A stretch of DNA of 53,983 nucleotides from Candidatus Hydrogenedentota bacterium (GTDB lineage Bacteria > Hydrogenedentota > Hydrogenedentia > Hydrogenedentales > JAEUWI01): contig JAXMOL010000051.1 of assembly GCA_034669905.1 (NCBI GenBank), positions 1 through 53,983 of the forward strand. Direction: 5' to 3'. The position numbers and the translations under genes were made by a program. Under the pieces are notes generated by a model. It saw only the letters and a program-made list of their open reading frames with translations, did no database searches and had not been told where the DNA came from. Of the stretch, positions 1-53,983 are shown piece by piece (positions within the stretch are counted from its first letter, which is position 1; each line of letters starts with the position of its first letter).

Positions 1-119
1 TATTCCCTATTCCCTATTCCCTATTCCCTATTCCCTATTCCCTATTCCCTATTCCCTATTCCCTATTCCCTATTCCCTATTCCCTATTCCCTATTCCCTA
101 TTCCCTATTCCCTATTCCC
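1..119. repeat. Perfect heptamer tandem repeat (TATTCCC)17, i.e. (GGGAATA)n on the minus strand; runs off the window start
   Basis: 17 exact units counted at 1-119; the last units overlap the TAG stop (112-114) of the minus-strand glycosyltransferase gene. Confidence 0.98.
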
Positions 120-2106
120 TTCCATACCACCGGGCAATTCGTGCAGGCGAGATCCCCAGCGGAAAGGCAAAGAAGGTCACGATATTACGGAGTGTAAGGC
201 GAATGACCCCTTCTCGCTCCCATCGTCGGGCCGAAGTACGCACCCGCGCCGGGACGATATAGCAGGCTCCGACCTTGGCGGCACGTCGGACGAGGTCATA
301 GTCTTCGAGTATAGGCCATTCGGCGTAGCCCCCCAGCGCCTCGAACGTGTCCTTTCGTAGAAAGAGCGCCTGGTCCCCATAGGGCACTCCGAGTCGGCGA
401 CTTCGCCAGTTCGCTGTTAGCTCCAACCACCGGTAACACCCTCCGGGACCATCGATTCGGAGTTCAAAAGCCCCGAGTGCCACTTCTGGAAAGGACAATA
501 CCCGGCGAACGTAGTCGATTCCGTCCCGCGGGAGCTGGGTATCGGCATGGAGGAACAGGAGGCACTGGCCGTTGGCCGCAGCGGCGCCGGCATTCATCTG
601 GAGGGCCCGCCCCCGGCCAGACGTCACCACGTGCACCCCCATCTCCCGGGCAATCGCGACGGTACGATCGTCACTCCCGCCGTCCGCAACGATGATTTCC
701 GTGTTTTCCTGCGGGAGGAGTGCCTCCAGCACCGCCCCAATGCGCCCTTCTTCATTCCAGGTGGGGATAATCATAGAGACCCGGTGCTGCGCCCGGGCCC
801 CTTCCCAGCCTGCCAAATCTTCCGGCAGGTCCACATCTGAGTGGACAGGGAGCTCAAAACAGGTCAAACCCAGGGCTTTCGCCCGCTCCCGCGTGGTCTC
901 CAATACCCGCTCGGTCCCCCACGCCATGTCGGCAAAGAAGCCCTCGATATCTTCCGGTGCCCCGGAGAGGGTCATCCCGATGAGATAATAGCCACCATCG
1001 TTGGCAGGCCCCAAGACCATATCGTGGGTATCCAGGGCTTCAAAGGCTGCGGTGGTGGTGGCGCTATCCAATTCCGGGCAATCTGATCCCACCAGAATCA
1101 TTTTACCGTAGGCGCTCGCAAAAGCCTCCCCCAGGGCGCGGGCCATCCGTGCCCCCAGGTCACCATCGCCCTGGGACGCGTAGAGCAACTCGGGTCCCAG
1201 CCAATCGGCCATTTGCGCCTTATTTTCCCCGGTAAAACGTACTCCCACATCGATGGCCTTGCGCAGGGGCGGTGCGACAGACAGGGTATGCTCGGTCATT
1301 TGGCGTTGCAGCTCGGCCGCGCCATCGGCACCGAGAGCGGGTATAAGGCGGGTTTTGGTCGTGCCGGCCTCGGGATAACGGCTGAAAAAAATCAGGATGC
1401 CCGTCTTCAAGGTCGGCCGTGCCAGCAGGGCAGATAGAAAAATCGTGCTCAAAATCTTATAACCGGCGCCCACAACCCCCCGAAGGGTGCCAGACACCTT
1501 CGAAACGCCCACCCGCTTTCGATAAGAAACGGGCACTTCGTCGGAAGGCAATCCGTGCAGCGCCGCCTTGATCTGCATCTCCACGGTCCAGCCATAATCC
1601 TGGTCCGCCATGTCCAACTGAAGGAGGCTGCGATAGCGAATGGCCCGAAAGGGCCCCAAATCCGTATAGCGAATTCCCCAGAAAAACCGAATCAGGTGGG
1701 TGGCCAGCCAGTTCCCAAAGTGGGCCTGGGGCGTGAGCGCCCCCTGCTCCCGGGACCCGCGCACACGGGATCCGATCATCATATCCACCTCGCCCGCAAT
1801 AATCGGATCGACCAACAAGGCCATTTCCTCGGGATGATCACTAAAGTCTCCATCGAGAAACACCACTATCTCCGGGGAGGAAAGGGCCGCCATCCCCGCC
1901 AGACAGGCCGCACCATAGCCCCGTTGCCCTTCGAAAACCACCCGCCCCCCATGGGCAGCCGCTACCTGTCCGGTCGTATCGGTAGACCCATTGTCCACGA
2001 CGACGATATCATCCACCCATTCTGGAATCGCATCGAGGACGTTACCAATGGCGTTTTCTTCATTGAGAACAGGGATAATGACGGCAATACGGTGTTGATT
2101 TCTCAT
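112..2106 (-). CDS. Triple-domain glycosyltransferase fusion: GT2 + DUF2064/TIGR04282-like + TIGR04283-like GT2
   Basis: ATG 2106 with AGGAG RBS. N-terminal IIPVLNE..VVVDNGSTD..FLDGD (GT2); middle FSRYPEAGTTKTRL..QGDGDLGARM..VGSDCP..LGPANDGGYYLIG (DUF2064); C-terminal IIPTWNE..DGGSDD..GRALQMNAGA..FLHADT..YGDQ..TSARRW. Confidence 0.85.
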   Translation of the reverse strand: MRNQHRIAVIIPVLNEENAIGNVLDAIPEWVDDIVVVDNGSTDTTGQVAAAHGGRVVFEGQRGYGAACLAGMAALSSPEIVVFLDGDFSDHPEEMALLVDPIIAGEVDMMIGSRVRGSREQGALTPQAHFGNWLATHLIRFFWGIRYTDLGPFRAIRYRSLLQLDMADQDYGWTVEMQIKAALHGLPSDEVPVSYRKRVGVSKVSGTLRGVVGAGYKILSTIFLSALLARPTLKTGILIFFSRYPEAGTTKTRLIPALGADGAAELQRQMTEHTLSVAPPLRKAIDVGVRFTGENKAQMADWLGPELLYASQGDGDLGARMARALGEAFASAYGKMILVGSDCPELDSATTTAAFEALDTHDMVLGPANDGGYYLIGMTLSGAPEDIEGFFADMAWGTERVLETTRERAKALGLTCFELPVHSDVDLPEDLAGWEGARAQHRVSMIIPTWNEEGRIGAVLEALLPQENTEIIVADGGSDDRTVAIAREMGVHVVTSGRGRALQMNAGAAAANGQCLLFLHADTQLPRDGIDYVRRVLSFPEVALGAFELRIDGPGGCYRWLELTANWRSRRLGVPYGDQALFLRKDTFEALGGYAEWPILEDYDLVRRAAKVGACYIVPARVRTSARRWEREGVIRLTLRNIVTFFAFPLGISPARIARWYGRE

Positions 2107-2412
2107 GGGGCTCCTGAGGGCTGAACCGCGCGGGGCTTGCACGGGCGGGTAGTAGATGTGACGTAAAGAGATGCTATCAGATGAGCCGGGCAGCGTGACA
2201 GGTCGCAGACCGAGACACAAAACAACTAGAATGGGGACTCGGCTGAAATAATTCCCCTTCCAAGGGAATAGAAATACGTCTTAGCGGGGTCTGTCATGGG
2301 GTGTTGTATGCCCCCGTCCCACCCGCTATTCTCGCATCGATTGGATCTGGGGCAAGACCCGATTAAGCTCCGAAGCCCCTGTCACTAACATGAACCATAG
2401 AAACGCATCACC

Positions 2413-4389
2413 ATGACCGAACCTTCCTCCATACTGCTCGTGACCGGCATACTCGTCTTTGCCAGTATCATCGCGAGCCGGATATCTGATCGACTCGGAC
2501 TCCCCGCGCTGGTCGTCTTTTTGTGCATCGGGATGCTCGCCGGCTCCGATGGGCCTGGAGGAATCTACTTCGAGAACGCGGCCACCGCCAATTTCGTGGG
2601 TACAATCGCGTTGGCCTTCATCCTGTTCTCGGGCGGTCTGGACACCAACTGGCGCCTCATCCGCCCCGTATTGGTGCGAGGCGTTATCCTTTCTACCGGC
2701 GGCGTGGTGCTCACTGCCCTGCTGATGGGGCTTTTCGCCTGGCTGTTCTTTGGTTTTTCACCCGTGGTGTCCCTGTTGCTCGGCGCCATTATCTCTTCCA
2801 CCGATGCGGCGGCCGTGTTTTCCGTACTGCGCGGTAAAGGAGTGGGTCTGAAAGGGAACTTGCGGCCCTTGCTGGAATTCGAGTCTGGCAGCAATGACCC
2901 CATGGCTATCTTTCTTACCCTGAGCCTGACCCAACTCCTTATTACCCCCGAGGCGCCGTGGTCCAGCCTGATCATGGCGTTCTTTATTAATATGATACTC
3001 GGCGTCGTTGTGGGCCTTGCCATCGGCCGTTTTGCCGCCTACTTGCTGAATCGTATCCGGCTGGACTACGAAGGCCTCTATCCCGTGGTCAGCCTGAGTC
3101 TCGTGTTGCTGACCTTTGGCGCGGCGGAAATCCTCCAGGGCAACGGTTTTCTTGCCGTTTACGTCTGCGGTATTGTGCTCAACGGCGTTGATTTCGCCCA
3201 CAAACGCTCGGTGGCCAAGTTTCACGATGGCATCGCGTGGCTCATGCAGATCGGTATGTTCCTTGTGCTGGGCCTGCTCGTTTTTCCATCGGAACTCCCC
3301 AGCGTCGCGCTCATGTCCCTCTGCGCCGCCCTCTTTCTCATGTTTGTCGCGCGTCCCCTGGCCGTCTTTCTCTGCTTATGGGGCAGTGAATTCTCCCGCA
3401 ATGACCGGTTGCTCGTTTCGTGGACGGGACTCCGCGGTGCGGTGCCCATCGTACTGGCGACTTATCCCCTCATGGCGGGGTATGAGCAATCCACCCTGAT
3501 TTTCGACGTCGTCTTCTTTATTGTCTTGACTTCGGTCATGATACAGGGCACCTTGCTCATGCCCATTGCCCGAAAACTGAAGGTGGATGAACCCCTCGCC
3601 TCCCGGCCGACCTTCTCCCTCTCTATTGAACGCCAGGGACTTCTCCAGGGCGAAACGCGCGAAGTGGAAATCCTTCCGGAAATGGGTGCGGTCGGAAAGC
3701 GCGTCGCCGACCTTGATGTGCCGTCGGACATTTTGATCCTGCTCATTGGGCGGGGCGATGGCTTTGTGGTGCCCCGGGGCCAGACAACGATTCAGCCCTA
3801 CGACACCCTGCTCCTCCTCGGTGAAGGGACCTTGCTGAAGGAAACACAGGACGCCATCCTTTCCCCCACAAAGCCTGCCCCCCGGAAGATGAAGGAGGTC
3901 GACCCGCTCTCCGCATTGCCCCAGTCCACCGCCGCCCGGTTTCTTTCCAAACAGGTGGTGCTGGTGGGCTATGGTCGGGTCGGACGGGAGATCGAATCCC
4001 GCCTCTCTGCCGCCAACGTACCCACCATTGTGGTCGACGAATCCCGCGAACTCGTGGAGGAACTGCGGAACGCAGGTAAGGCGGCCGTCGTGGGTGATGC
4101 CACCGACACCATCGTGCAGGTCCAGGCCCACATGGCGAAAGCCGCCGTGCTCATCATCGCGACGCCCGACACCATTAAGGTACGCCGCATGATGGAAGTC
4201 GCCCGGGCGATTAACCCGGCAGTTGAGGTCGTCATCCGCTCCCACGACGTCGGCCAGGCTGGCAAACTCGAACAGGAAAAAGTCGGTACCGTCTTCGTCG
4301 GTGAGACCATTCTCGCCGAAGCCATTGTGGACCACGTGTTTTCCGCCCTGGCCCGGGAGCCGGAAAAGAACGCCGACGAGCATGGATAA
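2413..4389 (+). CDS. K+/H+ antiporter (CvrA/NhaP2-like) with TrkA_C and an extra C-terminal TrkA_N (RCK) domain
   Basis: Many TM helices; motifs SSTDAAAVF, ESGSNDPMA, GLRGAVPI; C-terminal VVLVGYGRVG Rossmann motif. Confidence 0.88.
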   Translation: MTEPSSILLVTGILVFASIIASRISDRLGLPALVVFLCIGMLAGSDGPGGIYFENAATANFVGTIALAFILFSGGLDTNWRLIRPVLVRGVILSTGGVVLTALLMGLFAWLFFGFSPVVSLLLGAIISSTDAAAVFSVLRGKGVGLKGNLRPLLEFESGSNDPMAIFLTLSLTQLLITPEAPWSSLIMAFFINMILGVVVGLAIGRFAAYLLNRIRLDYEGLYPVVSLSLVLLTFGAAEILQGNGFLAVYVCGIVLNGVDFAHKRSVAKFHDGIAWLMQIGMFLVLGLLVFPSELPSVALMSLCAALFLMFVARPLAVFLCLWGSEFSRNDRLLVSWTGLRGAVPIVLATYPLMAGYEQSTLIFDVVFFIVLTSVMIQGTLLMPIARKLKVDEPLASRPTFSLSIERQGLLQGETREVEILPEMGAVGKRVADLDVPSDILILLIGRGDGFVVPRGQTTIQPYDTLLLLGEGTLLKETQDAILSPTKPAPRKMKEVDPLSALPQSTAARFLSKQVVLVGYGRVGREIESRLSAANVPTIVVDESRELVEELRNAGKAAVVGDATDTIVQVQAHMAKAAVLIIATPDTIKVRRMMEVARAINPAVEVVIRSHDVGQAGKLEQEKVGTVFVGETILAEAIVDHVFSALAREPEKNADEHG

Positions 4390-4507
4390 CAGGCCGGTGT
4401 GGGCTATACACCGCTGACGTCCTGCAGGCCCCGGGGGGAATACCTGGGAACCGGGGCGCCTGTAGCTATCGCGAGATAAGCTATGGCGGGAAGGCGGTCA
4501 CCCTGCC

Positions 4508-6013
4508 TCAGCCGTGGTGATGCCACCATGCGGCCTGCTTCTGAGGGGTACGGACCCGGCGGAGGGTGCCGTAGGGGAAATAGGACAGGGTGCGGAGTCC
4601 GGCGACGTTGGAAACACTGCGGGCGAATTTACGCATTTCGCCGTAGAATTCCTGGACGACGATACGCTCTTCCACTTCCCCTTCTTCGCGGACAGCCAGC
4701 AGGCGGTGGAGTGCGTACAGGCCGAGTACAAAGGCGAGCACAAAGAGAAAATCCAGGCCGCGCAGGTTGAGGGCCGGCACGGTGATGGCCTCGGTGGGCC
4801 CACCGATGAGTCCATAGTGCATGACAAAACTGAATTCGCGCGTGGCGAAATAGTCTGCCAGGAAGCCCCCGCAGATGGGGGCGATGGTCGCCGCAATGCC
4901 GGTCACGAGGGCGTTGACGGCAAGAAAAGCGGTGGCCTGTCCTCGGGGTGCCGCCTTCAGAGCGATGTTACCGGAGCAAAGGGCCACGCCGGCGGTGGAA
5001 ATGCCTACCATCACGTGAATAACCACCAGGAGCGGAAGGGTAAAGGCGTGGCTTTCCGGCAGGGTCGTAAAGGGCCAGATAAGGAAACTCACCACAAAGG
5101 CTCCGCCGGACACGGAAAGGACGGATTTGTTGGAGAAGCGATCGGCCAGGTTGCCCCAGAGGCGAAAAAAGAGCACGTTCATAATCTGGCTGACCACCGA
5201 GAGGGCCAGCACGTAGCCCATGCTCAGGCCCAGGCGGCTGAGCATGTAGACGGTAAAGAAGGGCGCGGCAAAGTTTACGGCGAGATTCCAAAACCCCAGA
5301 AAGGCGATGAGATTCCGGAAATTGGCGTTGCGAAAGGGGGCGGCCAGGGTCTCTATCAGTCCGGACACCTCCGGGGGGGCCATTTCCGGCTCCGGTATCC
5401 GGCTGAGATAAAAGGAGCCGATGAGGCCCGCGATACCCCCCAGGAAGAAATAAATTCCGTAAATGCCCAGTATATCGCCCGTTTGTTCCTGGTAGATATC
5501 GACAGCGAAGCCGGTCACCAGACACAACACGGCGCCGACGGCCGTGGAAAGGGTCATCCGCTTGGCGAAATAGCGGCCCATGATGTGCTCGGGGATAAAA
5601 TCGCGCATCCAGGAATTAAAAGAGCAGCTCGCGATAGCGCCGAATCCGAAATACAGGGCAAGACAGAGCAAGAGGACCGCGACCCGTGCATTTTCGGGAA
5701 CAATCAACGGAATCGCGGCCACACCAAACCAGGGCAGGCGGGCCGCCACGCAGCTGATCACGACGAGGGCGCGCCGTCTCCGATAGCGGGACACCATATA
5801 AATAGCCGGAATCTGCATAATCTGAGAAAAGGGCTGGATGGCGGCAATGCACCCGATAACGACATTGGAGGCCCCCAGGTGGAGTGCGAAGGCCACGAGG
5901 AAGGCGCCGGTCGTCAAGACGCCCATAATCTGCGAGGCGATCCCGTCGAAAAGCAGCATGCGCAGGCCGTGCTGGGTTTCTTCCGGGGAATGTGGGACTT
6001 CGGAACGGCTCAT
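4508..6013 (-). CDS. MFS transporter
   Basis: About 12 hydrophobic helices, WGNLADRFSNK loop motif; likely start MSRSEVP at 6013. Confidence 0.8.
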   Translation of the reverse strand: MSRSEVPHSPEETQHGLRMLLFDGIASQIMGVLTTGAFLVAFALHLGASNVVIGCIAAIQPFSQIMQIPAIYMVSRYRRRRALVVISCVAARLPWFGVAAIPLIVPENARVAVLLLCLALYFGFGAIASCSFNSWMRDFIPEHIMGRYFAKRMTLSTAVGAVLCLVTGFAVDIYQEQTGDILGIYGIYFFLGGIAGLIGSFYLSRIPEPEMAPPEVSGLIETLAAPFRNANFRNLIAFLGFWNLAVNFAAPFFTVYMLSRLGLSMGYVLALSVVSQIMNVLFFRLWGNLADRFSNKSVLSVSGGAFVVSFLIWPFTTLPESHAFTLPLLVVIHVMVGISTAGVALCSGNIALKAAPRGQATAFLAVNALVTGIAATIAPICGGFLADYFATREFSFVMHYGLIGGPTEAITVPALNLRGLDFLFVLAFVLGLYALHRLLAVREEGEVEERIVVQEFYGEMRKFARSVSNVAGLRTLSYFPYGTLRRVRTPQKQAAWWHHHG

Positions 6014-6216
6014 GGGGTTCAACGATGCTACTACAAAGAGGCTGATGCACACAGGGTAAGGGCCAGACTGCCCCCATGCCCGAAACGAGGATCTTCGCAG
6101 AAGGGCAGCTATGGTTGCAAGCACCGGAACTTGCTCCACCGTCTTAGTATAGACAGAACCCGCCAGATGCGCTAGGATGCTTAGAGATTCCTGGGTGCAA
6201 CTCGAAACTACGGGGT

Positions 6217-6771
6217 ATGGCCATGTCACTGCGATCGTGTTGGATAGCCGTCTTGTTATTTACCTTTGTCCTGGGGGCCTCGGCCGAGGAACCGCGTTCG
6301 GTGGCGAAAAAGGAAGCCGATTTCCTGGGGAAAAACGTCACCCTCCTCTTCCACCTGGAAGACTCGGAGCAACGTTTTTCCGTTTCAACCGCACGCCAAT
6401 CCTATCGACTCCACTCCAAGGGAGAAAACGCGGAAGAAACGCACGAGGGCACGTCTGGCGAAACAAAGACACCCGGTGAAGCGGTGTCCCCGGCTCATCG
6501 GGAATCCCGGTTTCAAGAGCGACACGGGGTCGCCTTTGACGGCGAAGTTTCGCTCAACAACGACCTGAATCGGGTGTTGGTCACCTGCGTTGGCCAATTC
6601 TACTACGCATCCCAGGAAAGCAATCGCTCGGGCACCAAGGTGTCGGAACACGTGAACGAAGTTGAGTTCGAAATCGATGCGAGTGCCCTGGTGACACCGG
6701 GAGAGCCGAAAGTTTTGGTGCGCACAGGCGAGCATGTATTGACCGTCACCGTTACGGTCGAGGAAAAATGA
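6217..6771 (+). CDS. Hypothetical exported protein
   Basis: Signal-peptide-like N-terminus (WIAVLLFTFVLGASA); fills a gap between other genes. Confidence 0.65.
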   Translation: MAMSLRSCWIAVLLFTFVLGASAEEPRSVAKKEADFLGKNVTLLFHLEDSEQRFSVSTARQSYRLHSKGENAEETHEGTSGETKTPGEAVSPAHRESRFQERHGVAFDGEVSLNNDLNRVLVTCVGQFYYASQESNRSGTKVSEHVNEVEFEIDASALVTPGEPKVLVRTGEHVLTVTVTVEEK

Positions 6772-6784
6772 AGCGGCCCCTGCG

Positions 6785-6997
6785 CTATGTCGGGGGCGAC
6801 GGAGCTGGGACTTCCATGGCGGCCAGGTAGTCCGTTGGGTTTTGTTCGACCCATTCTGCGGCCACGTAACGCCCTTCATCACGGAGCCAGCGGAGCACCA
6901 TGCGCAGGTCGGTCATGGGGGTGGTCCCGGTTTCACGACACTGAATCAAGGCTTCTAACACCTGTGGAGTAATTGGGGGGTGGTCTTGGGCACTCAT
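6785..6997 (-). CDS. Small protein, DUF5049-like
   Basis: GAGG RBS before ATG 6997; pattern VLEALIQCRETGTTPMTDL..AAEWVEQNPTDY resembles DUF5049 (I.aiRdtG.tnMfD...iE.n...Y), recalled from memory. Confidence 0.45.
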   Translation of the reverse strand: MSAQDHPPITPQVLEALIQCRETGTTPMTDLRMVLRWLRDEGRYVAAEWVEQNPTDYLAAMEVPAPSPPT

Positions 6998-7317
6998 GGC
7001 GGAAACCTCAGGTGGTGACATTCATCCGCACACCCTGAATCAGGCGCGCGGAAAGACGCCGCTGGAACGATGGCTTCAGTGTAGCACAGCGCAACGAGGG
7101 CGTGCGGCGCGGACCGCACCATCGGGTTTGCTACGCATTATATATAGGGCCGAACGGAGCTACCCGCACCCGCGCCCCTTCGCAACGGGGTGTCTGCCCC
7201 GGTAACAGGGGGCAAATTTGCACGGCGTTGACGTGATTTTCCCGGCCCGGCTCCCTTCCTGCCGCCCAAGTATGCTATCCTTTGCCGCGGCTTGGGAAAA
7301 GGGGAGCGAAAAGGTAC

Positions 7318-8757
7318 ATGCACATCGTGAAGTCTCGCGCAAAACTGCCGGACGAAACTCGTTGGACCGGTGTCCGCGAGATTACCGTCATGTCTGGCCC
7401 TATCATTCTCGGCTCCCTTTCATTCGCCATCATGGAGTTTATTGATCGGGTCATGGTCAATAAACTTGGCACCGAAGCCCTGGCCGCGGTAGGTTCGGCG
7501 AGTATCTGGTCCTATACGATGAGCACCCTGTTGTTGGGGATCGTGGGTTGTGTGGGCACCTTTGTGGCCCAGTGTCTGGGGCGGAATGAAAAGCACCTCT
7601 GCGGTCAATATGCGTGGCAGGGACTCTATCTGTCCCTGATAGCGGGCTTTATCGCCGTGGCCTTTTACCCCATCGCGCCCTATTTGTTTGGTCTGATGGG
7701 CCACGACCCCGAAGTGACCCGGTTGGAACTGGTGTATTTCCAGATCCGGCTTTTCAGCTATCTGCCCCTGGCATTCGTGACCGCCCTGGCAACCTTTTTC
7801 CAGGCCTCCAACTACCCCGTCGTACCCATGTTTGTGGCAATTATCGGCACGGCCCTGAATATCGTATTGAATTACATGTTTATTTTCGGGAACTGGGGTG
7901 CGCCTGCCATGGGAATCGCTGGTGCGGCCTGGGCGACCAACGTTTCCATGTACCTCCAGTTTATCCTGCTTTTTGCCGTGTTCTTGAGCCCCTTTATGCA
8001 CGCCCAGTTTCGGACCCGCTCCCATATCCGCTATGACAAGGCCAAGGTCATGGAAATCGTGCGGGTTGGTGCGCCCGCCGGGGGGATGATGTTCCTGGAC
8101 GTGGCGAATTGGAGCATTTTTATCAGTTTCGTGGTGGGACGGCTTGGTGCCGTGCCCCTGGCAGCCAACAATGTGGCCCTCAGTTTCATGCAGCTCTGCT
8201 TCATTCCGGCCTTTGCGCTCAATCAGGGCGTTTCCGCCATTGTGGGACAATGGATTGGACGGGGCGATTATGAGCGGGCGAAGGCACGAACCTACACGGC
8301 CCTTCGGGTGGGCATGAGCTATATGGTCGTCATGGGCATAATCTTCGCCGTATTCGGAAGCCACCTGATTGAACTGGTCTTTGCGCCCGAGGAGCCCTTG
8401 GTCCTGTCGTTGGGCCACCAGCTCTTGATTCTCGCAGCCGTCTTTCAACTTTTTGATGCCATCGCCATCGTCATGGGGGGCGCACTTCGGGGTGCCGGCG
8501 ATACCCGGTGGATGTTGATGATCACCTTTGCCACTGCCTATGTGGTCTTTATCCCGATGGCCACCACCTTTGCCTTCTATTTTGACGGGGGCGCACTCGG
8601 GGCCTGGCTTGGGGCATCGGCCTATATTGTGGTGCTGAGTCTCTTCATGTGGTGGCGCTTTCACTCCGAACGCTGGCATGCGATCGACATCTTCGCGGGG
8701 TCGGGCAATGGGGCGGCGACGGAAGCCGAAGCTTCCGAGCAGGCTCCGGTCCATTAG
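7318..8757 (+). CDS. MATE family efflux transporter
   Basis: 12 TM, DRVMVNKLGTEALAAVG, P.MGIAGAAWAT, GALRGAGDT motifs. Confidence 0.9.
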   Translation: MHIVKSRAKLPDETRWTGVREITVMSGPIILGSLSFAIMEFIDRVMVNKLGTEALAAVGSASIWSYTMSTLLLGIVGCVGTFVAQCLGRNEKHLCGQYAWQGLYLSLIAGFIAVAFYPIAPYLFGLMGHDPEVTRLELVYFQIRLFSYLPLAFVTALATFFQASNYPVVPMFVAIIGTALNIVLNYMFIFGNWGAPAMGIAGAAWATNVSMYLQFILLFAVFLSPFMHAQFRTRSHIRYDKAKVMEIVRVGAPAGGMMFLDVANWSIFISFVVGRLGAVPLAANNVALSFMQLCFIPAFALNQGVSAIVGQWIGRGDYERAKARTYTALRVGMSYMVVMGIIFAVFGSHLIELVFAPEEPLVLSLGHQLLILAAVFQLFDAIAIVMGGALRGAGDTRWMLMITFATAYVVFIPMATTFAFYFDGGALGAWLGASAYIVVLSLFMWWRFHSERWHAIDIFAGSGNGAATEAEASEQAPVH

Positions 8758-8821
8758 GAACCTTTCTGGCACGTTGAGGGCCCTGCCCCACCGCCCGGTC
8801 GGCCACGCCGCAAATGAAGAA

Positions 8822-8851
8822 TTGACAATCTTTTGCCTGCTGTGCGATAAT
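8822..8851 (+). promoter_or_regulatory. Sigma70-type promoter upstream of gap
   Basis: TTGACA (8822-8827), 18-nt spacer, TGn-GATAAT (8846-8851). Confidence 0.6.
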
Positions 8852-9105
8852 TTCTCCAATTTTGGATAGGAAAAGAAGTGTCCCGCGATTGAGGTTGGGA
8901 CCAATGGCATGCCCATGACGGAAATTCTGACCGTCTGGTCGCGACCCGGGGCCTTCTTGCGACCGCGGACGCATCGCGCATCCTCTTTTTTTCTTGATTC
9001 ACCCACGTACTGACTTGAAACCGGTCCAGAAGAGAACCGTCTGTTGAGGGTCAGTTTACTATGCGCAGATCATTACGTAGTACTTAGCAAAAGGAAGGTT
9101 TATCC

Positions 9106-10101
9106 ATGGCTACCAAGATCGGAATCAACGGCTTTGGCCGTATCGGACGTAACGTCTTCAAGCTCCTGCTGGAAGATCCCCAATTTGAAGTCGCAGGCAT
9201 CAATGACCTGACCGACGCAAAGACCCTGGCCCACCTGCTCAAGTATGACAGTGTCAGCGGCCCGTTCAAGGGCACGGTTGTCGCCAAAGACGGCGCTATC
9301 GTGGTTAACGGCAGCGAAATCAAAATCACCGCCATCCGCAACCCCGAAGAAATCCCCTGGGGCGAAATGGGCGTGGACATGGTCCTCGAATCCACCGGTA
9401 TCTTCCGCGCGAAGGCCCAGTGTGAAATGCACCTCAAAGCCGGTGCCAAGAAGGTCCTGCTCAGCGTCCCCCCGAAAGACGCCATTGACGCCGTCATCGT
9501 AATGGGTGTGAACGACGACACGCTGAAAGCGGAAGACAAGATCGTTTCCAACGCTTCCTGCACGACGAACTGCCTCGCTCCCTTGGCCAAGGTCCTTCAT
9601 GAGTCCTTCGGCATCAAGCGCGGCCTGATGACCACCTGCCACGCCTACACCAACGACCAGCCCGTACAGGATCAGCCCCACAGCGACTTGCGTCGTGCCC
9701 GTGCGGCTGCCCAGTCCATCATCCCCACCAGCACCGGTGCGGCGAGCGCGGTTGGCGAAGTACTTCCGGCCCTCAAAGGCAAGCTGGACGGCATGGCCCT
9801 CCGCGTACCCGTCATCGACGGCTCCGTGGTTGACCTGACCGCCGAACTCGAGAAGTCCGCTACGGCCGAAGAGATCAACGCCGCGGTTAAGGCTGCTGCC
9901 GAAGGCCCGCTGAAAGGGATTCTTCAGTACACGGAAGACCCCATCGTCTCCGTAGACGTAATCGGCAACCCCTACTCCAGCGTCTTTGACTCCCTCTGCA
10001 CTTCGGTTATCGAAGGCAACATGATCAAAGTCATCTCCTGGTACGACAACGAATGGGGCTATTCCAACCGTTGCATCGACCTCCTCAAGAAGATGGCTTA
10101 A
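9106..10101 (+). CDS. gap: Type I glyceraldehyde-3-phosphate dehydrogenase
   Basis: INGFGRIGR, catalytic [27 protein letters not shown]. Confidence 0.98.
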
Positions 10102-10107
10102 TTCACG

Positions 10108-11301
10108 ATGAATAAGCTTTCTATCGAAGACCTTCAGCTGAAGGACAAAACGGTGCTCATGCGGGTGGACTTCAACGTCCCCCAGAATGAGGACGGCACG
10201 GTACGGGACAACACCCGTATCAACGCCGCGCTCAAGAGCATCAACTACGTCCGTGAGCAGGGCGGCAAGCTCGTGCTCATGTCCCACCTGGGACGGCCAA
10301 AGCCGGGCGAAGACAACAGCAAATTCAAGCTGGATCCGATTGCGGATGAGCTCCGTCGTCTGGTGGGTGGCAATGTCACCAAAGCCGACGACGTGGTGGG
10401 CCCGGAAGTGGAAGCCGCTGTGGCCAAGTTGGCTGCGGGGGACATTCTGCTGCTGGAAAACACCCGTTTTCACCCCGGTGAAACAAAGAATGACCCGGAG
10501 CTGTCCAAGCAGTTGGCCAGCCTGGCCGACGTCTACATCAGCGACGCCTTTGGTACGGTGCACCGCGCCCACGCTTCTACGGAAGGGGTGACGAAGTTCA
10601 TCGGCCAGAGTGCGGCGGGCTTCCTGGTCGCCAAGGAAATCGAATACATCGGTGGTGTGCTGAGCAATCCGCAGCGTCCGCTGGTGGCGATCCTGGGCGG
10701 AGCCAAGGTTTCCGACAAGATCACGGTCATTGACAACCTCCTGAACCTGGTGGATACGCTGGTTATTGGTGGTGGCATGGCCTATACCTTCATGAAGGCC
10801 CAGGGATATGCCATCGGCAACTCCCTGCTGGATGAAGCGGGTCTTGATACTGCCAAGGCGGTCATGGCCAAAGCCAAGGAAAAGGGCGTTGAGCTCTTGT
10901 TGCCGGTCGATAATATCGCCGCCGACGATTTCTCCAACGACGCCAACACCACGGTCTGTGGTCTGGGTGAAATTGAAGATGGTTGGGAAGGGCTCGATAT
11001 TGGCCCGAAGACCCTGGAAAACTTCAAGGAAGCCATCAGCAAAGCAACGACGGTGGTCTGGAATGGCCCGGTCGGTGTTTTCGAAATGGAAAAATTCTGT
11101 GGCGGCACCCGCGGCATCGCGGATCTGCTGGCAGCAAGCGACAGCATCACCAGCATCATTGGTGGTGGTGACACGGCAGCGGCGGTCGTTCAGTTTGGAC
11201 TCGCCGATAAAATGTCCCACGTTTCCACCGGTGGCGGTGCTTCGCTGGAAATGCTGGAAGGCAAAATCCTTCCGGGCATTGCCGCGCTGACCGACAAGTA
11301 A
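10108..11301 (+). CDS. pgk: Phosphoglycerate kinase
   Basis: RVDFNVP, SHLGRP, GGAKVSDK, STGGGASLE. Confidence 0.98.
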   Translation: MNKLSIEDLQLKDKTVLMRVDFNVPQNEDGTVRDNTRINAALKSINYVREQGGKLVLMSHLGRPKPGEDNSKFKLDPIADELRRLVGGNVTKADDVVGPEVEAAVAKLAAGDILLLENTRFHPGETKNDPELSKQLASLADVYISDAFGTVHRAHASTEGVTKFIGQSAAGFLVAKEIEYIGGVLSNPQRPLVAILGGAKVSDKITVIDNLLNLVDTLVIGGGMAYTFMKAQGYAIGNSLLDEAGLDTAKAVMAKAKEKGVELLLPVDNIAADDFSNDANTTVCGLGEIEDGWEGLDIGPKTLENFKEAISKATTVVWNGPVGVFEMEKFCGGTRGIADLLAASDSITSIIGGGDTAAAVVQFGLADKMSHVSTGGGASLEMLEGKILPGIAALTDK

Positions 11302-11314
11302 GACTCGTTACCCC

Positions 11315-11344
11315 GCCTTCACCCGCATCGTTGCGGGTGAAGGC
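11315..11344 (+). terminator. Stem-loop after pgk
   Basis: GCCTTCACCCGCA-tcgt-TGCGGGTGAAGGC perfect 13-bp stem; weak U-tract. Confidence 0.55.
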
Positions 11345-11461
11345 TTGAATACATTATCTGACATCGTGTCGGATAACGATGAAGTTGCCTTGCGCTCGGT
11401 TCAACCGACCTCACCGACGGTGAACTTGGCCCAGGGTGAATGAACAGAAAGGTGAATAAGT

Positions 11462-11725
11462 ATGACCCCAGCAGAAAAGATTGAAATCATCAAAGAGTTT
11501 GGTAAAGATGAAAAAGATACGGGATCGACGGAAGTGCAGATTGCACTCCTGACCAAACGTATCAACCATCTTACGGAGCACTTTAAAACCCACAAGAAAG
11601 ATTTTGCGGGACAACGTGGCCTCCTGAAAATGATTGGCCTGCGTCGTAATTTGCTCAAGTATCTGCGCACGAACGACCTCGAAGGGTATCGTGCCCTGAT
11701 TGCGAAACTTGGTCTGCGTAAGTAG
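11462..11725 (+). CDS. rpsO: 30S ribosomal protein S15
   Basis: [26 protein letters not shown]; upstream of pnp. Confidence 0.98.
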
Positions 11726-11732
11726 TCAGTAC

Positions 11733-11764
11733 CGGGGCGGCAACGTTGCCGCCCCGTTTTTATT
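11733..11764 (+). terminator. Intrinsic terminator after rpsO
   Basis: Perfect palindrome CGGGGCGGCAACGTTGCCGCCCCG followed by TTTTTATT. Confidence 0.8.
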
Positions 11765-11921
11765 ACAGTGGCCCGCTTGGAACAAGCAGCGATAACGCGG
11801 GCGACACCCAGCGCTAGAATGCGCTTCACCGTTCCGGTGAAAAGAATGATGAAAAAGAAACGAAAAAGATGGACGGGTACGTCGTGGGAGACGTTACGAT
11901 GTCCAAGGAGTTACTGTAACT

Positions 11922-14204
11922 ATGTCAATGAAACGTCTTTCCGTTAAACTCGGCGAAGTCGAGTTGGAATTCGAAACCGGGCGCATCGCCAAACAGGCCC
12001 ACGGCTCGGTCATCTGTCGCAGCGGCGACACGATGGTCCTTTCGGCGGTCTGCGTCGCACCCGACGCCCGCCCCGGGCAAGACTTTTTCCCCATGACGGT
12101 CGACTACCGCGAGAAGTTCTACGCGGTAGGCCAGATTCCTGGCAATTTCTTCCGTCGTGAAGCCCGCCCCTCGGAGCGGGAAATCCTCGTCTGCCGTATG
12201 ACCGACCGGCCGTTGCGCCCCTTGTTCCCCAAGGGCTTCGTCAACGAACTGCAGGTCTGCCAGACGGTGCTTTCGGCCGATAACGTCAATGACCCCGATG
12301 TGCTCAGCATCAACGCGGCCTCCGCGGCACTTCACATCTCCAAGATCCCCCTCTCCGAGCCTATCGGCGCGGTGCGTGTTGGCATGATCGACGGTGAATT
12401 GGTGGTCAACCCCAGCATCGACGACATCGAAACCAGCGATATCAACATCGTTATCGCCGGTACGGCCGATGCCATTACCATGGTGGAAGGGCATGCCCAC
12501 GAAGTGCCCGAAGAACTGATGTTGGACGCCTTGGAATTCGGCCACGCCCACATCCAGACCATCATCGCGAAGATCCACGAACTGCGTGAGCAGGCCGGTG
12601 TCGAAAAGATGGTTGTCGATGTGCCCGAACTGAACCCCGAAGTGGTTTCAGATATCGAAGCCTATGGCGGTCGTCTCAAGGAAGCCCAGGCTATCTCGGA
12701 GAAAGCCCTCCGCTACGAAGCCTTCGACGCCATCAAGAACGAAGCCCTGGAAGCCCTCGCCCGCAAGTATGGGGAAGAGCTCTTCGCCGAACGGGAAGAA
12801 GACATCAAGACGGCCTTCGGCAACCTTAAGAAGCATGTCATGCGCATCCAGGTCATCGAGACCAACAAGCGCATGGACGGCCGGGCCCTGGACGAAATCC
12901 GCAAGATTACCGTGGAAGTCGGTGTACTGCCCCGTGCCCACGGTTCCGCCCTGTTCACCCGCGGTGAGACCCAGGCGCTCGTCACCACGACCCTCGGCAC
13001 GACCCGTGACGAGCAGCGTTTTGACGAATTGACCGGCGACGAATTCCGCCGCTTCTTCCTGCACTACAATTTCCCGCCCTGGTCGGTCGGTGAAGTGCGC
13101 CGCATGATGGGACCGGGCCGTCGCGAGATTGGCCACGGCAAGCTCGCCGAGCGCTCTCTCATGAACATGATTCCCTTCGTCTCGGAAGAAGAGCGGGCGG
13201 AAGACAGCACGCTCAAGGACTTCCCCTACACGGTGCGTATCGTGTCGGAAGTTACCGAGAGTAACGGCTCCAGCTCGATGGCTACCGTTTGTGGTGGCAC
13301 CCTTTCCATGATGGACGCGGGTGTTCCCGTGAAGGCGCCGGTTGCCGGTATTGCCATGGGCATGATCAAGGAAGGCGATGAAATTCGCATTCTGAGTGAC
13401 ATCCTGGGTGACGAAGATCATCTCGGCGATCTGGACTTTAAGGTTTGTGGTACGGAAAACGGTATCACGGCGTTCCAGATGGACACGAAGATCAAGGGCC
13501 TTTCCCGCGAGACGATGGCGAAAGCCCTGGACCAGGCGAAAGCCGGTCGGCAGCACATCCTTGGTAAGATGCTTGCCTGCATCGAGAAGCCCCGCGAAGA
13601 GCTTTCCGAGTACGCCCCGCGTATCTACACCATCAAGATTGACCCCGACAAGATCCGTGATATCATCGGACCGGGCGGTAAAGTCATCCGCGAAATCCAG
13701 GCCTCGACAGGTTCTGAGATTGGTGTGGAAGATGACGGTACGGTCAGCGTAGCCGCGGTCGATGGCGCCAGTGCCGATGCGGCCATCGCCCTGATCAAAG
13801 AGATCACGGCGGAAGTTGAAGTGGGTACCCTGTACAAAGGTACGATTACCCGCATCATGAACTTCGGCGCGTTCTGCACGGTCGTGGGCAACAAAGAAGG
13901 GCTGATTCACATTTCTGAATTGGCACCGGGCCGCGTGGCCGAAGTGACCGACGTCGTGGACGTGGGTGACGAAATCGACATCAAGGTCATCGAAGTCGAC
14001 AAGATGGGCCGTGTGAACCTTTCCAAGGTGCAGGCGGACGTCGAGCTGGGCCGTGTAGACGCCAGCGAAGTCGAAGCCAAGAGCAGCGGTGACCGTGGCG
14101 GACGCGGTGGTGACCGTGGCCGTGGTGGCGACCGTGGTGGTCGCGGCGGACGTGGCGGTGGAGACCGTGGCGGCCGTGGTGGCGGCGGCGGTGGTCGTCG
14201 TTAA
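11922..14204 (+). CDS. pnp: Polyribonucleotide nucleotidyltransferase (PNPase)
   Basis: Two RNase PH domains (RGETQ, SNGSSSMA, DHLGDLDFKV), KH (IIGPGGK) and S1 domains; Gly/Arg-rich tail. Confidence 0.98.
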   Translation: MSMKRLSVKLGEVELEFETGRIAKQAHGSVICRSGDTMVLSAVCVAPDARPGQDFFPMTVDYREKFYAVGQIPGNFFRREARPSEREILVCRMTDRPLRPLFPKGFVNELQVCQTVLSADNVNDPDVLSINAASAALHISKIPLSEPIGAVRVGMIDGELVVNPSIDDIETSDINIVIAGTADAITMVEGHAHEVPEELMLDALEFGHAHIQTIIAKIHELREQAGVEKMVVDVPELNPEVVSDIEAYGGRLKEAQAISEKALRYEAFDAIKNEALEALARKYGEELFAEREEDIKTAFGNLKKHVMRIQVIETNKRMDGRALDEIRKITVEVGVLPRAHGSALFTRGETQALVTTTLGTTRDEQRFDELTGDEFRRFFLHYNFPPWSVGEVRRMMGPGRREIGHGKLAERSLMNMIPFVSEEERAEDSTLKDFPYTVRIVSEVTESNGSSSMATVCGGTLSMMDAGVPVKAPVAGIAMGMIKEGDEIRILSDILGDEDHLGDLDFKVCGTENGITAFQMDTKIKGLSRETMAKALDQAKAGRQHILGKMLACIEKPREELSEYAPRIYTIKIDPDKIRDIIGPGGKVIREIQASTGSEIGVEDDGTVSVAAVDGASADAAIALIKEITAEVEVGTLYKGTITRIMNFGAFCTVVGNKEGLIHISELAPGRVAEVTDVVDVGDEIDIKVIEVDKMGRVNLSKVQADVELGRVDASEVEAKSSGDRGGRGGDRGRGGDRGGRGGRGGGDRGGRGGGGGGRR

Positions 14205-14221
14205 TCCCTGATAGTAAGACC

Positions 14222-14259
14222 AGGATGGCGCTTCCATGACGGGAGCGCCATCCTTTTTT
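14222..14259 (+). terminator. Intrinsic terminator after pnp
   Basis: AGGATGGCGCTTCC-loop-GGGAGCGCCATCCT followed by a T-run. Confidence 0.85.
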
Positions 14260-14304
14260 GCAGGCGTCTGTTTTCCCGGGCGCAACAAAAAGGAAGCTGT
14301 TCTG

Positions 14305-15576
14305 TTGAGCAATACGAGTTACACCCAAGAGGCCGCCGAGATCCACACCCTCGCCAATGGCATGACGGTTTGTCTTGAGCCCCTCCCCTATCTCCATTCG
14401 GCGAGTGCGGGCGTGTGGATCAAGACCGGTTCCGCCAACGAGCGGGAAGAGGAAAGCGGCATCGCCCACTTTCTCGAGCATCTTTTTTTCAAGGGCACCA
14501 AAACGCGCAACGTGCACCAGATTATGGAAGCCATTGAAAGTCGTGGTGGCCAACTCAATGCCTTCACGTCACGGGAACACACCTGTCTTTATGTGAAGGT
14601 GTTGGACAAATACACCACCACGGGCATCGAAATCCTGGCAGACCTGATCAAGAACTCCCTTTTTTGCGACCTGGAGAAAGAGCGCAACGTCATCCTGGAA
14701 GAAATCACTTCCGTGGAAGACACGCCGGATGATTTTGTCCACGATCTCCTCGCTGCCCATCACTGGCCCAATCACGCCCTGGGACGTTCCATCGCAGGCA
14801 CGGTAGAGTCCGTTTCGGCCCTCGACTATGACGCGGTTGTGGCCTTTTACCTGCGCTGGTACAAGCCGGAAAACATGGTCTTTTCTATCGCGGGTAATAT
14901 TGACCCGGTCGCTGTGTTGAAGCAGGTGCAGGAAGCCTTTGAAGACATTCCGGTGGGGACCATCCCCGCGCCGTACCCCGCACCCCGTTTTCAGAGCGGC
15001 ATCCGGGCCGTGCACCGGGACATTGCGCAATCGCACATTACGATGGCCTTCCCGGGACCGCCCCTCACCAAGGATGAGAAGTTCATTCACGACATGACCG
15101 GCAATGTGCTCGGTGGTGGCTCAACGTCCCGCCTCTTCATGCGCATCCGGGAAGATGAAGGACTGGCCTACAGCATCTATGCCTTTAACTCTTTCTACCT
15201 GACGGCGGGGATGATGGGCATTTATGCGGCGGTGGCTCCCGAGCAACTGAGCAAGACCCTCGACCTGACCTTTGAAGAACTGCGACGCTTGCGGGATGAA
15301 GGCCTCTCTGAAGAGGAGTTGGATCTCAACCGCGAACAAATCAAGGGCGGGATGTTGATGGCCATGGAGAGCACCTCCACCCGTATGGCCCGCATGGCGA
15401 AGTCCATCCTGAACTACGGCCAATTGCTTCCTATCGCCAAGATCATTGAAAAAGTGGATGCCGTGACTCGGGACGAAGTGCAGGGCTGCGCCCAGCAATT
15501 ATTCACCCCGGACCAGTGCGCCTTGCTCGTGCTGGGGCCAAAATCCCAAACCATGCCGGAGACCATTTCCCTGTGA
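14305..15576 (+). CDS. M16 family zinc peptidase
   Basis: HFLEH inverted zincin motif, NAFTS, SRLF..IRE..GLAYS; probable TTG start at 14305 after AAGGAAG. Confidence 0.93.
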
Positions 15577-16022
15577 AGCATGTTCGTGTTGCCATTACCC
15601 AGGAAGCCCACGCGCAAGACCTGCCGTTGCCGTCCTACGAGAGCGATGCCGCGGCCGGCATGGACCTCCGGGCGGCCGTTATGGAGCCACTCACCATTGC
15701 TCCCGGTGCCCGGGCCATGGTGCCTACAGGCATTCGCATTGCCTTGCCCACGGGCACCGAAGCCCAGATACGCCCGCGCAGTGGGCTGGCCATCCGCTGT
15801 GGCATCTCCATGGTCAACAGCCCCGGCACCATCGATGCCGATTACCGGGGTGAAATACAGGCCCTGCTCATTAATCATGGCCAGGAAGACTTCGTCATCA
15901 ATCGGGGGGACCGCATTGCCCAGATGGTGATTGCGCCGGTCTTGCAGGCCGACTGGGCACCCGTCGATTCCCTGGATGCTACGGAGCGTGGGGAAGGCGG
16001 CTTCGGGCACACGGGCGTCTAA
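15573..16022 (+). CDS. dut: dUTP diphosphatase
   Basis: [36 protein letters not shown] start overlaps the upstream TGA (GTGA). Confidence 0.96.
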
Positions 16023-16176
16023 ATAAGCGAAGGTAGACCCCGAGCATATCCAACCCGCTCGTTACGACAGCGTACGCGAGCGCCTGCAATAGGCCAACGT
16101 ACCGGCGGCTTGGCCGCTATCGCGCAAAGCAACCTTTGACAATTGGGAACGCAGGCGGCCCAAAAGGAATCGAAAC

Positions 16177-16722
16177 ATGCAAAAAGTTTTGGTGGTCGTG
16201 GGTGATGGTGCGGAAGTCATCGATACGATGGTGCCCTTTTACCGATTGAGTGAAGACTTCCATGTCGATATCGCCGCCCCGGCCGTGCGCACCTATCACA
16301 TGGTACAGCACCATCACGCGGACGACTGGGATGTGACCATTGAAACGCCCGGCTATGAGATCGATTCCACTATCGCTTTCTCTGATGTGAACCCCTCGGA
16401 TTATGTGGGGCTGGTCCTACCGGGTGGGCGGGCCCCGGAATTTCTGCGTTACGACGCGGATTTGCTCGGAATCGTTCGACACTTTTTCGACCACGCCAAG
16501 CCGGTGGCTTCTATCTGCCACGGCATCGAGATACTGGCGGCCGCCGACGTCATTCGGGGCAAAGAGGTCACGACCATCCCCCGCTGCCGTCTCGATGCGG
16601 AATTGGCCGGGGCCATCTATGTGGAAGCCCCCCTGGTCATCACGGATAATCTCTATTGTTGCCGCTTCAAGCGCGAGTGCGCCCCCTGGATGAAGGCCTT
16701 CGTGGCCGCCCTGCACGCGTAG
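16177..16722 (+). CDS. DJ-1/PfpI family protein
   Basis: PGGRAPE, nucleophile elbow SICHG; AAGGA RBS. Confidence 0.9.
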   Translation: MQKVLVVVGDGAEVIDTMVPFYRLSEDFHVDIAAPAVRTYHMVQHHHADDWDVTIETPGYEIDSTIAFSDVNPSDYVGLVLPGGRAPEFLRYDADLLGIVRHFFDHAKPVASICHGIEILAAADVIRGKEVTTIPRCRLDAELAGAIYVEAPLVITDNLYCCRFKRECAPWMKAFVAALHA

Positions 16723-16794
16723 CCCCTTCCACAACCACTCCCTCCTGTAGTCCCGCCTCCAACCGTGGGATTGGGCGCACGATGCGGGTTGCCT

Positions 16795-17283
16795 ATGGAG
16801 CGGGCTTTCAGCCCTTCTGGGTTGAATCGTTCCCTGTTCATGGGCCGTTGGCCCATGCTGATATGCGGACGGGCCGTTGGCCCTCTGAAAAAACAACGGT
16901 TGCATTGCCCGCCGGAAAACCGACGGGTGCTTTCGCCATCCGGACAGCGGATGGGCCGTTGGCCCTCCGGAAAAACAACGGTTGCATTGCCCGCCGGAAA
17001 GCCGACGGGTGCTTTCGCCATCCGGATAGCGGATGGGCCGTTGGCCCTCCGGAAAAACAACGGTTGCATTGCCCGCCGGAAAGCCGAGGGATGCTTTCGC
17101 CATCCGCATAGGGGACGGGCCGTTGGCCCTCTGGAAGAACAACGGTTGCATTGCCCACCGGAAAGCCGAGGGGTGAATTCGCAGTTCCGTTTAAGCGCCA
17201 ACGGCGCGGCAACATACCAGCCCAGGCCGAAGGCCTGGGAAAACCGTAGCCTGATTCTGCAAAGGGCTGAAGGCCCGCTCCAT
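16795..17283. repeat. REP/REPIN-like element A: two inverted three-hairpin arms enclosing an 82-bp tandem repeat
   Basis: Terminal IR ATGGAGCGGGCTTTCAGCCCTT / AAGGGCTGAAGGCCCGCTCCAT (1 mismatch); homologous to the element at 39908-40122. Confidence 0.85.
16865..17175. repeat. 82-bp tandem repeat, about 3.7 copies
   Basis: GGGCCGTTGGCCC recurs at 16871, 16953, 17035 and 17117 with near-identical intervening sequence. Confidence 0.95.
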
Positions 17284-17472
17284 GTTTGAGCATCAACACT
17301 CGGGAGTGAGACGAAATCCGTGCGTCAACACGACCGAAAATCGTTAGTGCGAGAACTCTCCCCTTGTATATAGGCGCAAAATATCCGTAGGCTATGGATC
17401 CGAGCGTTACCGAACGGGTTTTCACGGGGCGCTTTCATCGGGTAAGCATCCAACAGGAAGGAGGCGCGTGTC

Positions 17473-18756
17473 TTGAGGACTACCGGAAAAAGACGGGCAA
17501 GCCGTCATGGACTATCGTTCCTGGCTTCCATCCTCTTTCTCGCCGGCATTCTAACCGGAAGCGGTGCACGGGGCGGGGAGCTCAAGGTCGAGCAGCTTAG
17601 CTCCGGCCCGGCCCATCATTTCTTTGGCTATATTGGTCAATCGCTGACGATTCCCTGGAATGGCACGGGCCGCTATATCCTCTGCCTGGAAAGTGACTTT
17701 CACGATCGCATGCCGTCGGCGACCGATTCCGCACGCATCCTCCTTATCGATACGGAAGACAACAATAAACTCCTGCCACTGGATACAACCCGGGCCTGGA
17801 ATTTTCAGCAGGGTACCATGTTTTACTGGAATCCGACGGCACCCGACACCCAGTTCTTCTTCAACGACCGTGACCCCGAGACGAATCATATCTTCACCGT
17901 GCTCTACGACATCGAAGCGGGCAAACGTATCCGGGCGTATCGGGACGAATCCCGCCCAACGGGCAACGGGGGCGTCTCGCCGGATGGACGCTATTTCGCG
18001 GCGATTAACTATGGGCGTATGGCGCGGGAACGGCCCGTCACCGGCTACCCGGAGGCCTACGACTGGAACCCTACCGCACCTGCCCCCAAGAATGATGGCC
18101 TCTTTGTGGTCGACGTCGAAACGGGTAAGCAGGAATTGATCCTGTCCTTCCACGAGATGAAAGCGCAGGCCCGTGCCATCGCGCCGCTCATCGACGAAGC
18201 GGGTCTCTATATAAACCATACCCTGTGGAATCGGGCGAGCGACACCCTCTATTTCTATCTACGCGGTCGACGGGGAAGTCGGGAAATTTCCATCAACATT
18301 CCCTGCACCATAGGGCGGGATGGCGCGGGATTCACGATGCACGACGTATTTATCGGGGGCCACCCCGAGTGGGGCCAGGGCACCGAAATCATCGGCCGCT
18401 TCGATGACAAACAGGTGGTCTACGATGTGACCACCCGCAAGATTACACGGAGCCTGGGTTCTCCGGAGATCTTTCCCAAGCCGGGCGGGGATATTTCCCT
18501 GTCGCCCGATGGGGCCTGGCTGGTCAATGGCAGTGCCCATGGTGGCGGCCGCATCCAGTTTGACTTCCTCCGCCTTGCTGATGGATATCATCTGCGCTCC
18601 CCCAATTTCAGTCGGGGTGCCCTTGAACGGGGCGCGCTCCGTATTGACCCGGCACCCCGTTGGAATCGTCAGAGCAACGCTATCCTCGTTTCGGGCTGGA
18701 CCGACAGCGGTTCCCGGCAACTCTTCGTGGTCCACCTCCCCGTGGAAACACCCTGA
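17473..18756 (+). CDS. Exported beta-propeller protein (TolB/oligogalacturonide-lyase-like fold), function unknown
   Basis: GGAGG RBS before TTG; signal peptide; SPDG repeats, AWNFQQG, RIDPAPRW. Confidence 0.7.
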   Translation: MRTTGKRRASRHGLSFLASILFLAGILTGSGARGGELKVEQLSSGPAHHFFGYIGQSLTIPWNGTGRYILCLESDFHDRMPSATDSARILLIDTEDNNKLLPLDTTRAWNFQQGTMFYWNPTAPDTQFFFNDRDPETNHIFTVLYDIEAGKRIRAYRDESRPTGNGGVSPDGRYFAAINYGRMARERPVTGYPEAYDWNPTAPAPKNDGLFVVDVETGKQELILSFHEMKAQARAIAPLIDEAGLYINHTLWNRASDTLYFYLRGRRGSREISINIPCTIGRDGAGFTMHDVFIGGHPEWGQGTEIIGRFDDKQVVYDVTTRKITRSLGSPEIFPKPGGDISLSPDGAWLVNGSAHGGGRIQFDFLRLADGYHLRSPNFSRGALERGALRIDPAPRWNRQSNAILVSGWTDSGSRQLFVVHLPVETP

Positions 18757-18930
18757 AGGCCCCGTCGACTATGGAGCGGTAATCCCCGGGTATCCAACGG
18801 AAATTCATACATCAAGACGACCGGTAGTCGGCAGTAGAGAACGCTAGCCCAATCACAAGAGTCATGTTGGGCGCGTTTCCTGCGCGCGCATCCCTATGGC
18901 CGTGGAGGCCCATGGCACCTTGGACGCCGA

Positions 18931-19752
18931 CTACACGAAGAAGTCGGGCATGAGCTCCGCACCGGGCACGACCGAATAGGCCGAAAAATCGGTGACCCCT
19001 TCGGCGCGAAGCACTTCCTCGTCAATGAAGAAATTGCCCGTGCACGCCTTCGCCTCCCGGGTCAGGATGGCGTGGGCGGCATCGGCCATGATGGCGGGGG
19101 TGCGGGATTGGTTGATGAGTTCATCGCCCCCCAGCAAATTCTTCACGGCGGCCGTGGCGATGGTGGTCTTGGGCCACAGGGCGTTGACCCCCACCCCTTC
19201 GTCTTTGAACTCTTCGGCCATGCCGAGGACACACTGGCTCATGCCATATTTCGCCATGGTATAGGCCACGTGGGGACCGAACCAGCGGGGCTCCATATTG
19301 AGGGGCGGCGCGAGATTGAGGATGTGGGGGTTCTCGGCCTTCAGCAAGGCGGGGAGGCACTTCTGGGAACTGAGGAAGGTGCCCCGCACATTGACTCCGT
19401 GCATCAGATCGAATCGCTTCATGGGCGTGGAGAGGGTGCCGGTGAGGGAGATGGCGCTGGCATTGTTGATGAGGATGTCGATCCCCCCGAAGGTCTCCAC
19501 CGTCTGCTGCACCGCGGCCTCGACCTGATCTTCGAATCGAATATCGACTACCAGGGGCAGGGCCTTGCCGCCCGCCTCTTCCATGGCCCTGGCCGCCGTG
19601 TAAATGGTGCCGGGCAATTTGGGGTGGGGCTCAGCCGTTTTCGCGGCAATGGCCACGTTGGCCCCATCCCGCGCCGCACGGAGTGCAATGGCTTCACCGA
19701 TTCCGCGACTGGCACCCGTAATAAAGATGGTCTTTCCCTTCAAACTGGCCAT
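18931..19752 (-). CDS. atuG: SDR oxidoreductase, AtuG/HSDL2-like
   Basis: KTIFITGASRGIG..AAKTAEPHPKLPGTI, YTMAK catalytic motif; atu cluster context. Confidence 0.8.
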   Translation of the reverse strand: MASLKGKTIFITGASRGIGEAIALRAARDGANVAIAAKTAEPHPKLPGTIYTAARAMEEAGGKALPLVVDIRFEDQVEAAVQQTVETFGGIDILINNASAISLTGTLSTPMKRFDLMHGVNVRGTFLSSQKCLPALLKAENPHILNLAPPLNMEPRWFGPHVAYTMAKYGMSQCVLGMAEEFKDEGVGVNALWPKTTIATAAVKNLLGGDELINQSRTPAIMADAAHAILTREAKACTGNFFIDEEVLRAEGVTDFSAYSVVPGAELMPDFFV

Positions 19753-19827
19753 AGTACCTATCCTTTTCAGTTGGGACCGCTCCGGCCCGGACAAATCTAT
19801 TTTCCCTGCGCCGAATCCAGCGCAGCA

Positions 19828-20691
19828 TCATTCGTAGTACGGGGGCTTCTGCATGGGCCACAATTCACCCCACATGCCTTGGCCTCCATCAACCGTGAGG
19901 GTCTCCCCGGTGATGAATGAGCCCGTGGGGCCGCCGAGGTAAATCACCGCTTCGGCAATCTCCATGACGGTGCCCAGTCGGCGCATGGGGTTCCGGCGGT
20001 CAAAGTCGACCCGCGCTTCTTCGGGATAGACGTTCAGCCCCGTAGTTTCGATGGCCCCAGGCGCGACGCAGTTGACACGAATCTCGTGGGGTGCCCACTC
20101 GACTCCCAGGCTGAGGGCCAGGTTGGAAACCGCCGCGCGAGCCGCGCTGGTGTGGGCTATCTGGGGCATGCCCCGCCAGAAGGCCGCAATGATATTGACG
20201 ATACTGCCCGGCTGCTCATGTCGTTTCCATTGGCGGGCCGCCGCCTGCATCATATAGAAGGTGCCCGTAAGGTTGGTCTCGATGACGGCATGCCAGCCGT
20301 TGGGGCTGAAATCGATGGCATCCTGGGGGAACTGCCCCCCCGCGTTGTTCACTAGCAAATCCAGGCGACCATGCGCTTTCCAGACCGCTTCAAAGAGGGC
20401 GTCCACCTGCGCGGGGTCTCGAATCGTCATGGCGTGGGTATCGCAGGGCACATCGATGGATTCCAGTAGGGTCCGGGTGCTTTCCAGCTTGGATTCGGTA
20501 CGGCCACAGACCACGACGCGGGCACCCAGACGGCCACAGAGCAGGGCAATGGCCTGACCGATACCCGTCCCGCCACCGGATATGAGGACCACCTGACCGG
20601 CCAGAAGGTCGTCCCGATAGGCGGTCGGGTACTGCAGTATTTCTGCCGCGCTCATACCCAGGATAGGGGTCTTTCTTTCTTCGTCCGACAT
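19828..20691 (-). CDS. atuB: SDR oxidoreductase, AtuB-like (citronellol/citronellal dehydrogenase)
   Basis: SGGGTGIG, NNAGGQFP, HTSAARA; atu cluster context. Confidence 0.72.
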   Translation of the reverse strand: MSDEERKTPILGMSAAEILQYPTAYRDDLLAGQVVLISGGGTGIGQAIALLCGRLGARVVVCGRTESKLESTRTLLESIDVPCDTHAMTIRDPAQVDALFEAVWKAHGRLDLLVNNAGGQFPQDAIDFSPNGWHAVIETNLTGTFYMMQAAARQWKRHEQPGSIVNIIAAFWRGMPQIAHTSAARAAVSNLALSLGVEWAPHEIRVNCVAPGAIETTGLNVYPEEARVDFDRRNPMRRLGTVMEIAEAVIYLGGPTGSFITGETLTVDGGQGMWGELWPMQKPPYYE

Positions 20692-20742
20692 GAAGCCTTG
20701 CCCTCGCTGGTTCGAAACCGTCTTCAGAACAGAATCAGTATG

Positions 20743-20784
20743 GTCAATTCCTAATTGACATTACAAATTCCTAATGCCTATTAT
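20743..20784. promoter_or_regulatory. Divergent promoter/operator region of the atu cluster
   Basis: Palindrome GTCAATT-CCT-AATTGAC (20743-20759); AATTCCTAAT at 20746 and 20766; TTGACA-18nt-TATTAT on the plus strand. Confidence 0.65.
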
Positions 20785-20790
20785 TGTTTT

Positions 20791-21426
20791 ATGACATCCA
20801 CGCCAACACCACTGACCCGACGGGACCGCAACAAGCTCCGCAACCGGCAAGAAATCCTGGCGGCGGCCCGGGTCGTCTTTGCGGAAAAAGGGTACCAGCA
20901 GGCAGGCATCCAAGAGATCGCAGACCGGGCCGACTTTGCCGTGAGCACCTTGTATGCCTTTTTCGACGGCAAAGAAGCCCTCTACCGCCAGGTCTCCATC
21001 GACGTCGCCAAACAGGCGGGGGCCCTCTTTGATGCGGCCATGGACCAGGGACAGACGCCCTATGAAAAGCTGGTCCAGTATGTGCGGGCCAAAGGGGCCA
21101 TCTTGCGCGAGATGCCCGACGGCTGTCGGATGCTGGAGATGGAGTGGCAGTTATTACAGTCGCCCCAGGGAGCCGAAATCCCGAAGGACGGTATCGGTTC
21201 CATTTACCGCCGCTTCATGGGCCACATCGAGGACCTTTTTGCGGGGGGCATTCGGGACGGTTCCTTTGTGGACGGTGACCCTGCGCTCATGGCCGCCTTG
21301 CTGGACAGCACGGCCAACACCCTCATGGGCCTCGCCCGAAGCGACTCCGAACACTATGACTACGACAAGCGCGTCGACGAGGTCATCGCGCTGTTTTTTT
21401 CACCCGTCTTACGAAAACACGTTTAG
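20791..21426 (+). CDS. TetR/AcrR family regulator (putative AtuR-like)
   Basis: RQEILAAARVVFAEKGY..IADRADFAVSTLYAFFDGKEAL HTH. Confidence 0.9.
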   Translation: MTSTPTPLTRRDRNKLRNRQEILAAARVVFAEKGYQQAGIQEIADRADFAVSTLYAFFDGKEALYRQVSIDVAKQAGALFDAAMDQGQTPYEKLVQYVRAKGAILREMPDGCRMLEMEWQLLQSPQGAEIPKDGIGSIYRRFMGHIEDLFAGGIRDGSFVDGDPALMAALLDSTANTLMGLARSDSEHYDYDKRVDEVIALFFSPVLRKHV

Positions 21427-21474
21427 AAGAAGGTTTCCCGTCAGCGTAGTACGAACTGAAAGGACTGCGAGAGC

Positions 21475-23094
21475 ATGCCGCCCTATTCCTCGCGAATAGC
21501 CCCCGACGCGCCAGACGTTGCGGACAACCGCGCGGCACACTTGTCGTTGATCGACGCCTTTCGCGCTTTGGAACAACGTATTGCGGACAACTCCGCGCGC
21601 AGCCTCCCTAAGTTTCGGAAGCGCGGTCAGCTCCTGCCCCGGGAGCGTCTGGACCTCCTGCTCGATCGGGCAGCGCCCTTTCTGGCTCTTTCCACCCTCT
21701 GCGGCTACCAGATGCATGACGACGACGGGGAGCGAAAGATTTCCGGTGGTGGCGTCATCGGGGGCATGGGCTTTATCTCGGGCATTCGCTGTGTCGTGGT
21801 GGTCAACGATTCGGGCATCCAGGGTGGGGCGGTGACGCCCATGGGGGTGCAAAAAGTCATTCGCCTCCAGGAGATCGCCCTGGAGAATAAGTTGCCCTAC
21901 GTGCAGCTCATCGAGAGCGCCGGGGCCAACCTTTTTCGCCAATCCGAGCTATTTATCGAGGGCGGACGGACCTTCGCCAATCTGGCCCGCCTCTCCGCCG
22001 CGGGTATTCCCGTGGTGGGCATTACCCACGGCTCGTCGACGGCGGGCGGTGCCTACCAGTCGGGCCTCTGCGATTACCTGGTGGTGGTGCGGGGGCGTTC
22101 CAAGATATTCCTGGCGGGCCCGCCCCTCTTAAAGGCCGCCACGGGGGAGATAGCGACCGATGAGGAACTGGGTGGTGCCGAAATGCATTACCAGGTACCG
22201 GGCACGGCAGAATATATGGCCGAGGACGATGCCGATGGCATCCGCATTTGCCGTGAAATACTGGCGAAACTTCCGTGGGAGCGGGGCGCAGTTCATGAGC
22301 CCCATGCCGCCATTAAGCCCCCCCGTTACGATGGGGAAACGCTCTTGGGCTGTGTGCCTCCCCATTATGAAACGCCCTATGAAGCACAGGAGGTTATCGC
22401 CCGTCTGGTGGATGACTCCGACTTCCTCGATTTCAAGGCCGCCTATGGCCTCCATACGGTGACGGTCCATGCGACCCTCGACGGCCACCCGGTGGGTATC
22501 CTGGCCAACAATGGCCCCATCGACCGGGATGGCGCGACGAAGGCCACCCAGTTTATCCAACTCTGTTGCCAATCGGACACGCCCCTTATATTCCTCCAGA
22601 ATACGACGGGCTACATGGTGGGCACCGAGGCCGAGCGGGGCGGCATCATTAAGCACGGCTCCAAGATGATTCAGGCGGTGACCAACGCGACGGTGCCCCG
22701 TATCACCCTCCATATCGGGGCCTCCTTCGGTGCCGGTAATTATGGGATGTGTGGTCGGGGCTTTAACCCCCAATTCATTTTCGCGTGGCCCAACAACCAG
22801 CTTTCTGTTATGGGCGGGACGCAGGCCGCCAAGACCATGTCGAACGTGGTGGAAGCGACCGCCCGAGCCTCGGGCGATGAACCCAATTACGATGCCATCA
22901 AGATGATGGAGCAACAAATCATCGACCAGTACGACACGGAAGGAAAGGCCCTCTACGCCACCGCCCGTGTCTGGGATGACGGCATTATCGACCCGAGGGA
23001 TAGCCGCCGGGTGCTGGCCTTTTGCCTGGCCACCTGCCGGGAAGCACGGCAACGGAACCTTCACCCCAACACCTTTGGTGTGGGACGCATGTAA
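21475..23094 (+). CDS. atuC: Geranyl-CoA carboxylase carboxyltransferase subunit
   Basis: RGQLLPRER, STAGGAY, GAGNYGMCGR, DDGIIDPR, FGVGRM. Confidence 0.85.
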   Translation: MPPYSSRIAPDAPDVADNRAAHLSLIDAFRALEQRIADNSARSLPKFRKRGQLLPRERLDLLLDRAAPFLALSTLCGYQMHDDDGERKISGGGVIGGMGFISGIRCVVVVNDSGIQGGAVTPMGVQKVIRLQEIALENKLPYVQLIESAGANLFRQSELFIEGGRTFANLARLSAAGIPVVGITHGSSTAGGAYQSGLCDYLVVVRGRSKIFLAGPPLLKAATGEIATDEELGGAEMHYQVPGTAEYMAEDDADGIRICREILAKLPWERGAVHEPHAAIKPPRYDGETLLGCVPPHYETPYEAQEVIARLVDDSDFLDFKAAYGLHTVTVHATLDGHPVGILANNGPIDRDGATKATQFIQLCCQSDTPLIFLQNTTGYMVGTEAERGGIIKHGSKMIQAVTNATVPRITLHIGASFGAGNYGMCGRGFNPQFIFAWPNNQLSVMGGTQAAKTMSNVVEATARASGDEPNYDAIKMMEQQIIDQYDTEGKALYATARVWDDGIIDPRDSRRVLAFCLATCREARQRNLHPNTFGVGRM

Positions 23095-23117
23095 CCGCAA
23101 TCAGGAGCACACCTGCC

Positions 23118-24296
23118 ATGGAACTGAGTCAGGAACATGAGCAACTACGGGATACCATCCGCAAATTTGTGGAAGCCGAGCTCAACCCCTACGTCGATGA
23201 ATGGGAACGGGACGGTATCTTCCCCGCCCATGACGTCTTCAAAAAGATGGGCGACCTGGGCCTCCTCGGCATCACGAAACCCGAGGCCTATGGCGGTTTG
23301 GGTTTGGACTATTCCTACCAGGCGGTGATGAACGAAACCCTGGGCTACACCAACTGCGCCGGCGTCCCCATGGCCATCGGGGTCCAGACCGACATGGCGA
23401 CCCCCGCATTGGCCCGATTCGGTTCGGATGTGGTGCGGGAGAAATTCCTGACCCCCACCATCGCGGGCGACTACGTCTCGTGCATTGGCGTCTCTGAGAT
23501 TTCTGCCGGGTCGGACGTGGCGAACATCAAGACCTACGCGGCGAAGCAGGGCGGTGACTACATCATCAACGGGGGGAAAATGTGGATTACCAGCGGCACC
23601 CAGGCCGACTGGATCTGCCTGCTCTGCAACACGGGCGACAGCGCCAACATCCACACCAACAAGAGCATACTTTGCGTGCCCCTCCGAGAAAACGGCGCGT
23701 TGTGTAAGGGGGTCACGATTGAGCGGAAGCTCGACAAACTCGGTATGCGCTCATCGGATACGGCCGAGCTTCATTTCGAAGATGTGCGGGTACCCGTTGA
23801 AAACCTCGTGGGTGAGGAAGGTGCGGGTTTCACCTATCAGATGATGCAGTTTCAGGAGGAGCGCATGTATTCCGCCCTCTCCTGCCTCGTCTCCCTCACG
23901 CGCACCATTGACGACACCATTGAATACACCCGACAGCGGGAGGCCTTCGGTAAACCCATCCTCCACAATCAGGTGGTGCACTTTCGCCTCGCCGAGTTGC
24001 AGACCGAGGTGGAGTGTCTGCGGGCCCTGACGTGGAAAGCCGTTCAGATGCACATTGCCGGTGAGGATTGCACGATGCTGGCCTCCATGGCCAAGCTGAA
24101 AGCGGGACGACTCACCCGGGAGGTGAATGATGCGTGCCTGCAGTATTGGGGCGGCATGGGCTTCATGGAAGAGTCCCGCGTGGCACGGAGCTATCGGGAT
24201 GGTCGCCTAGGCTCGATCGGCGGTGGTGCCGATGAAATCATGTTGGGCATCATCTGCAAATTCATGGGCACCCTGCCCTCCAGTCGGCGAGGCTGA
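23118..24296 (+). CDS. atuD: Citronellyl-CoA dehydrogenase-like acyl-CoA dehydrogenase
   Basis: AGSDVA, NGGKMWITSG, KLGMRSSDTA, CLQYWGGMGF, SIGGGADE; AGGAG RBS. Confidence 0.85.
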   Translation: MELSQEHEQLRDTIRKFVEAELNPYVDEWERDGIFPAHDVFKKMGDLGLLGITKPEAYGGLGLDYSYQAVMNETLGYTNCAGVPMAIGVQTDMATPALARFGSDVVREKFLTPTIAGDYVSCIGVSEISAGSDVANIKTYAAKQGGDYIINGGKMWITSGTQADWICLLCNTGDSANIHTNKSILCVPLRENGALCKGVTIERKLDKLGMRSSDTAELHFEDVRVPVENLVGEEGAGFTYQMMQFQEERMYSALSCLVSLTRTIDDTIEYTRQREAFGKPILHNQVVHFRLAELQTEVECLRALTWKAVQMHIAGEDCTMLASMAKLKAGRLTREVNDACLQYWGGMGFMEESRVARSYRDGRLGSIGGGADEIMLGIICKFMGTLPSSRRG

Positions 24297-24299
24297 ACG

Positions 24300-25124
24300 A
24301 TGGCGAGCCTTCCCGATTGTGAAACCCTCTTAGTGGCGTTAAGCGGCTCTACCCTTTTTGTCACCTTGAATCGCCCGAAAGCGAAGAACGCCCTCTCGGA
24401 TCAGATGGTCAGCGAACTTACCGGGTTGTGTGGCCTGCTGGAAGGGACCCGGGAAATCCGCGCCGTCGTATTGCGCGGTGCACAGGGATGCTTCTGCGCC
24501 GGCGGCGACATTTCGATTTTTAAGGAGAGCCGTTCTACCCCGCCACTCACCGACGGTGGCCGCGATCCCCTGGCCATCAAGAACCGACAGTTCGGAGAAT
24601 TTCTGCTTCGCCTTCAGGCCATTCCCCAGGTGTTGATTGCGGTGGTGGAAGGGGTGGCCTTCGGCGGAGGGCTGGGCCTGGTCAGCGTAACGGACGTGGC
24701 CCTGTGTCATACCGATGCCCGCTTCGCACTGAGTGAGACGGGACTGGGTATCACCCCCTCGCAGATTGCACCCTTCGTGGTGCAGCGCGTGGGGCTCACC
24801 ACCACCCGACACCTGGCCCTCACAGGACACCGCTTCGACGGGGCCCACGCGGAAAAGATTGGCCTGGTGCACACCGTCGTGCCAGACCAGAAGGCCCTGA
24901 AAATGGCGCTGGCCCAGACCTTATCGGAAGTAAGTCGCTGTGCGCCCGGCGCCAATGCGGAAACGAAACGCATTCTCATGAACACCATGACCATGCCGCT
25001 CGATAACGTGCTCGATGACGCGGCAGACGCCTTCGTCGTCCAGCTTCGGGGCGATGAAGGCCAGGAAGGCGTGGCCGCCTTTCTGGAAAAACGACCGGCG
25101 GCCTGGACGGAGCAGGGTCCATGA
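24300..25124 (+). CDS. atuE: Isohexenylglutaconyl-CoA hydratase-like enoyl-CoA hydratase
   Basis: LNRPKAKNALS, FCAGGD, GGGLGL, crotonase family; cluster context. Confidence 0.8.
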   Translation: MASLPDCETLLVALSGSTLFVTLNRPKAKNALSDQMVSELTGLCGLLEGTREIRAVVLRGAQGCFCAGGDISIFKESRSTPPLTDGGRDPLAIKNRQFGEFLLRLQAIPQVLIAVVEGVAFGGGLGLVSVTDVALCHTDARFALSETGLGITPSQIAPFVVQRVGLTTTRHLALTGHRFDGAHAEKIGLVHTVVPDQKALKMALAQTLSEVSRCAPGANAETKRILMNTMTMPLDNVLDDAADAFVVQLRGDEGQEGVAAFLEKRPAAWTEQGP

Positions 25125-27097
25125 GCCCACGCTTTCACAAGGTCCTCGTGGCCAATCGGGGCGAGATTGCCTGCCGCATCCTGCGCACGGCCCGCAGTGA
25201 GGGCTACGCCACCGTCGCGGTATACAGTGACGCCGATGCCGACGCCCTCCACGTCGCCATGGCCGATGAGGCGGTGTATATTGGCAAAGCGCCGGCCGGG
25301 GAATCCTACTTAAACACGGAAGCGATCATCGCGGCGGCGAAAACTTCCCATGCCGACGCCATCCACCCCGGCTATGGCTTCCTCAGTGAAAACGCCGACT
25401 TTGCAGCCGCATGCGCGGCAGAAGATCTGACCTTCATCGGACCACCCCCTTCGGTCATCGCCGCCATGGGCAACAAGGCGGAGGCCAAGGGCATCATGAC
25501 CGATGCCGAGGTGCCCTGTGTGCCGGGCTATGACGGTGCCGACCAGGAGGACGCGACTCTTCTCGCCGAAATGGAGCGCGTCGGATTCCCCGTGTTGCTC
25601 AAGGCCGTCGCCGGTGGTGGTGGACGGGGCATGCGCGTGGTCCGCCAGCCTTCCGAAGCACCAGCGGCCCTCGCCAGCGCCCGCACCGAGGCCCAATCGG
25701 CCTTTGGCTGTGGTGCCCTGCTCATTGAGCGCTTTCTGGAAAAGGTGCGCCATGTGGAGGTCCAGATTCTCGCGGACGCCCACGGCCAGTGCATTCACCT
25801 GGGTGAACGGGACTGCTCGGTGCAGCGGCGCTATCAAAAGGTCATCGAAGAGTCCCCCTCCCCCGCGGTGGACGAAGCATTGCGCGCAGAAATGGGTGCG
25901 GTAGCCGTCCGCGCTGCCCAGGCCACTGGCTATGTCAACGCGGGGACGGTGGAATTTCTGCTGGACCAGGATGGCCATTTCTATTTTCTCGAAATAAACA
26001 CCCGCCTCCAGGTGGAGCATCCGGTCACCGAGTTGGTCACCGGCCTCGACCTGGTAGCACTCCAGCTTGCCATCGCCCAAGGCGACCCGCTGCCCGTCCT
26101 GCAGGAAGACGTCGTGCTGGCCGGCCACGCCATGGAGCTCCGTCTCTATGCGGAAGACCCGGTCGCAGATTTTACCCCCCAGACCGGGACCATTCTTCAG
26201 TGGCGTCCGCCCGAAGGCCAGGACATTCGAACGGACCACGGCCTCCGGGATGGCTATACCATCACGCCCTACTACGACGCCATGCTGGCAAAGATTATTG
26301 CCTGGGGAACAACCCGCGAGGAGTCGCGCACCCGGCTGCTCCATGCCCTGCGGAAAACGACCCTGCTGGGGGTCCCCACCAACCGGGCCTGGCTGGATAG
26401 CCTGTTACAACATCAAACATTCGTCGAGGGAGGCCATGGAAACAATTTCGTCGCCAACCTGGGCGCCCCAGTCGAAAGCCAGGAAACGGATCTCCTTACC
26501 CTGTTGGTTGCGGCGACCCTCCTGATCGAGCGGGATGCCGAGAACGTTTCCCCTTCGCAAAAGGGGTGGTCATCCACGGGGTCCGTTACGGTACCGTTGA
26601 AACTCTGGCATGACGGGGCCCACGCGTGGCTTCACGTGCGGGTATGGGGAAATACCTACGCGCTCACCCAGGAAGACAGGACCCACACCCTCGAAGTCAT
26701 CACGATGACGGACGATACGATTACCTTCACGCAGGAGGGACGCCGGGTTTCGGCCCCCTACGCCTTTGAGGATAGCAACGTGTATCTGTCGGTGCACCAG
26801 CAGGTCGCCCACCTTCGGGATGACACCTACGCGCCGCCGGAGGAAGTTATTCCCGGTGGGGACGGCATCTTAAAGGCCCCCATGGTCGGGCAGGTGGTGG
26901 AACTCCATGTGGCCGTTGGTGACCCGGTAGCGGCGGGCGACGTGCTCGTGGTGCTGGAGGCAATGAAAATGGTGAACGCCCTCGTCGCACCTTTTTCGGG
27001 CACGGTGACGTCCCTCGGTGTGGCGAAGGGCGATCGGGTCGACCCCGGCCAGGTTGTTTTGGAACTTGCTCCCCTGGAAAGTGAGGCCACGCCATGA
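25121..27097 (+). CDS. atuF: Geranyl-CoA carboxylase biotin carboxylase/BCCP subunit
   Basis: ANRGEIA, HPGYGFLSEN, GGGGRGMR, RLQVEHPVTE, biotin motif EAMKM; ATGA overlap with atuE. Confidence 0.87.
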   Translation: MSPRFHKVLVANRGEIACRILRTARSEGYATVAVYSDADADALHVAMADEAVYIGKAPAGESYLNTEAIIAAAKTSHADAIHPGYGFLSENADFAAACAAEDLTFIGPPPSVIAAMGNKAEAKGIMTDAEVPCVPGYDGADQEDATLLAEMERVGFPVLLKAVAGGGGRGMRVVRQPSEAPAALASARTEAQSAFGCGALLIERFLEKVRHVEVQILADAHGQCIHLGERDCSVQRRYQKVIEESPSPAVDEALRAEMGAVAVRAAQATGYVNAGTVEFLLDQDGHFYFLEINTRLQVEHPVTELVTGLDLVALQLAIAQGDPLPVLQEDVVLAGHAMELRLYAEDPVADFTPQTGTILQWRPPEGQDIRTDHGLRDGYTITPYYDAMLAKIIAWGTTREESRTRLLHALRKTTLLGVPTNRAWLDSLLQHQTFVEGGHGNNFVANLGAPVESQETDLLTLLVAATLLIERDAENVSPSQKGWSSTGSVTVPLKLWHDGAHAWLHVRVWGNTYALTQEDRTHTLEVITMTDDTITFTQEGRRVSAPYAFEDSNVYLSVHQQVAHLRDDTYAPPEEVIPGGDGILKAPMVGQVVELHVAVGDPVAAGDVLVVLEAMKMVNALVAPFSGTVTSLGVAKGDRVDPGQVVLELAPLESEATP

Positions 27098-28899
27098 CAC
27101 AACCCAAGGCACAAAAAACCGTGCGCATCGGTGGGGCCTCCGGATTCTGGGGCGACTCCAACCTGGCGGCCCTGCAACTCGTTCGGGGCGGACAACTCGA
27201 TTACCTGGTCTTCGATTATCTCGCGGAAGTCACCCTATCCATCATGGCCCGTGCCCGGGAGAATGACCCCGAACAGGGCTACGCGCTGGACTTTGTCACC
27301 GTGGTGATGAAGCAATGCCTCACGGCGATTGTTGCGCAGCACATCAAAGTCATCTCCAATGCGGGCGGCATGAACCCGGAAGCCTGCGGTCGGGCCATCG
27401 AGGCATTGGCCGAAGAACTCGGCCTTTCGCTTCGCGTGGCCGTGGTGACGGGCGACGACCTGATGGATACCCTCGACACCCTGCGAAACGACGGGGTGAC
27501 CGAAATGTTTACCGGGGACGCCCTTCCGGATTCGTGCCTGAGTGCCAATGCCTATCTCGGTGCCTTCCCCATTGCGTCCGCGTTGGACCAGGGCGCGGAC
27601 ATGGTCATTACGGGACGGTGCGTGGACAGTGCGGTCACGCTGGGCGCCTGCATCCATGAATTCGGCTGGACCGCCACCGACTACGACCGTCTTGCGGGGG
27701 GAAGCCTGGTGGGCCACATCATCGAATGTGGTGCCCAGGCAAGCGGTGGCCTCTTCAGCGATTGGGAGTTAACCGGGCGCTGGGAGGACATTGGCTATCC
27801 CATTGCGCAGGTTACTTCGGAGGGGGATTTCGAAATCACCAAGCCCGATGGGACCGGTGGATTAGTCAGTCGGGGCACCGTCGCGGAGCAACTCGTCTAT
27901 GAAATCGGTGACCCGCAGGCCTACATCTTGCCCGACGTGGTGTGTGACTTTTCCCAGGTGTCAATTCGTGATGTGGGACCAAACTGTGTCGCCGTCTCTG
28001 GCGCACGGGGAAGCGCGCCCACGGACACCCTGAAAGTTTCCGCCACCTGGAAAGATGGCTATCGCATCGGCATGTATTTGACCATCCGGGGACGGGACGC
28101 GGCCGCCAAGGCCCAGAAAGTGGCCGACGCCGTCTTCACCCGGTGCGCGGCCATGTTGGTCCAGATGGGTGCACCGCCCTTCACGGAGACGGATGTGGAA
28201 GTGCTGGGTGCGGAAGCGGGTTATGGTCCCCATGCCCGCAACACGTCATCACGAGAAGTGGTGCTGAAAGTTGCCGCGAAACATCCGCTGCCCCTCGCGT
28301 TGATGGGCCTGCTGAGGGAGCTGACTTCTTCGGCCACTTCCATGGCCCCCGGCATCTCGGCCATGGGGGGAAACCGTCCGAAACCCGCGCCGGTGATTCG
28401 CCTCTTTTCACTGCTTGTGCCCAAGCCTTCCGTGCGGGCCACCGTGCACTTGGGCCAGGAGTCCTGGGAGGTCCCCTATGTATCGGGGCCCCCGTTCAAC
28501 GCGGACACGCTGCTCCGCCCCTCCATGCCGTCCGCCGGGGGGGGCGGGGATACGGTCGTACGGCCTCTTTTCGCCCTGGCCCATGGCCGCAGTGGGGACA
28601 AGGGCAACGACGCCAATATCGGCATCATCGCCCGGGATGCGCGGGCCCTGCCCTACCTATGTCAGACCCTGACGGCGGTGCGGGTGGGGGCCTATTTCGA
28701 CTACCTGATGACAGGGACGGTTGAGCGCTATTTCCTTCCAGGCATCGGCGCGCTTAACTTCGTACTCCATGATGCCCTGGGCGGCGGTGGCATGAACAGC
28801 CTCCGCAATGACCCACAAGGGAAGGCCTACGCCCAGATTCTGCTGGACATGCCGATGGAAGTACCCCGTGACCTGGCGGACGCGTTGAAACTGCAGTAG
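27094..28899 (+). CDS. atuA: Acyclic terpene utilization protein AtuA (DUF1446)
   Basis: GASGFWGD, DYLAEVT, ECGAQASGG, HGRSGDKG, DPQGK; ATGA overlap with atuF. Confidence 0.9.
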   Translation: MTQPKAQKTVRIGGASGFWGDSNLAALQLVRGGQLDYLVFDYLAEVTLSIMARARENDPEQGYALDFVTVVMKQCLTAIVAQHIKVISNAGGMNPEACGRAIEALAEELGLSLRVAVVTGDDLMDTLDTLRNDGVTEMFTGDALPDSCLSANAYLGAFPIASALDQGADMVITGRCVDSAVTLGACIHEFGWTATDYDRLAGGSLVGHIIECGAQASGGLFSDWELTGRWEDIGYPIAQVTSEGDFEITKPDGTGGLVSRGTVAEQLVYEIGDPQAYILPDVVCDFSQVSIRDVGPNCVAVSGARGSAPTDTLKVSATWKDGYRIGMYLTIRGRDAAAKAQKVADAVFTRCAAMLVQMGAPPFTETDVEVLGAEAGYGPHARNTSSREVVLKVAAKHPLPLALMGLLRELTSSATSMAPGISAMGGNRPKPAPVIRLFSLLVPKPSVRATVHLGQESWEVPYVSGPPFNADTLLRPSMPSAGGGGDTVVRPLFALAHGRSGDKGNDANIGIIARDARALPYLCQTLTAVRVGAYFDYLMTGTVERYFLPGIGALNFVLHDALGGGGMNSLRNDPQGKAYAQILLDMPMEVPRDLADALKLQ

Positions 28900-29059
28900 C
28901 GGGCCGCATATCCATAGCCTGCCTTATTGCGAGCGACAAAACCCAGGCGAACAATTTTACCGGGACGATGGAGGCACTGTGCGACGAGAAACATGTCCAA
29001 CCCGGCAACTGCGTACTGTTACGTAGCAACCCACCTGGGGCGCGTGCCTCAATCCGCTA

Positions 29060-29974
29060 TCACTTTCCAGAGAAAAAGGGAAAGAGCATCCGAAGCTCTT
29101 CCTCCGAAGGACGGCGTCCGTACTCGCAGATTTCGAAGGCCTCGGCAAATTCCACGGCGGCGGCCTTTTCATTGCCATACCACTTTGCCAATTCTTCGGG
29201 ATACTTCTGGGCAACACCTTTCATGCGCCCCCGAAAACGCTCGGCAATCCACTTTTTTGCTTCCTCCGGATCGGTGGGCACTTCGTCCAGGTAATCCCCG
29301 TGCCACGGTGCCCACTCGGCAAACTGGGAGGGCATTTCCCCCAGGGCCTTCAGCTTCCGCTCGATGGTATCATCAATGGAGACGACGATATCGGCCTCAA
29401 AGGGATTGGGTTTCTGGAAGTGATCCCAGAGGTAGAGATAGACGGGATTTTTTCGCAGGGGCTCGGTGTCCGGGCAAATAAACGGCACGGTCACCATGTA
29501 GGCTCCATCCTGCACGAGGATGCCCGTGTAGCGGTGATCGGGATGGTAGTCATTGGGGCGGGGACTGATGACGATATCGGCCTTCCATTCACGGATCAGC
29601 CGAATCAATTCCTTGCGAATCTCCAGGGTGGGCATGAGTTCACCATCGTGATGATCCAGGACCTGGGTTTCGATGCCCAGGATCTTGGCCGCCGTCTGCA
29701 CCTCCTTGGTGCGCCGCTTCGCCAGGGGACCACCGGCCATCTCGTGGTGTCCAATATCGCCATTGGTCACGGAAACGAATTTAACCTTGTGTCCCTGATC
29801 CGCCCATTTCGCCGCCACGCCCCCTGCCTTGAGCTCGCAGTCATCCGGATGGGCACCAAACACGATAATGCGGAGGGGCTCGGCGGCCTCGGCAGGATTC
29901 GGGTGAAGGATGAGGATACACAAGACCGTAAGGATTGCCGCAGCAGCAATGCGGAAGGTGGAAGACCAGGTCAT
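29060..29974 (-). CDS. Exported PIG-L family deacetylase
   Basis: Signal peptide; GAHPDD, HPDH motifs. Confidence 0.88.
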   Translation of the reverse strand: MTWSSTFRIAAAAILTVLCILILHPNPAEAAEPLRIIVFGAHPDDCELKAGGVAAKWADQGHKVKFVSVTNGDIGHHEMAGGPLAKRRTKEVQTAAKILGIETQVLDHHDGELMPTLEIRKELIRLIREWKADIVISPRPNDYHPDHRYTGILVQDGAYMVTVPFICPDTEPLRKNPVYLYLWDHFQKPNPFEADIVVSIDDTIERKLKALGEMPSQFAEWAPWHGDYLDEVPTDPEEAKKWIAERFRGRMKGVAQKYPEELAKWYGNEKAAAVEFAEAFEICEYGRRPSEEELRMLFPFFSGK

Positions 29975-30116
29975 GATAAAAACTCCCGTGGGGGGTTGAT
30001 GCTTCGAGCCCATGTATTCCTGAAGGCAGCGTAATGGACTGCCACCAGCCTACCACAGTTGCGACGATGTGTCTTCCCCTCGAATTCAACACGCCGCCAG
30101 GGCATCATCCAACACG

Positions 30117-30150
30117 AAAAAAGCCCCCGCCAGTATCCCGACGGAGGCTT
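30117..30150 (-). terminator. Intrinsic terminator after the sialate O-acetylesterase gene
   Basis: AAGCCCCCG..CGGAGGCTT stem with an A-run on the plus strand (U-tract on minus). Confidence 0.6.
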
Positions 30151-30177
30151 CTGTATACCATAGTGCTGATTACGTGC

Positions 30178-32409
30178 TTATTCGGCGACCTTTACCAGCA
30201 CCAGCAATTGACCGCTTACCCAGCTTTCGGCACTCTTGGAAAAGGTCCAGTCGGGCTGGGCGCCGTCACTGTTACCAATACCCACGTCGGCAGTGCGGCC
30301 TGCGCGGAAATTATTGAAGGCCATGAGGGTCGTCTTGGAGGCCACGTCATGAAACTGCATGGAGCCGTAGCCCACGCTGCGTTCCGCATTGGGCGTATCG
30401 TCGAAGTCATACTTCGCGTCGCTCGCACCGGGCAGCTTGCGGCCGGTCTCGGGACCGTAATTACTCGCCCAGAACTCCATCGCCGCACCGCTCAAGGCAC
30501 CCTGGGGAAGGGCACTGTCGCTGGACTTGACCACGACGTTGGCCACCTCCTGCTGAAAGACCCCGTCATTGCCGGGCGCGGGCACACCGACCCGGGTTAT
30601 TTCCTGGGTGAAGGGGTCGAGTTCCACATAAACCCAGCGGGTCTTTTCGTCGGCATCCACGAGGTGCATGAAATAGGCCACCCGCTCGATAGCCTTCCCC
30701 GCGAAATTACCGTGATTATCCACGTCATATTGAACGCGGTCTTTCACAGTAGCCGGGTTGGTCGGGTCGAAGGCATAGACCACTTTGAAGTCTTGCGCCT
30801 CGGGGACATGATGACGAAGTGCCCCTTCCATGGGCACCGAACCCGCCCGGAAGGCAGACGCGGGCAATCCCGCTTCGTTCATCAGATTCGGCTCGGCGAT
30901 ATGATCCCACGCGAAACGTACGGCAACGGGCTTCTCGACGCCCTCGGCGGTAAGGACGACGGAGGTTCCATCGATTACGGCCGTCGCGTCATGATAGACC
31001 CCGTCAGGGCCGCAGATGGTGAACCAGGTGGGCGCGGCACCGTCCCGTGTCTGGAGGGACTTTGCGTGTTCGAAATGGACCCGCAGGGCATTCCCCTCTA
31101 CGGCGAAGCGGTCGTAGCGGGGGCTTTCCGCGACGATATCGGTCTTGCCGTAGGTCTTGTTCAGCGCGAGGAGGGCGAGGCGTTTGCCGACGTCGTCCTT
31201 GTTGCGGGGGTGGATGTCTTTGATGTTACCGATATCATTGATAACAGCCATGCCGGTGTGGGGCAGATCGAGGGTCGCCGTCTGGGCCTCCCAGATTTCG
31301 GCGAGTGCACGGGGCCTGTCGCCATATTGGAAAGGCGCCAGCTGGACGAAGTAGCAGGCCAGATCATCCTGATTCCAGACGCTGCGCCACCCCTTGATGA
31401 GGGCTTCCATCTTGTCCCGATAGAGCATGCCCTCGCCACGGTTGGATTCGCCCTGATACCAAATAAAGCCCCGGTTCGTGTAGGGTACGAGGGGATGCAC
31501 CATGGCGTTATAAAGCGCCGTGGGCGACTGGCGGTCGGAGAGCACCGACTTGGAAGCCACGTTGGGCAGGGCCGGTGGGAAGGCGCCTTCGGCCAAGGCC
31601 TCTTTGGCATTGGGCAGCCAGGTTTCCACTTCGGCAATGGCCTTCTTAAGCGCGGCCTGGTGTTCGGGGCTGTCGGGCGTGTTCATCCGCACCTAGGCAT
31701 CGATGTCCGACAAGGCTGGCACCTGGGCGAAGCCAACGGGCGGCGTCCAGGGTTCGATGCGCGTGCCGCCCCAGCTGGTGTTAATGACACCCACGGGCAC
31801 CCCGAGCTCGGCCTGCAAATACTTGGCGTAGTAGTAGCTCACGGCCGAGAAACCCGCGCCGTCGTAGCAATTCACCATGGACTCGGGTGTGCAGGCCGCC
31901 CAGGGAGTCAGCTTGCGCAAATCGTCCAGCGGCGTCGTGCTCACTTCCCGATAGACCATGGCGAAGCGAATGGAATCGTTGGCGCACTGGGCCACCTCGG
32001 CTTCCCAGTTGTCCGAAAGCTTGATACTCCACTGCATATTGGACTGCCCCGAGGCCAACCAGACTTCCCCGATAAGGATGTCCTTCAACGCGATGGTCTC
32101 CTCGCCCGACGTCACCGTGAGGGTCAGGGACCCGCCCCCGGCGGTCATGGCCGGCAGTTCGAGGGACCAGCGTCCGTCGTCGCCCACCGTGGTCTCGGCC
32201 TGCTTGTCGGCAATCGAGACAGAAACGGTCTGGCCCGCTTCACCCCAGCCCCAGACTGCGATGGGTGCCTTTTGTTGTAACACCGCGTGGTCGGAGAAGA
32301 TGGCCGGAAGCCGAAGCGCCTCGGCCATAGCGCCGGTGCTGACCAGAAGAAAGGCCACCAGCGCGAACGCCATGTGGCGGGTAATCTGCCTTGCCCTGCA
32401 ATAATTCAT
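30178..32409 (-). pseudogene. Sialate O-acetylesterase (SASA) gene interrupted by one in-frame TAG at 31693-31695
   Basis: ORFs 31693-32409 (signal peptide, GEVWLASGQSNM, WGGTRIEPW) and 30178-31692 (WYQGESN, DIHPRNK, NLMNEAGLPASAFR) are in the same frame, separated only by TAG. Confidence 0.85.
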
Positions 32410-33031
32410 GTGATCCTAATCCTGTTGGTTATGTAGAAGGCGCCCGGGCAACCGCAGCCCAGGGACGTCCTTCCGGCCCAAAAACTATCCGGGCATGGTA
32501 GCACGTGGGCACCGTCAAGGGAATAGTGAGGTGGAGGTGACGCAGGCGGAGCTGGAGGGTAGTCCGTCGGTCTCAGGCGAGAACCACCCAGTCGTGCCGC
32601 GCGATCCCCAAAAGGCGAGTATCAACGAGTCCTGACGGGTTCGTGCGCGTTGAGCGTACCTGACAACGAACGAGGGTCTATTGCCCACGTGAAAGCCGCA
32701 CAATATAGACCGCTCTTCCCATGAATCACCGGTAGTAGTAGTTGGGACGCCCGCCCGAGTTTTTTAAACTTCTCGGCGACGGGCATGCTCCACGCACACG
32801 AACTTCGCCAGACTCGTTTAGACTCGTATGTCAAAGATCGCGCGGCACGATCACCAAGTTTCGTTTGGCACGCACTTCGACTCTTTCCCAAGAAAGCGCT
32901 GCGAACAACAAGTCAGTTCCCGACGAAAGGCCAATTGGTGATCCCTGCCCTACACTGATAGACTGCCCTCTTGTCGGGGTATCCGCAATTCGCCAGGCAA
33001 CTTTGGACCCCGAATTAACCAGGGAATATTC

Positions 33032-34537
33032 ATGTACCTTCCATCGTCCGCCATGCCGAACACGTCCCTCATTATGGGCCTCCTGTTGATACCGTTACTT
33101 TGTGCCGAGGTGGAAGGAGCCGAAGCCCCCCTCGGTATCGGGGATCGCAACCAGGTCTTCATCGATGGCCGCTTTCTCGCCGAAACAGAAAACGTACGCA
33201 TCGTGACCTGTCCCCCCGTGAAGACCAACGAGGTTTCGCTCAAGGGCAAGCTCGGGGGCTATTCCTCGCTCATAACACCGCGCAAAGACTTCCGGTGGTA
33301 TTCGGCCCTGTCCAAAGATGGCATCCACTGGCGGCGGACTTCGGGATTCCAAGCGCCTGAGGACGACGACATCCTGGGAATTCTCCTGGGAGGTTTCAGC
33401 ATCTTCGAAGACCCAAAAGCACCGCCGGAAGCGCGCTTCAAACGCTTTGACGGGCTGGCCAACAAAGTCAGCGCCTCCAGCGACGGTTCGGATTGGAAGG
33501 TCCTTCACGAGAACATCTTCCCCGCCGCCGCAAGGTATCCCCATGGCATGGACAGCCACAACGTGTGCTACTTCGATGAGGTGTTGGGGAAATACGTGGC
33601 CTACGTGCGGGTGAACAAGGTCTACACCTGTCCGCCCGAACGGGTGCCCTATTTCCGCACCATCGGCACGGCACGTTACGGGGGTGAAAACAAGTACTCC
33701 CGGCGCACCATCGGACGCGCGGTGACCGACGACCTTTCGTCCTTCCCCATGCCCGAGGTGGTCCTGGAGCCCGACGATAAGGACCCTCAGTTTGGCGGCG
33801 TGAAAGTCATGGACTTCTATTGTCCCCAGGTGGTGCCCTATCCCGGAGCGCAAGACGCCTATTTCCTATTCAACACACGCTACCGCTCCTATGAAGACTG
33901 GTACCTTTCCGAAGACATGTCCCAATACACCCCGACCACCGTGGGGGTATACAACGTGGGCGCCGAGGACATTGAGCTGGCGGCCAGTCGGGATGGTATC
34001 GACTGGGACCGTTATGAACGGGAGCCCTGGATTCGTAACGGACTGGCGGGCAGCAATGATGCCCTTTCCATGTACATGACGCGGGGAATGCACATCCAGG
34101 GGGACGAGATCTGGATGTATTACATCGGGATTAACGATCCCCATACGGGAAATGAAGACGTGCAGGATCAATACGTCTTGACCCGGGTGGTGTTACGCAA
34201 AGATGGTTTCACCTGTGTGGAATCTACGTACGAAGGTGGCGAATTCACAACGCCCCCCTTGCAGGTTACGGGCAACCAACTCCATCTCAACATCGACACA
34301 TCGGCCATGGGCCTGGCGCGGGTGGAGATTCAGGATGCCAACGGCGTGGCCCTGCCCGGTTTTTCGCTGGACGATTGTGATCGCATTCACGCGACCAACG
34401 TCACCCAGCATGCGGTCACCTGGAAGGGGAACGCCGATGTGGGTGCCGCCACTGCACAGCCGATTCGACTGCGCTTTGAATTTCAGTTTGGCACCCGGCT
34501 GTATGCCTTCCGCTTTGCGACGGCGGAGAATTCGTAA
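33032..34537 (+). CDS. Exported glycoside-hydrolase-like protein (5-bladed propeller plus C-terminal beta domain), uncharacterised
   Basis: Signal peptide; SKDGIHW, SSDGSDW, SRDGIDW repeats; RKDGF..GEFTT..L.LN C-terminal pattern. Confidence 0.72.
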   Translation: MYLPSSAMPNTSLIMGLLLIPLLCAEVEGAEAPLGIGDRNQVFIDGRFLAETENVRIVTCPPVKTNEVSLKGKLGGYSSLITPRKDFRWYSALSKDGIHWRRTSGFQAPEDDDILGILLGGFSIFEDPKAPPEARFKRFDGLANKVSASSDGSDWKVLHENIFPAAARYPHGMDSHNVCYFDEVLGKYVAYVRVNKVYTCPPERVPYFRTIGTARYGGENKYSRRTIGRAVTDDLSSFPMPEVVLEPDDKDPQFGGVKVMDFYCPQVVPYPGAQDAYFLFNTRYRSYEDWYLSEDMSQYTPTTVGVYNVGAEDIELAASRDGIDWDRYEREPWIRNGLAGSNDALSMYMTRGMHIQGDEIWMYYIGINDPHTGNEDVQDQYVLTRVVLRKDGFTCVESTYEGGEFTTPPLQVTGNQLHLNIDTSAMGLARVEIQDANGVALPGFSLDDCDRIHATNVTQHAVTWKGNADVGAATAQPIRLRFEFQFGTRLYAFRFATAENS

Positions 34538-34565
34538 CGCAAAGGCGTGAGTCGGTGAAGGGCAC

Positions 34566-34591
34566 TGGATTCCCGCCTTCGCGGGAATGAC
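34566..34591. repeat. Short palindromic repeat of the ATTCCC-N8-GGGAAT (dRS3-like) class
   Basis: TGGATTCCCGCCTTCGCGGGAATGAC in a convergent intergenic region. Confidence 0.7.
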
Positions 34592-34906
34592 GGTTGACCT
34601 TTTCGGCAGGGCTCCGTACGCTTTTTTCAAAACAGGGACAAATCTCGTTTACTCCAGCGGGATAGTCGGAACCTTTCGAGGAGGATGTCGGGGGCCATCC
34701 TCACACGGAGGGCGCAGCGGGGGAAGTTTGTGGGTGTCTTCTATTCAGGAACTACTCCCCTGAGAAGATGATGCATATTGGTTTCGCTGTCGCGAAGTTT
34801 ATTCCCCCACAAGCGATACGGCGTAGCCACCCCGCTTTGAGGGTAGCACCCGCAGTCTCATTTCTACTCCCGAGCCTCCTGACGTACGCGCCATTCGGAA
34901 TAGCGT

Positions 34907-35653
34907 CTATTCTTTCGCGGGCTCCGGCGTTTCGGAAGTTTCGGCAAGCCGTTTGGCATCGGCCTCGGCACAGAAATACATGAAGTGGCGCAGGGGTTCT
35001 TTCAGCGCCTTTTCGATTTCGGCCCGAGCCTTGTCCCGCTCCCCCATGAGCTCATAGTATTTCCCCACGTAGTAGTGCGCGTAGAACCGCCGATTGGTCT
35101 GCTCCCCCGGCGATAGCCCGTCGGCCTGTGTAGCCTCAAAAACGGCCTCGACTTTTCCTGTACCAAGGTAAAGATCGAGCAATGCGGGAAAAGGCGGACG
35201 ACGACGATTGGGGTAAGCAAACATGGATTCCCGCGCCGCCTTGATGCCCTCTTCCTCCGCAATGCAGAGCAGGCGCCAGAGTCCGTTTTCGATATCGGTG
35301 GCCCCCACCTCGTGATAGCGCGCAAACTGGGCAGCACCCGATGCGAAGTCCCCCGCGTAATATTGCGCCAGGCCCCGCTCCCAACAGGAGTAGGCGTCGT
35401 GGGGCGAACCCAGCGCGGCCACCACGTCATAATCGGCGATGGCTTCCTTAAAACGCCCGAGGCGAAAGAGCACCTCGGCCCGCAGGTGATGCTGGGGCGA
35501 AGGACGGTCGGTAATCACTTCGTTGAGGCGGGCGAGGGAGGTCTCCAGGGCGGTCGTAGCGGAAGACGGGAGCTCCCCTTCCTGCCCATGGACGGTGAGG
35601 CTCAGGGAGATTCCCAACAGCGTCAGCACGTAGAAAAGTCGGACCGGTTTCAT
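34907..35653 (-). CDS. Exported TPR protein (NlpI-like)
   Basis: Signal peptide; TPR helices RAEVLFRLGRFKEAIADYD, WERGLAQYYAG, FYAHYYVG. Confidence 0.78.
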   Translation of the reverse strand: MKPVRLFYVLTLLGISLSLTVHGQEGELPSSATTALETSLARLNEVITDRPSPQHHLRAEVLFRLGRFKEAIADYDVVAALGSPHDAYSCWERGLAQYYAGDFASGAAQFARYHEVGATDIENGLWRLLCIAEEEGIKAARESMFAYPNRRRPPFPALLDLYLGTGKVEAVFEATQADGLSPGEQTNRRFYAHYYVGKYYELMGERDKARAEIEKALKEPLRHFMYFCAEADAKRLAETSETPEPAKE

Positions 35654-35812
35654 GAGATATTCCTCCGCATCATTCTCTCTGCCGGCCCCTTCCATACAGG
35701 CCGTGGCAACGTTCCGCATCCTACTAAGCCCCGGAGTGGAACGCAAGCTATCTTGCAATCCCCCGCCGCCTCTGACATATTGAAGCGTCGCCTACGACGG
35801 AAAGGTATTGCC

Positions 35813-37066
35813 ATGACGTACGGAAATCTCCTCCTTGCCTTCGCCCTCCTCTGCGGGGCTGCGGGCCCTTTCGGCACCGCGCACGCCTCTGGAGATTGGC
35901 CGGAGTTTCGCGGGCCTACGAGTCAGGGTTTGGGCGGCAACGCGACGCCGCCCCTTACGTGGGGGACGAGCGAACATGTGACGTGGAAGCGCGCCATACC
36001 GGGCACGGGGTGGTCTTCTCCCGTCGTGATGAATGACCGAATCTATCTCACCACCGCGATTGAACACGACGACGCGTTGGAGTCGCTGCGGGCCCTGCAA
36101 CTAGATGCCGTGACGGGCGAAATCCTATGGAACGTGCCCGTGTTCGACCAGTTGCCCCGCATTCCGAAGCATCCCAAGAACGGCTATGCCAGCCCCACGC
36201 CCATCGTCTCCGGCGAGCGGCTCTTTGTGCACTTTGGCCCACTGGGTACGGCGTGCCTCAATCTCGACGGTGACGTGTTGTGGCGCCAGACCGAGCTCGC
36301 CTACAAGACACCTCATGGGAATGGCGGTTCGCCTGCATTGGCGAAAAACCGGCTGATTATCAGTTACGATGACAACGACGCCCCATTCATTGCGGCCCTC
36401 GACACCCAAACAGGCAAGGTGCTCTGGAAGACCTTTCGGAACAGCACGGCGGGTAAGAAGTTTTCCTTCAGCACGCCCCTCATCGTGGAGGAGCAGGGCC
36501 GAGACGTGGCGGTGAGCACCGCCAGCGGCCTCGTGGGGGCCTATGACCTCCGCGATGGTAATCTGGTCTGGCAGGTCCGCTATGGTGAAGGGTTCTCCAT
36601 TGTGCCCCGGCCCGTGCTCGCCCACGGGCTCATCTTCCTGGGCACCGGCTTTGCCCGGCCCTCCAGCATTTACGCCATCCGCACGGGCGGCACCGGCGAC
36701 GTGACCGATAGCCATGTGGCGTGGACGTCTGAAGAAGGGACGCCCCATACCCCGTCCATGCTGGTGGTGGGCGCGGAACTCTATTGCGTCAGTGACCGGG
36801 GTGAGATTTCCTGTCGCGACGCCGTCACCGGAAAGATTCACTGGATAGAAAAAGTGGACGGCAAGTTTTCCGCCTCCCCCGTCTTCGCCGATGGGCGCAT
36901 CTACGCCACCAATGAAGCGGGCAAGACCACCGTCTTTGCAGCGGGTAAGCGCTTTCAGGTGCTTGCGACCAATGACCTGGCCGAACGAACCTTTGCGTCA
37001 CCTGCCCTCAGCGGCAAGGCCCTCTACGTTCGCACCGAGCGCCAGCTTTACCGCATCGAGGAGTAG
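35813..37066 (+). CDS. PQQ-like beta-propeller repeat protein
   Basis: AAGG RBS; signal peptide; DWPEFRGP, SSPVV, DAVTGE.LW repeats. Confidence 0.88.
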   Translation: MTYGNLLLAFALLCGAAGPFGTAHASGDWPEFRGPTSQGLGGNATPPLTWGTSEHVTWKRAIPGTGWSSPVVMNDRIYLTTAIEHDDALESLRALQLDAVTGEILWNVPVFDQLPRIPKHPKNGYASPTPIVSGERLFVHFGPLGTACLNLDGDVLWRQTELAYKTPHGNGGSPALAKNRLIISYDDNDAPFIAALDTQTGKVLWKTFRNSTAGKKFSFSTPLIVEEQGRDVAVSTASGLVGAYDLRDGNLVWQVRYGEGFSIVPRPVLAHGLIFLGTGFARPSSIYAIRTGGTGDVTDSHVAWTSEEGTPHTPSMLVVGAELYCVSDRGEISCRDAVTGKIHWIEKVDGKFSASPVFADGRIYATNEAGKTTVFAAGKRFQVLATNDLAERTFASPALSGKALYVRTERQLYRIEE

Positions 37067-37391
37067 CTGGACGAGGCCGTGGATGTAGTGGTCGCAAGAT
37101 GGACTTCCGTCCGTTCCAGCGCATAGAGCGAGCGCGACGGTGCCCTAATCAGGACTCACGGCACTGTTGCCACGCCCACCATACCGGCGCCTTAAGAGTC
37201 TACCGCATCGTCACACGAGGAAGAGCTATTCCATGCGGCTCAAGGCACCCGAACCCGACCGACGGTCGCGAGGGATCGGGTGGCACCATAAACTGCGGAA
37301 ATTCGCTTCTTGCCTTTCGTTCCCCGGGAGCACAAAAACACCGCCGAGGTCATCCTCGGCGGTGTTTCACTGTTTATGGGTAACTACGATT

Positions 37392-38714
37392 TCAGGAAAG
37401 GGTGTAGGGCGCGCGATAGTCGCGGGTCAACCACGCTTTCTCACCGCTGCGCCAGGCGAAACGCATCCGCTTGGGTTTCCACTTAATGGTTTCATGGTTG
37501 TAATAAGCCTGGTTCAAGAGGTGGCAGCAGATGGCGCTCCGGCCACCCACGATTTCATTCGTGATGGGCTTCTTGCGGCTTTCGATGCACTCCAGGAAAT
37601 CCTTGATGTGGTGACGGCTTTCATAGAGCTTGATCTTCGCGTTGGCGAGATACTCTTTCTGCACGTGGACAATCGTGGAAGCAAGTGAACCGCCTTTGCC
37701 CTGAATCTGCTTACCGTCGCGCCAGAATTCGAATTTCCCGCGGTTAACTTTGACTTCGCCTTCGTCGCCGAAGAAGTGCACGCCGAATCCGCCCTTGTGA
37801 ATGACTTCGACGCCATTCTTATAGGTCATGACCGCGCCTTCCACCGCATTGGGATCATCGGGGGGCGTGATGAGTTTCGGACCGCTGTCGTCCATGCCGA
37901 GGCCCCACTGGGCGATATCGAGGTGGTGGGCACCCCAGTCACAGACCATGCCGCCGCCATACTCTTTGTAGGTACGCCAGTTGGGAAAGTGGTCGTGCAC
38001 GCCACGGGGACTCAGCACCGAGTTATAGGGGCGCATGGGGCCGGGGCCAATCCAACGCTCCCAATCGAGACCGGGTTCCATTTCCTCTTCGGGCAGGTCG
38101 CAGGGAACTCCGGGAGGGCCGAAGCTGCACTCCACCCGGCTGATTTTACCGGCCGCGCCGTTCTGCACCAGTTCACAGGCCACGCGAAACTCTTCCATAG
38201 AGCGCTGCATGGATCCGGTCTGCAACACGGCCTTGTTGTCTTTGACCGCGTCTATAATTTCGACGGCTTCGTTAATATTGTGGGTCAACGGTTTTTCGCA
38301 ATAGACATCGATACCCGCGTTCAAGGCCGCGAGGATGGGAATGGCGTGCCAGTGATCGGGCGTGGCGATACAGACCGCATCAATATCGCCCCGGTCGATC
38401 AGCTCCTGAAAGTCGACGTATGCCGCGCATTCGGCCGAGCCCATTTCCGGCTTGGCGGTGTAGAATTCGTTGACCCGTTGCTGGGCGTGGGTGCGACGCG
38501 TCGTATCCACATCGCAGACCGCCACGACCCGGACCACGGGCTGCTGGAGGAAACTGCCCAACAGGTGGTAGCTCTGCTTGCCCATGCCGATAAAACCCAT
38601 GGTGATCTTGTCACTGGGATTCACATCCGCCGCCCAAACTTTCGACGGCAAGATAAAGGGCGCAGCCGACAAGACGGAGGCGGCCTTCAAAAATGTTCTG
38701 CGATTGGTCTTCAT
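37392..38714 (-). CDS. Tat-exported Gfo/Idh/MocA oxidoreductase
   Basis: NRRTFLK Tat motif, IATPDHWH, YCEKP, DWGAHHLD. Confidence 0.92.
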   Translation of the reverse strand: MKTNRRTFLKAASVLSAAPFILPSKVWAADVNPSDKITMGFIGMGKQSYHLLGSFLQQPVVRVVAVCDVDTTRRTHAQQRVNEFYTAKPEMGSAECAAYVDFQELIDRGDIDAVCIATPDHWHAIPILAALNAGIDVYCEKPLTHNINEAVEIIDAVKDNKAVLQTGSMQRSMEEFRVACELVQNGAAGKISRVECSFGPPGVPCDLPEEEMEPGLDWERWIGPGPMRPYNSVLSPRGVHDHFPNWRTYKEYGGGMVCDWGAHHLDIAQWGLGMDDSGPKLITPPDDPNAVEGAVMTYKNGVEVIHKGGFGVHFFGDEGEVKVNRGKFEFWRDGKQIQGKGGSLASTIVHVQKEYLANAKIKLYESRHHIKDFLECIESRKKPITNEIVGGRSAICCHLLNQAYYNHETIKWKPKRMRFAWRSGEKAWLTRDYRAPYTLS

Positions 38715-38919
38715 AAAACAGCTCCTGGTTCATACGTAGCGTTAGAATATGATCGTGGAAGTATTCTATAAAGCGGTCCCGGATAACAAGTGAAAATAAC
38801 GCTGGATAGGAGAATCCCGCCGTGATGGCGGGAATGCGACACCCAAAGCTCGGGACACCGGTCCAAGAGGAGGTCAGTCAGGCCCCCTTCGTAAACCTGA
38901 GAACCGAGAAGGAAAACCC

Positions 38920-39846
38920 ATGCAGAATTTATGGTGTCCCCGCGCAGCCACGTTGATGACGTTCCTCGCCCTCTTCATCTTCGCGCCACAGAGTATGGCC
39001 GGCATTGAATCTCTTGTTGTCCCCTACACCGCCACAGAAGATGTGGTCTACGGGCAGAAAGAGGGCATGGGCCTGACCCTCGATGTGTTACAACCCAAAG
39101 AAAATCGCAAGGGCGTGGGTATCGTGCTCGTATCCAGTGGCAGCTGGCGCTCGGGCAAATCCAATATTGCGGCGGAAGTGGAAGAGAAGCGGAAAGACCA
39201 CTGGGGCATGGGACTGCTCCACCATGGCTTTACGGTCTTCGTCGTGCGCCATGGCACGAGTCCCCGCTTTACGGTGCCGGAAATCATTGAAGACATCCGG
39301 CGCTCCGTCCGCTTTGTGCGGCACCACGCGGCGGACTATCAGATTGCCCCGAAGCACATCGGCATCACCAGTGGCTCTTCGGGCGGACACCTATCCCTCA
39401 TGGTCGGCATGACGGGAGATGACGGGGACCCCGACGCGACGGACCCGGTGTTGCGCGAAAGCAGCCGTACCCAGGCCATTGTCGCGTGGTTTCCACCCAC
39501 CGACCTCATCAATTGGGGTGCGACGGATGGCTACAAGGTGATCGAATCCGTGCGGCCTGGCATGTTCCAACGGATGTTTGGGAGCATCGACGATTTACCG
39601 GCCCAACTCAAATCCATATCGCCCCTCTATTTCACCACCCCGGACGACCCGCCGCTTTTGCTGATACATGGAGACAGCGACACGACGGTCCCGCTCCAGC
39701 AATCAGAGGCGCTTAAGGAGCAATACGAAGCGGCGGGCCTTAAGGTCAAACTTATCGTGGAGCCCGGTGGGGGCCACACCTACTGGGACGGCATCGAAGA
39801 AGACTACGTCGCGGTGGGTAGTTGGTTTGACACCTGGCTCAAGTAA
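38920..39846 (+). CDS. Exported alpha/beta hydrolase (esterase)
   Basis: GSSGGH nucleophile elbow, HGDSDTTVP, GGGH. Confidence 0.88.
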   Translation: MQNLWCPRAATLMTFLALFIFAPQSMAGIESLVVPYTATEDVVYGQKEGMGLTLDVLQPKENRKGVGIVLVSSGSWRSGKSNIAAEVEEKRKDHWGMGLLHHGFTVFVVRHGTSPRFTVPEIIEDIRRSVRFVRHHAADYQIAPKHIGITSGSSGGHLSLMVGMTGDDGDPDATDPVLRESSRTQAIVAWFPPTDLINWGATDGYKVIESVRPGMFQRMFGSIDDLPAQLKSISPLYFTTPDDPPLLLIHGDSDTTVPLQQSEALKEQYEAAGLKVKLIVEPGGGHTYWDGIEEDYVAVGSWFDTWLK

Positions 39847-39907
39847 GACACGCCCCGAAGGGAACGGGAGGTCTAAATCGTAGTTGAAGGCGTTTCTATC
39901 ACTATTC

Positions 39908-40122
39908 TTGGGCCGGACTTTCAGTCCTTATTTTGGATAACTTTGATTTCCTGGGGCTTCGCCCCAGTCTGGTATATTTCGCGCCATTGGCGCTATGGAA
40001 GCAGACCCGATTGCACAGCGGATAACTCTTGTAGGGCCAACGGCCCGGAAGCATATCAGCATGGGGCAACGCCCCATGTTTTTGGAGCACTGGATTCTCT
40101 AAGGGCTGAAAGCCCGTTCCAT
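39908..40122. repeat. REP/REPIN-like element B (two inverted three-hairpin arms, no tandem amplification)
   Basis: GGACTTTCAGTCC, CTGGGGCTTCGCCCCAG, GCGCCATTGGCGC ... GGGCCAACGGCCC, CATGGGGCAACGCCCCATG, GGGCTGAAAGCCC; same architecture as element A in opposite orientation. Confidence 0.85.
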
Positions 40123-40221
40123 CCCGTAGGCAGAAACATTGACTTATAGGGGCGATGCGGTTTTCCCCTGTTGAATGGGCTGCGCCATGCAATTAACAAC
40201 CGCCTTGATTCGCTCCGTCCG

Positions 40222-40875
40222 CTACCCTTCTTCGGTGAGCTCTTTGATTTTGGCGTTGCGATACCAGACCCGCTTGGCTTCATCCTGAAAACCAATGTGG
40301 CCTTCCAGGGGACGATCTTTCATGGCACCCTCATCGAGCTGGATGTCGATGATCTGCTCACCATTCAAGACGACCGTGAGATGATTGCCCCTGCAGGTGA
40401 TGACGTAGCGGTTCCACTCGCCCGCAGGCTTGGCCATGTTCTTCGTGGGACCTGCCGTACGGATGACGCCGCCGCAGTCGTGGTGCCCGGGGTTTTCCAG
40501 GCCATGGGTATCGAGTATTTGCACTTCGATGCCCGTGTCCACGGGCAGCAAGGGATCGCCCACGCGAAAGAAGACGCCCGAGTTGCCTTCCTTAAGAATC
40601 TTGAATTCGATATCGATGACAAAGTCTTTGTACTTCCGCTCTGACATGATGTAGGCATCAAAGCGCTGCCAGCCGTGTTCACCCGGTCGGGGATGGAGGG
40701 TGAGGATGTTATCCTCCTCAATAACCCAATTACCGGTGGTCTTCCAGCCCGTCAGGTCCTTCCCATTGAAGAGGGGCACGAAGCCGTCGTCGTTCTTCGC
40801 AGCGGTATCGGCATGGGCCAACCCGGTCATCACAAAACAAAGCACAGCGAGAAAACAACTCATAACGTGTCGCAT
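40222..40875 (-). CDS. DUF1080 (3-keto-glycoside hydrolase/lyase family) exported protein
   Basis: AGGAG RBS; signal peptide; LFNGKDLTGW, GNSGVFFR, EVQILD, GEWN, GHIGFQD..VWYRN. Confidence 0.92.
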   Translation of the reverse strand: MRHVMSCFLAVLCFVMTGLAHADTAAKNDDGFVPLFNGKDLTGWKTTGNWVIEEDNILTLHPRPGEHGWQRFDAYIMSERKYKDFVIDIEFKILKEGNSGVFFRVGDPLLPVDTGIEVQILDTHGLENPGHHDCGGVIRTAGPTKNMAKPAGEWNRYVITCRGNHLTVVLNGEQIIDIQLDEGAMKDRPLEGHIGFQDEAKRVWYRNAKIKELTEEG

Positions 40876-40906
40876 GAAATGTACTCCTGGACCGACTTGG
40901 GCCCTG

Positions 40907-41986
40907 TTATGCTGCCGGGTCCCAAATGGTGGCGGAGATATACCGCTCTTCCTGGTCCGGGTGGTGAAAATAATAAATCGTGACACACTTGCCGTCGGGC
41001 CGTTGGACGGTGCGGGGATAGCCAATATCCCAACTGGCCCCATCGGCCCGAAGGATACGTTCCTTGCTCCAGGTCTGGCCGTTGTCTTCCGAAATGCGGG
41101 CGCGGATGCCAAAGGGGGCACTCCGCCACCCGTAGGCGAGGGCCAGATCGCCATTGGCCAATCGGTTCAGGGTTGCCGGGTTGCCCGCATTCTCGATGCG
41201 GGGATTTTCCAGCAGATACCAGGATTTCCCATCGTCGGGTGAAAGATAGGGCTCGACCCACCAGGATTTCTGGCCGTCGAATTTCCCACCCCGGCGAATG
41301 AAGCTCAGATAATTATCCCCGCCCAGGCGAATAGTGGCGGGCATAATGGCGTAGCCGTAGTCGGCGGGTGGCTCCGGGCCTATCCATCCCACGAGCTGCC
41401 AGGTGAGTCCGCCGTCTTCGGTGCGGATACAGAGGGGTTGCCCTTCATCGCCCCCGGTTTTCTGGGCGGCGATAAAGGCGGTGACCCGCTTGGGGCCCTC
41501 GACAATATAGTCCGTTCGGGCAAGAAGGCCGGGGCGGTCGAAGTCCGGTAAGGGATAGGGGCCGACCCAGGTCTTTCCGCGGTTCTGCGAGATAAACCAG
41601 TTGCCGCCCCGAAAATTCAGGGCCACGCCCTCGGCCTGGAAATTATAGGCCGCCGGAGGCACGTCCCCCTCCGGTGCTTCTACCGTGCGCGTCTCGATTT
41701 GCCAGGTTTCGCCCCCATCCATACTGCGGGCAAGGATATCGTCGGCTTTCTTCTCCCGATCGATGTCATGGCTTCCGCCGGGATCTTCTTTGTAGTAGCC
41801 GTGAACAATCCCCACCAGGATTTCATTGCCCCAGCTCCAGATGCCCCGGTTGGCCGGCCAGGCGGAGAAGCGCCCCGACTCTTTGATAAGGGTAACGTGT
41901 TTCTCTACGGACGGGTGCTCTTGCGCATGGACCGCCACGCTGAGCAGGGCACACAAGACCATTCCGGTTCCATATCGCATCATCAT
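40907..41986 (-). CDS. Exported BNR/Asp-box (sialidase-fold) protein
   Basis: Five Asp boxes: SMDGGETW, SQNRGKTW, TEDGGLTW, SPDDGKSW, SEDNGQTW; C-terminal GYP. Confidence 0.85.
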   Translation of the reverse strand: MMMRYGTGMVLCALLSVAVHAQEHPSVEKHVTLIKESGRFSAWPANRGIWSWGNEILVGIVHGYYKEDPGGSHDIDREKKADDILARSMDGGETWQIETRTVEAPEGDVPPAAYNFQAEGVALNFRGGNWFISQNRGKTWVGPYPLPDFDRPGLLARTDYIVEGPKRVTAFIAAQKTGGDEGQPLCIRTEDGGLTWQLVGWIGPEPPADYGYAIMPATIRLGGDNYLSFIRRGGKFDGQKSWWVEPYLSPDDGKSWYLLENPRIENAGNPATLNRLANGDLALAYGWRSAPFGIRARISEDNGQTWSKERILRADGASWDIGYPRTVQRPDGKCVTIYYFHHPDQEERYISATIWDPAA

Positions 41987-42076
41987 AGGATTCCTTTCGG
42001 TCGTCCGTTTGGATTCTGGCGATGTCGTCGACAACAGCCTCCCATCATACCCAATCGACACGGCATCCTGTCCAAC

Positions 42077-42113
42077 AAAAAATCCCCCGAATCGAATGAA
42101 CGACCCGGGGGGA
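42077..42113 (-). terminator. Intrinsic terminator
   Basis: TCCCCCG..CGGGGGGA stem with an A-run on the plus strand. Confidence 0.6.
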
Positions 42114-42136
42114 GGAAAAGGGAAATGTGCGCGTGC

Positions 42137-44170
42137 CTAGTTCAGGAAGCCATGATAGCGGGCCATCCAATAGGGCAGGAGATAGAAGGTGCCTTCGTGC
42201 TCGGTCCAGCCATTACCCTCCGCGTTGTCGAGCTTATAGGCATCCCGGTCCTGGCGGACGTGGGCCCGCTCGTCAATGGGCAGGGCTTTGCGATCCACCC
42301 GCGACCACCCCGCGTTGTTGCCGGCGAGCGGTGTGGGGTCCAGCTCCACATCCAGACGATGGGTGTTTTCCATCTTCCAGCCCAGCAGATAGATGGGCAT
42401 GCGCTGGAGGGTTTCCAGGGAGTCGGCCTCGGCCGCGTCGTAGGTCGAGAAACGCTTCACATAGTGGGGCGTATAGGGTCCTGCTTCGGGGTAGGCGCCG
42501 TCGAAATAGCCTTTTTTTGCCTCTTTTATGAAACGCTCGGCACCGGCGGCGTAGATATAGTTCCACAGCGAATTCTTCTGCTTGCTGCTGAACTGCCACA
42601 GGTCTTCCAGACTCTGGCGATAGAGGAGCAACAACTCCGGGTCATTCTCATAGTTCATCAGGCCGTAGAAACTGAGAAGGGCCAGGTTGTTATCCCAGGG
42701 CACCACGTTTCCCGGGGGGAAGGTGGGACGGGGGACCATGGCGTTGATGTGGTAGTGGTGTTCCTCGCGCAACATGGCGGCGACTTCGCCATAGTGCTCG
42801 TCGCCCGTGACGTGCTCGGCCACGCTGAGGAAGGAGAGCATCATCATGGAGTTGAGTCCCACCTGCGCCCAGCCATAGGGCGTGTAGAGGGCATCGGGAC
42901 CAAACCAGGCCCAACGGGTGGGCGTGCCGTCGTGATCGACCAGGGCGAAGTCATTGCGGATGAGGTGGTCGGTAATGTCGCGCACCACGTCTTGCGCCGC
43001 TTTTTTCTCGGCGTCGGTCTTGGCCACCAGGTCGTAGTAGATGGCATAGAAGAAATAGTGACCGGCCAACTCATCGGAGCTGGTGTCATTTTTCCACATA
43101 TACTTGCCATCTTCGCTCAAGGGAAAGCGGGGCGTAATCTGTTTCCAGAAGGCATCGCCTTTCTGTTTCTTGGCGTTGTATTCCGCATCGTATTGTTCAT
43201 TGACCGGGTCTTTCCAATCCGCAGGAATCAGCACGCGGGCCGGAAAGCCTTTCATCGACTCGGGCACGATGTCGACGAGGCGCTTGCAGGCGATAAAACT
43301 CCGTTCGGCCAGTTCGCGGGCCTGCGCGTCACCCGTGGCCGCGTATTTGAAGGCCATGGCCGCGCCGTACATGGCGGTATAGAGCCCGTCGTTGTCCGTA
43401 ATCTGTGGGACCGCCGTCGAGATATCCCCCTGCACTTCCAAATCCCAGTTGGTGATATAGCCATCCCGATTGTGACGGGCCTCCACCTGGGCTATGAAGA
43501 AATCGGACTTGTCTTCAAGGGTCCAATTGGCGCGCTTGATAAAGCTGACGCCTGTCTTGGTCTTAATCCAGGCGGAACCATCTTTTTCCACCACAATCCC
43601 CGACACTTCGTCATCGAGCAGCCAACGGCGTCCCGCGCGGTAGTTCCACGTCGTGCCATCGAAGCGAATCGCACCGCGCTCCGTGCCGAACCACACGGCA
43701 CCGTTTTCACCGGCGGCAGAGCAGGTGAAGTTTTTGTAGGGCAGGCCCTCGGCGCCCGTATAGAGGGCCCACTTCGTACCATCCCACACGCCGACCCCAT
43801 TGTCCGCACCAAACCAGAGGCGTCCCTGGCTGTCGTACACCACCGTGGCGACCTGGCGGGGGGCCCAGGAATACCGTTCATCGGCTGGATAGACCGGTGC
43901 ATAACCGGAACCATCCTCGGCGAGAAGATAGAGTCCCCGCTCGGTGCCGACGGCGGAGATGAGCTCGCTGCCGGGCTTGGCGGCTACTGCGAGCGTCGCA
44001 CCGGCACCTTCGATCTGCACATCCGGCTCGGAGGTCGGAAAAGCGACGGAGTCGGGCAGCTCGCTGGCCGAGGGGTAGAAAGACGGGTCTTCCTGGGCGA
44101 ACGGGGTGCTCACCACGTCCAGGGCCTGGGTGACCGTGGCCATGGTGAGCAGGGTAAGGGATAATAACAT
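42137..44170 (-). CDS. Exported protein: regulator-type beta-propeller repeats plus a helical C-terminal domain, function unknown
   Basis: AGGAG RBS; DSQGRLWFG, ENGAVWFGT, EKDGSAWI repeats; DNDGLYT and DTSSDE motifs. Confidence 0.75.
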   Translation of the reverse strand: MLLSLTLLTMATVTQALDVVSTPFAQEDPSFYPSASELPDSVAFPTSEPDVQIEGAGATLAVAAKPGSELISAVGTERGLYLLAEDGSGYAPVYPADERYSWAPRQVATVVYDSQGRLWFGADNGVGVWDGTKWALYTGAEGLPYKNFTCSAAGENGAVWFGTERGAIRFDGTTWNYRAGRRWLLDDEVSGIVVEKDGSAWIKTKTGVSFIKRANWTLEDKSDFFIAQVEARHNRDGYITNWDLEVQGDISTAVPQITDNDGLYTAMYGAAMAFKYAATGDAQARELAERSFIACKRLVDIVPESMKGFPARVLIPADWKDPVNEQYDAEYNAKKQKGDAFWKQITPRFPLSEDGKYMWKNDTSSDELAGHYFFYAIYYDLVAKTDAEKKAAQDVVRDITDHLIRNDFALVDHDGTPTRWAWFGPDALYTPYGWAQVGLNSMMMLSFLSVAEHVTGDEHYGEVAAMLREEHHYHINAMVPRPTFPPGNVVPWDNNLALLSFYGLMNYENDPELLLLYRQSLEDLWQFSSKQKNSLWNYIYAAGAERFIKEAKKGYFDGAYPEAGPYTPHYVKRFSTYDAAEADSLETLQRMPIYLLGWKMENTHRLDVELDPTPLAGNNAGWSRVDRKALPIDERAHVRQDRDAYKLDNAEGNGWTEHEGTFYLLPYWMARYHGFLN

Positions 44171-44470
44171 GTTTTAATTCTCCTGGTACTGCGATAAGGG
44201 TGGCCGGATTGAATCCGCCGGCCTTCGGCGACGTGTGTGGTGTCACGAAGATGCCACCGATGAACGGCGACCGATTTTGCATACACCGGTAGCCGGGGGC
44301 TATCTCCAAGGGAGACATGTACTTGTCCGAACGCGTCGACAGACCAAAGCGACGCTGGCGGGCACCTGGGAAGGCCAAGGTGCAAAATTGTTTACATGCC
44401 TGCGTCTATCATCCCTTTTTGGGCAGAGAATTGCAACCCACGGGCAATTCACGCTCGCCCCATTCTGAAG

Positions 44471-45988
44471 CTATTCGGCAAGAAAGGCGAAGAGATCGGC
44501 CTTTTCGAAGACGAACTCCAACCGCACAAGCTTTCCTTCCAACCCGGCCATCGTGCCTTCTTCCCAGGTTACTTTGTGGCGAATGGCATCGGCTTTCAGG
44601 GGCACGCAAGCCTCCCACGTGAGTCCGTTCAACACCTTCCGATCCAGGTCGGTGACCCGTACCTTCATGGAACCATCGGTCGCATCGGCGTTGATGACCA
44701 AATTCCCCCCGGGCCAGACCAGGGGCCGGGTGATGACATAGCTTTTTTGCCCCGTGGGATCGGACTGAATTCCGACAAAACGTTCTTTCCCGAATTTCAC
44801 GAGGCCCAACTGACCCGTACGGTTTTTCTCGTTGTGGTAGCCATCATAGGCTGAATAATAAACCCACCACTCGTCCCCCACTTCAATGACCCGATCGCAG
44901 GCGAAGGTCATGCCGTCATCCCAGGTACCTGCTTCCCCCACGGGGATCATCCGGGGACGGGAAGGCAGCCGTTCCCAATCGAAGCCATCACGACTGAAAG
45001 CCAGTTCCACTTCGATGAGTTCCGGGTCCTCATTGTACTGCTCGAGGAAACCCCAATAGACGCCGCCCTCTTTGAAAACGGGCATGTTATAAAAGCGCCC
45101 CTTATCGGCTTCGTCGGGTAACAGTACGGTCGTGGGCATTCCGTCCCACAGGGACCACAGATCGGCACTCGCAATGCGGGCCATCATCCGGGTATTCCCC
45201 CGCAACAGCGGATCTTTGGAATCGTGGTAGATGAGTTTGTTCCGGTAAAACATGCAGTATTCGTTGCGCACATCGTCATGCACGAGGGTCATGAAGCAAT
45301 CCACCCGATTGGGGATGAGCTTCTCCTGCCGCAGGGCCCAGTTGTATCCGTCTTGCGAGGTAGCGAGATAATGGCCGCTGTCACAGTAGTACATGAGGTA
45401 GGGATTTCCCCGCAACGCTTCTTTGGGCAGCATCCCCAGATTGCGCACCGGCGTACCATTTTCCATCGTACCCGCCGTCTCGGCAAGATGGACGGTCGGG
45501 GCCTTGGCTTCTTTCTCTCCCACCGCGAGGATGTTGGACGCCTTACCCTCAAAGGGCACGAAATCGAAGAGGGGCTTTTCCCAGTGTATCCCGTCGGCCG
45601 ACTCCGCGTAGCAGGTGGTGTACGTGGGGAGACCACCCACCGTGTCTTTCGGGTTCCAGACCTGATAATACAATCGAAAGCGTTTGATGGCAGGGTCGAA
45701 TACCATGGAGATATAGCCCACCCCCGCAGCCTGCTCCCAGGGCTTATCGACGTCGGGGCCCATCAGCGGGGTGGCGATTCGCTCGCCAGGGAAAAAGCGC
45801 TGCGTCACCTTGGCGGATATGGAATCTTCGTTGAAGCGGTTGTCTACGAAGTAATCGTCCACAAAAAACTGGGCCTGCCCCACAGGAAAGGTACGCACCA
45901 GACTACCCCGTGCGTCGGGGTGACTGTCCGCCCCATCGGCACCCAACAGTGCCCCGACTACCATCACTACGCACATTGAAATAGACAT
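44471..45988 (-). CDS. Exported glycoside-hydrolase-like propeller protein, similar in type to 33032-34537
   Basis: GAGGAG RBS; SADGIHWEKP, SQDGYNW, SRDGFDW; ITRPL..NLVINADA C-terminal pattern. Confidence 0.72.
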   Translation of the reverse strand: MSISMCVVMVVGALLGADGADSHPDARGSLVRTFPVGQAQFFVDDYFVDNRFNEDSISAKVTQRFFPGERIATPLMGPDVDKPWEQAAGVGYISMVFDPAIKRFRLYYQVWNPKDTVGGLPTYTTCYAESADGIHWEKPLFDFVPFEGKASNILAVGEKEAKAPTVHLAETAGTMENGTPVRNLGMLPKEALRGNPYLMYYCDSGHYLATSQDGYNWALRQEKLIPNRVDCFMTLVHDDVRNEYCMFYRNKLIYHDSKDPLLRGNTRMMARIASADLWSLWDGMPTTVLLPDEADKGRFYNMPVFKEGGVYWGFLEQYNEDPELIEVELAFSRDGFDWERLPSRPRMIPVGEAGTWDDGMTFACDRVIEVGDEWWVYYSAYDGYHNEKNRTGQLGLVKFGKERFVGIQSDPTGQKSYVITRPLVWPGGNLVINADATDGSMKVRVTDLDRKVLNGLTWEACVPLKADAIRHKVTWEEGTMAGLEGKLVRLEFVFEKADLFAFLAE

Positions 45989-46240
45989 GTTGTCTCCTCA
46001 GGGTTCCCTTTTACTGCACGCCAAACAGAAAACAGCATGGCACGCGACGGCCCCATGACGCAACGGGAGCGTATGACACCTTGCTACTGTGCCACGTCGT
46101 AGACGCGCCGTAGGAGGGCGATGCCGAGGTTAGGCCGTCAGTCTGTTCACCGCCAAAAAAACCTGCTCAATTCGTACGGTCTCTAAATCCAGTCATGAAG
46201 ACAGACACCGGCATGGTGAATACGATGCCTAAACACTTTA

Positions 46241-46412
46241 CGCCTTTGGGTGAGATTAAACCACTGCATACTCAGCGCAGTGGAATGGACTTGGCACGCT
46301 GTATCTTCGACCAATAGGTTTCTGAACCAACAGCAACACAAAAAGGATAGGCACGCAAAGGCGCTAAGACGCAAAGAAGAAAACTCCCCGACCAATGGCG
46401 CCCTATGTCCAC
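46241..46412. repeat. Downstream copy of the ~170-bp diverged direct repeat flanking the GxxExxY gene
   Basis: Aligns ungapped with 46857 onward (offset 616): 100 of 137 positions identical by hand count. Confidence 0.88.
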
Positions 46413-46420
46413 TCTCCGAA

Positions 46421-46804
46421 TTATTCTTCCAATCCGTTCACGATTCGAAAAATCCCATCCTTCATTCGTTCGGCCCCAAAATTCAACAGCAGGCCCAGAC
46501 GCTTATCCATCAGGCGTGCATAGGTCAGTGTCTGCTTCTTATGCACTGGAACGATATGCTCCACGGACTTCAACTCCAGTACCAGCAAGTCTTCGACAAT
46601 GACATCCGCCCGAAATCCCTCGTCAAATTTCAGCCCATCATATTCAATGGGAACGGGCACTTGCCGCTTCGTTCGAATCCCCCGTTTCTTTAACTCGTGG
46701 CACAACACGACTTCATAAATTGATTCCATCAATCCCGGCCCAAGTGCCACGTGAATCTTGTACGATCCATCCACAACCGCCGTTGCCAGTGAGTTTTCCG
46801 TCAT
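46421..46804 (-). CDS. GxxExxY protein (PD-(D/E)XK-like nuclease fold)
   Basis: LGPGLMESIYE signature; FRADVIVEDLLVLELKS; QTLTY..GLLLNFG; GAGG/AGGA RBS. Confidence 0.95.
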   Translation of the reverse strand: MTENSLATAVVDGSYKIHVALGPGLMESIYEVVLCHELKKRGIRTKRQVPVPIEYDGLKFDEGFRADVIVEDLLVLELKSVEHIVPVHKKQTLTYARLMDKRLGLLLNFGAERMKDGIFRIVNGLEE

Positions 46805-46843
46805 TATCCTATCCTCTCACATTTATCTGGTTGCCGCACCACG

Positions 46844-47027
46844 CTTTGCGCCTTCGCGCCTTTGCGTGAGATTAAATTGCCGTGTATTCAGCACACCGGA
46901 CTGAATCCGGCCCTCCGCTTCGCTGACCTACGAGTTCTTAAGCCAACTGCAACACGAAAGGGATTGGCACGCAAAGGCGCTACGACGCAAAGAGAATAGT
47001 CCCCGAGCAACACCACCCTATGCCCAC
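46844..47027. repeat. Upstream copy of the GxxExxY-flanking repeat, with a 25-bp inverted motif pair
   Basis: CTTTGCGCCTTCGCGCCTTTGCGTG (46844-46868) and CACGCAAAGGCGCTACGACGCAAAG (46968-46992) are inverted with 3 mismatches. Confidence 0.88.
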
Positions 47028-47030
47028 CCC

Positions 47031-48302
47031 CTACTCCGGCAGTTCCGGCGGGGTCTCGATAACGGTGGTCTCCCGTCCGTCCCGAATTTTCTCAATTCGC
47101 CATTCGGCCTTCTCCACCGCCTCGTTGCCTTCGTGTATACCGAAGTCGAGGGTAAAGCTGCGGGTCTCCCCGGGCGCCAGTTTGGGAACACGCCCGAAGG
47201 CCCGTTCCACACGGCGGTTAAAGGGATAGCTCATGGCGGGTTCAATACCGGTGACATAGCCATCCGCTTCGGCCACCGTGTTTTTCCACAGGGCGAGATA
47301 GGGCAATTCGGCGATGTTCCAATGGATGGAAGCTGCCCGGGTTCCGGCACGGTTTTTCAATAGCGCACCACACTGGCCGTTCTTATCCGACCAGGGCTCC
47401 ATCAAGTACACTTCCTCAATAAAACCCGGTGTGGGTCCTTCATAGTGCCGATACCGCGAGAGCCCATTGGCAGCATGGGCGTTCATCGGCATGATTTGTT
47501 TCGCCGCCGTTACAAACTCGGCCCCCGCCTCCAGGAGCGGTGCGCCGAAATTGCCGTGGTAGATCAACTGAAACTCCTGGGGGGCCGCACCATGATTGGT
47601 CACTTCATCGTGGATGCGAAAGGTATCACTGCCGGGCTCGGTGGACACTTCGGTGACGAGTCCAAGTTTCGGCCCGAAGAACAACCGTTCATGGACTACC
47701 CCCCGAATAGTAATGCGGTAGGGGGGCGCCCGCTCGACCAGTACTTCCACCTCCGAAGCGGGGATGTTGCCAATCTTTCCGTGGAGCGTGAGATCCATCT
47801 CTGCAGTATCGCCCGTGTTGGTCGTGAACTGATCCCGGCCCGGATGGCCAGCAAACTCGAGGCCGCAGCGCACCATCCACTCGTTGAAGCCCTCCAGCCA
47901 ACCCAGTCCGCCCCGGCTCTCCAGGTCGATAAACTGGGGATGAACCAGCTCCTTGACGGGCGAATCCCAACCGAGCCGCACGTCGCCTTTGGTCACCTGG
48001 AAGATGCTCATGCCCCGGGTAGGTACCACCACAAGCTGCAACACGCCGTTGTCTAAGGTGATGAGCTCGACCCCCTCTTGCTTTCCACCATGGAGCGTCC
48101 TTTTGCTGAGGCTCCACGGTACGCTGGCCGGGGTGATATCTTCGCTGGAAAGTGATATTCCGTCCGTAGCCCGATTTTCCGCGACACTCGTGATGGTATA
48201 GCGAACAACATCACCCTGCGCCTCCACGGCCCCACTCCACCACAATCCCAGTCCAACGGCGATTCCGAAAATACAATGTTTCATGCCTTGCAACTCCTGC
48301 AT
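47031..48302 (-). CDS. Aldose 1-epimerase family protein (DUF4432), probably exported
   Basis: LHGGKQEGV, PTRGM, TLHGKIGN, YHGNFG, YVTGIEP; signal peptide from alternative start 48284. Confidence 0.85.
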   Translation of the reverse strand: MQELQGMKHCIFGIAVGLGLWWSGAVEAQGDVVRYTITSVAENRATDGISLSSEDITPASVPWSLSKRTLHGGKQEGVELITLDNGVLQLVVVPTRGMSIFQVTKGDVRLGWDSPVKELVHPQFIDLESRGGLGWLEGFNEWMVRCGLEFAGHPGRDQFTTNTGDTAEMDLTLHGKIGNIPASEVEVLVERAPPYRITIRGVVHERLFFGPKLGLVTEVSTEPGSDTFRIHDEVTNHGAAPQEFQLIYHGNFGAPLLEAGAEFVTAAKQIMPMNAHAANGLSRYRHYEGPTPGFIEEVYLMEPWSDKNGQCGALLKNRAGTRAASIHWNIAELPYLALWKNTVAEADGYVTGIEPAMSYPFNRRVERAFGRVPKLAPGETRSFTLDFGIHEGNEAVEKAEWRIEKIRDGRETTVIETPPELPE

Positions 48303-48350
48303 TGTGCTCCGTGGTCAGTCAATCCCCATCGGACGACTTATTCCATTGTG

Positions 48351-49211
48351 TCACTGCGTTCCAAAGACTTCCTCCAAGGCAGCCCGCATAACTCCGGCGT
48401 CGGCATCCACCCCGGTCCAGTATTTGATCCCGATGACCCCTTGGTTCACCAGCATTTCCAGGCCGTCAATGACCTGACAGCCCCGGGCCTCTGCCGCTTT
48501 CACGAGGTTGGTTTTCGGGGGGTTGGGAATCACATCCGCCACCAACATGGATGGGGTTAATGTCTCGACATTCAGGGCCAAACGGGCGTCCACATCGGGG
48601 AACAGGCCAATGGATGTGGCATTGATTACAATATCTGTCCCCTCGGGAATGTTGAAGTCCCCCTCCCAGGGCACAAAGACCGCTTCGGCAGGCACATTCT
48701 CGTTGAGCAGGGCGACCAATTCTTCGCCCCGTTCCACCGTGCGATTCACGATAGTCACGTGCGCCGCGCCTGCGAGGGCCACTTCCACACTGATGGCCCG
48801 GGCCGCGCCACCGGCACCAAAAATGACTACCCGACTCCCTTTGGGGTCGCGCAGCTTCATCAGGCCTTCCACGAATCCTTTGCCGTCGGTGTTTTCGCCG
48901 ATGAGCTTGCCATCACGGCGCACCACACAGTTTACCGCTCCCATCACGGAAGCCGATTCACCAAGGCCGTCCAAATGTTGGATAACGTTTATTTTGTGGG
49001 GGATGGTGCAATTGAAACCCGCAAAGTTCATGGCCCGCACGCCCCGCACCGCGTCGGCCAGTTTTTCTTCCGGCACTTCGATGGTCAGGTAACGCCACTT
49101 CAATCCATGGTGTTTGTAGGCCGCCTCCACCATGACCACGGTGGGGTTCTCCGCGACCGGATTGCCAAAACACGCCGTCAGTTCTTCGAGAAAATTCAAT
49201 GCGTCTGCCAT
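48351..49211 (-). CDS. Shikimate dehydrogenase (AroE) family oxidoreductase with an atypical substrate site
   Basis: NCTIPHK, GAVN, NTDG, GAGGAARA, NRT, GLEMLVNQG; AGGA RBS. Confidence 0.88.
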   Translation of the reverse strand: MADALNFLEELTACFGNPVAENPTVVMVEAAYKHHGLKWRYLTIEVPEEKLADAVRGVRAMNFAGFNCTIPHKINVIQHLDGLGESASVMGAVNCVVRRDGKLIGENTDGKGFVEGLMKLRDPKGSRVVIFGAGGAARAISVEVALAGAAHVTIVNRTVERGEELVALLNENVPAEAVFVPWEGDFNIPEGTDIVINATSIGLFPDVDARLALNVETLTPSMLVADVIPNPPKTNLVKAAEARGCQVIDGLEMLVNQGVIGIKYWTGVDADAGVMRAALEEVFGTQ

Positions 49212-49227
49212 TCGTTTCCTGCTTTCC

Positions 49228-50580
49228 TTAGGCTTTAACGAGACGCTCTTTCAGTTTTTCCAAGAGCACCGCCAGGAGAATAATCCCCCCGAAAACGATG
49301 TATTGGTTGAAAGGCTTCACGTTGGTTAAGTTCATTCCGTTGCGCACCACCCCGATGATGAAGGCGCCAATGAGGGTCCCCAGGATTCGGCCCTGTCCCC
49401 CTGCCAATGACGTGCCCCCCACCACCACGGCGGCAATCACATAGAGTTCATAGAGTTGGCCCGTCTTGGGATCGCCACTCTTCAGTTCCGAGGCCATCAC
49501 AATACCGCCGAGTCCTGCCAGGAGTCCGCAAATGGTATAGACGGCCACCAGGACCCGATTGACAGGTACGCCCGAGAGCCGTGCGGCCTCGAGATTGCCT
49601 CCTACGGCATAGATGTAGCGCCCGAGACGGCTGTAGTTCATGAGCACATAGGCGCCCGCATAAAAAAGCACCATGAGGAGAACCGACAGGGGAAATCCCC
49701 CCACATCCTGATGGCCCAACCACGAAAAGGAATCGGGAAGACTGCCGAGGGCCTGTCCGCCGGTGGCCTTGTAGGCCAGTCCCCGCGCGATCAGCATAAT
49801 CGCGAGGGTCACGATAAAGGCGGGAATCTGAAACACCGTTAACATCACGCCGGAGAACAGTCCGATACAACCACACAGCAGAATCGCGGCACCACAGGCG
49901 CCCACCACGACCCCGAGGCCCACGTCAGCCGGCGTGCCTTCCCCAGCCGCCCAATGAATTAACGCGGCAGCGCTGCAGGCCGACAGGGCGATGAGGCTGC
50001 CCACCGACAGGTCGATGCCCGCCGTAATGATGACCATGGTCATGCCGATAGCGATGAGGGCAATTACCACGATCTGGGTGGCCACGTTGAGCAAGTTACC
50101 CTGGGTCAGGAATACGGGCCATGTCTCTCCCGGCGGGTGGACAAAGGGCACCTCGGCCAGGTCGGGATGTATTTTTGCCAGACTCGCCGACAAAAACACA
50201 TCGCTCCCCGCCGCCTGGGGCCCTGCAATGACCCGGGGAAGGGTCTGGGCATCCACCAGCGCCTCGAGGGAACGGCGCGCATCGGCCGGGGTCCCCTGGG
50301 TTTCCCCCACCACCACACCGCCTTCCGATTCGAGGCGCTGCCGAAAGACCGAAGCAAATTCGGTTCCTTCCGCAGAATCGCGGGTAGCCAGCAGAACGGG
50401 CACACCGGCACCAAAGTCCGCCACGACCTGTTGAGCCAGGGCACGGGCGGCACTGCCGTGTTCCGGATAACCGACGCGAATGGTTGCCATACTGAACCCG
50501 GCACCCAGCGCCAGCAAGACGAAAATCATGCCGTAGTCGAGGGCCAGTTGCTTGTAGCGGGCTGGAGCAAGTCGTGACAT
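49228..50580 (-). CDS. Sugar ABC permease (RbsC-like) with an inserted extracytoplasmic domain
   Basis: GIDLSVGS, IPAFIVTL, GRYIYAVGGN.EAARLSG, YEL.VIAAVVVGGTSL.GG.G. Confidence 0.9.
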   Translation of the reverse strand: MSRLAPARYKQLALDYGMIFVLLALGAGFSMATIRVGYPEHGSAARALAQQVVADFGAGVPVLLATRDSAEGTEFASVFRQRLESEGGVVVGETQGTPADARRSLEALVDAQTLPRVIAGPQAAGSDVFLSASLAKIHPDLAEVPFVHPPGETWPVFLTQGNLLNVATQIVVIALIAIGMTMVIITAGIDLSVGSLIALSACSAAALIHWAAGEGTPADVGLGVVVGACGAAILLCGCIGLFSGVMLTVFQIPAFIVTLAIMLIARGLAYKATGGQALGSLPDSFSWLGHQDVGGFPLSVLLMVLFYAGAYVLMNYSRLGRYIYAVGGNLEAARLSGVPVNRVLVAVYTICGLLAGLGGIVMASELKSGDPKTGQLYELYVIAAVVVGGTSLAGGQGRILGTLIGAFIIGVVRNGMNLTNVKPFNQYIVFGGIILLAVLLEKLKERLVKA

Positions 50581-50599
50581 GGTGTGCACAGCCTTCCAC

Positions 50600-51583
50600 T
50601 TACTGGAGCGAAGGATCGGCCTGCCCATCCGCCTGGCGATAGAGCTCCGCGGGGATAAGACGTACGGGCTCAAAGGCCTCCCCCGCAAAGTACTGGGTAA
50701 TCATCTCGACGATTTCCTTACCCATCCGGTCGGGAAACTGTATGGGGTCGGCGTATATCTTGCCCTCTTTGATCGCCTGCTTCCCATCGGGCTGCCCATC
50801 GAAACCGATGATCTTTACCTGCTCCGACTTCCCTGCTTTCTCCAGGGCCGCCAGGGCCCCGAGGGCGCCGGGGTCATTGATAGCAAAGAGTCCCGCCAGA
50901 TTGGGGTGGGCGGTAATAATATCCTGGGTCGCCTTGAAACCAGGGTCCCGCTGTCCGTCACACGGCAGGCGTTTCACCACCGTGATCTTGCCCGACGCAC
51001 GGCCCTCGTTGTAGGCATTAATAACGTCATCGAAACCCGCCACCCGCTTCACGCAGGAAGCCGCGGGATCGTGGGTCAGAATAGCGATCTCGCCGCCCCC
51101 TTCACCCAGCGCCTCTATCATCGCCTCGCCGGCAAGACGACCACCCTGGTAGTTGTCGGTGGCGATGTGTCCGGCAATCTTAACGCCTTCTGCCGTACAT
51201 TCCAGGTCACAGGTGAAGACAGGAATTCCGGCCGCATTGGCTTCTTCGATGGCGGCACCAATGGCCTCCGAGTCGGCCGGATTGAGCACGATCGCATCCA
51301 CCTTACTCACGACGAAGTCTCGAATCTGGTCCATCTGCTTCGTTACATCGGCGTCGGCACTCACCGTACGCACTTCGTAGTTGTGCGCTATCGCCGCCGC
51401 CTTAATGTTTTCCGCGATCACTTCAAAGAAGGGATTGTTGGAGTTCATCTTGGAATAGCCGATGACTTTGGCGGGCGCCGTGTTCCCATCGCCCTCGCCC
51501 ACCCGCTCCGTTTCTCCGCTACCACACCCCACCACACCCACTATCAGCAGGGCACTCGCCAACCCACACAGAAACCGATTCAT
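50600..51583 (-). CDS. Sugar ABC substrate-binding lipoprotein (RbsB-like)
   Basis: Lipobox VVGC; NPFF, DNYQGG, NDPGALGA, IIGFDG. Confidence 0.92.
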   Translation of the reverse strand: MNRFLCGLASALLIVGVVGCGSGETERVGEGDGNTAPAKVIGYSKMNSNNPFFEVIAENIKAAAIAHNYEVRTVSADADVTKQMDQIRDFVVSKVDAIVLNPADSEAIGAAIEEANAAGIPVFTCDLECTAEGVKIAGHIATDNYQGGRLAGEAMIEALGEGGGEIAILTHDPAASCVKRVAGFDDVINAYNEGRASGKITVVKRLPCDGQRDPGFKATQDIITAHPNLAGLFAINDPGALGALAALEKAGKSEQVKIIGFDGQPDGKQAIKEGKIYADPIQFPDRMGKEIVEMITQYFAGEAFEPVRLIPAELYRQADGQADPSLQ

Positions 51584-51686
51584 AGCGCTCTCCTTTTGCT
51601 ACGGTGCGCACACCGATGCGATTGCTCTCTCAGTCATCCAGTATACGCATTGGCACCTGGATTGTTAACCCTGCACGCAACCTGGG

Positions 51687-53027
51687 TCATTGCCGTTTGT
51701 TGTCGGAGTCCTCCGCTACCACCGACGCGAGCTCCGCACGTATGCGATCGGCCCGTTGGCGCAGATCTTCGCGGTCATTGGGTTCGTGAATGCTGTCTTC
51801 GCCTTCCCGCTCTATCATGGCAACATGGCGCAAGACCGCCTCCACATCACTGGGACGGGTGGTCCTCCGGGCGACCTCGCCGAGGGCTTCGACGATGCGA
51901 ATCAGCACCGCCGTATTGCCACTGCCATGCTGGCGGATCTGATTAAAGGCCGATTCCAACAAGTCGGAGAACGTGACGGCGGGCATAACCACCCGTAGGG
52001 TTCCCGCTTCATCGTAAAATTCCGATTGCGGTACCGCGCAGGCCGCGATGCGCCCCAACGAAGCCCCGAGGCGGTCGATACAATTGATGGCGGTGAAGGG
52101 GTCGTTTATGCCGGCCGACAAGGCCCGCACCGCGAGCTCAACCAATTCAAGGAGCGCACATTCCACATCCTGCCGCGGTGTGCGACGCGTGCCGGTCACC
52201 ACCCACTGGTTGATGGTCTCTTCCAGATCCACCTCACAGGTGGGCGTTCCACACACCTCGGCCAGTGTACTTCCCGCGGCAACAAACTGGCCGGGATGCA
52301 CCCGGAGACGAATCACTACCTCCCCTTGTCGGGCCTGCTCCGCGATGGCTTCTGTGTCCACGCCCTGAAGATATCCTTCCTGTTTCGAGCACAGCACCTC
52401 CGTCTGCTCGGGCAAGGTATCACAGCGATCGGCTTCTTCGGTTCGCGGTTCCGATTCCTCCGTGGGGTAGAGTCGCCGTATGGAGGCATCCAGGTCGCGG
52501 GCCACACGAAGCACTACGTTGGGCACCTGAATCAATTCGGAGATGTCATTGATAAAGTGGATCAGGTAAAGCAGATTCAGGACGGAAGCGAGGAGGGCCA
52601 CATAGACCGAGCCGTGGGGCACCACCGTCATGGACTCCGTACCCCGTATCATGGACAGCACAATGAGTGCATAGATGGCGGTGGCGACGAAGGTGCCCAG
52701 CACTATCTGGGTGGAGCGGTTGTTGAGAAAACTCCGTAGCAGGCGAGGACCAAACTGGGAGGTGGCAATGCTCAGGGTAAGGATCGTCAAGGAAAATACG
52801 AGACTGATTACCGTCGTCATGGCACCGGCAATGGTGGAGAGAATGGTCCGGGCCGAGTCGGGACTCATGGTCATCCAGGGGGATGCCACATCGAGGTGGT
52901 CGGCGTAGCGCTGGTCCAGCCAGGGAAACAAGAATGCCGCAATCAGTGAACAAAAGATAATCGCCGAAGGAACAAACCAGTAGCTTCCCACCATGTGATC
53001 CCAGATATTGATCAGCCTTGTCTTCAT
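51687..53027 (-). CDS. DUF2254 family membrane protein
   Basis: SYWFVP, SQFGPRLL, RTPRQD, RALSAGINDPFTA. Confidence 0.88.
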   Translation of the reverse strand: MKTRLINIWDHMVGSYWFVPSAIIFCSLIAAFLFPWLDQRYADHLDVASPWMTMSPDSARTILSTIAGAMTTVISLVFSLTILTLSIATSQFGPRLLRSFLNNRSTQIVLGTFVATAIYALIVLSMIRGTESMTVVPHGSVYVALLASVLNLLYLIHFINDISELIQVPNVVLRVARDLDASIRRLYPTEESEPRTEEADRCDTLPEQTEVLCSKQEGYLQGVDTEAIAEQARQGEVVIRLRVHPGQFVAAGSTLAEVCGTPTCEVDLEETINQWVVTGTRRTPRQDVECALLELVELAVRALSAGINDPFTAINCIDRLGASLGRIAACAVPQSEFYDEAGTLRVVMPAVTFSDLLESAFNQIRQHGSGNTAVLIRIVEALGEVARRTTRPSDVEAVLRHVAMIEREGEDSIHEPNDREDLRQRADRIRAELASVVAEDSDNKRQ

Positions 53028-53154
53028 GATTACGTCCTCACGGGTGTGTTCGATTTACTCAGGGCGTATGGATCCCATACAGCGGATGGGGCCAGGTCGT
53101 ACCAGTCGTAGCCATTTCCGCACGAATTCGAAGTCCGCGCCGGGTCTTTTCTAT

Positions 53155-53170
53155 TGGCATGGTGCTTGCA
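53155..53170 (+). promoter_or_regulatory. Sigma54 (-24/-12) promoter of the csbD-like gene
   Basis: TGGCATG-GTGC-TTGCA matches TGGCAYG-N4-TTGCW with correct spacing, about 50 nt before the start. Confidence 0.75.
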
Positions 53171-53219
53171 ACACGTACGGTATTGCAAGACGCAAGCCAA
53201 CCGAAAAGGAGATAGTGCT

Positions 53220-53417
53220 ATGAACACCGATATCCTCGAAGGCCATTGGAAACAGGTCAAGGGTCAGGTTCAGCAAAAGTGGGGCAAGCTGACCGACGAC
53301 GAATTGGACCAGATAGCGGGCCGACGGGAAGAGCTCGTGGGCCGCATTCAGGAGCGCTATGGCCAGGAAAAGGATGCCGTCCGAAAAGAAGTGGACGCCT
53401 TCCTCGACCAGTTATAG
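53220..53417 (+). CDS. CsbD/YjbJ family stress protein
   Basis: AAGGAG RBS; EGHWKQVKGQVQQKWGKLTDDEL..GRIQERYG. Confidence 0.93.
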   Translation: MNTDILEGHWKQVKGQVQQKWGKLTDDELDQIAGRREELVGRIQERYGQEKDAVRKEVDAFLDQL

Positions 53418-53492
53418 GCGTCATCCGGTGTGAGCCGTTTTAGCGGAAGGGCCGCACGCTGACCCCAAACGCCGCAGCAGGTAATCGCGGCT

Positions 53493-53558
53493 GCGCTGAC
53501 TTCAGGGTATCGTATGGAAATCACACCCCGTACGAAATCCTGGAGTCAGCGTCTTTTT
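53493..53558 (+). terminator. Long stem-loop with U-tract downstream of the csbD-like gene
   Basis: GCTGACTTCAGGGTATCGTATGG pairs with CCGTACGAAATCCTGGAGTCAGC (G-U pairs, one mismatch), then TCTTTTT. Confidence 0.6.
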
Positions 53559-53944
53559 CAGGCAGGCGACCGGAGCAATCGTGGCAGGAACAAACGGGGC
53601 AAGTCCCCAGTCTGGACGCGCCTTGCATTGCTGCTCGTCTGGCCTGTGCCATGCACAAGCGCACTCTCCAGAAGTTCCGATTCGGTGGGCGCGGGGTGGT
53701 TTCCAGAAAAACCTTCCGGTTGTTCAAACGGATTGCCCTCGGTTTTTCTGCGCGATATCGCGCTACGGGGGACCCACCGCGCGACGTAGCACCACTTGAA
53801 ATCAACATGCCCCGAGCGCAAGTCCGACACAATACCGGTGGATCTGAAAACGCCTGCCCGGTTATGTTTCATAAGTTCTGCAAAAAAGGACATGATGTTT
53901 CTGGTCCAATACAACCGGGGCGGTAGGCCCCAGAAGGAAACATC

Positions 53945-53983
53945 ATGTCCAAACAAGATAGTAGCAAGTTGTCAGTGGATTGG
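53945..53983 (+). CDS. 5' fragment of a gene running off the window (MSKQDSSKLSVDW...), possibly a transposase
   Basis: AAGGA RBS before ATG 53945; open to the window end; RBS and start lie in a 14-bp inverted repeat. Confidence 0.4.
   Translation, partial: MSKQDSSKLSVDW

Follow-up and report, generated by a model that had tools for sequence, protein, structure and literature searches.

The closest described counterparts of the locus reported here combine a nuclease gene with repeats of its own. In REPtrons (REPIN-RAYT or TnpA-REP systems), a small nuclease gene is flanked by its own repeats and each paralog has its own repeat class (PMC3116915, PMC8266576, PMC3733652). In Ssn/SRM systems, a tiny single-domain non-HUH nuclease gene is flanked by cognate, dispersed NTS/SRM repeats (PMC11893778). 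The Ssn enzyme has 94 residues and a GIY-YIG fold, 71 % of its homologs are repeat-flanked (Chenal et al. 2025, PMC11893778), and SsnA cleaves ssDNA at a position a few bases beyond its own repeat (PMC11893778). For the GxxExxY proteins, which match PF13366, a superfamily survey gives the family as 'Unknown', with multiple transfers (PMC3424549).

The window, i.e. the whole stretch of DNA that was analysed (53,983 nt), comes from a Candidatus Hydrogenedentota bacterium whose genome is labelled G000; G001–G014 are relatives and C numbers denote G000 contigs. A first-pass annotation had described a lone GxxExxY gene between two ~170-bp direct repeats, which carry a 25-bp motif in alternating orientation, and had drawn a parallel with REPtrons. 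Our analysis showed that GxxExxY genes are linked to arrays of short heptamers, that heptamer type matches protein clade, that the arrays are dispersed, and that orthologous sites differ by gain or loss, refilling and tandem duplication.

The GxxExxY locus and its protein

The two direct repeats were reproduced exactly as annotated (137 nt gap-free, 100 identities, 26 of 37 differences being transitions), as were the four motif copies and their alternating orientation. The copies are real, but the motif is not a single 25-mer: it consists of three CGCAAAG heptamers at period 8. The duplication is likewise genuine but longer than ~170 bp. The duplicated unit is ~190 bp, starts at the stop codon of the preceding gene, runs through both arrays and is present in one copy on each side of the GxxExxY gene. 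The features are as follows.

46421–46804, minus strand: GxxExxY gene, 127 aa, minimal PD-(D/E)XK nuclease fold (D67, E77-x-K79, Q91-x3-Y95)
46806–46819, minus strand: purine-rich ribosome-binding site, GAGAGGATAGGATA, ahead of the ATG, as read from the sequence
46844–46868, minus strand: inner upstream array, made of CA and three heptamers of the CGCAAAG type with period 8; its head (flank ATCT) faces away from the gene
46352–46376, plus strand: inner downstream array, in the opposite orientation to the upstream array, head (flank TAGG) facing away from the gene
46968–46992, plus strand: outer array by the DUF4432 stop codon, head-to-head with 46844–46868 and at the same position in relative G007
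46236–46252, minus strand: outer decayed array, two units remaining, head-to-head with 46352–46376
46869–46967: spacer of unit A, 99 nt, identical to the unit B spacer at 64 of 99 positions
46253–46351: spacer of unit B, 99 nt
about 46852–47034, plus strand: direct-repeat unit A, which begins at the stop codon of DUF4432 and is made up of flank, array, spacer and array
about 46236–46418, plus strand: direct-repeat unit B, starting directly past the GxxExxY stop codon
47031–48302, minus strand: upstream host gene DUF4432 (PF14486), context outside the element
44471–45988, minus strand: downstream host gene, 505 aa, signal-peptide-like, context, its DNA 89 % identical in G007

On the gene's strand, the DUF4432 stop codon is followed after 35–40 nt by a reverse array and, 99 nt further on, by a forward array; then come the leader and the gene and, 40 nt past the gene, a second reverse array, which 99 nt separate from the decayed forward array. 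The nearest array lies about 40 nt ahead of the start codon. The DUF4432 gene closes a run of genes on one strand that also includes sugar-binding, permease and shikimate dehydrogenase genes. The 505-aa downstream protein had no Pfam or NCBIfam match, and no sigma-70-type promoter was found on the strand of the GxxExxY gene. The unit A spacer was identical to its G007 ortholog at 57 of 92 positions, and the adjoining DNA was 91–93 % identical. General hypermutation at array heads was not supported as an explanation: head-side mismatch between G000 and G007 was 0.07–0.13, and the 62 % spacer identity is a single case. The transition bias between the two units (26:11) is what an old duplication normally shows and was discarded as a special signal. 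It was also discarded as a sign of ssDNA damage, with a ratio of transitions to transversions of 0.88 between arrays against 1.49 far from them (G000 versus G007).

An unrelated second repeat with a GTAG tag lies at 46089–46128, 110 nt past unit B; its 16-base core has 11 copies with at most one mismatch in G000, and there are many in G004. Head-to-head doublets with polar A-rich spacers of 15–21 nt occur in G005 (L288–L317), in which one end reads TTGG and the other ATC[GT]; both end types also occur, once each, at the window's gene.

Profile searches placed the protein well above the cut-offs of TIGR04256 (128.5 bits, cut-off 35) and PF13366 (PDDEXK_3; 124.6 bits, cut-off 22), the latter being its sole Pfam match, and so upheld its identification as GxxExxY. 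The PD-(D/E)XK-like fold that had been assigned to it was also supported, with a mean pLDDT of 96 for the AlphaFold2 model and best fold matches to Cas4 and other PD-(D/E)XK enzymes. The top Foldseek match was Cas4 SSO0001 (PDB 4IC1, E 5.9e-4). In a wide structure search all top matches were PD-(D/E)XK folds, every one with Z below 8, and the Cas4-type match was weak, its VIA Z of 7.4 being equalled by other PD-(D/E)XK enzymes; the fold class is therefore clearly assigned, but not the nearest relative. The core fold and motifs of RecB-like PD-(D/E)XK enzymes were present (II, D; III, ExK; and QhXXY; motif list from PMC4176176), and conservation among 186 homologs was 99 % for D67, 89 % for E77, 97 % for K79, 93 % for Q91 and 91 % for Y95. 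A sequence search of solved structures gave no match, and three single-protein scans of viral contigs gave no relative. The TIGR04256/PF13366 family is very large (at least 7996 matches among 7999 scored candidates); among the matches listed, the closest homologs were from Candidatus Hydrogenedentota. Values of dN/dS were 0.04–0.13 in 15 of 21 pairs, the others being saturated, which points to strong purifying selection on the gene.

Association of GxxExxY genes with heptamer arrays

The first homolog set consisted of 195 loci, 192 of them with a full-length match and 186 unique, and was scored for arrays of the form C-R-Y-N-N-A-K. Arrays were present at 118 of the 186 unique loci. Enrichment in the flanks of homologs, which the first-pass annotation had proposed as a check, was pronounced: among the 87 loci that were long enough, 62 had arrays adjoining the gene and none had arrays about 1 kb away. 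In a held-out set (100 loci fetched), arrays were found at 67 of 83 unique loci, giving 185 of 269 array-flanked loci in both sets, across phyla. The commonest layout (99 of 185) was that of the window's inner pair, with the gene between inverted arrays, heads outward; the opposite layout accounted for 36 of 185. At 15 of 168 loci, flank DNA other than the arrays was present in duplicate on either side of the gene; this was seen in none of 20 shuffles.

Heptamer type followed the protein tree, with 44 changes compared with a mean of 86.5 (minimum 78) for shuffled labels. The co-variation of motif type and protein clade, another check proposed in the first-pass annotation, was found, and kinship alone could yield it. 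At the level of single residues, T7 occurred with G5 at 42 of 42 loci and then at 10 of 10 held-out loci (52/52 in total), and N94 with T7 at 25 of 25 and then 2 of 2 (27/27); on independent pairs these links were not significant (p 0.125 and 1, respectively). A link for residue 4 (p 0.03, chosen post hoc) failed in the held-out loci and was dropped. A residue-to-base recognition code is thus a lead, suggestive only.

Of 41 genomes, 18 contained the CACGCAAAGNCGCNAAG pattern, the highest count being 78 copies; the backwards control yielded one match overall. Exact CGCAAAG-type copies numbered 0–78 (median 19.5) in the ten genomes with a full-length homolog of at least 59 % identity, compared with a median of 0 in the other 31; because the 41 genomes, most of them drafts, are kin, a genome-level test of these counts overstates the difference (p 0.04 within the family). 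Copy number thus tracks the gene, but some genomes depart from this trend: G011 had 20 copies and a best hit of 29 %, G009 had 10 copies and partial hits only, and G014 had the gene and no exact copy. Three tandem 257-bp units with mixed arrays are found in G011 (L209:330–880), which has no close homolog of the window's protein. Taken alone, the link between the GxxExxY protein and the array is very likely to be real.

Within G000 the gene is far from lone, in contrast to its first description. Eight GxxExxY matches were found, seven of them with their own heptamer array type, and each paralog group had its own heptamer and its own spacing. The flank arrays were CGCAAAG (the window's locus), CACGGAA, CACGGAT, CACGAAT (three genes) and a mixture of CACAGAG, CGCAAAG and CACAAAG. 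The eighth paralog has lost catalytic residues and has an unrelated AAGGAC-type run alongside; this paralog (C52:50252–50590) has neither the E of GxxExxY nor the E of ExK, the run is upstream only, and five similar runs occur elsewhere in G000. Another paralog (C28:2534–2989) has a hydrophobic C-terminal extension and lies within five tandem array units of ~284–315 bp. Elsewhere in G000, at C12:15436–16839, two tandem genes that are paralogs of each other (185 and 183 aa) have identical first 26 residues and a near-identical head-to-head doublet ahead of each.

A census of G000 gave 6 CGCAAAG, 77 CACGGAA/T, 94 CACGAAT, 31 mixed, 5 CACAGAG and 13 CACGAAG arrays, with zero matches of any type in the reversed genome, which speaks against chance. 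These 226 arrays formed 125 clusters, 119 of which were intergenic by our own gene calls; 63 clusters were single arrays and 62 held at least two. Neighbour pairs within 450 nt numbered 101 (3 expected) and differed in family in 60 cases, indicating that the elements are mosaics rather than the ends of one transposon. Same-family head-to-head pairs were spaced 19–26 nt in 12 of 15 cases. Gaps between same-strand genes held 81 of the 119 intergenic clusters, while divergent gaps held 16 (31.5 expected). Arrays were present on both sides of only 16 of 5238 called genes, six of which were GxxExxY genes. Paired copies of the window's own motif were also found away from the gene, as the first-pass annotation had anticipated: C20 has a tail-to-tail pair that lacks a gene, and C58 a short doublet in head-to-head orientation.

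These distributions bear on the possibility that the arrays are moved by another enzyme (Y1/RAYT or an IS transposase) or by host recombination alone, with GxxExxY as a passenger or a binder, for example a repressor of its own gene. G000 has 15 Y1 transposase matches, its CACAGAG (five copies) and CACGAAG (13 copies) families have no adjacent GxxExxY gene, composite ~290-bp elements with a common inner sequence are dispersed in a MITE-like manner, and the position of an array shortly ahead of the start codon would suit a repressor. However, tri-heptamer arrays lay within 600 nt of seven of the eight GxxExxY genes and of none of the 15 Y1 transposase genes, motif type tracks the GxxExxY tree, and the catalytic residues are kept, although neither a passenger nor a pure repressor would require them. 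We consider this explanation decidedly unlikely.

The inverted arms could alternatively act in RNA, as in an intervening sequence, pairing in the transcript so that the cassette is excised from the mRNA or stabilises it. The prevalence of genes between inverted arms, the hairpin folding of the units (z = −3.6 versus shuffles for 46844–46992, and −2.5) and the frequency of arrays between same-strand genes are in keeping with such an element. Head-to-head arms, however, were no more complementary than random arms (7.75 versus 7.27 mismatches, n=12; 1.4 versus 1.3, n=10). The single-array clusters and the mixed-family neighbours, for which full pairing is impossible, also speak against it, Rfam gave no match at the locus, and dispersal and duplication would be left unexplained. 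An RNA-level role is the least credible of the alternatives considered and highly improbable. Tail-to-tail CACGAAT arms, in contrast, were more alike than random (3.3 versus 5.1 mismatches, n=9, three of these being tandem copies). Heptamers were more than 90 % conserved and linkers variable; together with head-to-head arms that are no more alike than random, this favours a protein reading the sequence over base pairing or a hairpin.

Other sequences were observed within the array clusters. Palindromes of the GTCATTCCCGCG...GCGGGAAT type are nested in clusters at C20:119500–119750 and C84:2400–2600; we take these to resemble Neisseria dRS3/NTS repeats, in which case Ssn-type repeats may share these hot spots. 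A gene pair between array clusters (C54:23935–24644) looks, by eye, like a PIN-domain toxin with a Phd-type antitoxin, and neighbouring unrelated genes flanked on both sides by duplicated array units at C12, C27, C37 and C54 hint at passenger capture.

Turnover of array sites and a proposed mechanism

Comparison of orthologous sites revealed both empty and filled forms. Where G008 has a 441-bp array cluster, G001 has none and carries a short hairpin instead; the same site has a different filling in G002, and its inner element is flipped in G006. By eye, the fillings of this site resemble one ~35-bp stretch of its empty form at both their right and left edges, and a degenerate ~35-bp direct repeat was seen at one empty/filled site. 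In G001 a second array site is also empty, four genomes show three different fillings at a third, and of the 12 orthologous gaps that contain arrays in G005 or G008, 11 are array-free in G000. Turnover at all these sites is read without polarity, as gain or loss. The search for empty sites that had been suggested was thus successful for array sites, but not for the window's exact site, whose empty form was not found among 14 family genomes. A DUF4432 ortholog (E < 1e-50) was present only in G007, and the G007 contig that carries it begins inside unit A. Among four public runs from three studies, two covered pieces of the gene and the units at 98–99 % identity, and none had a gene-skipping joint; as the contigs are short, this carries no information on excision. 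An odd joint in these contigs was considered as a possible circle and rejected, because its spacer letters are those of the paralogous doublet at C58:15030.

Most array positions were common to G000 and its nearest relative, G007, indicating that movement is slow. Across 22 regions, identity between these genomes was 93 % in arrays, 87 % in the DNA between arrays and 90 % in distant DNA, and gaps made up 7.8 % between arrays versus 0.2 % far off. Tandem copy numbers differed, for example with one versus two GxxExxY genes at C61. Ten close homologs of the window's gene occupied at least five different neighbourhoods, one of which has neither gene nor array in G000. Long 9-bp tandem runs lie near 160900 on C10 and at C16:1–330, a site that in the family relatives G010 and G014 is occupied by a minimal array-gene-array cassette.

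An alternative explanation is a domesticated, SsnA-like gatekeeper that recognises and cuts array-bearing ssDNA or incoming DNA and tunes transformation or recombination, the arrays being a by-product spread by general recombination. It is consistent with the gene-between-repeats layout, which resembles that of Ssn/SRM (PMC11893778), with the nearest fold being that of Cas4, an ssDNA nuclease (PMC4176176), with strong purifying selection, with the persistence of most positions between G000 and G007 and with the scarcity of arrays in divergent gaps. However, one genome holds eight paralogs with different motifs, some tandem copies vary between close relatives, the gene changes neighbourhood, 4 of 41 relatives had no match, and PADLOC gave no match. 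Selfish spread therefore fits better than one fixed host job, and we regard the gatekeeper as unlikely, if the strongest of the alternatives.

Array-bounded DNA showed no sign of fixed ends. The 33 convergent pairs revealed no short target duplication with a constant offset (mean longest match 4.79 versus 4.47), and homology breaks flanked the arrays both ways, at the head in 13 groups and at the tail in eight. This argues for recombination at arrays and not for fixed-end cut-and-paste. Head-side extents were equal to background, so the exact cut site cannot be read off. Hydrolytic nucleases of the PD-(D/E)XK fold form no covalent intermediate and are not expected to rejoin DNA, which is the reason for the dependence on host repair proposed below.

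On balance, we think it probable, from the sequence patterns, that the GxxExxY protein binds its arrays and cuts or nicks beside them, and that host recombination copies the arrays. The protein would bind clade-specific heptamer arrays with one protein unit per heptamer, and would cut or nick the DNA a few bases outside the array; host recombination and repair would then copy, duplicate and swap array-bounded DNA. The expected outcome is that gene-less arrays spread and the gene itself moves occasionally. The unit-gene-unit layout of the window may represent one such event, in which a ~190-bp array doublet was duplicated, with the gene between the copies. In a broader and more doubtful version, which we put forward tentatively, GxxExxY proteins would be widespread 127-residue site-specific nucleases with a simple code, mobilising array-bounded DNA through host repair without transposase chemistry, and would constitute a third independent REP-type selfish system. 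In that reading, residues 4, 7 and 8 of the first helix and 90, 94 and 98 of the QxxxY helix would read the heptamer bases, a putative code that is suggestive only.

A candidate substrate can now be named for each family member, which makes function directly testable with short oligonucleotides. The system also accounts for over 200 repeats in G000 and for places where intergenic change is concentrated. Should cleavage be confirmed, GxxExxY proteins would be very small nucleases with many natural specificities, a natural toolbox.

Comparison with known systems

No description of a GxxExxY-plus-array system was found in the full-text literature searched (subscription journals and bioRxiv supplements being outside its scope), and no paper in the full-text search matched the heptamer motif strings. 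The literature passage that names GxxExxY was not about repeats, and the PMC11893778 supplements covered by the search (12 of 14) do not name GxxExxY.

The locus resembles REPIN-RAYT systems in its inverted doublets in intergenic DNA, its tandem flank-doublet-flank units and its nested repeats, in addition to the small nuclease gene with its own repeats (PMC3116915, PMC8266576, PMC3733652). Its repeats are, like those of RAYTs, enzyme-specific, extragenic and often inverted doublets. The parallel drawn in the first-pass annotation holds in that the gene is tied to its own motif, and none of the four computable checks refuted it, but the locus is not a REPtron. The enzyme has a PD-(D/E)XK and not an HUH/Y1 fold, for which neither a covalent link through tyrosine nor strand transfer would be expected, and the 15 matches to the HUH-Y1 transposase family (PF01797) lie elsewhere in G000. 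Its arm consists of three successive heptamers, is not palindromic and has no GTAG tag, whereas RAYT flanks carry GTAG-tagged palindromic REPs. GxxExxY doublets are both head-to-head and tail-to-tail with families mixed, and the gene relocates and duplicates.

The likeness to Ssn/SRM lies in a tiny non-HUH nuclease gene whose flanking cognate repeats are also dispersed, in the flanked share (71 % for Ssn, 185 of 269 loci for GxxExxY) and in co-evolving enzyme-repeat pairs across phyla (PMC11893778). In contrast to the GIY-YIG enzyme (cd10448), which reads a hairpin palindrome, the GxxExxY protein is RecB/Cas4-like and its repeat is a phased heptamer array (PMC11893778). Cleavage activity is established for Ssn (PMC11893778), while GxxExxY is known here from sequence and model. 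Compared with Cas4/RecB-family nucleases (SSO0001, PDB 4IC1; Pcal_0546, 4R5Q), the protein is only 127 aa long and has a single cysteine in place of the four Fe-S cysteines. There are no cas genes and no CRISPR array at the locus, and neither the protein nor its neighbours had a Cas match.

Some terminal inverted repeats of IS elements and MITEs consist of repeated transposase sites. The GxxExxY cassettes are similar in their inverted ends with heads outward, their gene-less derivatives and their near-fixed head-to-head junctions (12/15 at 19–26 nt). Presence and absence at orthologous sites, with dispersed copies sharing a common inner sequence, was observed for array clusters, though not for the window's exact site. 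Unlike IS elements and MITEs, the cassette has no DDE, HUH or serine/tyrosine transposase and no exact ends, and the 33 convergent pairs had no short target-site duplication at fixed ends. The locus is thus separated from REPtrons and Ssn by both fold and repeat type, and the kind of system is known while its GxxExxY realisation is undescribed in the searched literature. Should cleavage be confirmed, enzyme-plus-repeat systems would have arisen at least three times (HUH, GIY-YIG and PD-(D/E)XK). For the last of these, the present locus adds a census of several families that coexist in a single genome, mosaics that mix families, and sites that are empty, refilled or flipped.

Follow-up and report, generated by a model that had tools for sequence, protein, structure and literature searches.

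A four-gene operon of Candidatus Hydrogenedentota as a candidate system for the uptake and reduction of 5-keto-D-fructose or a close ketohexose

Organization of the operon

The window, i.e., the whole stretch of DNA analysed, comprises 53,983 nucleotides from a Candidatus Hydrogenedentota bacterium. ORF translation and profile searches revealed four minus-strand ORFs of the same direction, encoding a sugar-binding protein (SBP), a permease, an AroE-like enzyme and a DUF4432 protein (Table 1). Spacers of 19, 16 and 48 bp separate the genes in order from SBP to DUF4432, and a purine-rich Shine-Dalgarno-like stretch precedes every one of the four starts, in agreement with the co-oriented, tightly spaced operon described in the initial annotation. 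The permease start was placed at the ATG at 50580, while the mechanical ORF begins at 50688. The possible promoter upstream is weak evidence, because four sigma-70-like sites were found in the region against 3.6 expected and the promoter and terminator scan stayed at chance level.

Table 1. Features of the operon, in positions of the window
Feature	Position	Strand	Evidence
CUT2 (RbsB-like) sugar-binding protein	50600..51583	-	PF13407 E 2e-56; lipoprotein-type N-terminus
RbsC-like permease, 450 aa	49228..50580	-	PF02653 on residues 162-438
Extra permease domain, residues 39-152, behind first helix	50125..50466	-	predicted structure
Shikimate dehydrogenase-fold protein of 5-ketofructose reductase type	48351..49211	-	7COK/7COL best PDB match, E 1.2e-96; clade conservation; tree
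DUF4432 aldose-1-epimerase (mutarotase)-fold protein	47031..48302 (alternative start 48284)	-	PF14486 E 1e-104; PDB 3TY1 E 3e-96
Sigma-70-like site, possible operon promoter	51640..51668	-	10/12 matches; 57 bp upstream of SBP start

Neither an ATPase gene nor downstream catabolic enzymes were found among the four genes. The missing ATPase gene had gone unremarked in the initial annotation; the extra domain of the permease and the signal-peptide-like N-terminus of the DUF4432 protein refine it further. DUF1080 and Gfo/Idh/MocA genes lie 6-10 kb downstream, outside the operon, and were excluded. Metagenomes of marine, estuary, sediment and plastic-biofilm origin make up the sequencing runs in which the stretch occurs, with no RNA run listed among them, and a literature search covering few subscription journals retrieved no report of the operon, the permease lobe or the ecology of the reductase clade.

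The AroE-like enzyme and its clade

The AroE-like translation holds GNPVAENPT and DVIPNP together with TIPHK, NTDG, GAVN, LVNQG, GAGGAA and NRT, the latter six being the catalytic and NADP motifs that had been described as kept. Residues characteristic of this reductase are Asn22, Thr24, Asn67, Lys73, Asn94, Asp109, Pro229 and Gln257. The claim that the shikimate-binding residues are replaced stands in that Asn22, Thr24 and Pro229 occupy the places of Ser, Ser and Tyr in shikimate dehydrogenases; the second change is conservative, and 10/108 clade members keep this Ser. The equivalents of Ser14 and Tyr215 are replaced throughout (108/108). The substitutions do not reflect chance drift: Asn22, Pro23, Lys73, Asp109, Asn230 and Gln257 are invariant in all 108 clade sequences, and canonical AroE proteins retain Ser-x-Ser and Tyr in 19/19. 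The motif N156-R157-x-x-x-R161, which we take from AroE structures to be of the NADP type, is likewise well kept (N156 and R157 in 108/108 members, R161 in 103/108).

Identity to the AroE-like protein is 33-38% for canonical AroE and at least 59% for clade members, with nothing in between, and a quick tree built without 7COK, a check that had been proposed earlier, separated the clade from canonical AroE with an SH-aLRT of 100. A canonical aroE with Ser-x-Ser and Tyr, a search for which elsewhere in the genome had been proposed, is present on contig C12; G007 also carries both a canonical aroE and the reductase, and the canonical aroE of G016 is truncated at a contig end. The clade occurs in 19/250 Planctomycetota genomes versus 1/400 Alphaproteobacteria and 0/399 Gammaproteobacteria, and is patchy in its own phylum (3/135 genomes).

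The best solved relative is the 5-ketofructose reductase (KFR) 7COK/7COL, with 327 bits versus 186 for the next PDB match and an identity of about 55% (154/280 aligned residues, counted by eye). In the alignment, Asn22 pairs with Asn21 of 7COK, a residue said, in work by Nguyen et al. in J Bacteriol in 2021, to have a role in binding 5-keto-D-fructose (5-KF). Lys73 and Asp109 align with Lys72 and Asp108 of 7COK, presumably its catalytic dyad; the hexapeptide DVIPNP is identical, the Tyr of DxxY being replaced in both proteins, and the pockets agree except at Glu/Asp21 and Thr/Ser69. 7COK also agrees at 26/30 clade-diagnostic columns, some of which are lineage-specific because the comparison set consisted mostly of AroE from the same phylum. 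A clade member from Azotobacter gave the same pattern (332 bits for KFR vs 182). Since 7COK (55%) is more distant than the members of the clade itself (59-75%), some drift in substrate is possible.

Judged by its sequence, the AroE-like protein is not a new family but belongs to a class known before, that of 5-ketofructose reductases. It is likely to be an intact NADP(H) enzyme acting on a non-shikimate, uncharged sugar, as the initial annotation had suggested. 5-KF is a product of acetic acid bacteria, a candidate sweetener, and known from fruit and vinegar habitats. TM-KFR of Tatumella morbirosei, a reductase of the SDH family, reduced 5-KF alone of the substrates tried, used only NADPH as cofactor, formed D-fructose and did not attack the polyols tested (PMC7954740).

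The transporter and its ATPase

The SBP remained under all NCBIfam cut-offs (best RbsB, 161 vs 337), a PDB search revealed no close solved homolog, and a search of plasmids returned nothing at 1e-30. It is 48-54% identical to orthologs in cassettes of Planctomycetota and Verrucomicrobiota, and its ligand is likely a ketohexose. The reductase is missing from 7/19 SBP-bearing genomes of Planctomycetota and from 8/11 of the own phylum, so that 5-KF is unlikely to be the sole ligand of the SBP. G004, of the same genus, has the SBP and permease alone, and in two reductase-less genomes the same transporter is found with a fructose-bisphosphate aldolase and a tagatose/psicose 3-epimerase-like gene, in one of them also with a PPi-PFK.

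The permease, with full-length orthologs of 45-95% identity, exceeds RbsC by about 130 aa owing to its extra domain, a stretch without any Pfam match. The predicted fold of this domain resembles that of the C-terminal lobe in ribose-binding protein: its AlphaFold2 model (mean pLDDT 79) superimposes on residues 103-235 of 2GX6 with a VIA-align Z of 12.7 and an rmsd of 2.5 Å over 110 residues, at weak Foldseek E-values of 0.02-0.1. ESM Atlas matches to the lobe are all unnamed clusters (0.79-0.81) and are a lead at most, and a complex prediction for the SBP and the lobe (score 0.00) is evidence neither way.

The genome contains a stand-alone RbsA-type ATPase gene (C1:177137-178648) and four ATPase-less CUT2 permease loci, with permeases on C1, C19 and C27 as further candidates for sharing it. 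This genomic pattern suggests that one CUT2 ATPase is likely shared by several transporters. In G016, which has the operon, no two-domain RbsA ATPase was found on its 820 contigs.

The DUF4432 protein

Read from the sequence alone, the N-terminus of the DUF4432 protein resembles a signal peptide, and His168, His243 and Glu348, which we assume to correspond to the catalytic residues of GalM, are invariant in 7/7 aligned sequences. The protein is likely to be exported and to open or anomerise sugar rings. Its plasmid matches comprise 68 records, chiefly from Pantoea.

Gene neighbourhoods of relatives

Sugar ABC genes lie beside the reductase homologs in 29/80 loci, and no CUT2 gene is found within 5 kb in 51/80 (28 of the 41 loci with full flanks); the proposed tie of ENPT-type homologs to sugar transport thus holds for a sizeable minority of them. 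An orthologous SBP accompanies the reductase homolog in 18/80 loci, forming a recurrent fixed cassette. Among 250 Planctomycetota genomes, the reductase co-occurs with the SBP in 12/19 and with DUF4432 in 14/19, against 1.4-1.6 expected, counts that include kin and are not independent.

In Rhizobium gallicum, a fructose dehydrogenase (1064 bits to 7W2J) lies 95 bp from the homolog, and locus L040 carries an NADPH L-sorbose reductase (440 bits to 3AI1) 35 bp upstream, plus a sorbitol dehydrogenase. PfkB kinases adjoin full cassettes in G016, G1013 and G1181 and the reductase gene in L044, and a tagatose/psicose 3-epimerase-like gene follows immediately downstream in 8 closely related loci, both assignments falling under the curated cut-offs. 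Plasmid matches have a GMC oxidoreductase partner, its substrate unassigned, in 4/4. Neighbouring DUF1501, DUF1553, sulfatase and PQQ_2 genes were dropped as generic genes of Planctomycetes and Verrucomicrobia. No recurrent inositol-pathway gene appeared among 138 scanned proteins (132 being neighbours from the 80 loci, chosen from 409). Genes next to the relatives, fructokinase-like kinases among them, thus indicate ketohexoses rather than cyclitols.

Interpretation

We consider it fairly probable that the operon serves the uptake and one-step salvage of 5-KF or a close ketohexose. The CUT2 SBP and permease would import the sugar, powered by the stand-alone RbsA-type ATPase, with the exported DUF4432 protein speeding the interchange of ring or hydrate forms. 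The AroE-fold enzyme would then reduce 5-KF with NADPH to D-fructose, reduction being the likely direction; the Lys73/Asp109 dyad probably catalyses hydride transfer as in AroE, and Asn22 may hold sugar hydroxyls at AroE's carboxylate site. D-Fructose could enter glycolysis through PfkB kinases, a PPi-dependent phosphofructokinase and a class II aldolase, and the genome does encode fructokinase-like, PFK and aldolase homologs. Against this explanation, the habitat and two queries of G000 that found no fructose dehydrogenase leave the source of 5-KF unexplained, and the majority of homologs (51/80 loci) are not transporter-linked. The possible substrate drift, the SBPs without a reductase, the RbsA ATPase not found in G016 and the epimerase and kinase assignments under the cut-offs also count against it.

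It is unlikely, though worth weighing, that the chemistry is KFR-like and that the natural substrate in marine PVC bacteria and Hydrogenedentota is another keto-sugar, for example a different 2,5-diulose that arises when algal sugars are oxidised in the periplasm, and whose reduction would supply a ketose for a 3-epimerase or kinase. Such a substrate would suit a habitat without known 5-KF producers and an identity to 7COK of just 55%; two queries of G000 found no 5-KF-forming enzyme, i.e., neither a fructose dehydrogenase nor a GMC homolog, and the 3-epimerase-like neighbour in the 8 related loci and the GMC partner of the plasmid matches point the same way. However, the pocket deviates from 7COK at two positions only, one of them variable within the clade itself (Ser69 in 38/108 members), the Tatumella enzyme is narrowly specific (PMC7954740), and both fructose dehydrogenase and sorbose reductase are directly adjacent to members of the same clade.

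With still lower probability, the transporter is chiefly an importer of D-fructose or a broad range of ketohexoses, the reductase being an optional addition that repairs or scavenges co-imported oxidised fructose. Its occurrence without the reductase, as in G004, and next to genes for an aldolase, PFK, PfkB or epimerase would fit, whereas the strong co-occurrence and the fixed cassette with the reductase (orthologous SBP in 18/80 loci) speak against it. This idea is largely compatible with 5-KF salvage, the main ligand being the sole difference.

The initial annotation had seen a polyol or cyclitol dehydrogenase opening a new catabolic pathway. The loss of the carboxylate-binding residues, the resemblance of shikimate to cyclitols and the sorbitol dehydrogenase at one locus speak for it. 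We regard it as very improbable: among characterised proteins the closest is a reductase of ketohexoses, of a known class, the Tatumella enzyme was inactive on the polyols tested (PMC7954740), the neighbours point to ketohexoses, with no recurrent inositol-pathway gene among the 138 proteins scanned, the cassette lacks downstream catabolic enzymes, and reduction is the likely direction. An ordinary or redundant shikimate/quinate dehydrogenase is scarcely credible, since database names and a passed TIGR00507 (aroE) cut-off (232.5 vs 200.2) stand against the replaced Ser14 and Tyr215 equivalents, a canonical aroE in the same genome and a patchy distribution.

The salvage of 5-KF would correct a systematic annotation: a clade passing the aroE cut-off is labelled shikimate dehydrogenase for that reason, also in the source records of the homologs, yet its members are likely 5-ketofructose reducers. 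The operon supplies a testable candidate 5-KF importer, the entry of 5-KF into cells being absent from the literature passages covered. Planctomycetota carry the family far more often than Proteobacteria do, which raises the question of the origin of oxidised fructose in seawater and sediment. Two separate and testable points concern transporter biology: the permease with half a binding protein, and a CUT2 ATPase that is likely shared. Tentatively, and with more doubt than confidence, 5-KF may be overlooked in marine and sediment food webs, where Planctomycetes, Verrucomicrobia and a few Hydrogenedentota would use the first dedicated 5-KF ABC importer, with a half-binding-protein permease and, in this phylum, an ATPase shared by several CUT2 transporters.

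Comparison with known systems

With AroE and YdiB, the enzyme shares the fold, the catalytic Lys and Asp, the pocket Asn and Gln and the Rossmann motif; it differs in its low identity (33-38%), in Ser14 to Asn, Ser16 to Thr and Tyr215 to Pro (numbers that we take to be those of E. coli AroE), and in forming a separate clade. 5-Ketofructose reductase (EC 1.1.1.124; 7COK/7COL) has the same shikimate dehydrogenase fold, [DE]NPT and DVIPNP, the Lys/Asp dyad and the NADP-type motif. Unlike the known KFR setting, the gene described here belongs to a marine/sediment lineage with no fructose dehydrogenase detected and sits within an ABC/mutarotase operon. The family link to Tatumella TM-KFR is that given in PMC7954740. 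The DUF4432 protein is homologous over its full length to a hypothetical aldose 1-epimerase of Klebsiella (PDB 3TY1, E 3e-96), whose function is uncharacterised, and is here tied to a ketofructose cassette.

CUT2 monosaccharide ABC importers include FrcABC. Like RbsABC, the transporter comprises an RbsB-like SBP and an RbsC-like permease; unlike it, it lacks an ATPase gene within the operon, has a permease in which half of a binding protein is predicted as an extra lobe, and misses every NCBIfam equivalog cut-off. ATPase sharing between sugar importers had been reported for CUT1 only (PMC7658222, 2020), where the multitask ATPases MsmX and MsmK likewise combine a stand-alone ATPase with several ATPase-less sugar importer loci per genome; here, the ATPase is of the two-domain RbsA type, the importers are CUT2, and sharing is suggested by the gene content. 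The Planctomycetota bias of the clade, the permease lobe, and the ATPase-less operon with its stand-alone ATPase go beyond what was found in print.

Enzyme class and operon composition

Among the 40 PDB sequences matched by the AroE-fold protein, the 5-ketofructose reductase (KFR) 7COK/7COL ranked first (E 1.2e-96, 327 bits) and a shikimate dehydrogenase second (186 bits). Aligned with 7COK, the query showed 154/280 identities (55%, midline counted by eye); the altered motifs ADNPT and DVIPNP are present in 7COK too, and Asn22, Lys73 and Asp109 align with its Asn21, Lys72 and Asp108. Nguyen et al. 2021 (J Bacteriol) reportedly found Asn21 important in binding 5-keto-D-fructose (5-KF), and Lys72/Asp108 catalytic. 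According to PMC7954740, 5-KF was the only tested compound reduced by the shikimate-dehydrogenase-related reductase of Tatumella morbirosei, with D-fructose as product, NADPH as the sole cofactor used and a Km of 6.4 mM for 5-KF. The same paper describes a putative Clostridium shikimate dehydrogenase with 48% similarity to this reductase as inactive, so that likeness within the family is insufficient as proof of activity. The query scores above the TIGR00507 aroE cut-off, as the family does, which accounts for its homologs being labelled shikimate dehydrogenase.

Judged by sequence, the altered-motif signature belongs to a known class, the 5-ketofructose reductases, and points to a ketohexose, not a polyol or cyclitol, as substrate. 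The initial annotation had described an AroE homolog without carboxylate-binding residues from a candidate polyol/cyclitol pathway. All motifs it quoted were found in the operon's ORF, and both the signature and the doubt about shikimate proved justified, but its proposed substrate class was not supported: among 138 scanned proteins, 132 of them chosen from the 409 neighbours in the best 80 loci of relatives, inositol pathway genes did not recur.

The genome of the window (G000) carries two AroE-family genes. The second, on contig C12, has 35% identity and the canonical motifs GHSLSP and DMVYRP, so a canonical aroE is present besides the KFR-type gene. Both types also occur in the compared genomes G007 and G016, the canonical copy of the latter being interrupted by a contig end. 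Removing duplicates from 134 matches in fetched loci left 127 AroE-family sequences, which fall into a clade of 108 (59-100% identity to the query) and a group of 19 (33-38%). Asn22, Pro23, Lys73, Asp109, Asn230, Gln257 and Gly258 are invariant in 108/108 clade sequences; at position 24, 98 have Thr and 10 have Ser, and at position 229, 98 have Pro, 8 have His and none has Tyr, while Ser-x-Ser and Tyr are kept in 19/19 of the others. Alignment and a quick tree set the clade apart from canonical AroE (SH-aLRT 100, 7COK outside the tree), and 7COK agrees at 26/30 clade-diagnostic columns, the outgroup being mostly own-phylum AroE.

Coordinates of the features discussed; numbers without prefix are window positions, C denotes contigs of G000 and L fetched loci of relatives
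Feature	Position	Strand	Basis
Operon, four ORFs	47031-51583	minus	
CUT2 sugar-binding protein (SBP)	50600-51583	minus	ORF, family profile match
RbsC-like permease	49228-50580	minus	ORF, family profile match
Permease residues 39-152	50125-50466	minus	AlphaFold2 model
AroE-fold protein (reductase)	48351-49211	minus	ORF, family profile match
DUF4432 protein	47031-48302	minus	ORF, family profile match
PDDEXK_3 gene	46421-46804	minus	
Row of sugar enzymes	37392-45988	minus	
Stand-alone RbsA-type ATPase	C1:177137-178648 (= L108:9138-10649)		
ATPase-permease fusion	C52:13018-15501		Open frame, ~830 aa
PfkB kinase, transporter-like and mannitol-dehydrogenase-like genes	C43:7274-11742		Mannitol-dehydrogenase-like family judged by eye
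Fructose dehydrogenase, R. gallicum	L105:10911-14680		
GMC oxidoreductase and KFR-type pairs	L104:8428-10840, L105:8416-10837, L106:8476-10843, L107:8471-10843		
Xylose-isomerase-like TIM-barrel family	L203:5628-6449, L204:10931-11797, L034:8919-9743		

The operon has intergenic gaps of 19, 16 and 48 bp, a GC content of 59.2% (genome mean 59.0%), and neither an ATPase nor a regulator gene within it. The PDDEXK_3 gene directly downstream is in a region of lower GC content (52%), with similar short sequences on either side, near 46350 and 46970, and is possibly part of a small repeat-flanked element. Further downstream follows a row of sugar enzymes that look exported (DUF1080, BNR, a Gfo/Idh/MocA protein with a Tat-like N-terminus, and two that were assigned to no enzyme family). 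In G016, this row and the operon are unlinked.

Transporter

The permease carries an extra alpha/beta domain without a Pfam match, for which the model predicts a fold resembling a single lobe of type I periplasmic binding proteins (against the C-terminal lobe of ribose-binding protein, Z 12.7 and rmsd 2.5 A over 110 residues; Foldseek E-values weak). It is present in 14/14 aligned orthologs, a set chosen for having it, and may serve in docking of the SBP or pair with its counterpart in the permease dimer.

G000 has seven CUT2 permease ORFs and three RbsA-type ATPases, with no adjacent ATPase at four permease loci (C1, C19, C27 and the operon). The two-domain ATPase on C1 stands alone behind UvrD-like and chorismate mutase-like genes, and no CUT2 gene lies within 1.5 kb of its orthologs in six other own-phylum genomes (one of these orthologs ends at a contig edge). 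With 42-55% identity to cassette ATPases (4/6 at at least 50%) versus 47% to the C8 ATPase, it is in sequence closer to most cassette ATPases than to the latter. In 8/8 own-phylum loci examined, out of 11 SBP-positive genomes, no ATPase gene accompanies the SBP-permease pair. The C1 protein is thus a likely candidate for a shared CUT2 ATPase; against this counts that no RbsA-type ATPase was found in operon-bearing G016 (820 contigs). On C52, an RbsA-type ATPase and a CUT2 permease share one open frame as a fusion; G003, G004, G007 and G008 have similar ones.

Distribution and neighbourhoods

Of 8000 scored candidates, at least 7954 meet a threshold of E 1e-60. At E 1e-70, and omitting the centre genome picked for carrying the gene, KFR-type genes occur in 19/250 Planctomycetota, 1/400 Alphaproteobacteria and 0/399 Gammaproteobacteria (one further genome unscored); the own phylum has 3/135, G000 counted. 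Three Planctomycetota (G1009, G1034, G1166) have two paralogs each, one G1009 copy between housekeeping-looking genes. Sequencing runs with at least one fifth of the operon's words came from plastic-biofilm, sediment, estuary and marine metagenomes of four studies, and one of these may represent the window's source sample.

The linkage to sugar transport noted in the initial annotation extends to relatives in part: Opitutales and Planctomycetes repeatedly carry the cassette, in most cases together with an ATPase and often with a regulator of the IclR type, but most homologs are unlinked, since a CUT2 SBP or permease lies within 5 kb in only 29 of the 80 best genome loci out of 579 (13/41 with full flanks). 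The orthologous SBP was found at 18 of these 80, the DUF4432 ortholog at 13 and the long permease at 12. Among the 19 reductase-bearing genomes of 250 Planctomycetota, 12 have the SBP and 14 DUF4432, with about 1.5 expected (kin non-independent).

Informative enzyme neighbours are mostly ketohexose-related. Fructose dehydrogenase, the 5-KF-producing enzyme according to PMC8601194, lies as a three-subunit form 95 bp from the reductase homolog of Rhizobium gallicum. This plasmid-borne enzyme, outside the acetic acid bacteria, matches the solved 7W2J at 1064 bits in its large subunit. Locus L040 has an NADPH L-sorbose reductase (440 bits) and a sorbitol dehydrogenase (343 bits), and Leeia an RbsD/FucU mutarotase. 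PfkB kinases adjoin full cassettes (G016, G1013, G1181; top PDB match in G016 labelled fructokinase), the Afifella reductase gene (L044) and the G1076 transporter. In 8 closely related loci a TIM-barrel gene follows immediately downstream, with tagatose/psicose 3-epimerases as top, weak PDB matches (E ~1e-13). This xylose-isomerase-like family, with 53% identity between groups and the same weak resemblance, adjoins either the reductase or the same transporter. Two reductase-less genomes combine this transporter with a class II fructose-bisphosphate aldolase and a TIM-barrel epimerase-like gene, one adding PPi-PFK. A co-oriented GMC oxidoreductase lies just upstream in 4/4 matches on alphaproteobacterial plasmids, three with a divergent AraC regulator annotated beside the pair; this two-gene unit may be an oxidise-then-reduce path to fructose via 5-KF. 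The remaining scanned neighbours were unrelated or generic; one Gfo/Idh/MocA and one ribulokinase gene also turned up.

Proposed pathway and comparison with known systems

Because the cassette encodes a single catabolic enzyme without further pathway steps, its product is presumably already a central metabolite, and reduction of 5-KF to D-fructose would fit. G000 has two PfkB kinases (45-53% identity to that of G016), one PPi-PFK and one class II aldolase. No fructose dehydrogenase or GMC homolog was detected in G000, so 5-KF would be of external origin. The DUF4432 protein, exported-looking and retaining the invariant His, His and Glu, would interconvert sugar ring forms close to the transporter. 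The SBP occurs without the reductase in 7/19 Planctomycetota and 8/11 own-phylum genomes and therefore likely binds more than one ketohexose. The C43 gene row, whose transporter-like gene is of a membrane type, is likely a fructose/mannitol entry route.

In the literature searched, we found no report of such an operon context, of the PVC-centred distribution in aquatic habitats, of the half-lobe permease or of the likely shared CUT2 ATPase; according to PMC7658222, shared ATPases had been reported for CUT1 only. The enzyme itself is of an already known class, KFR.
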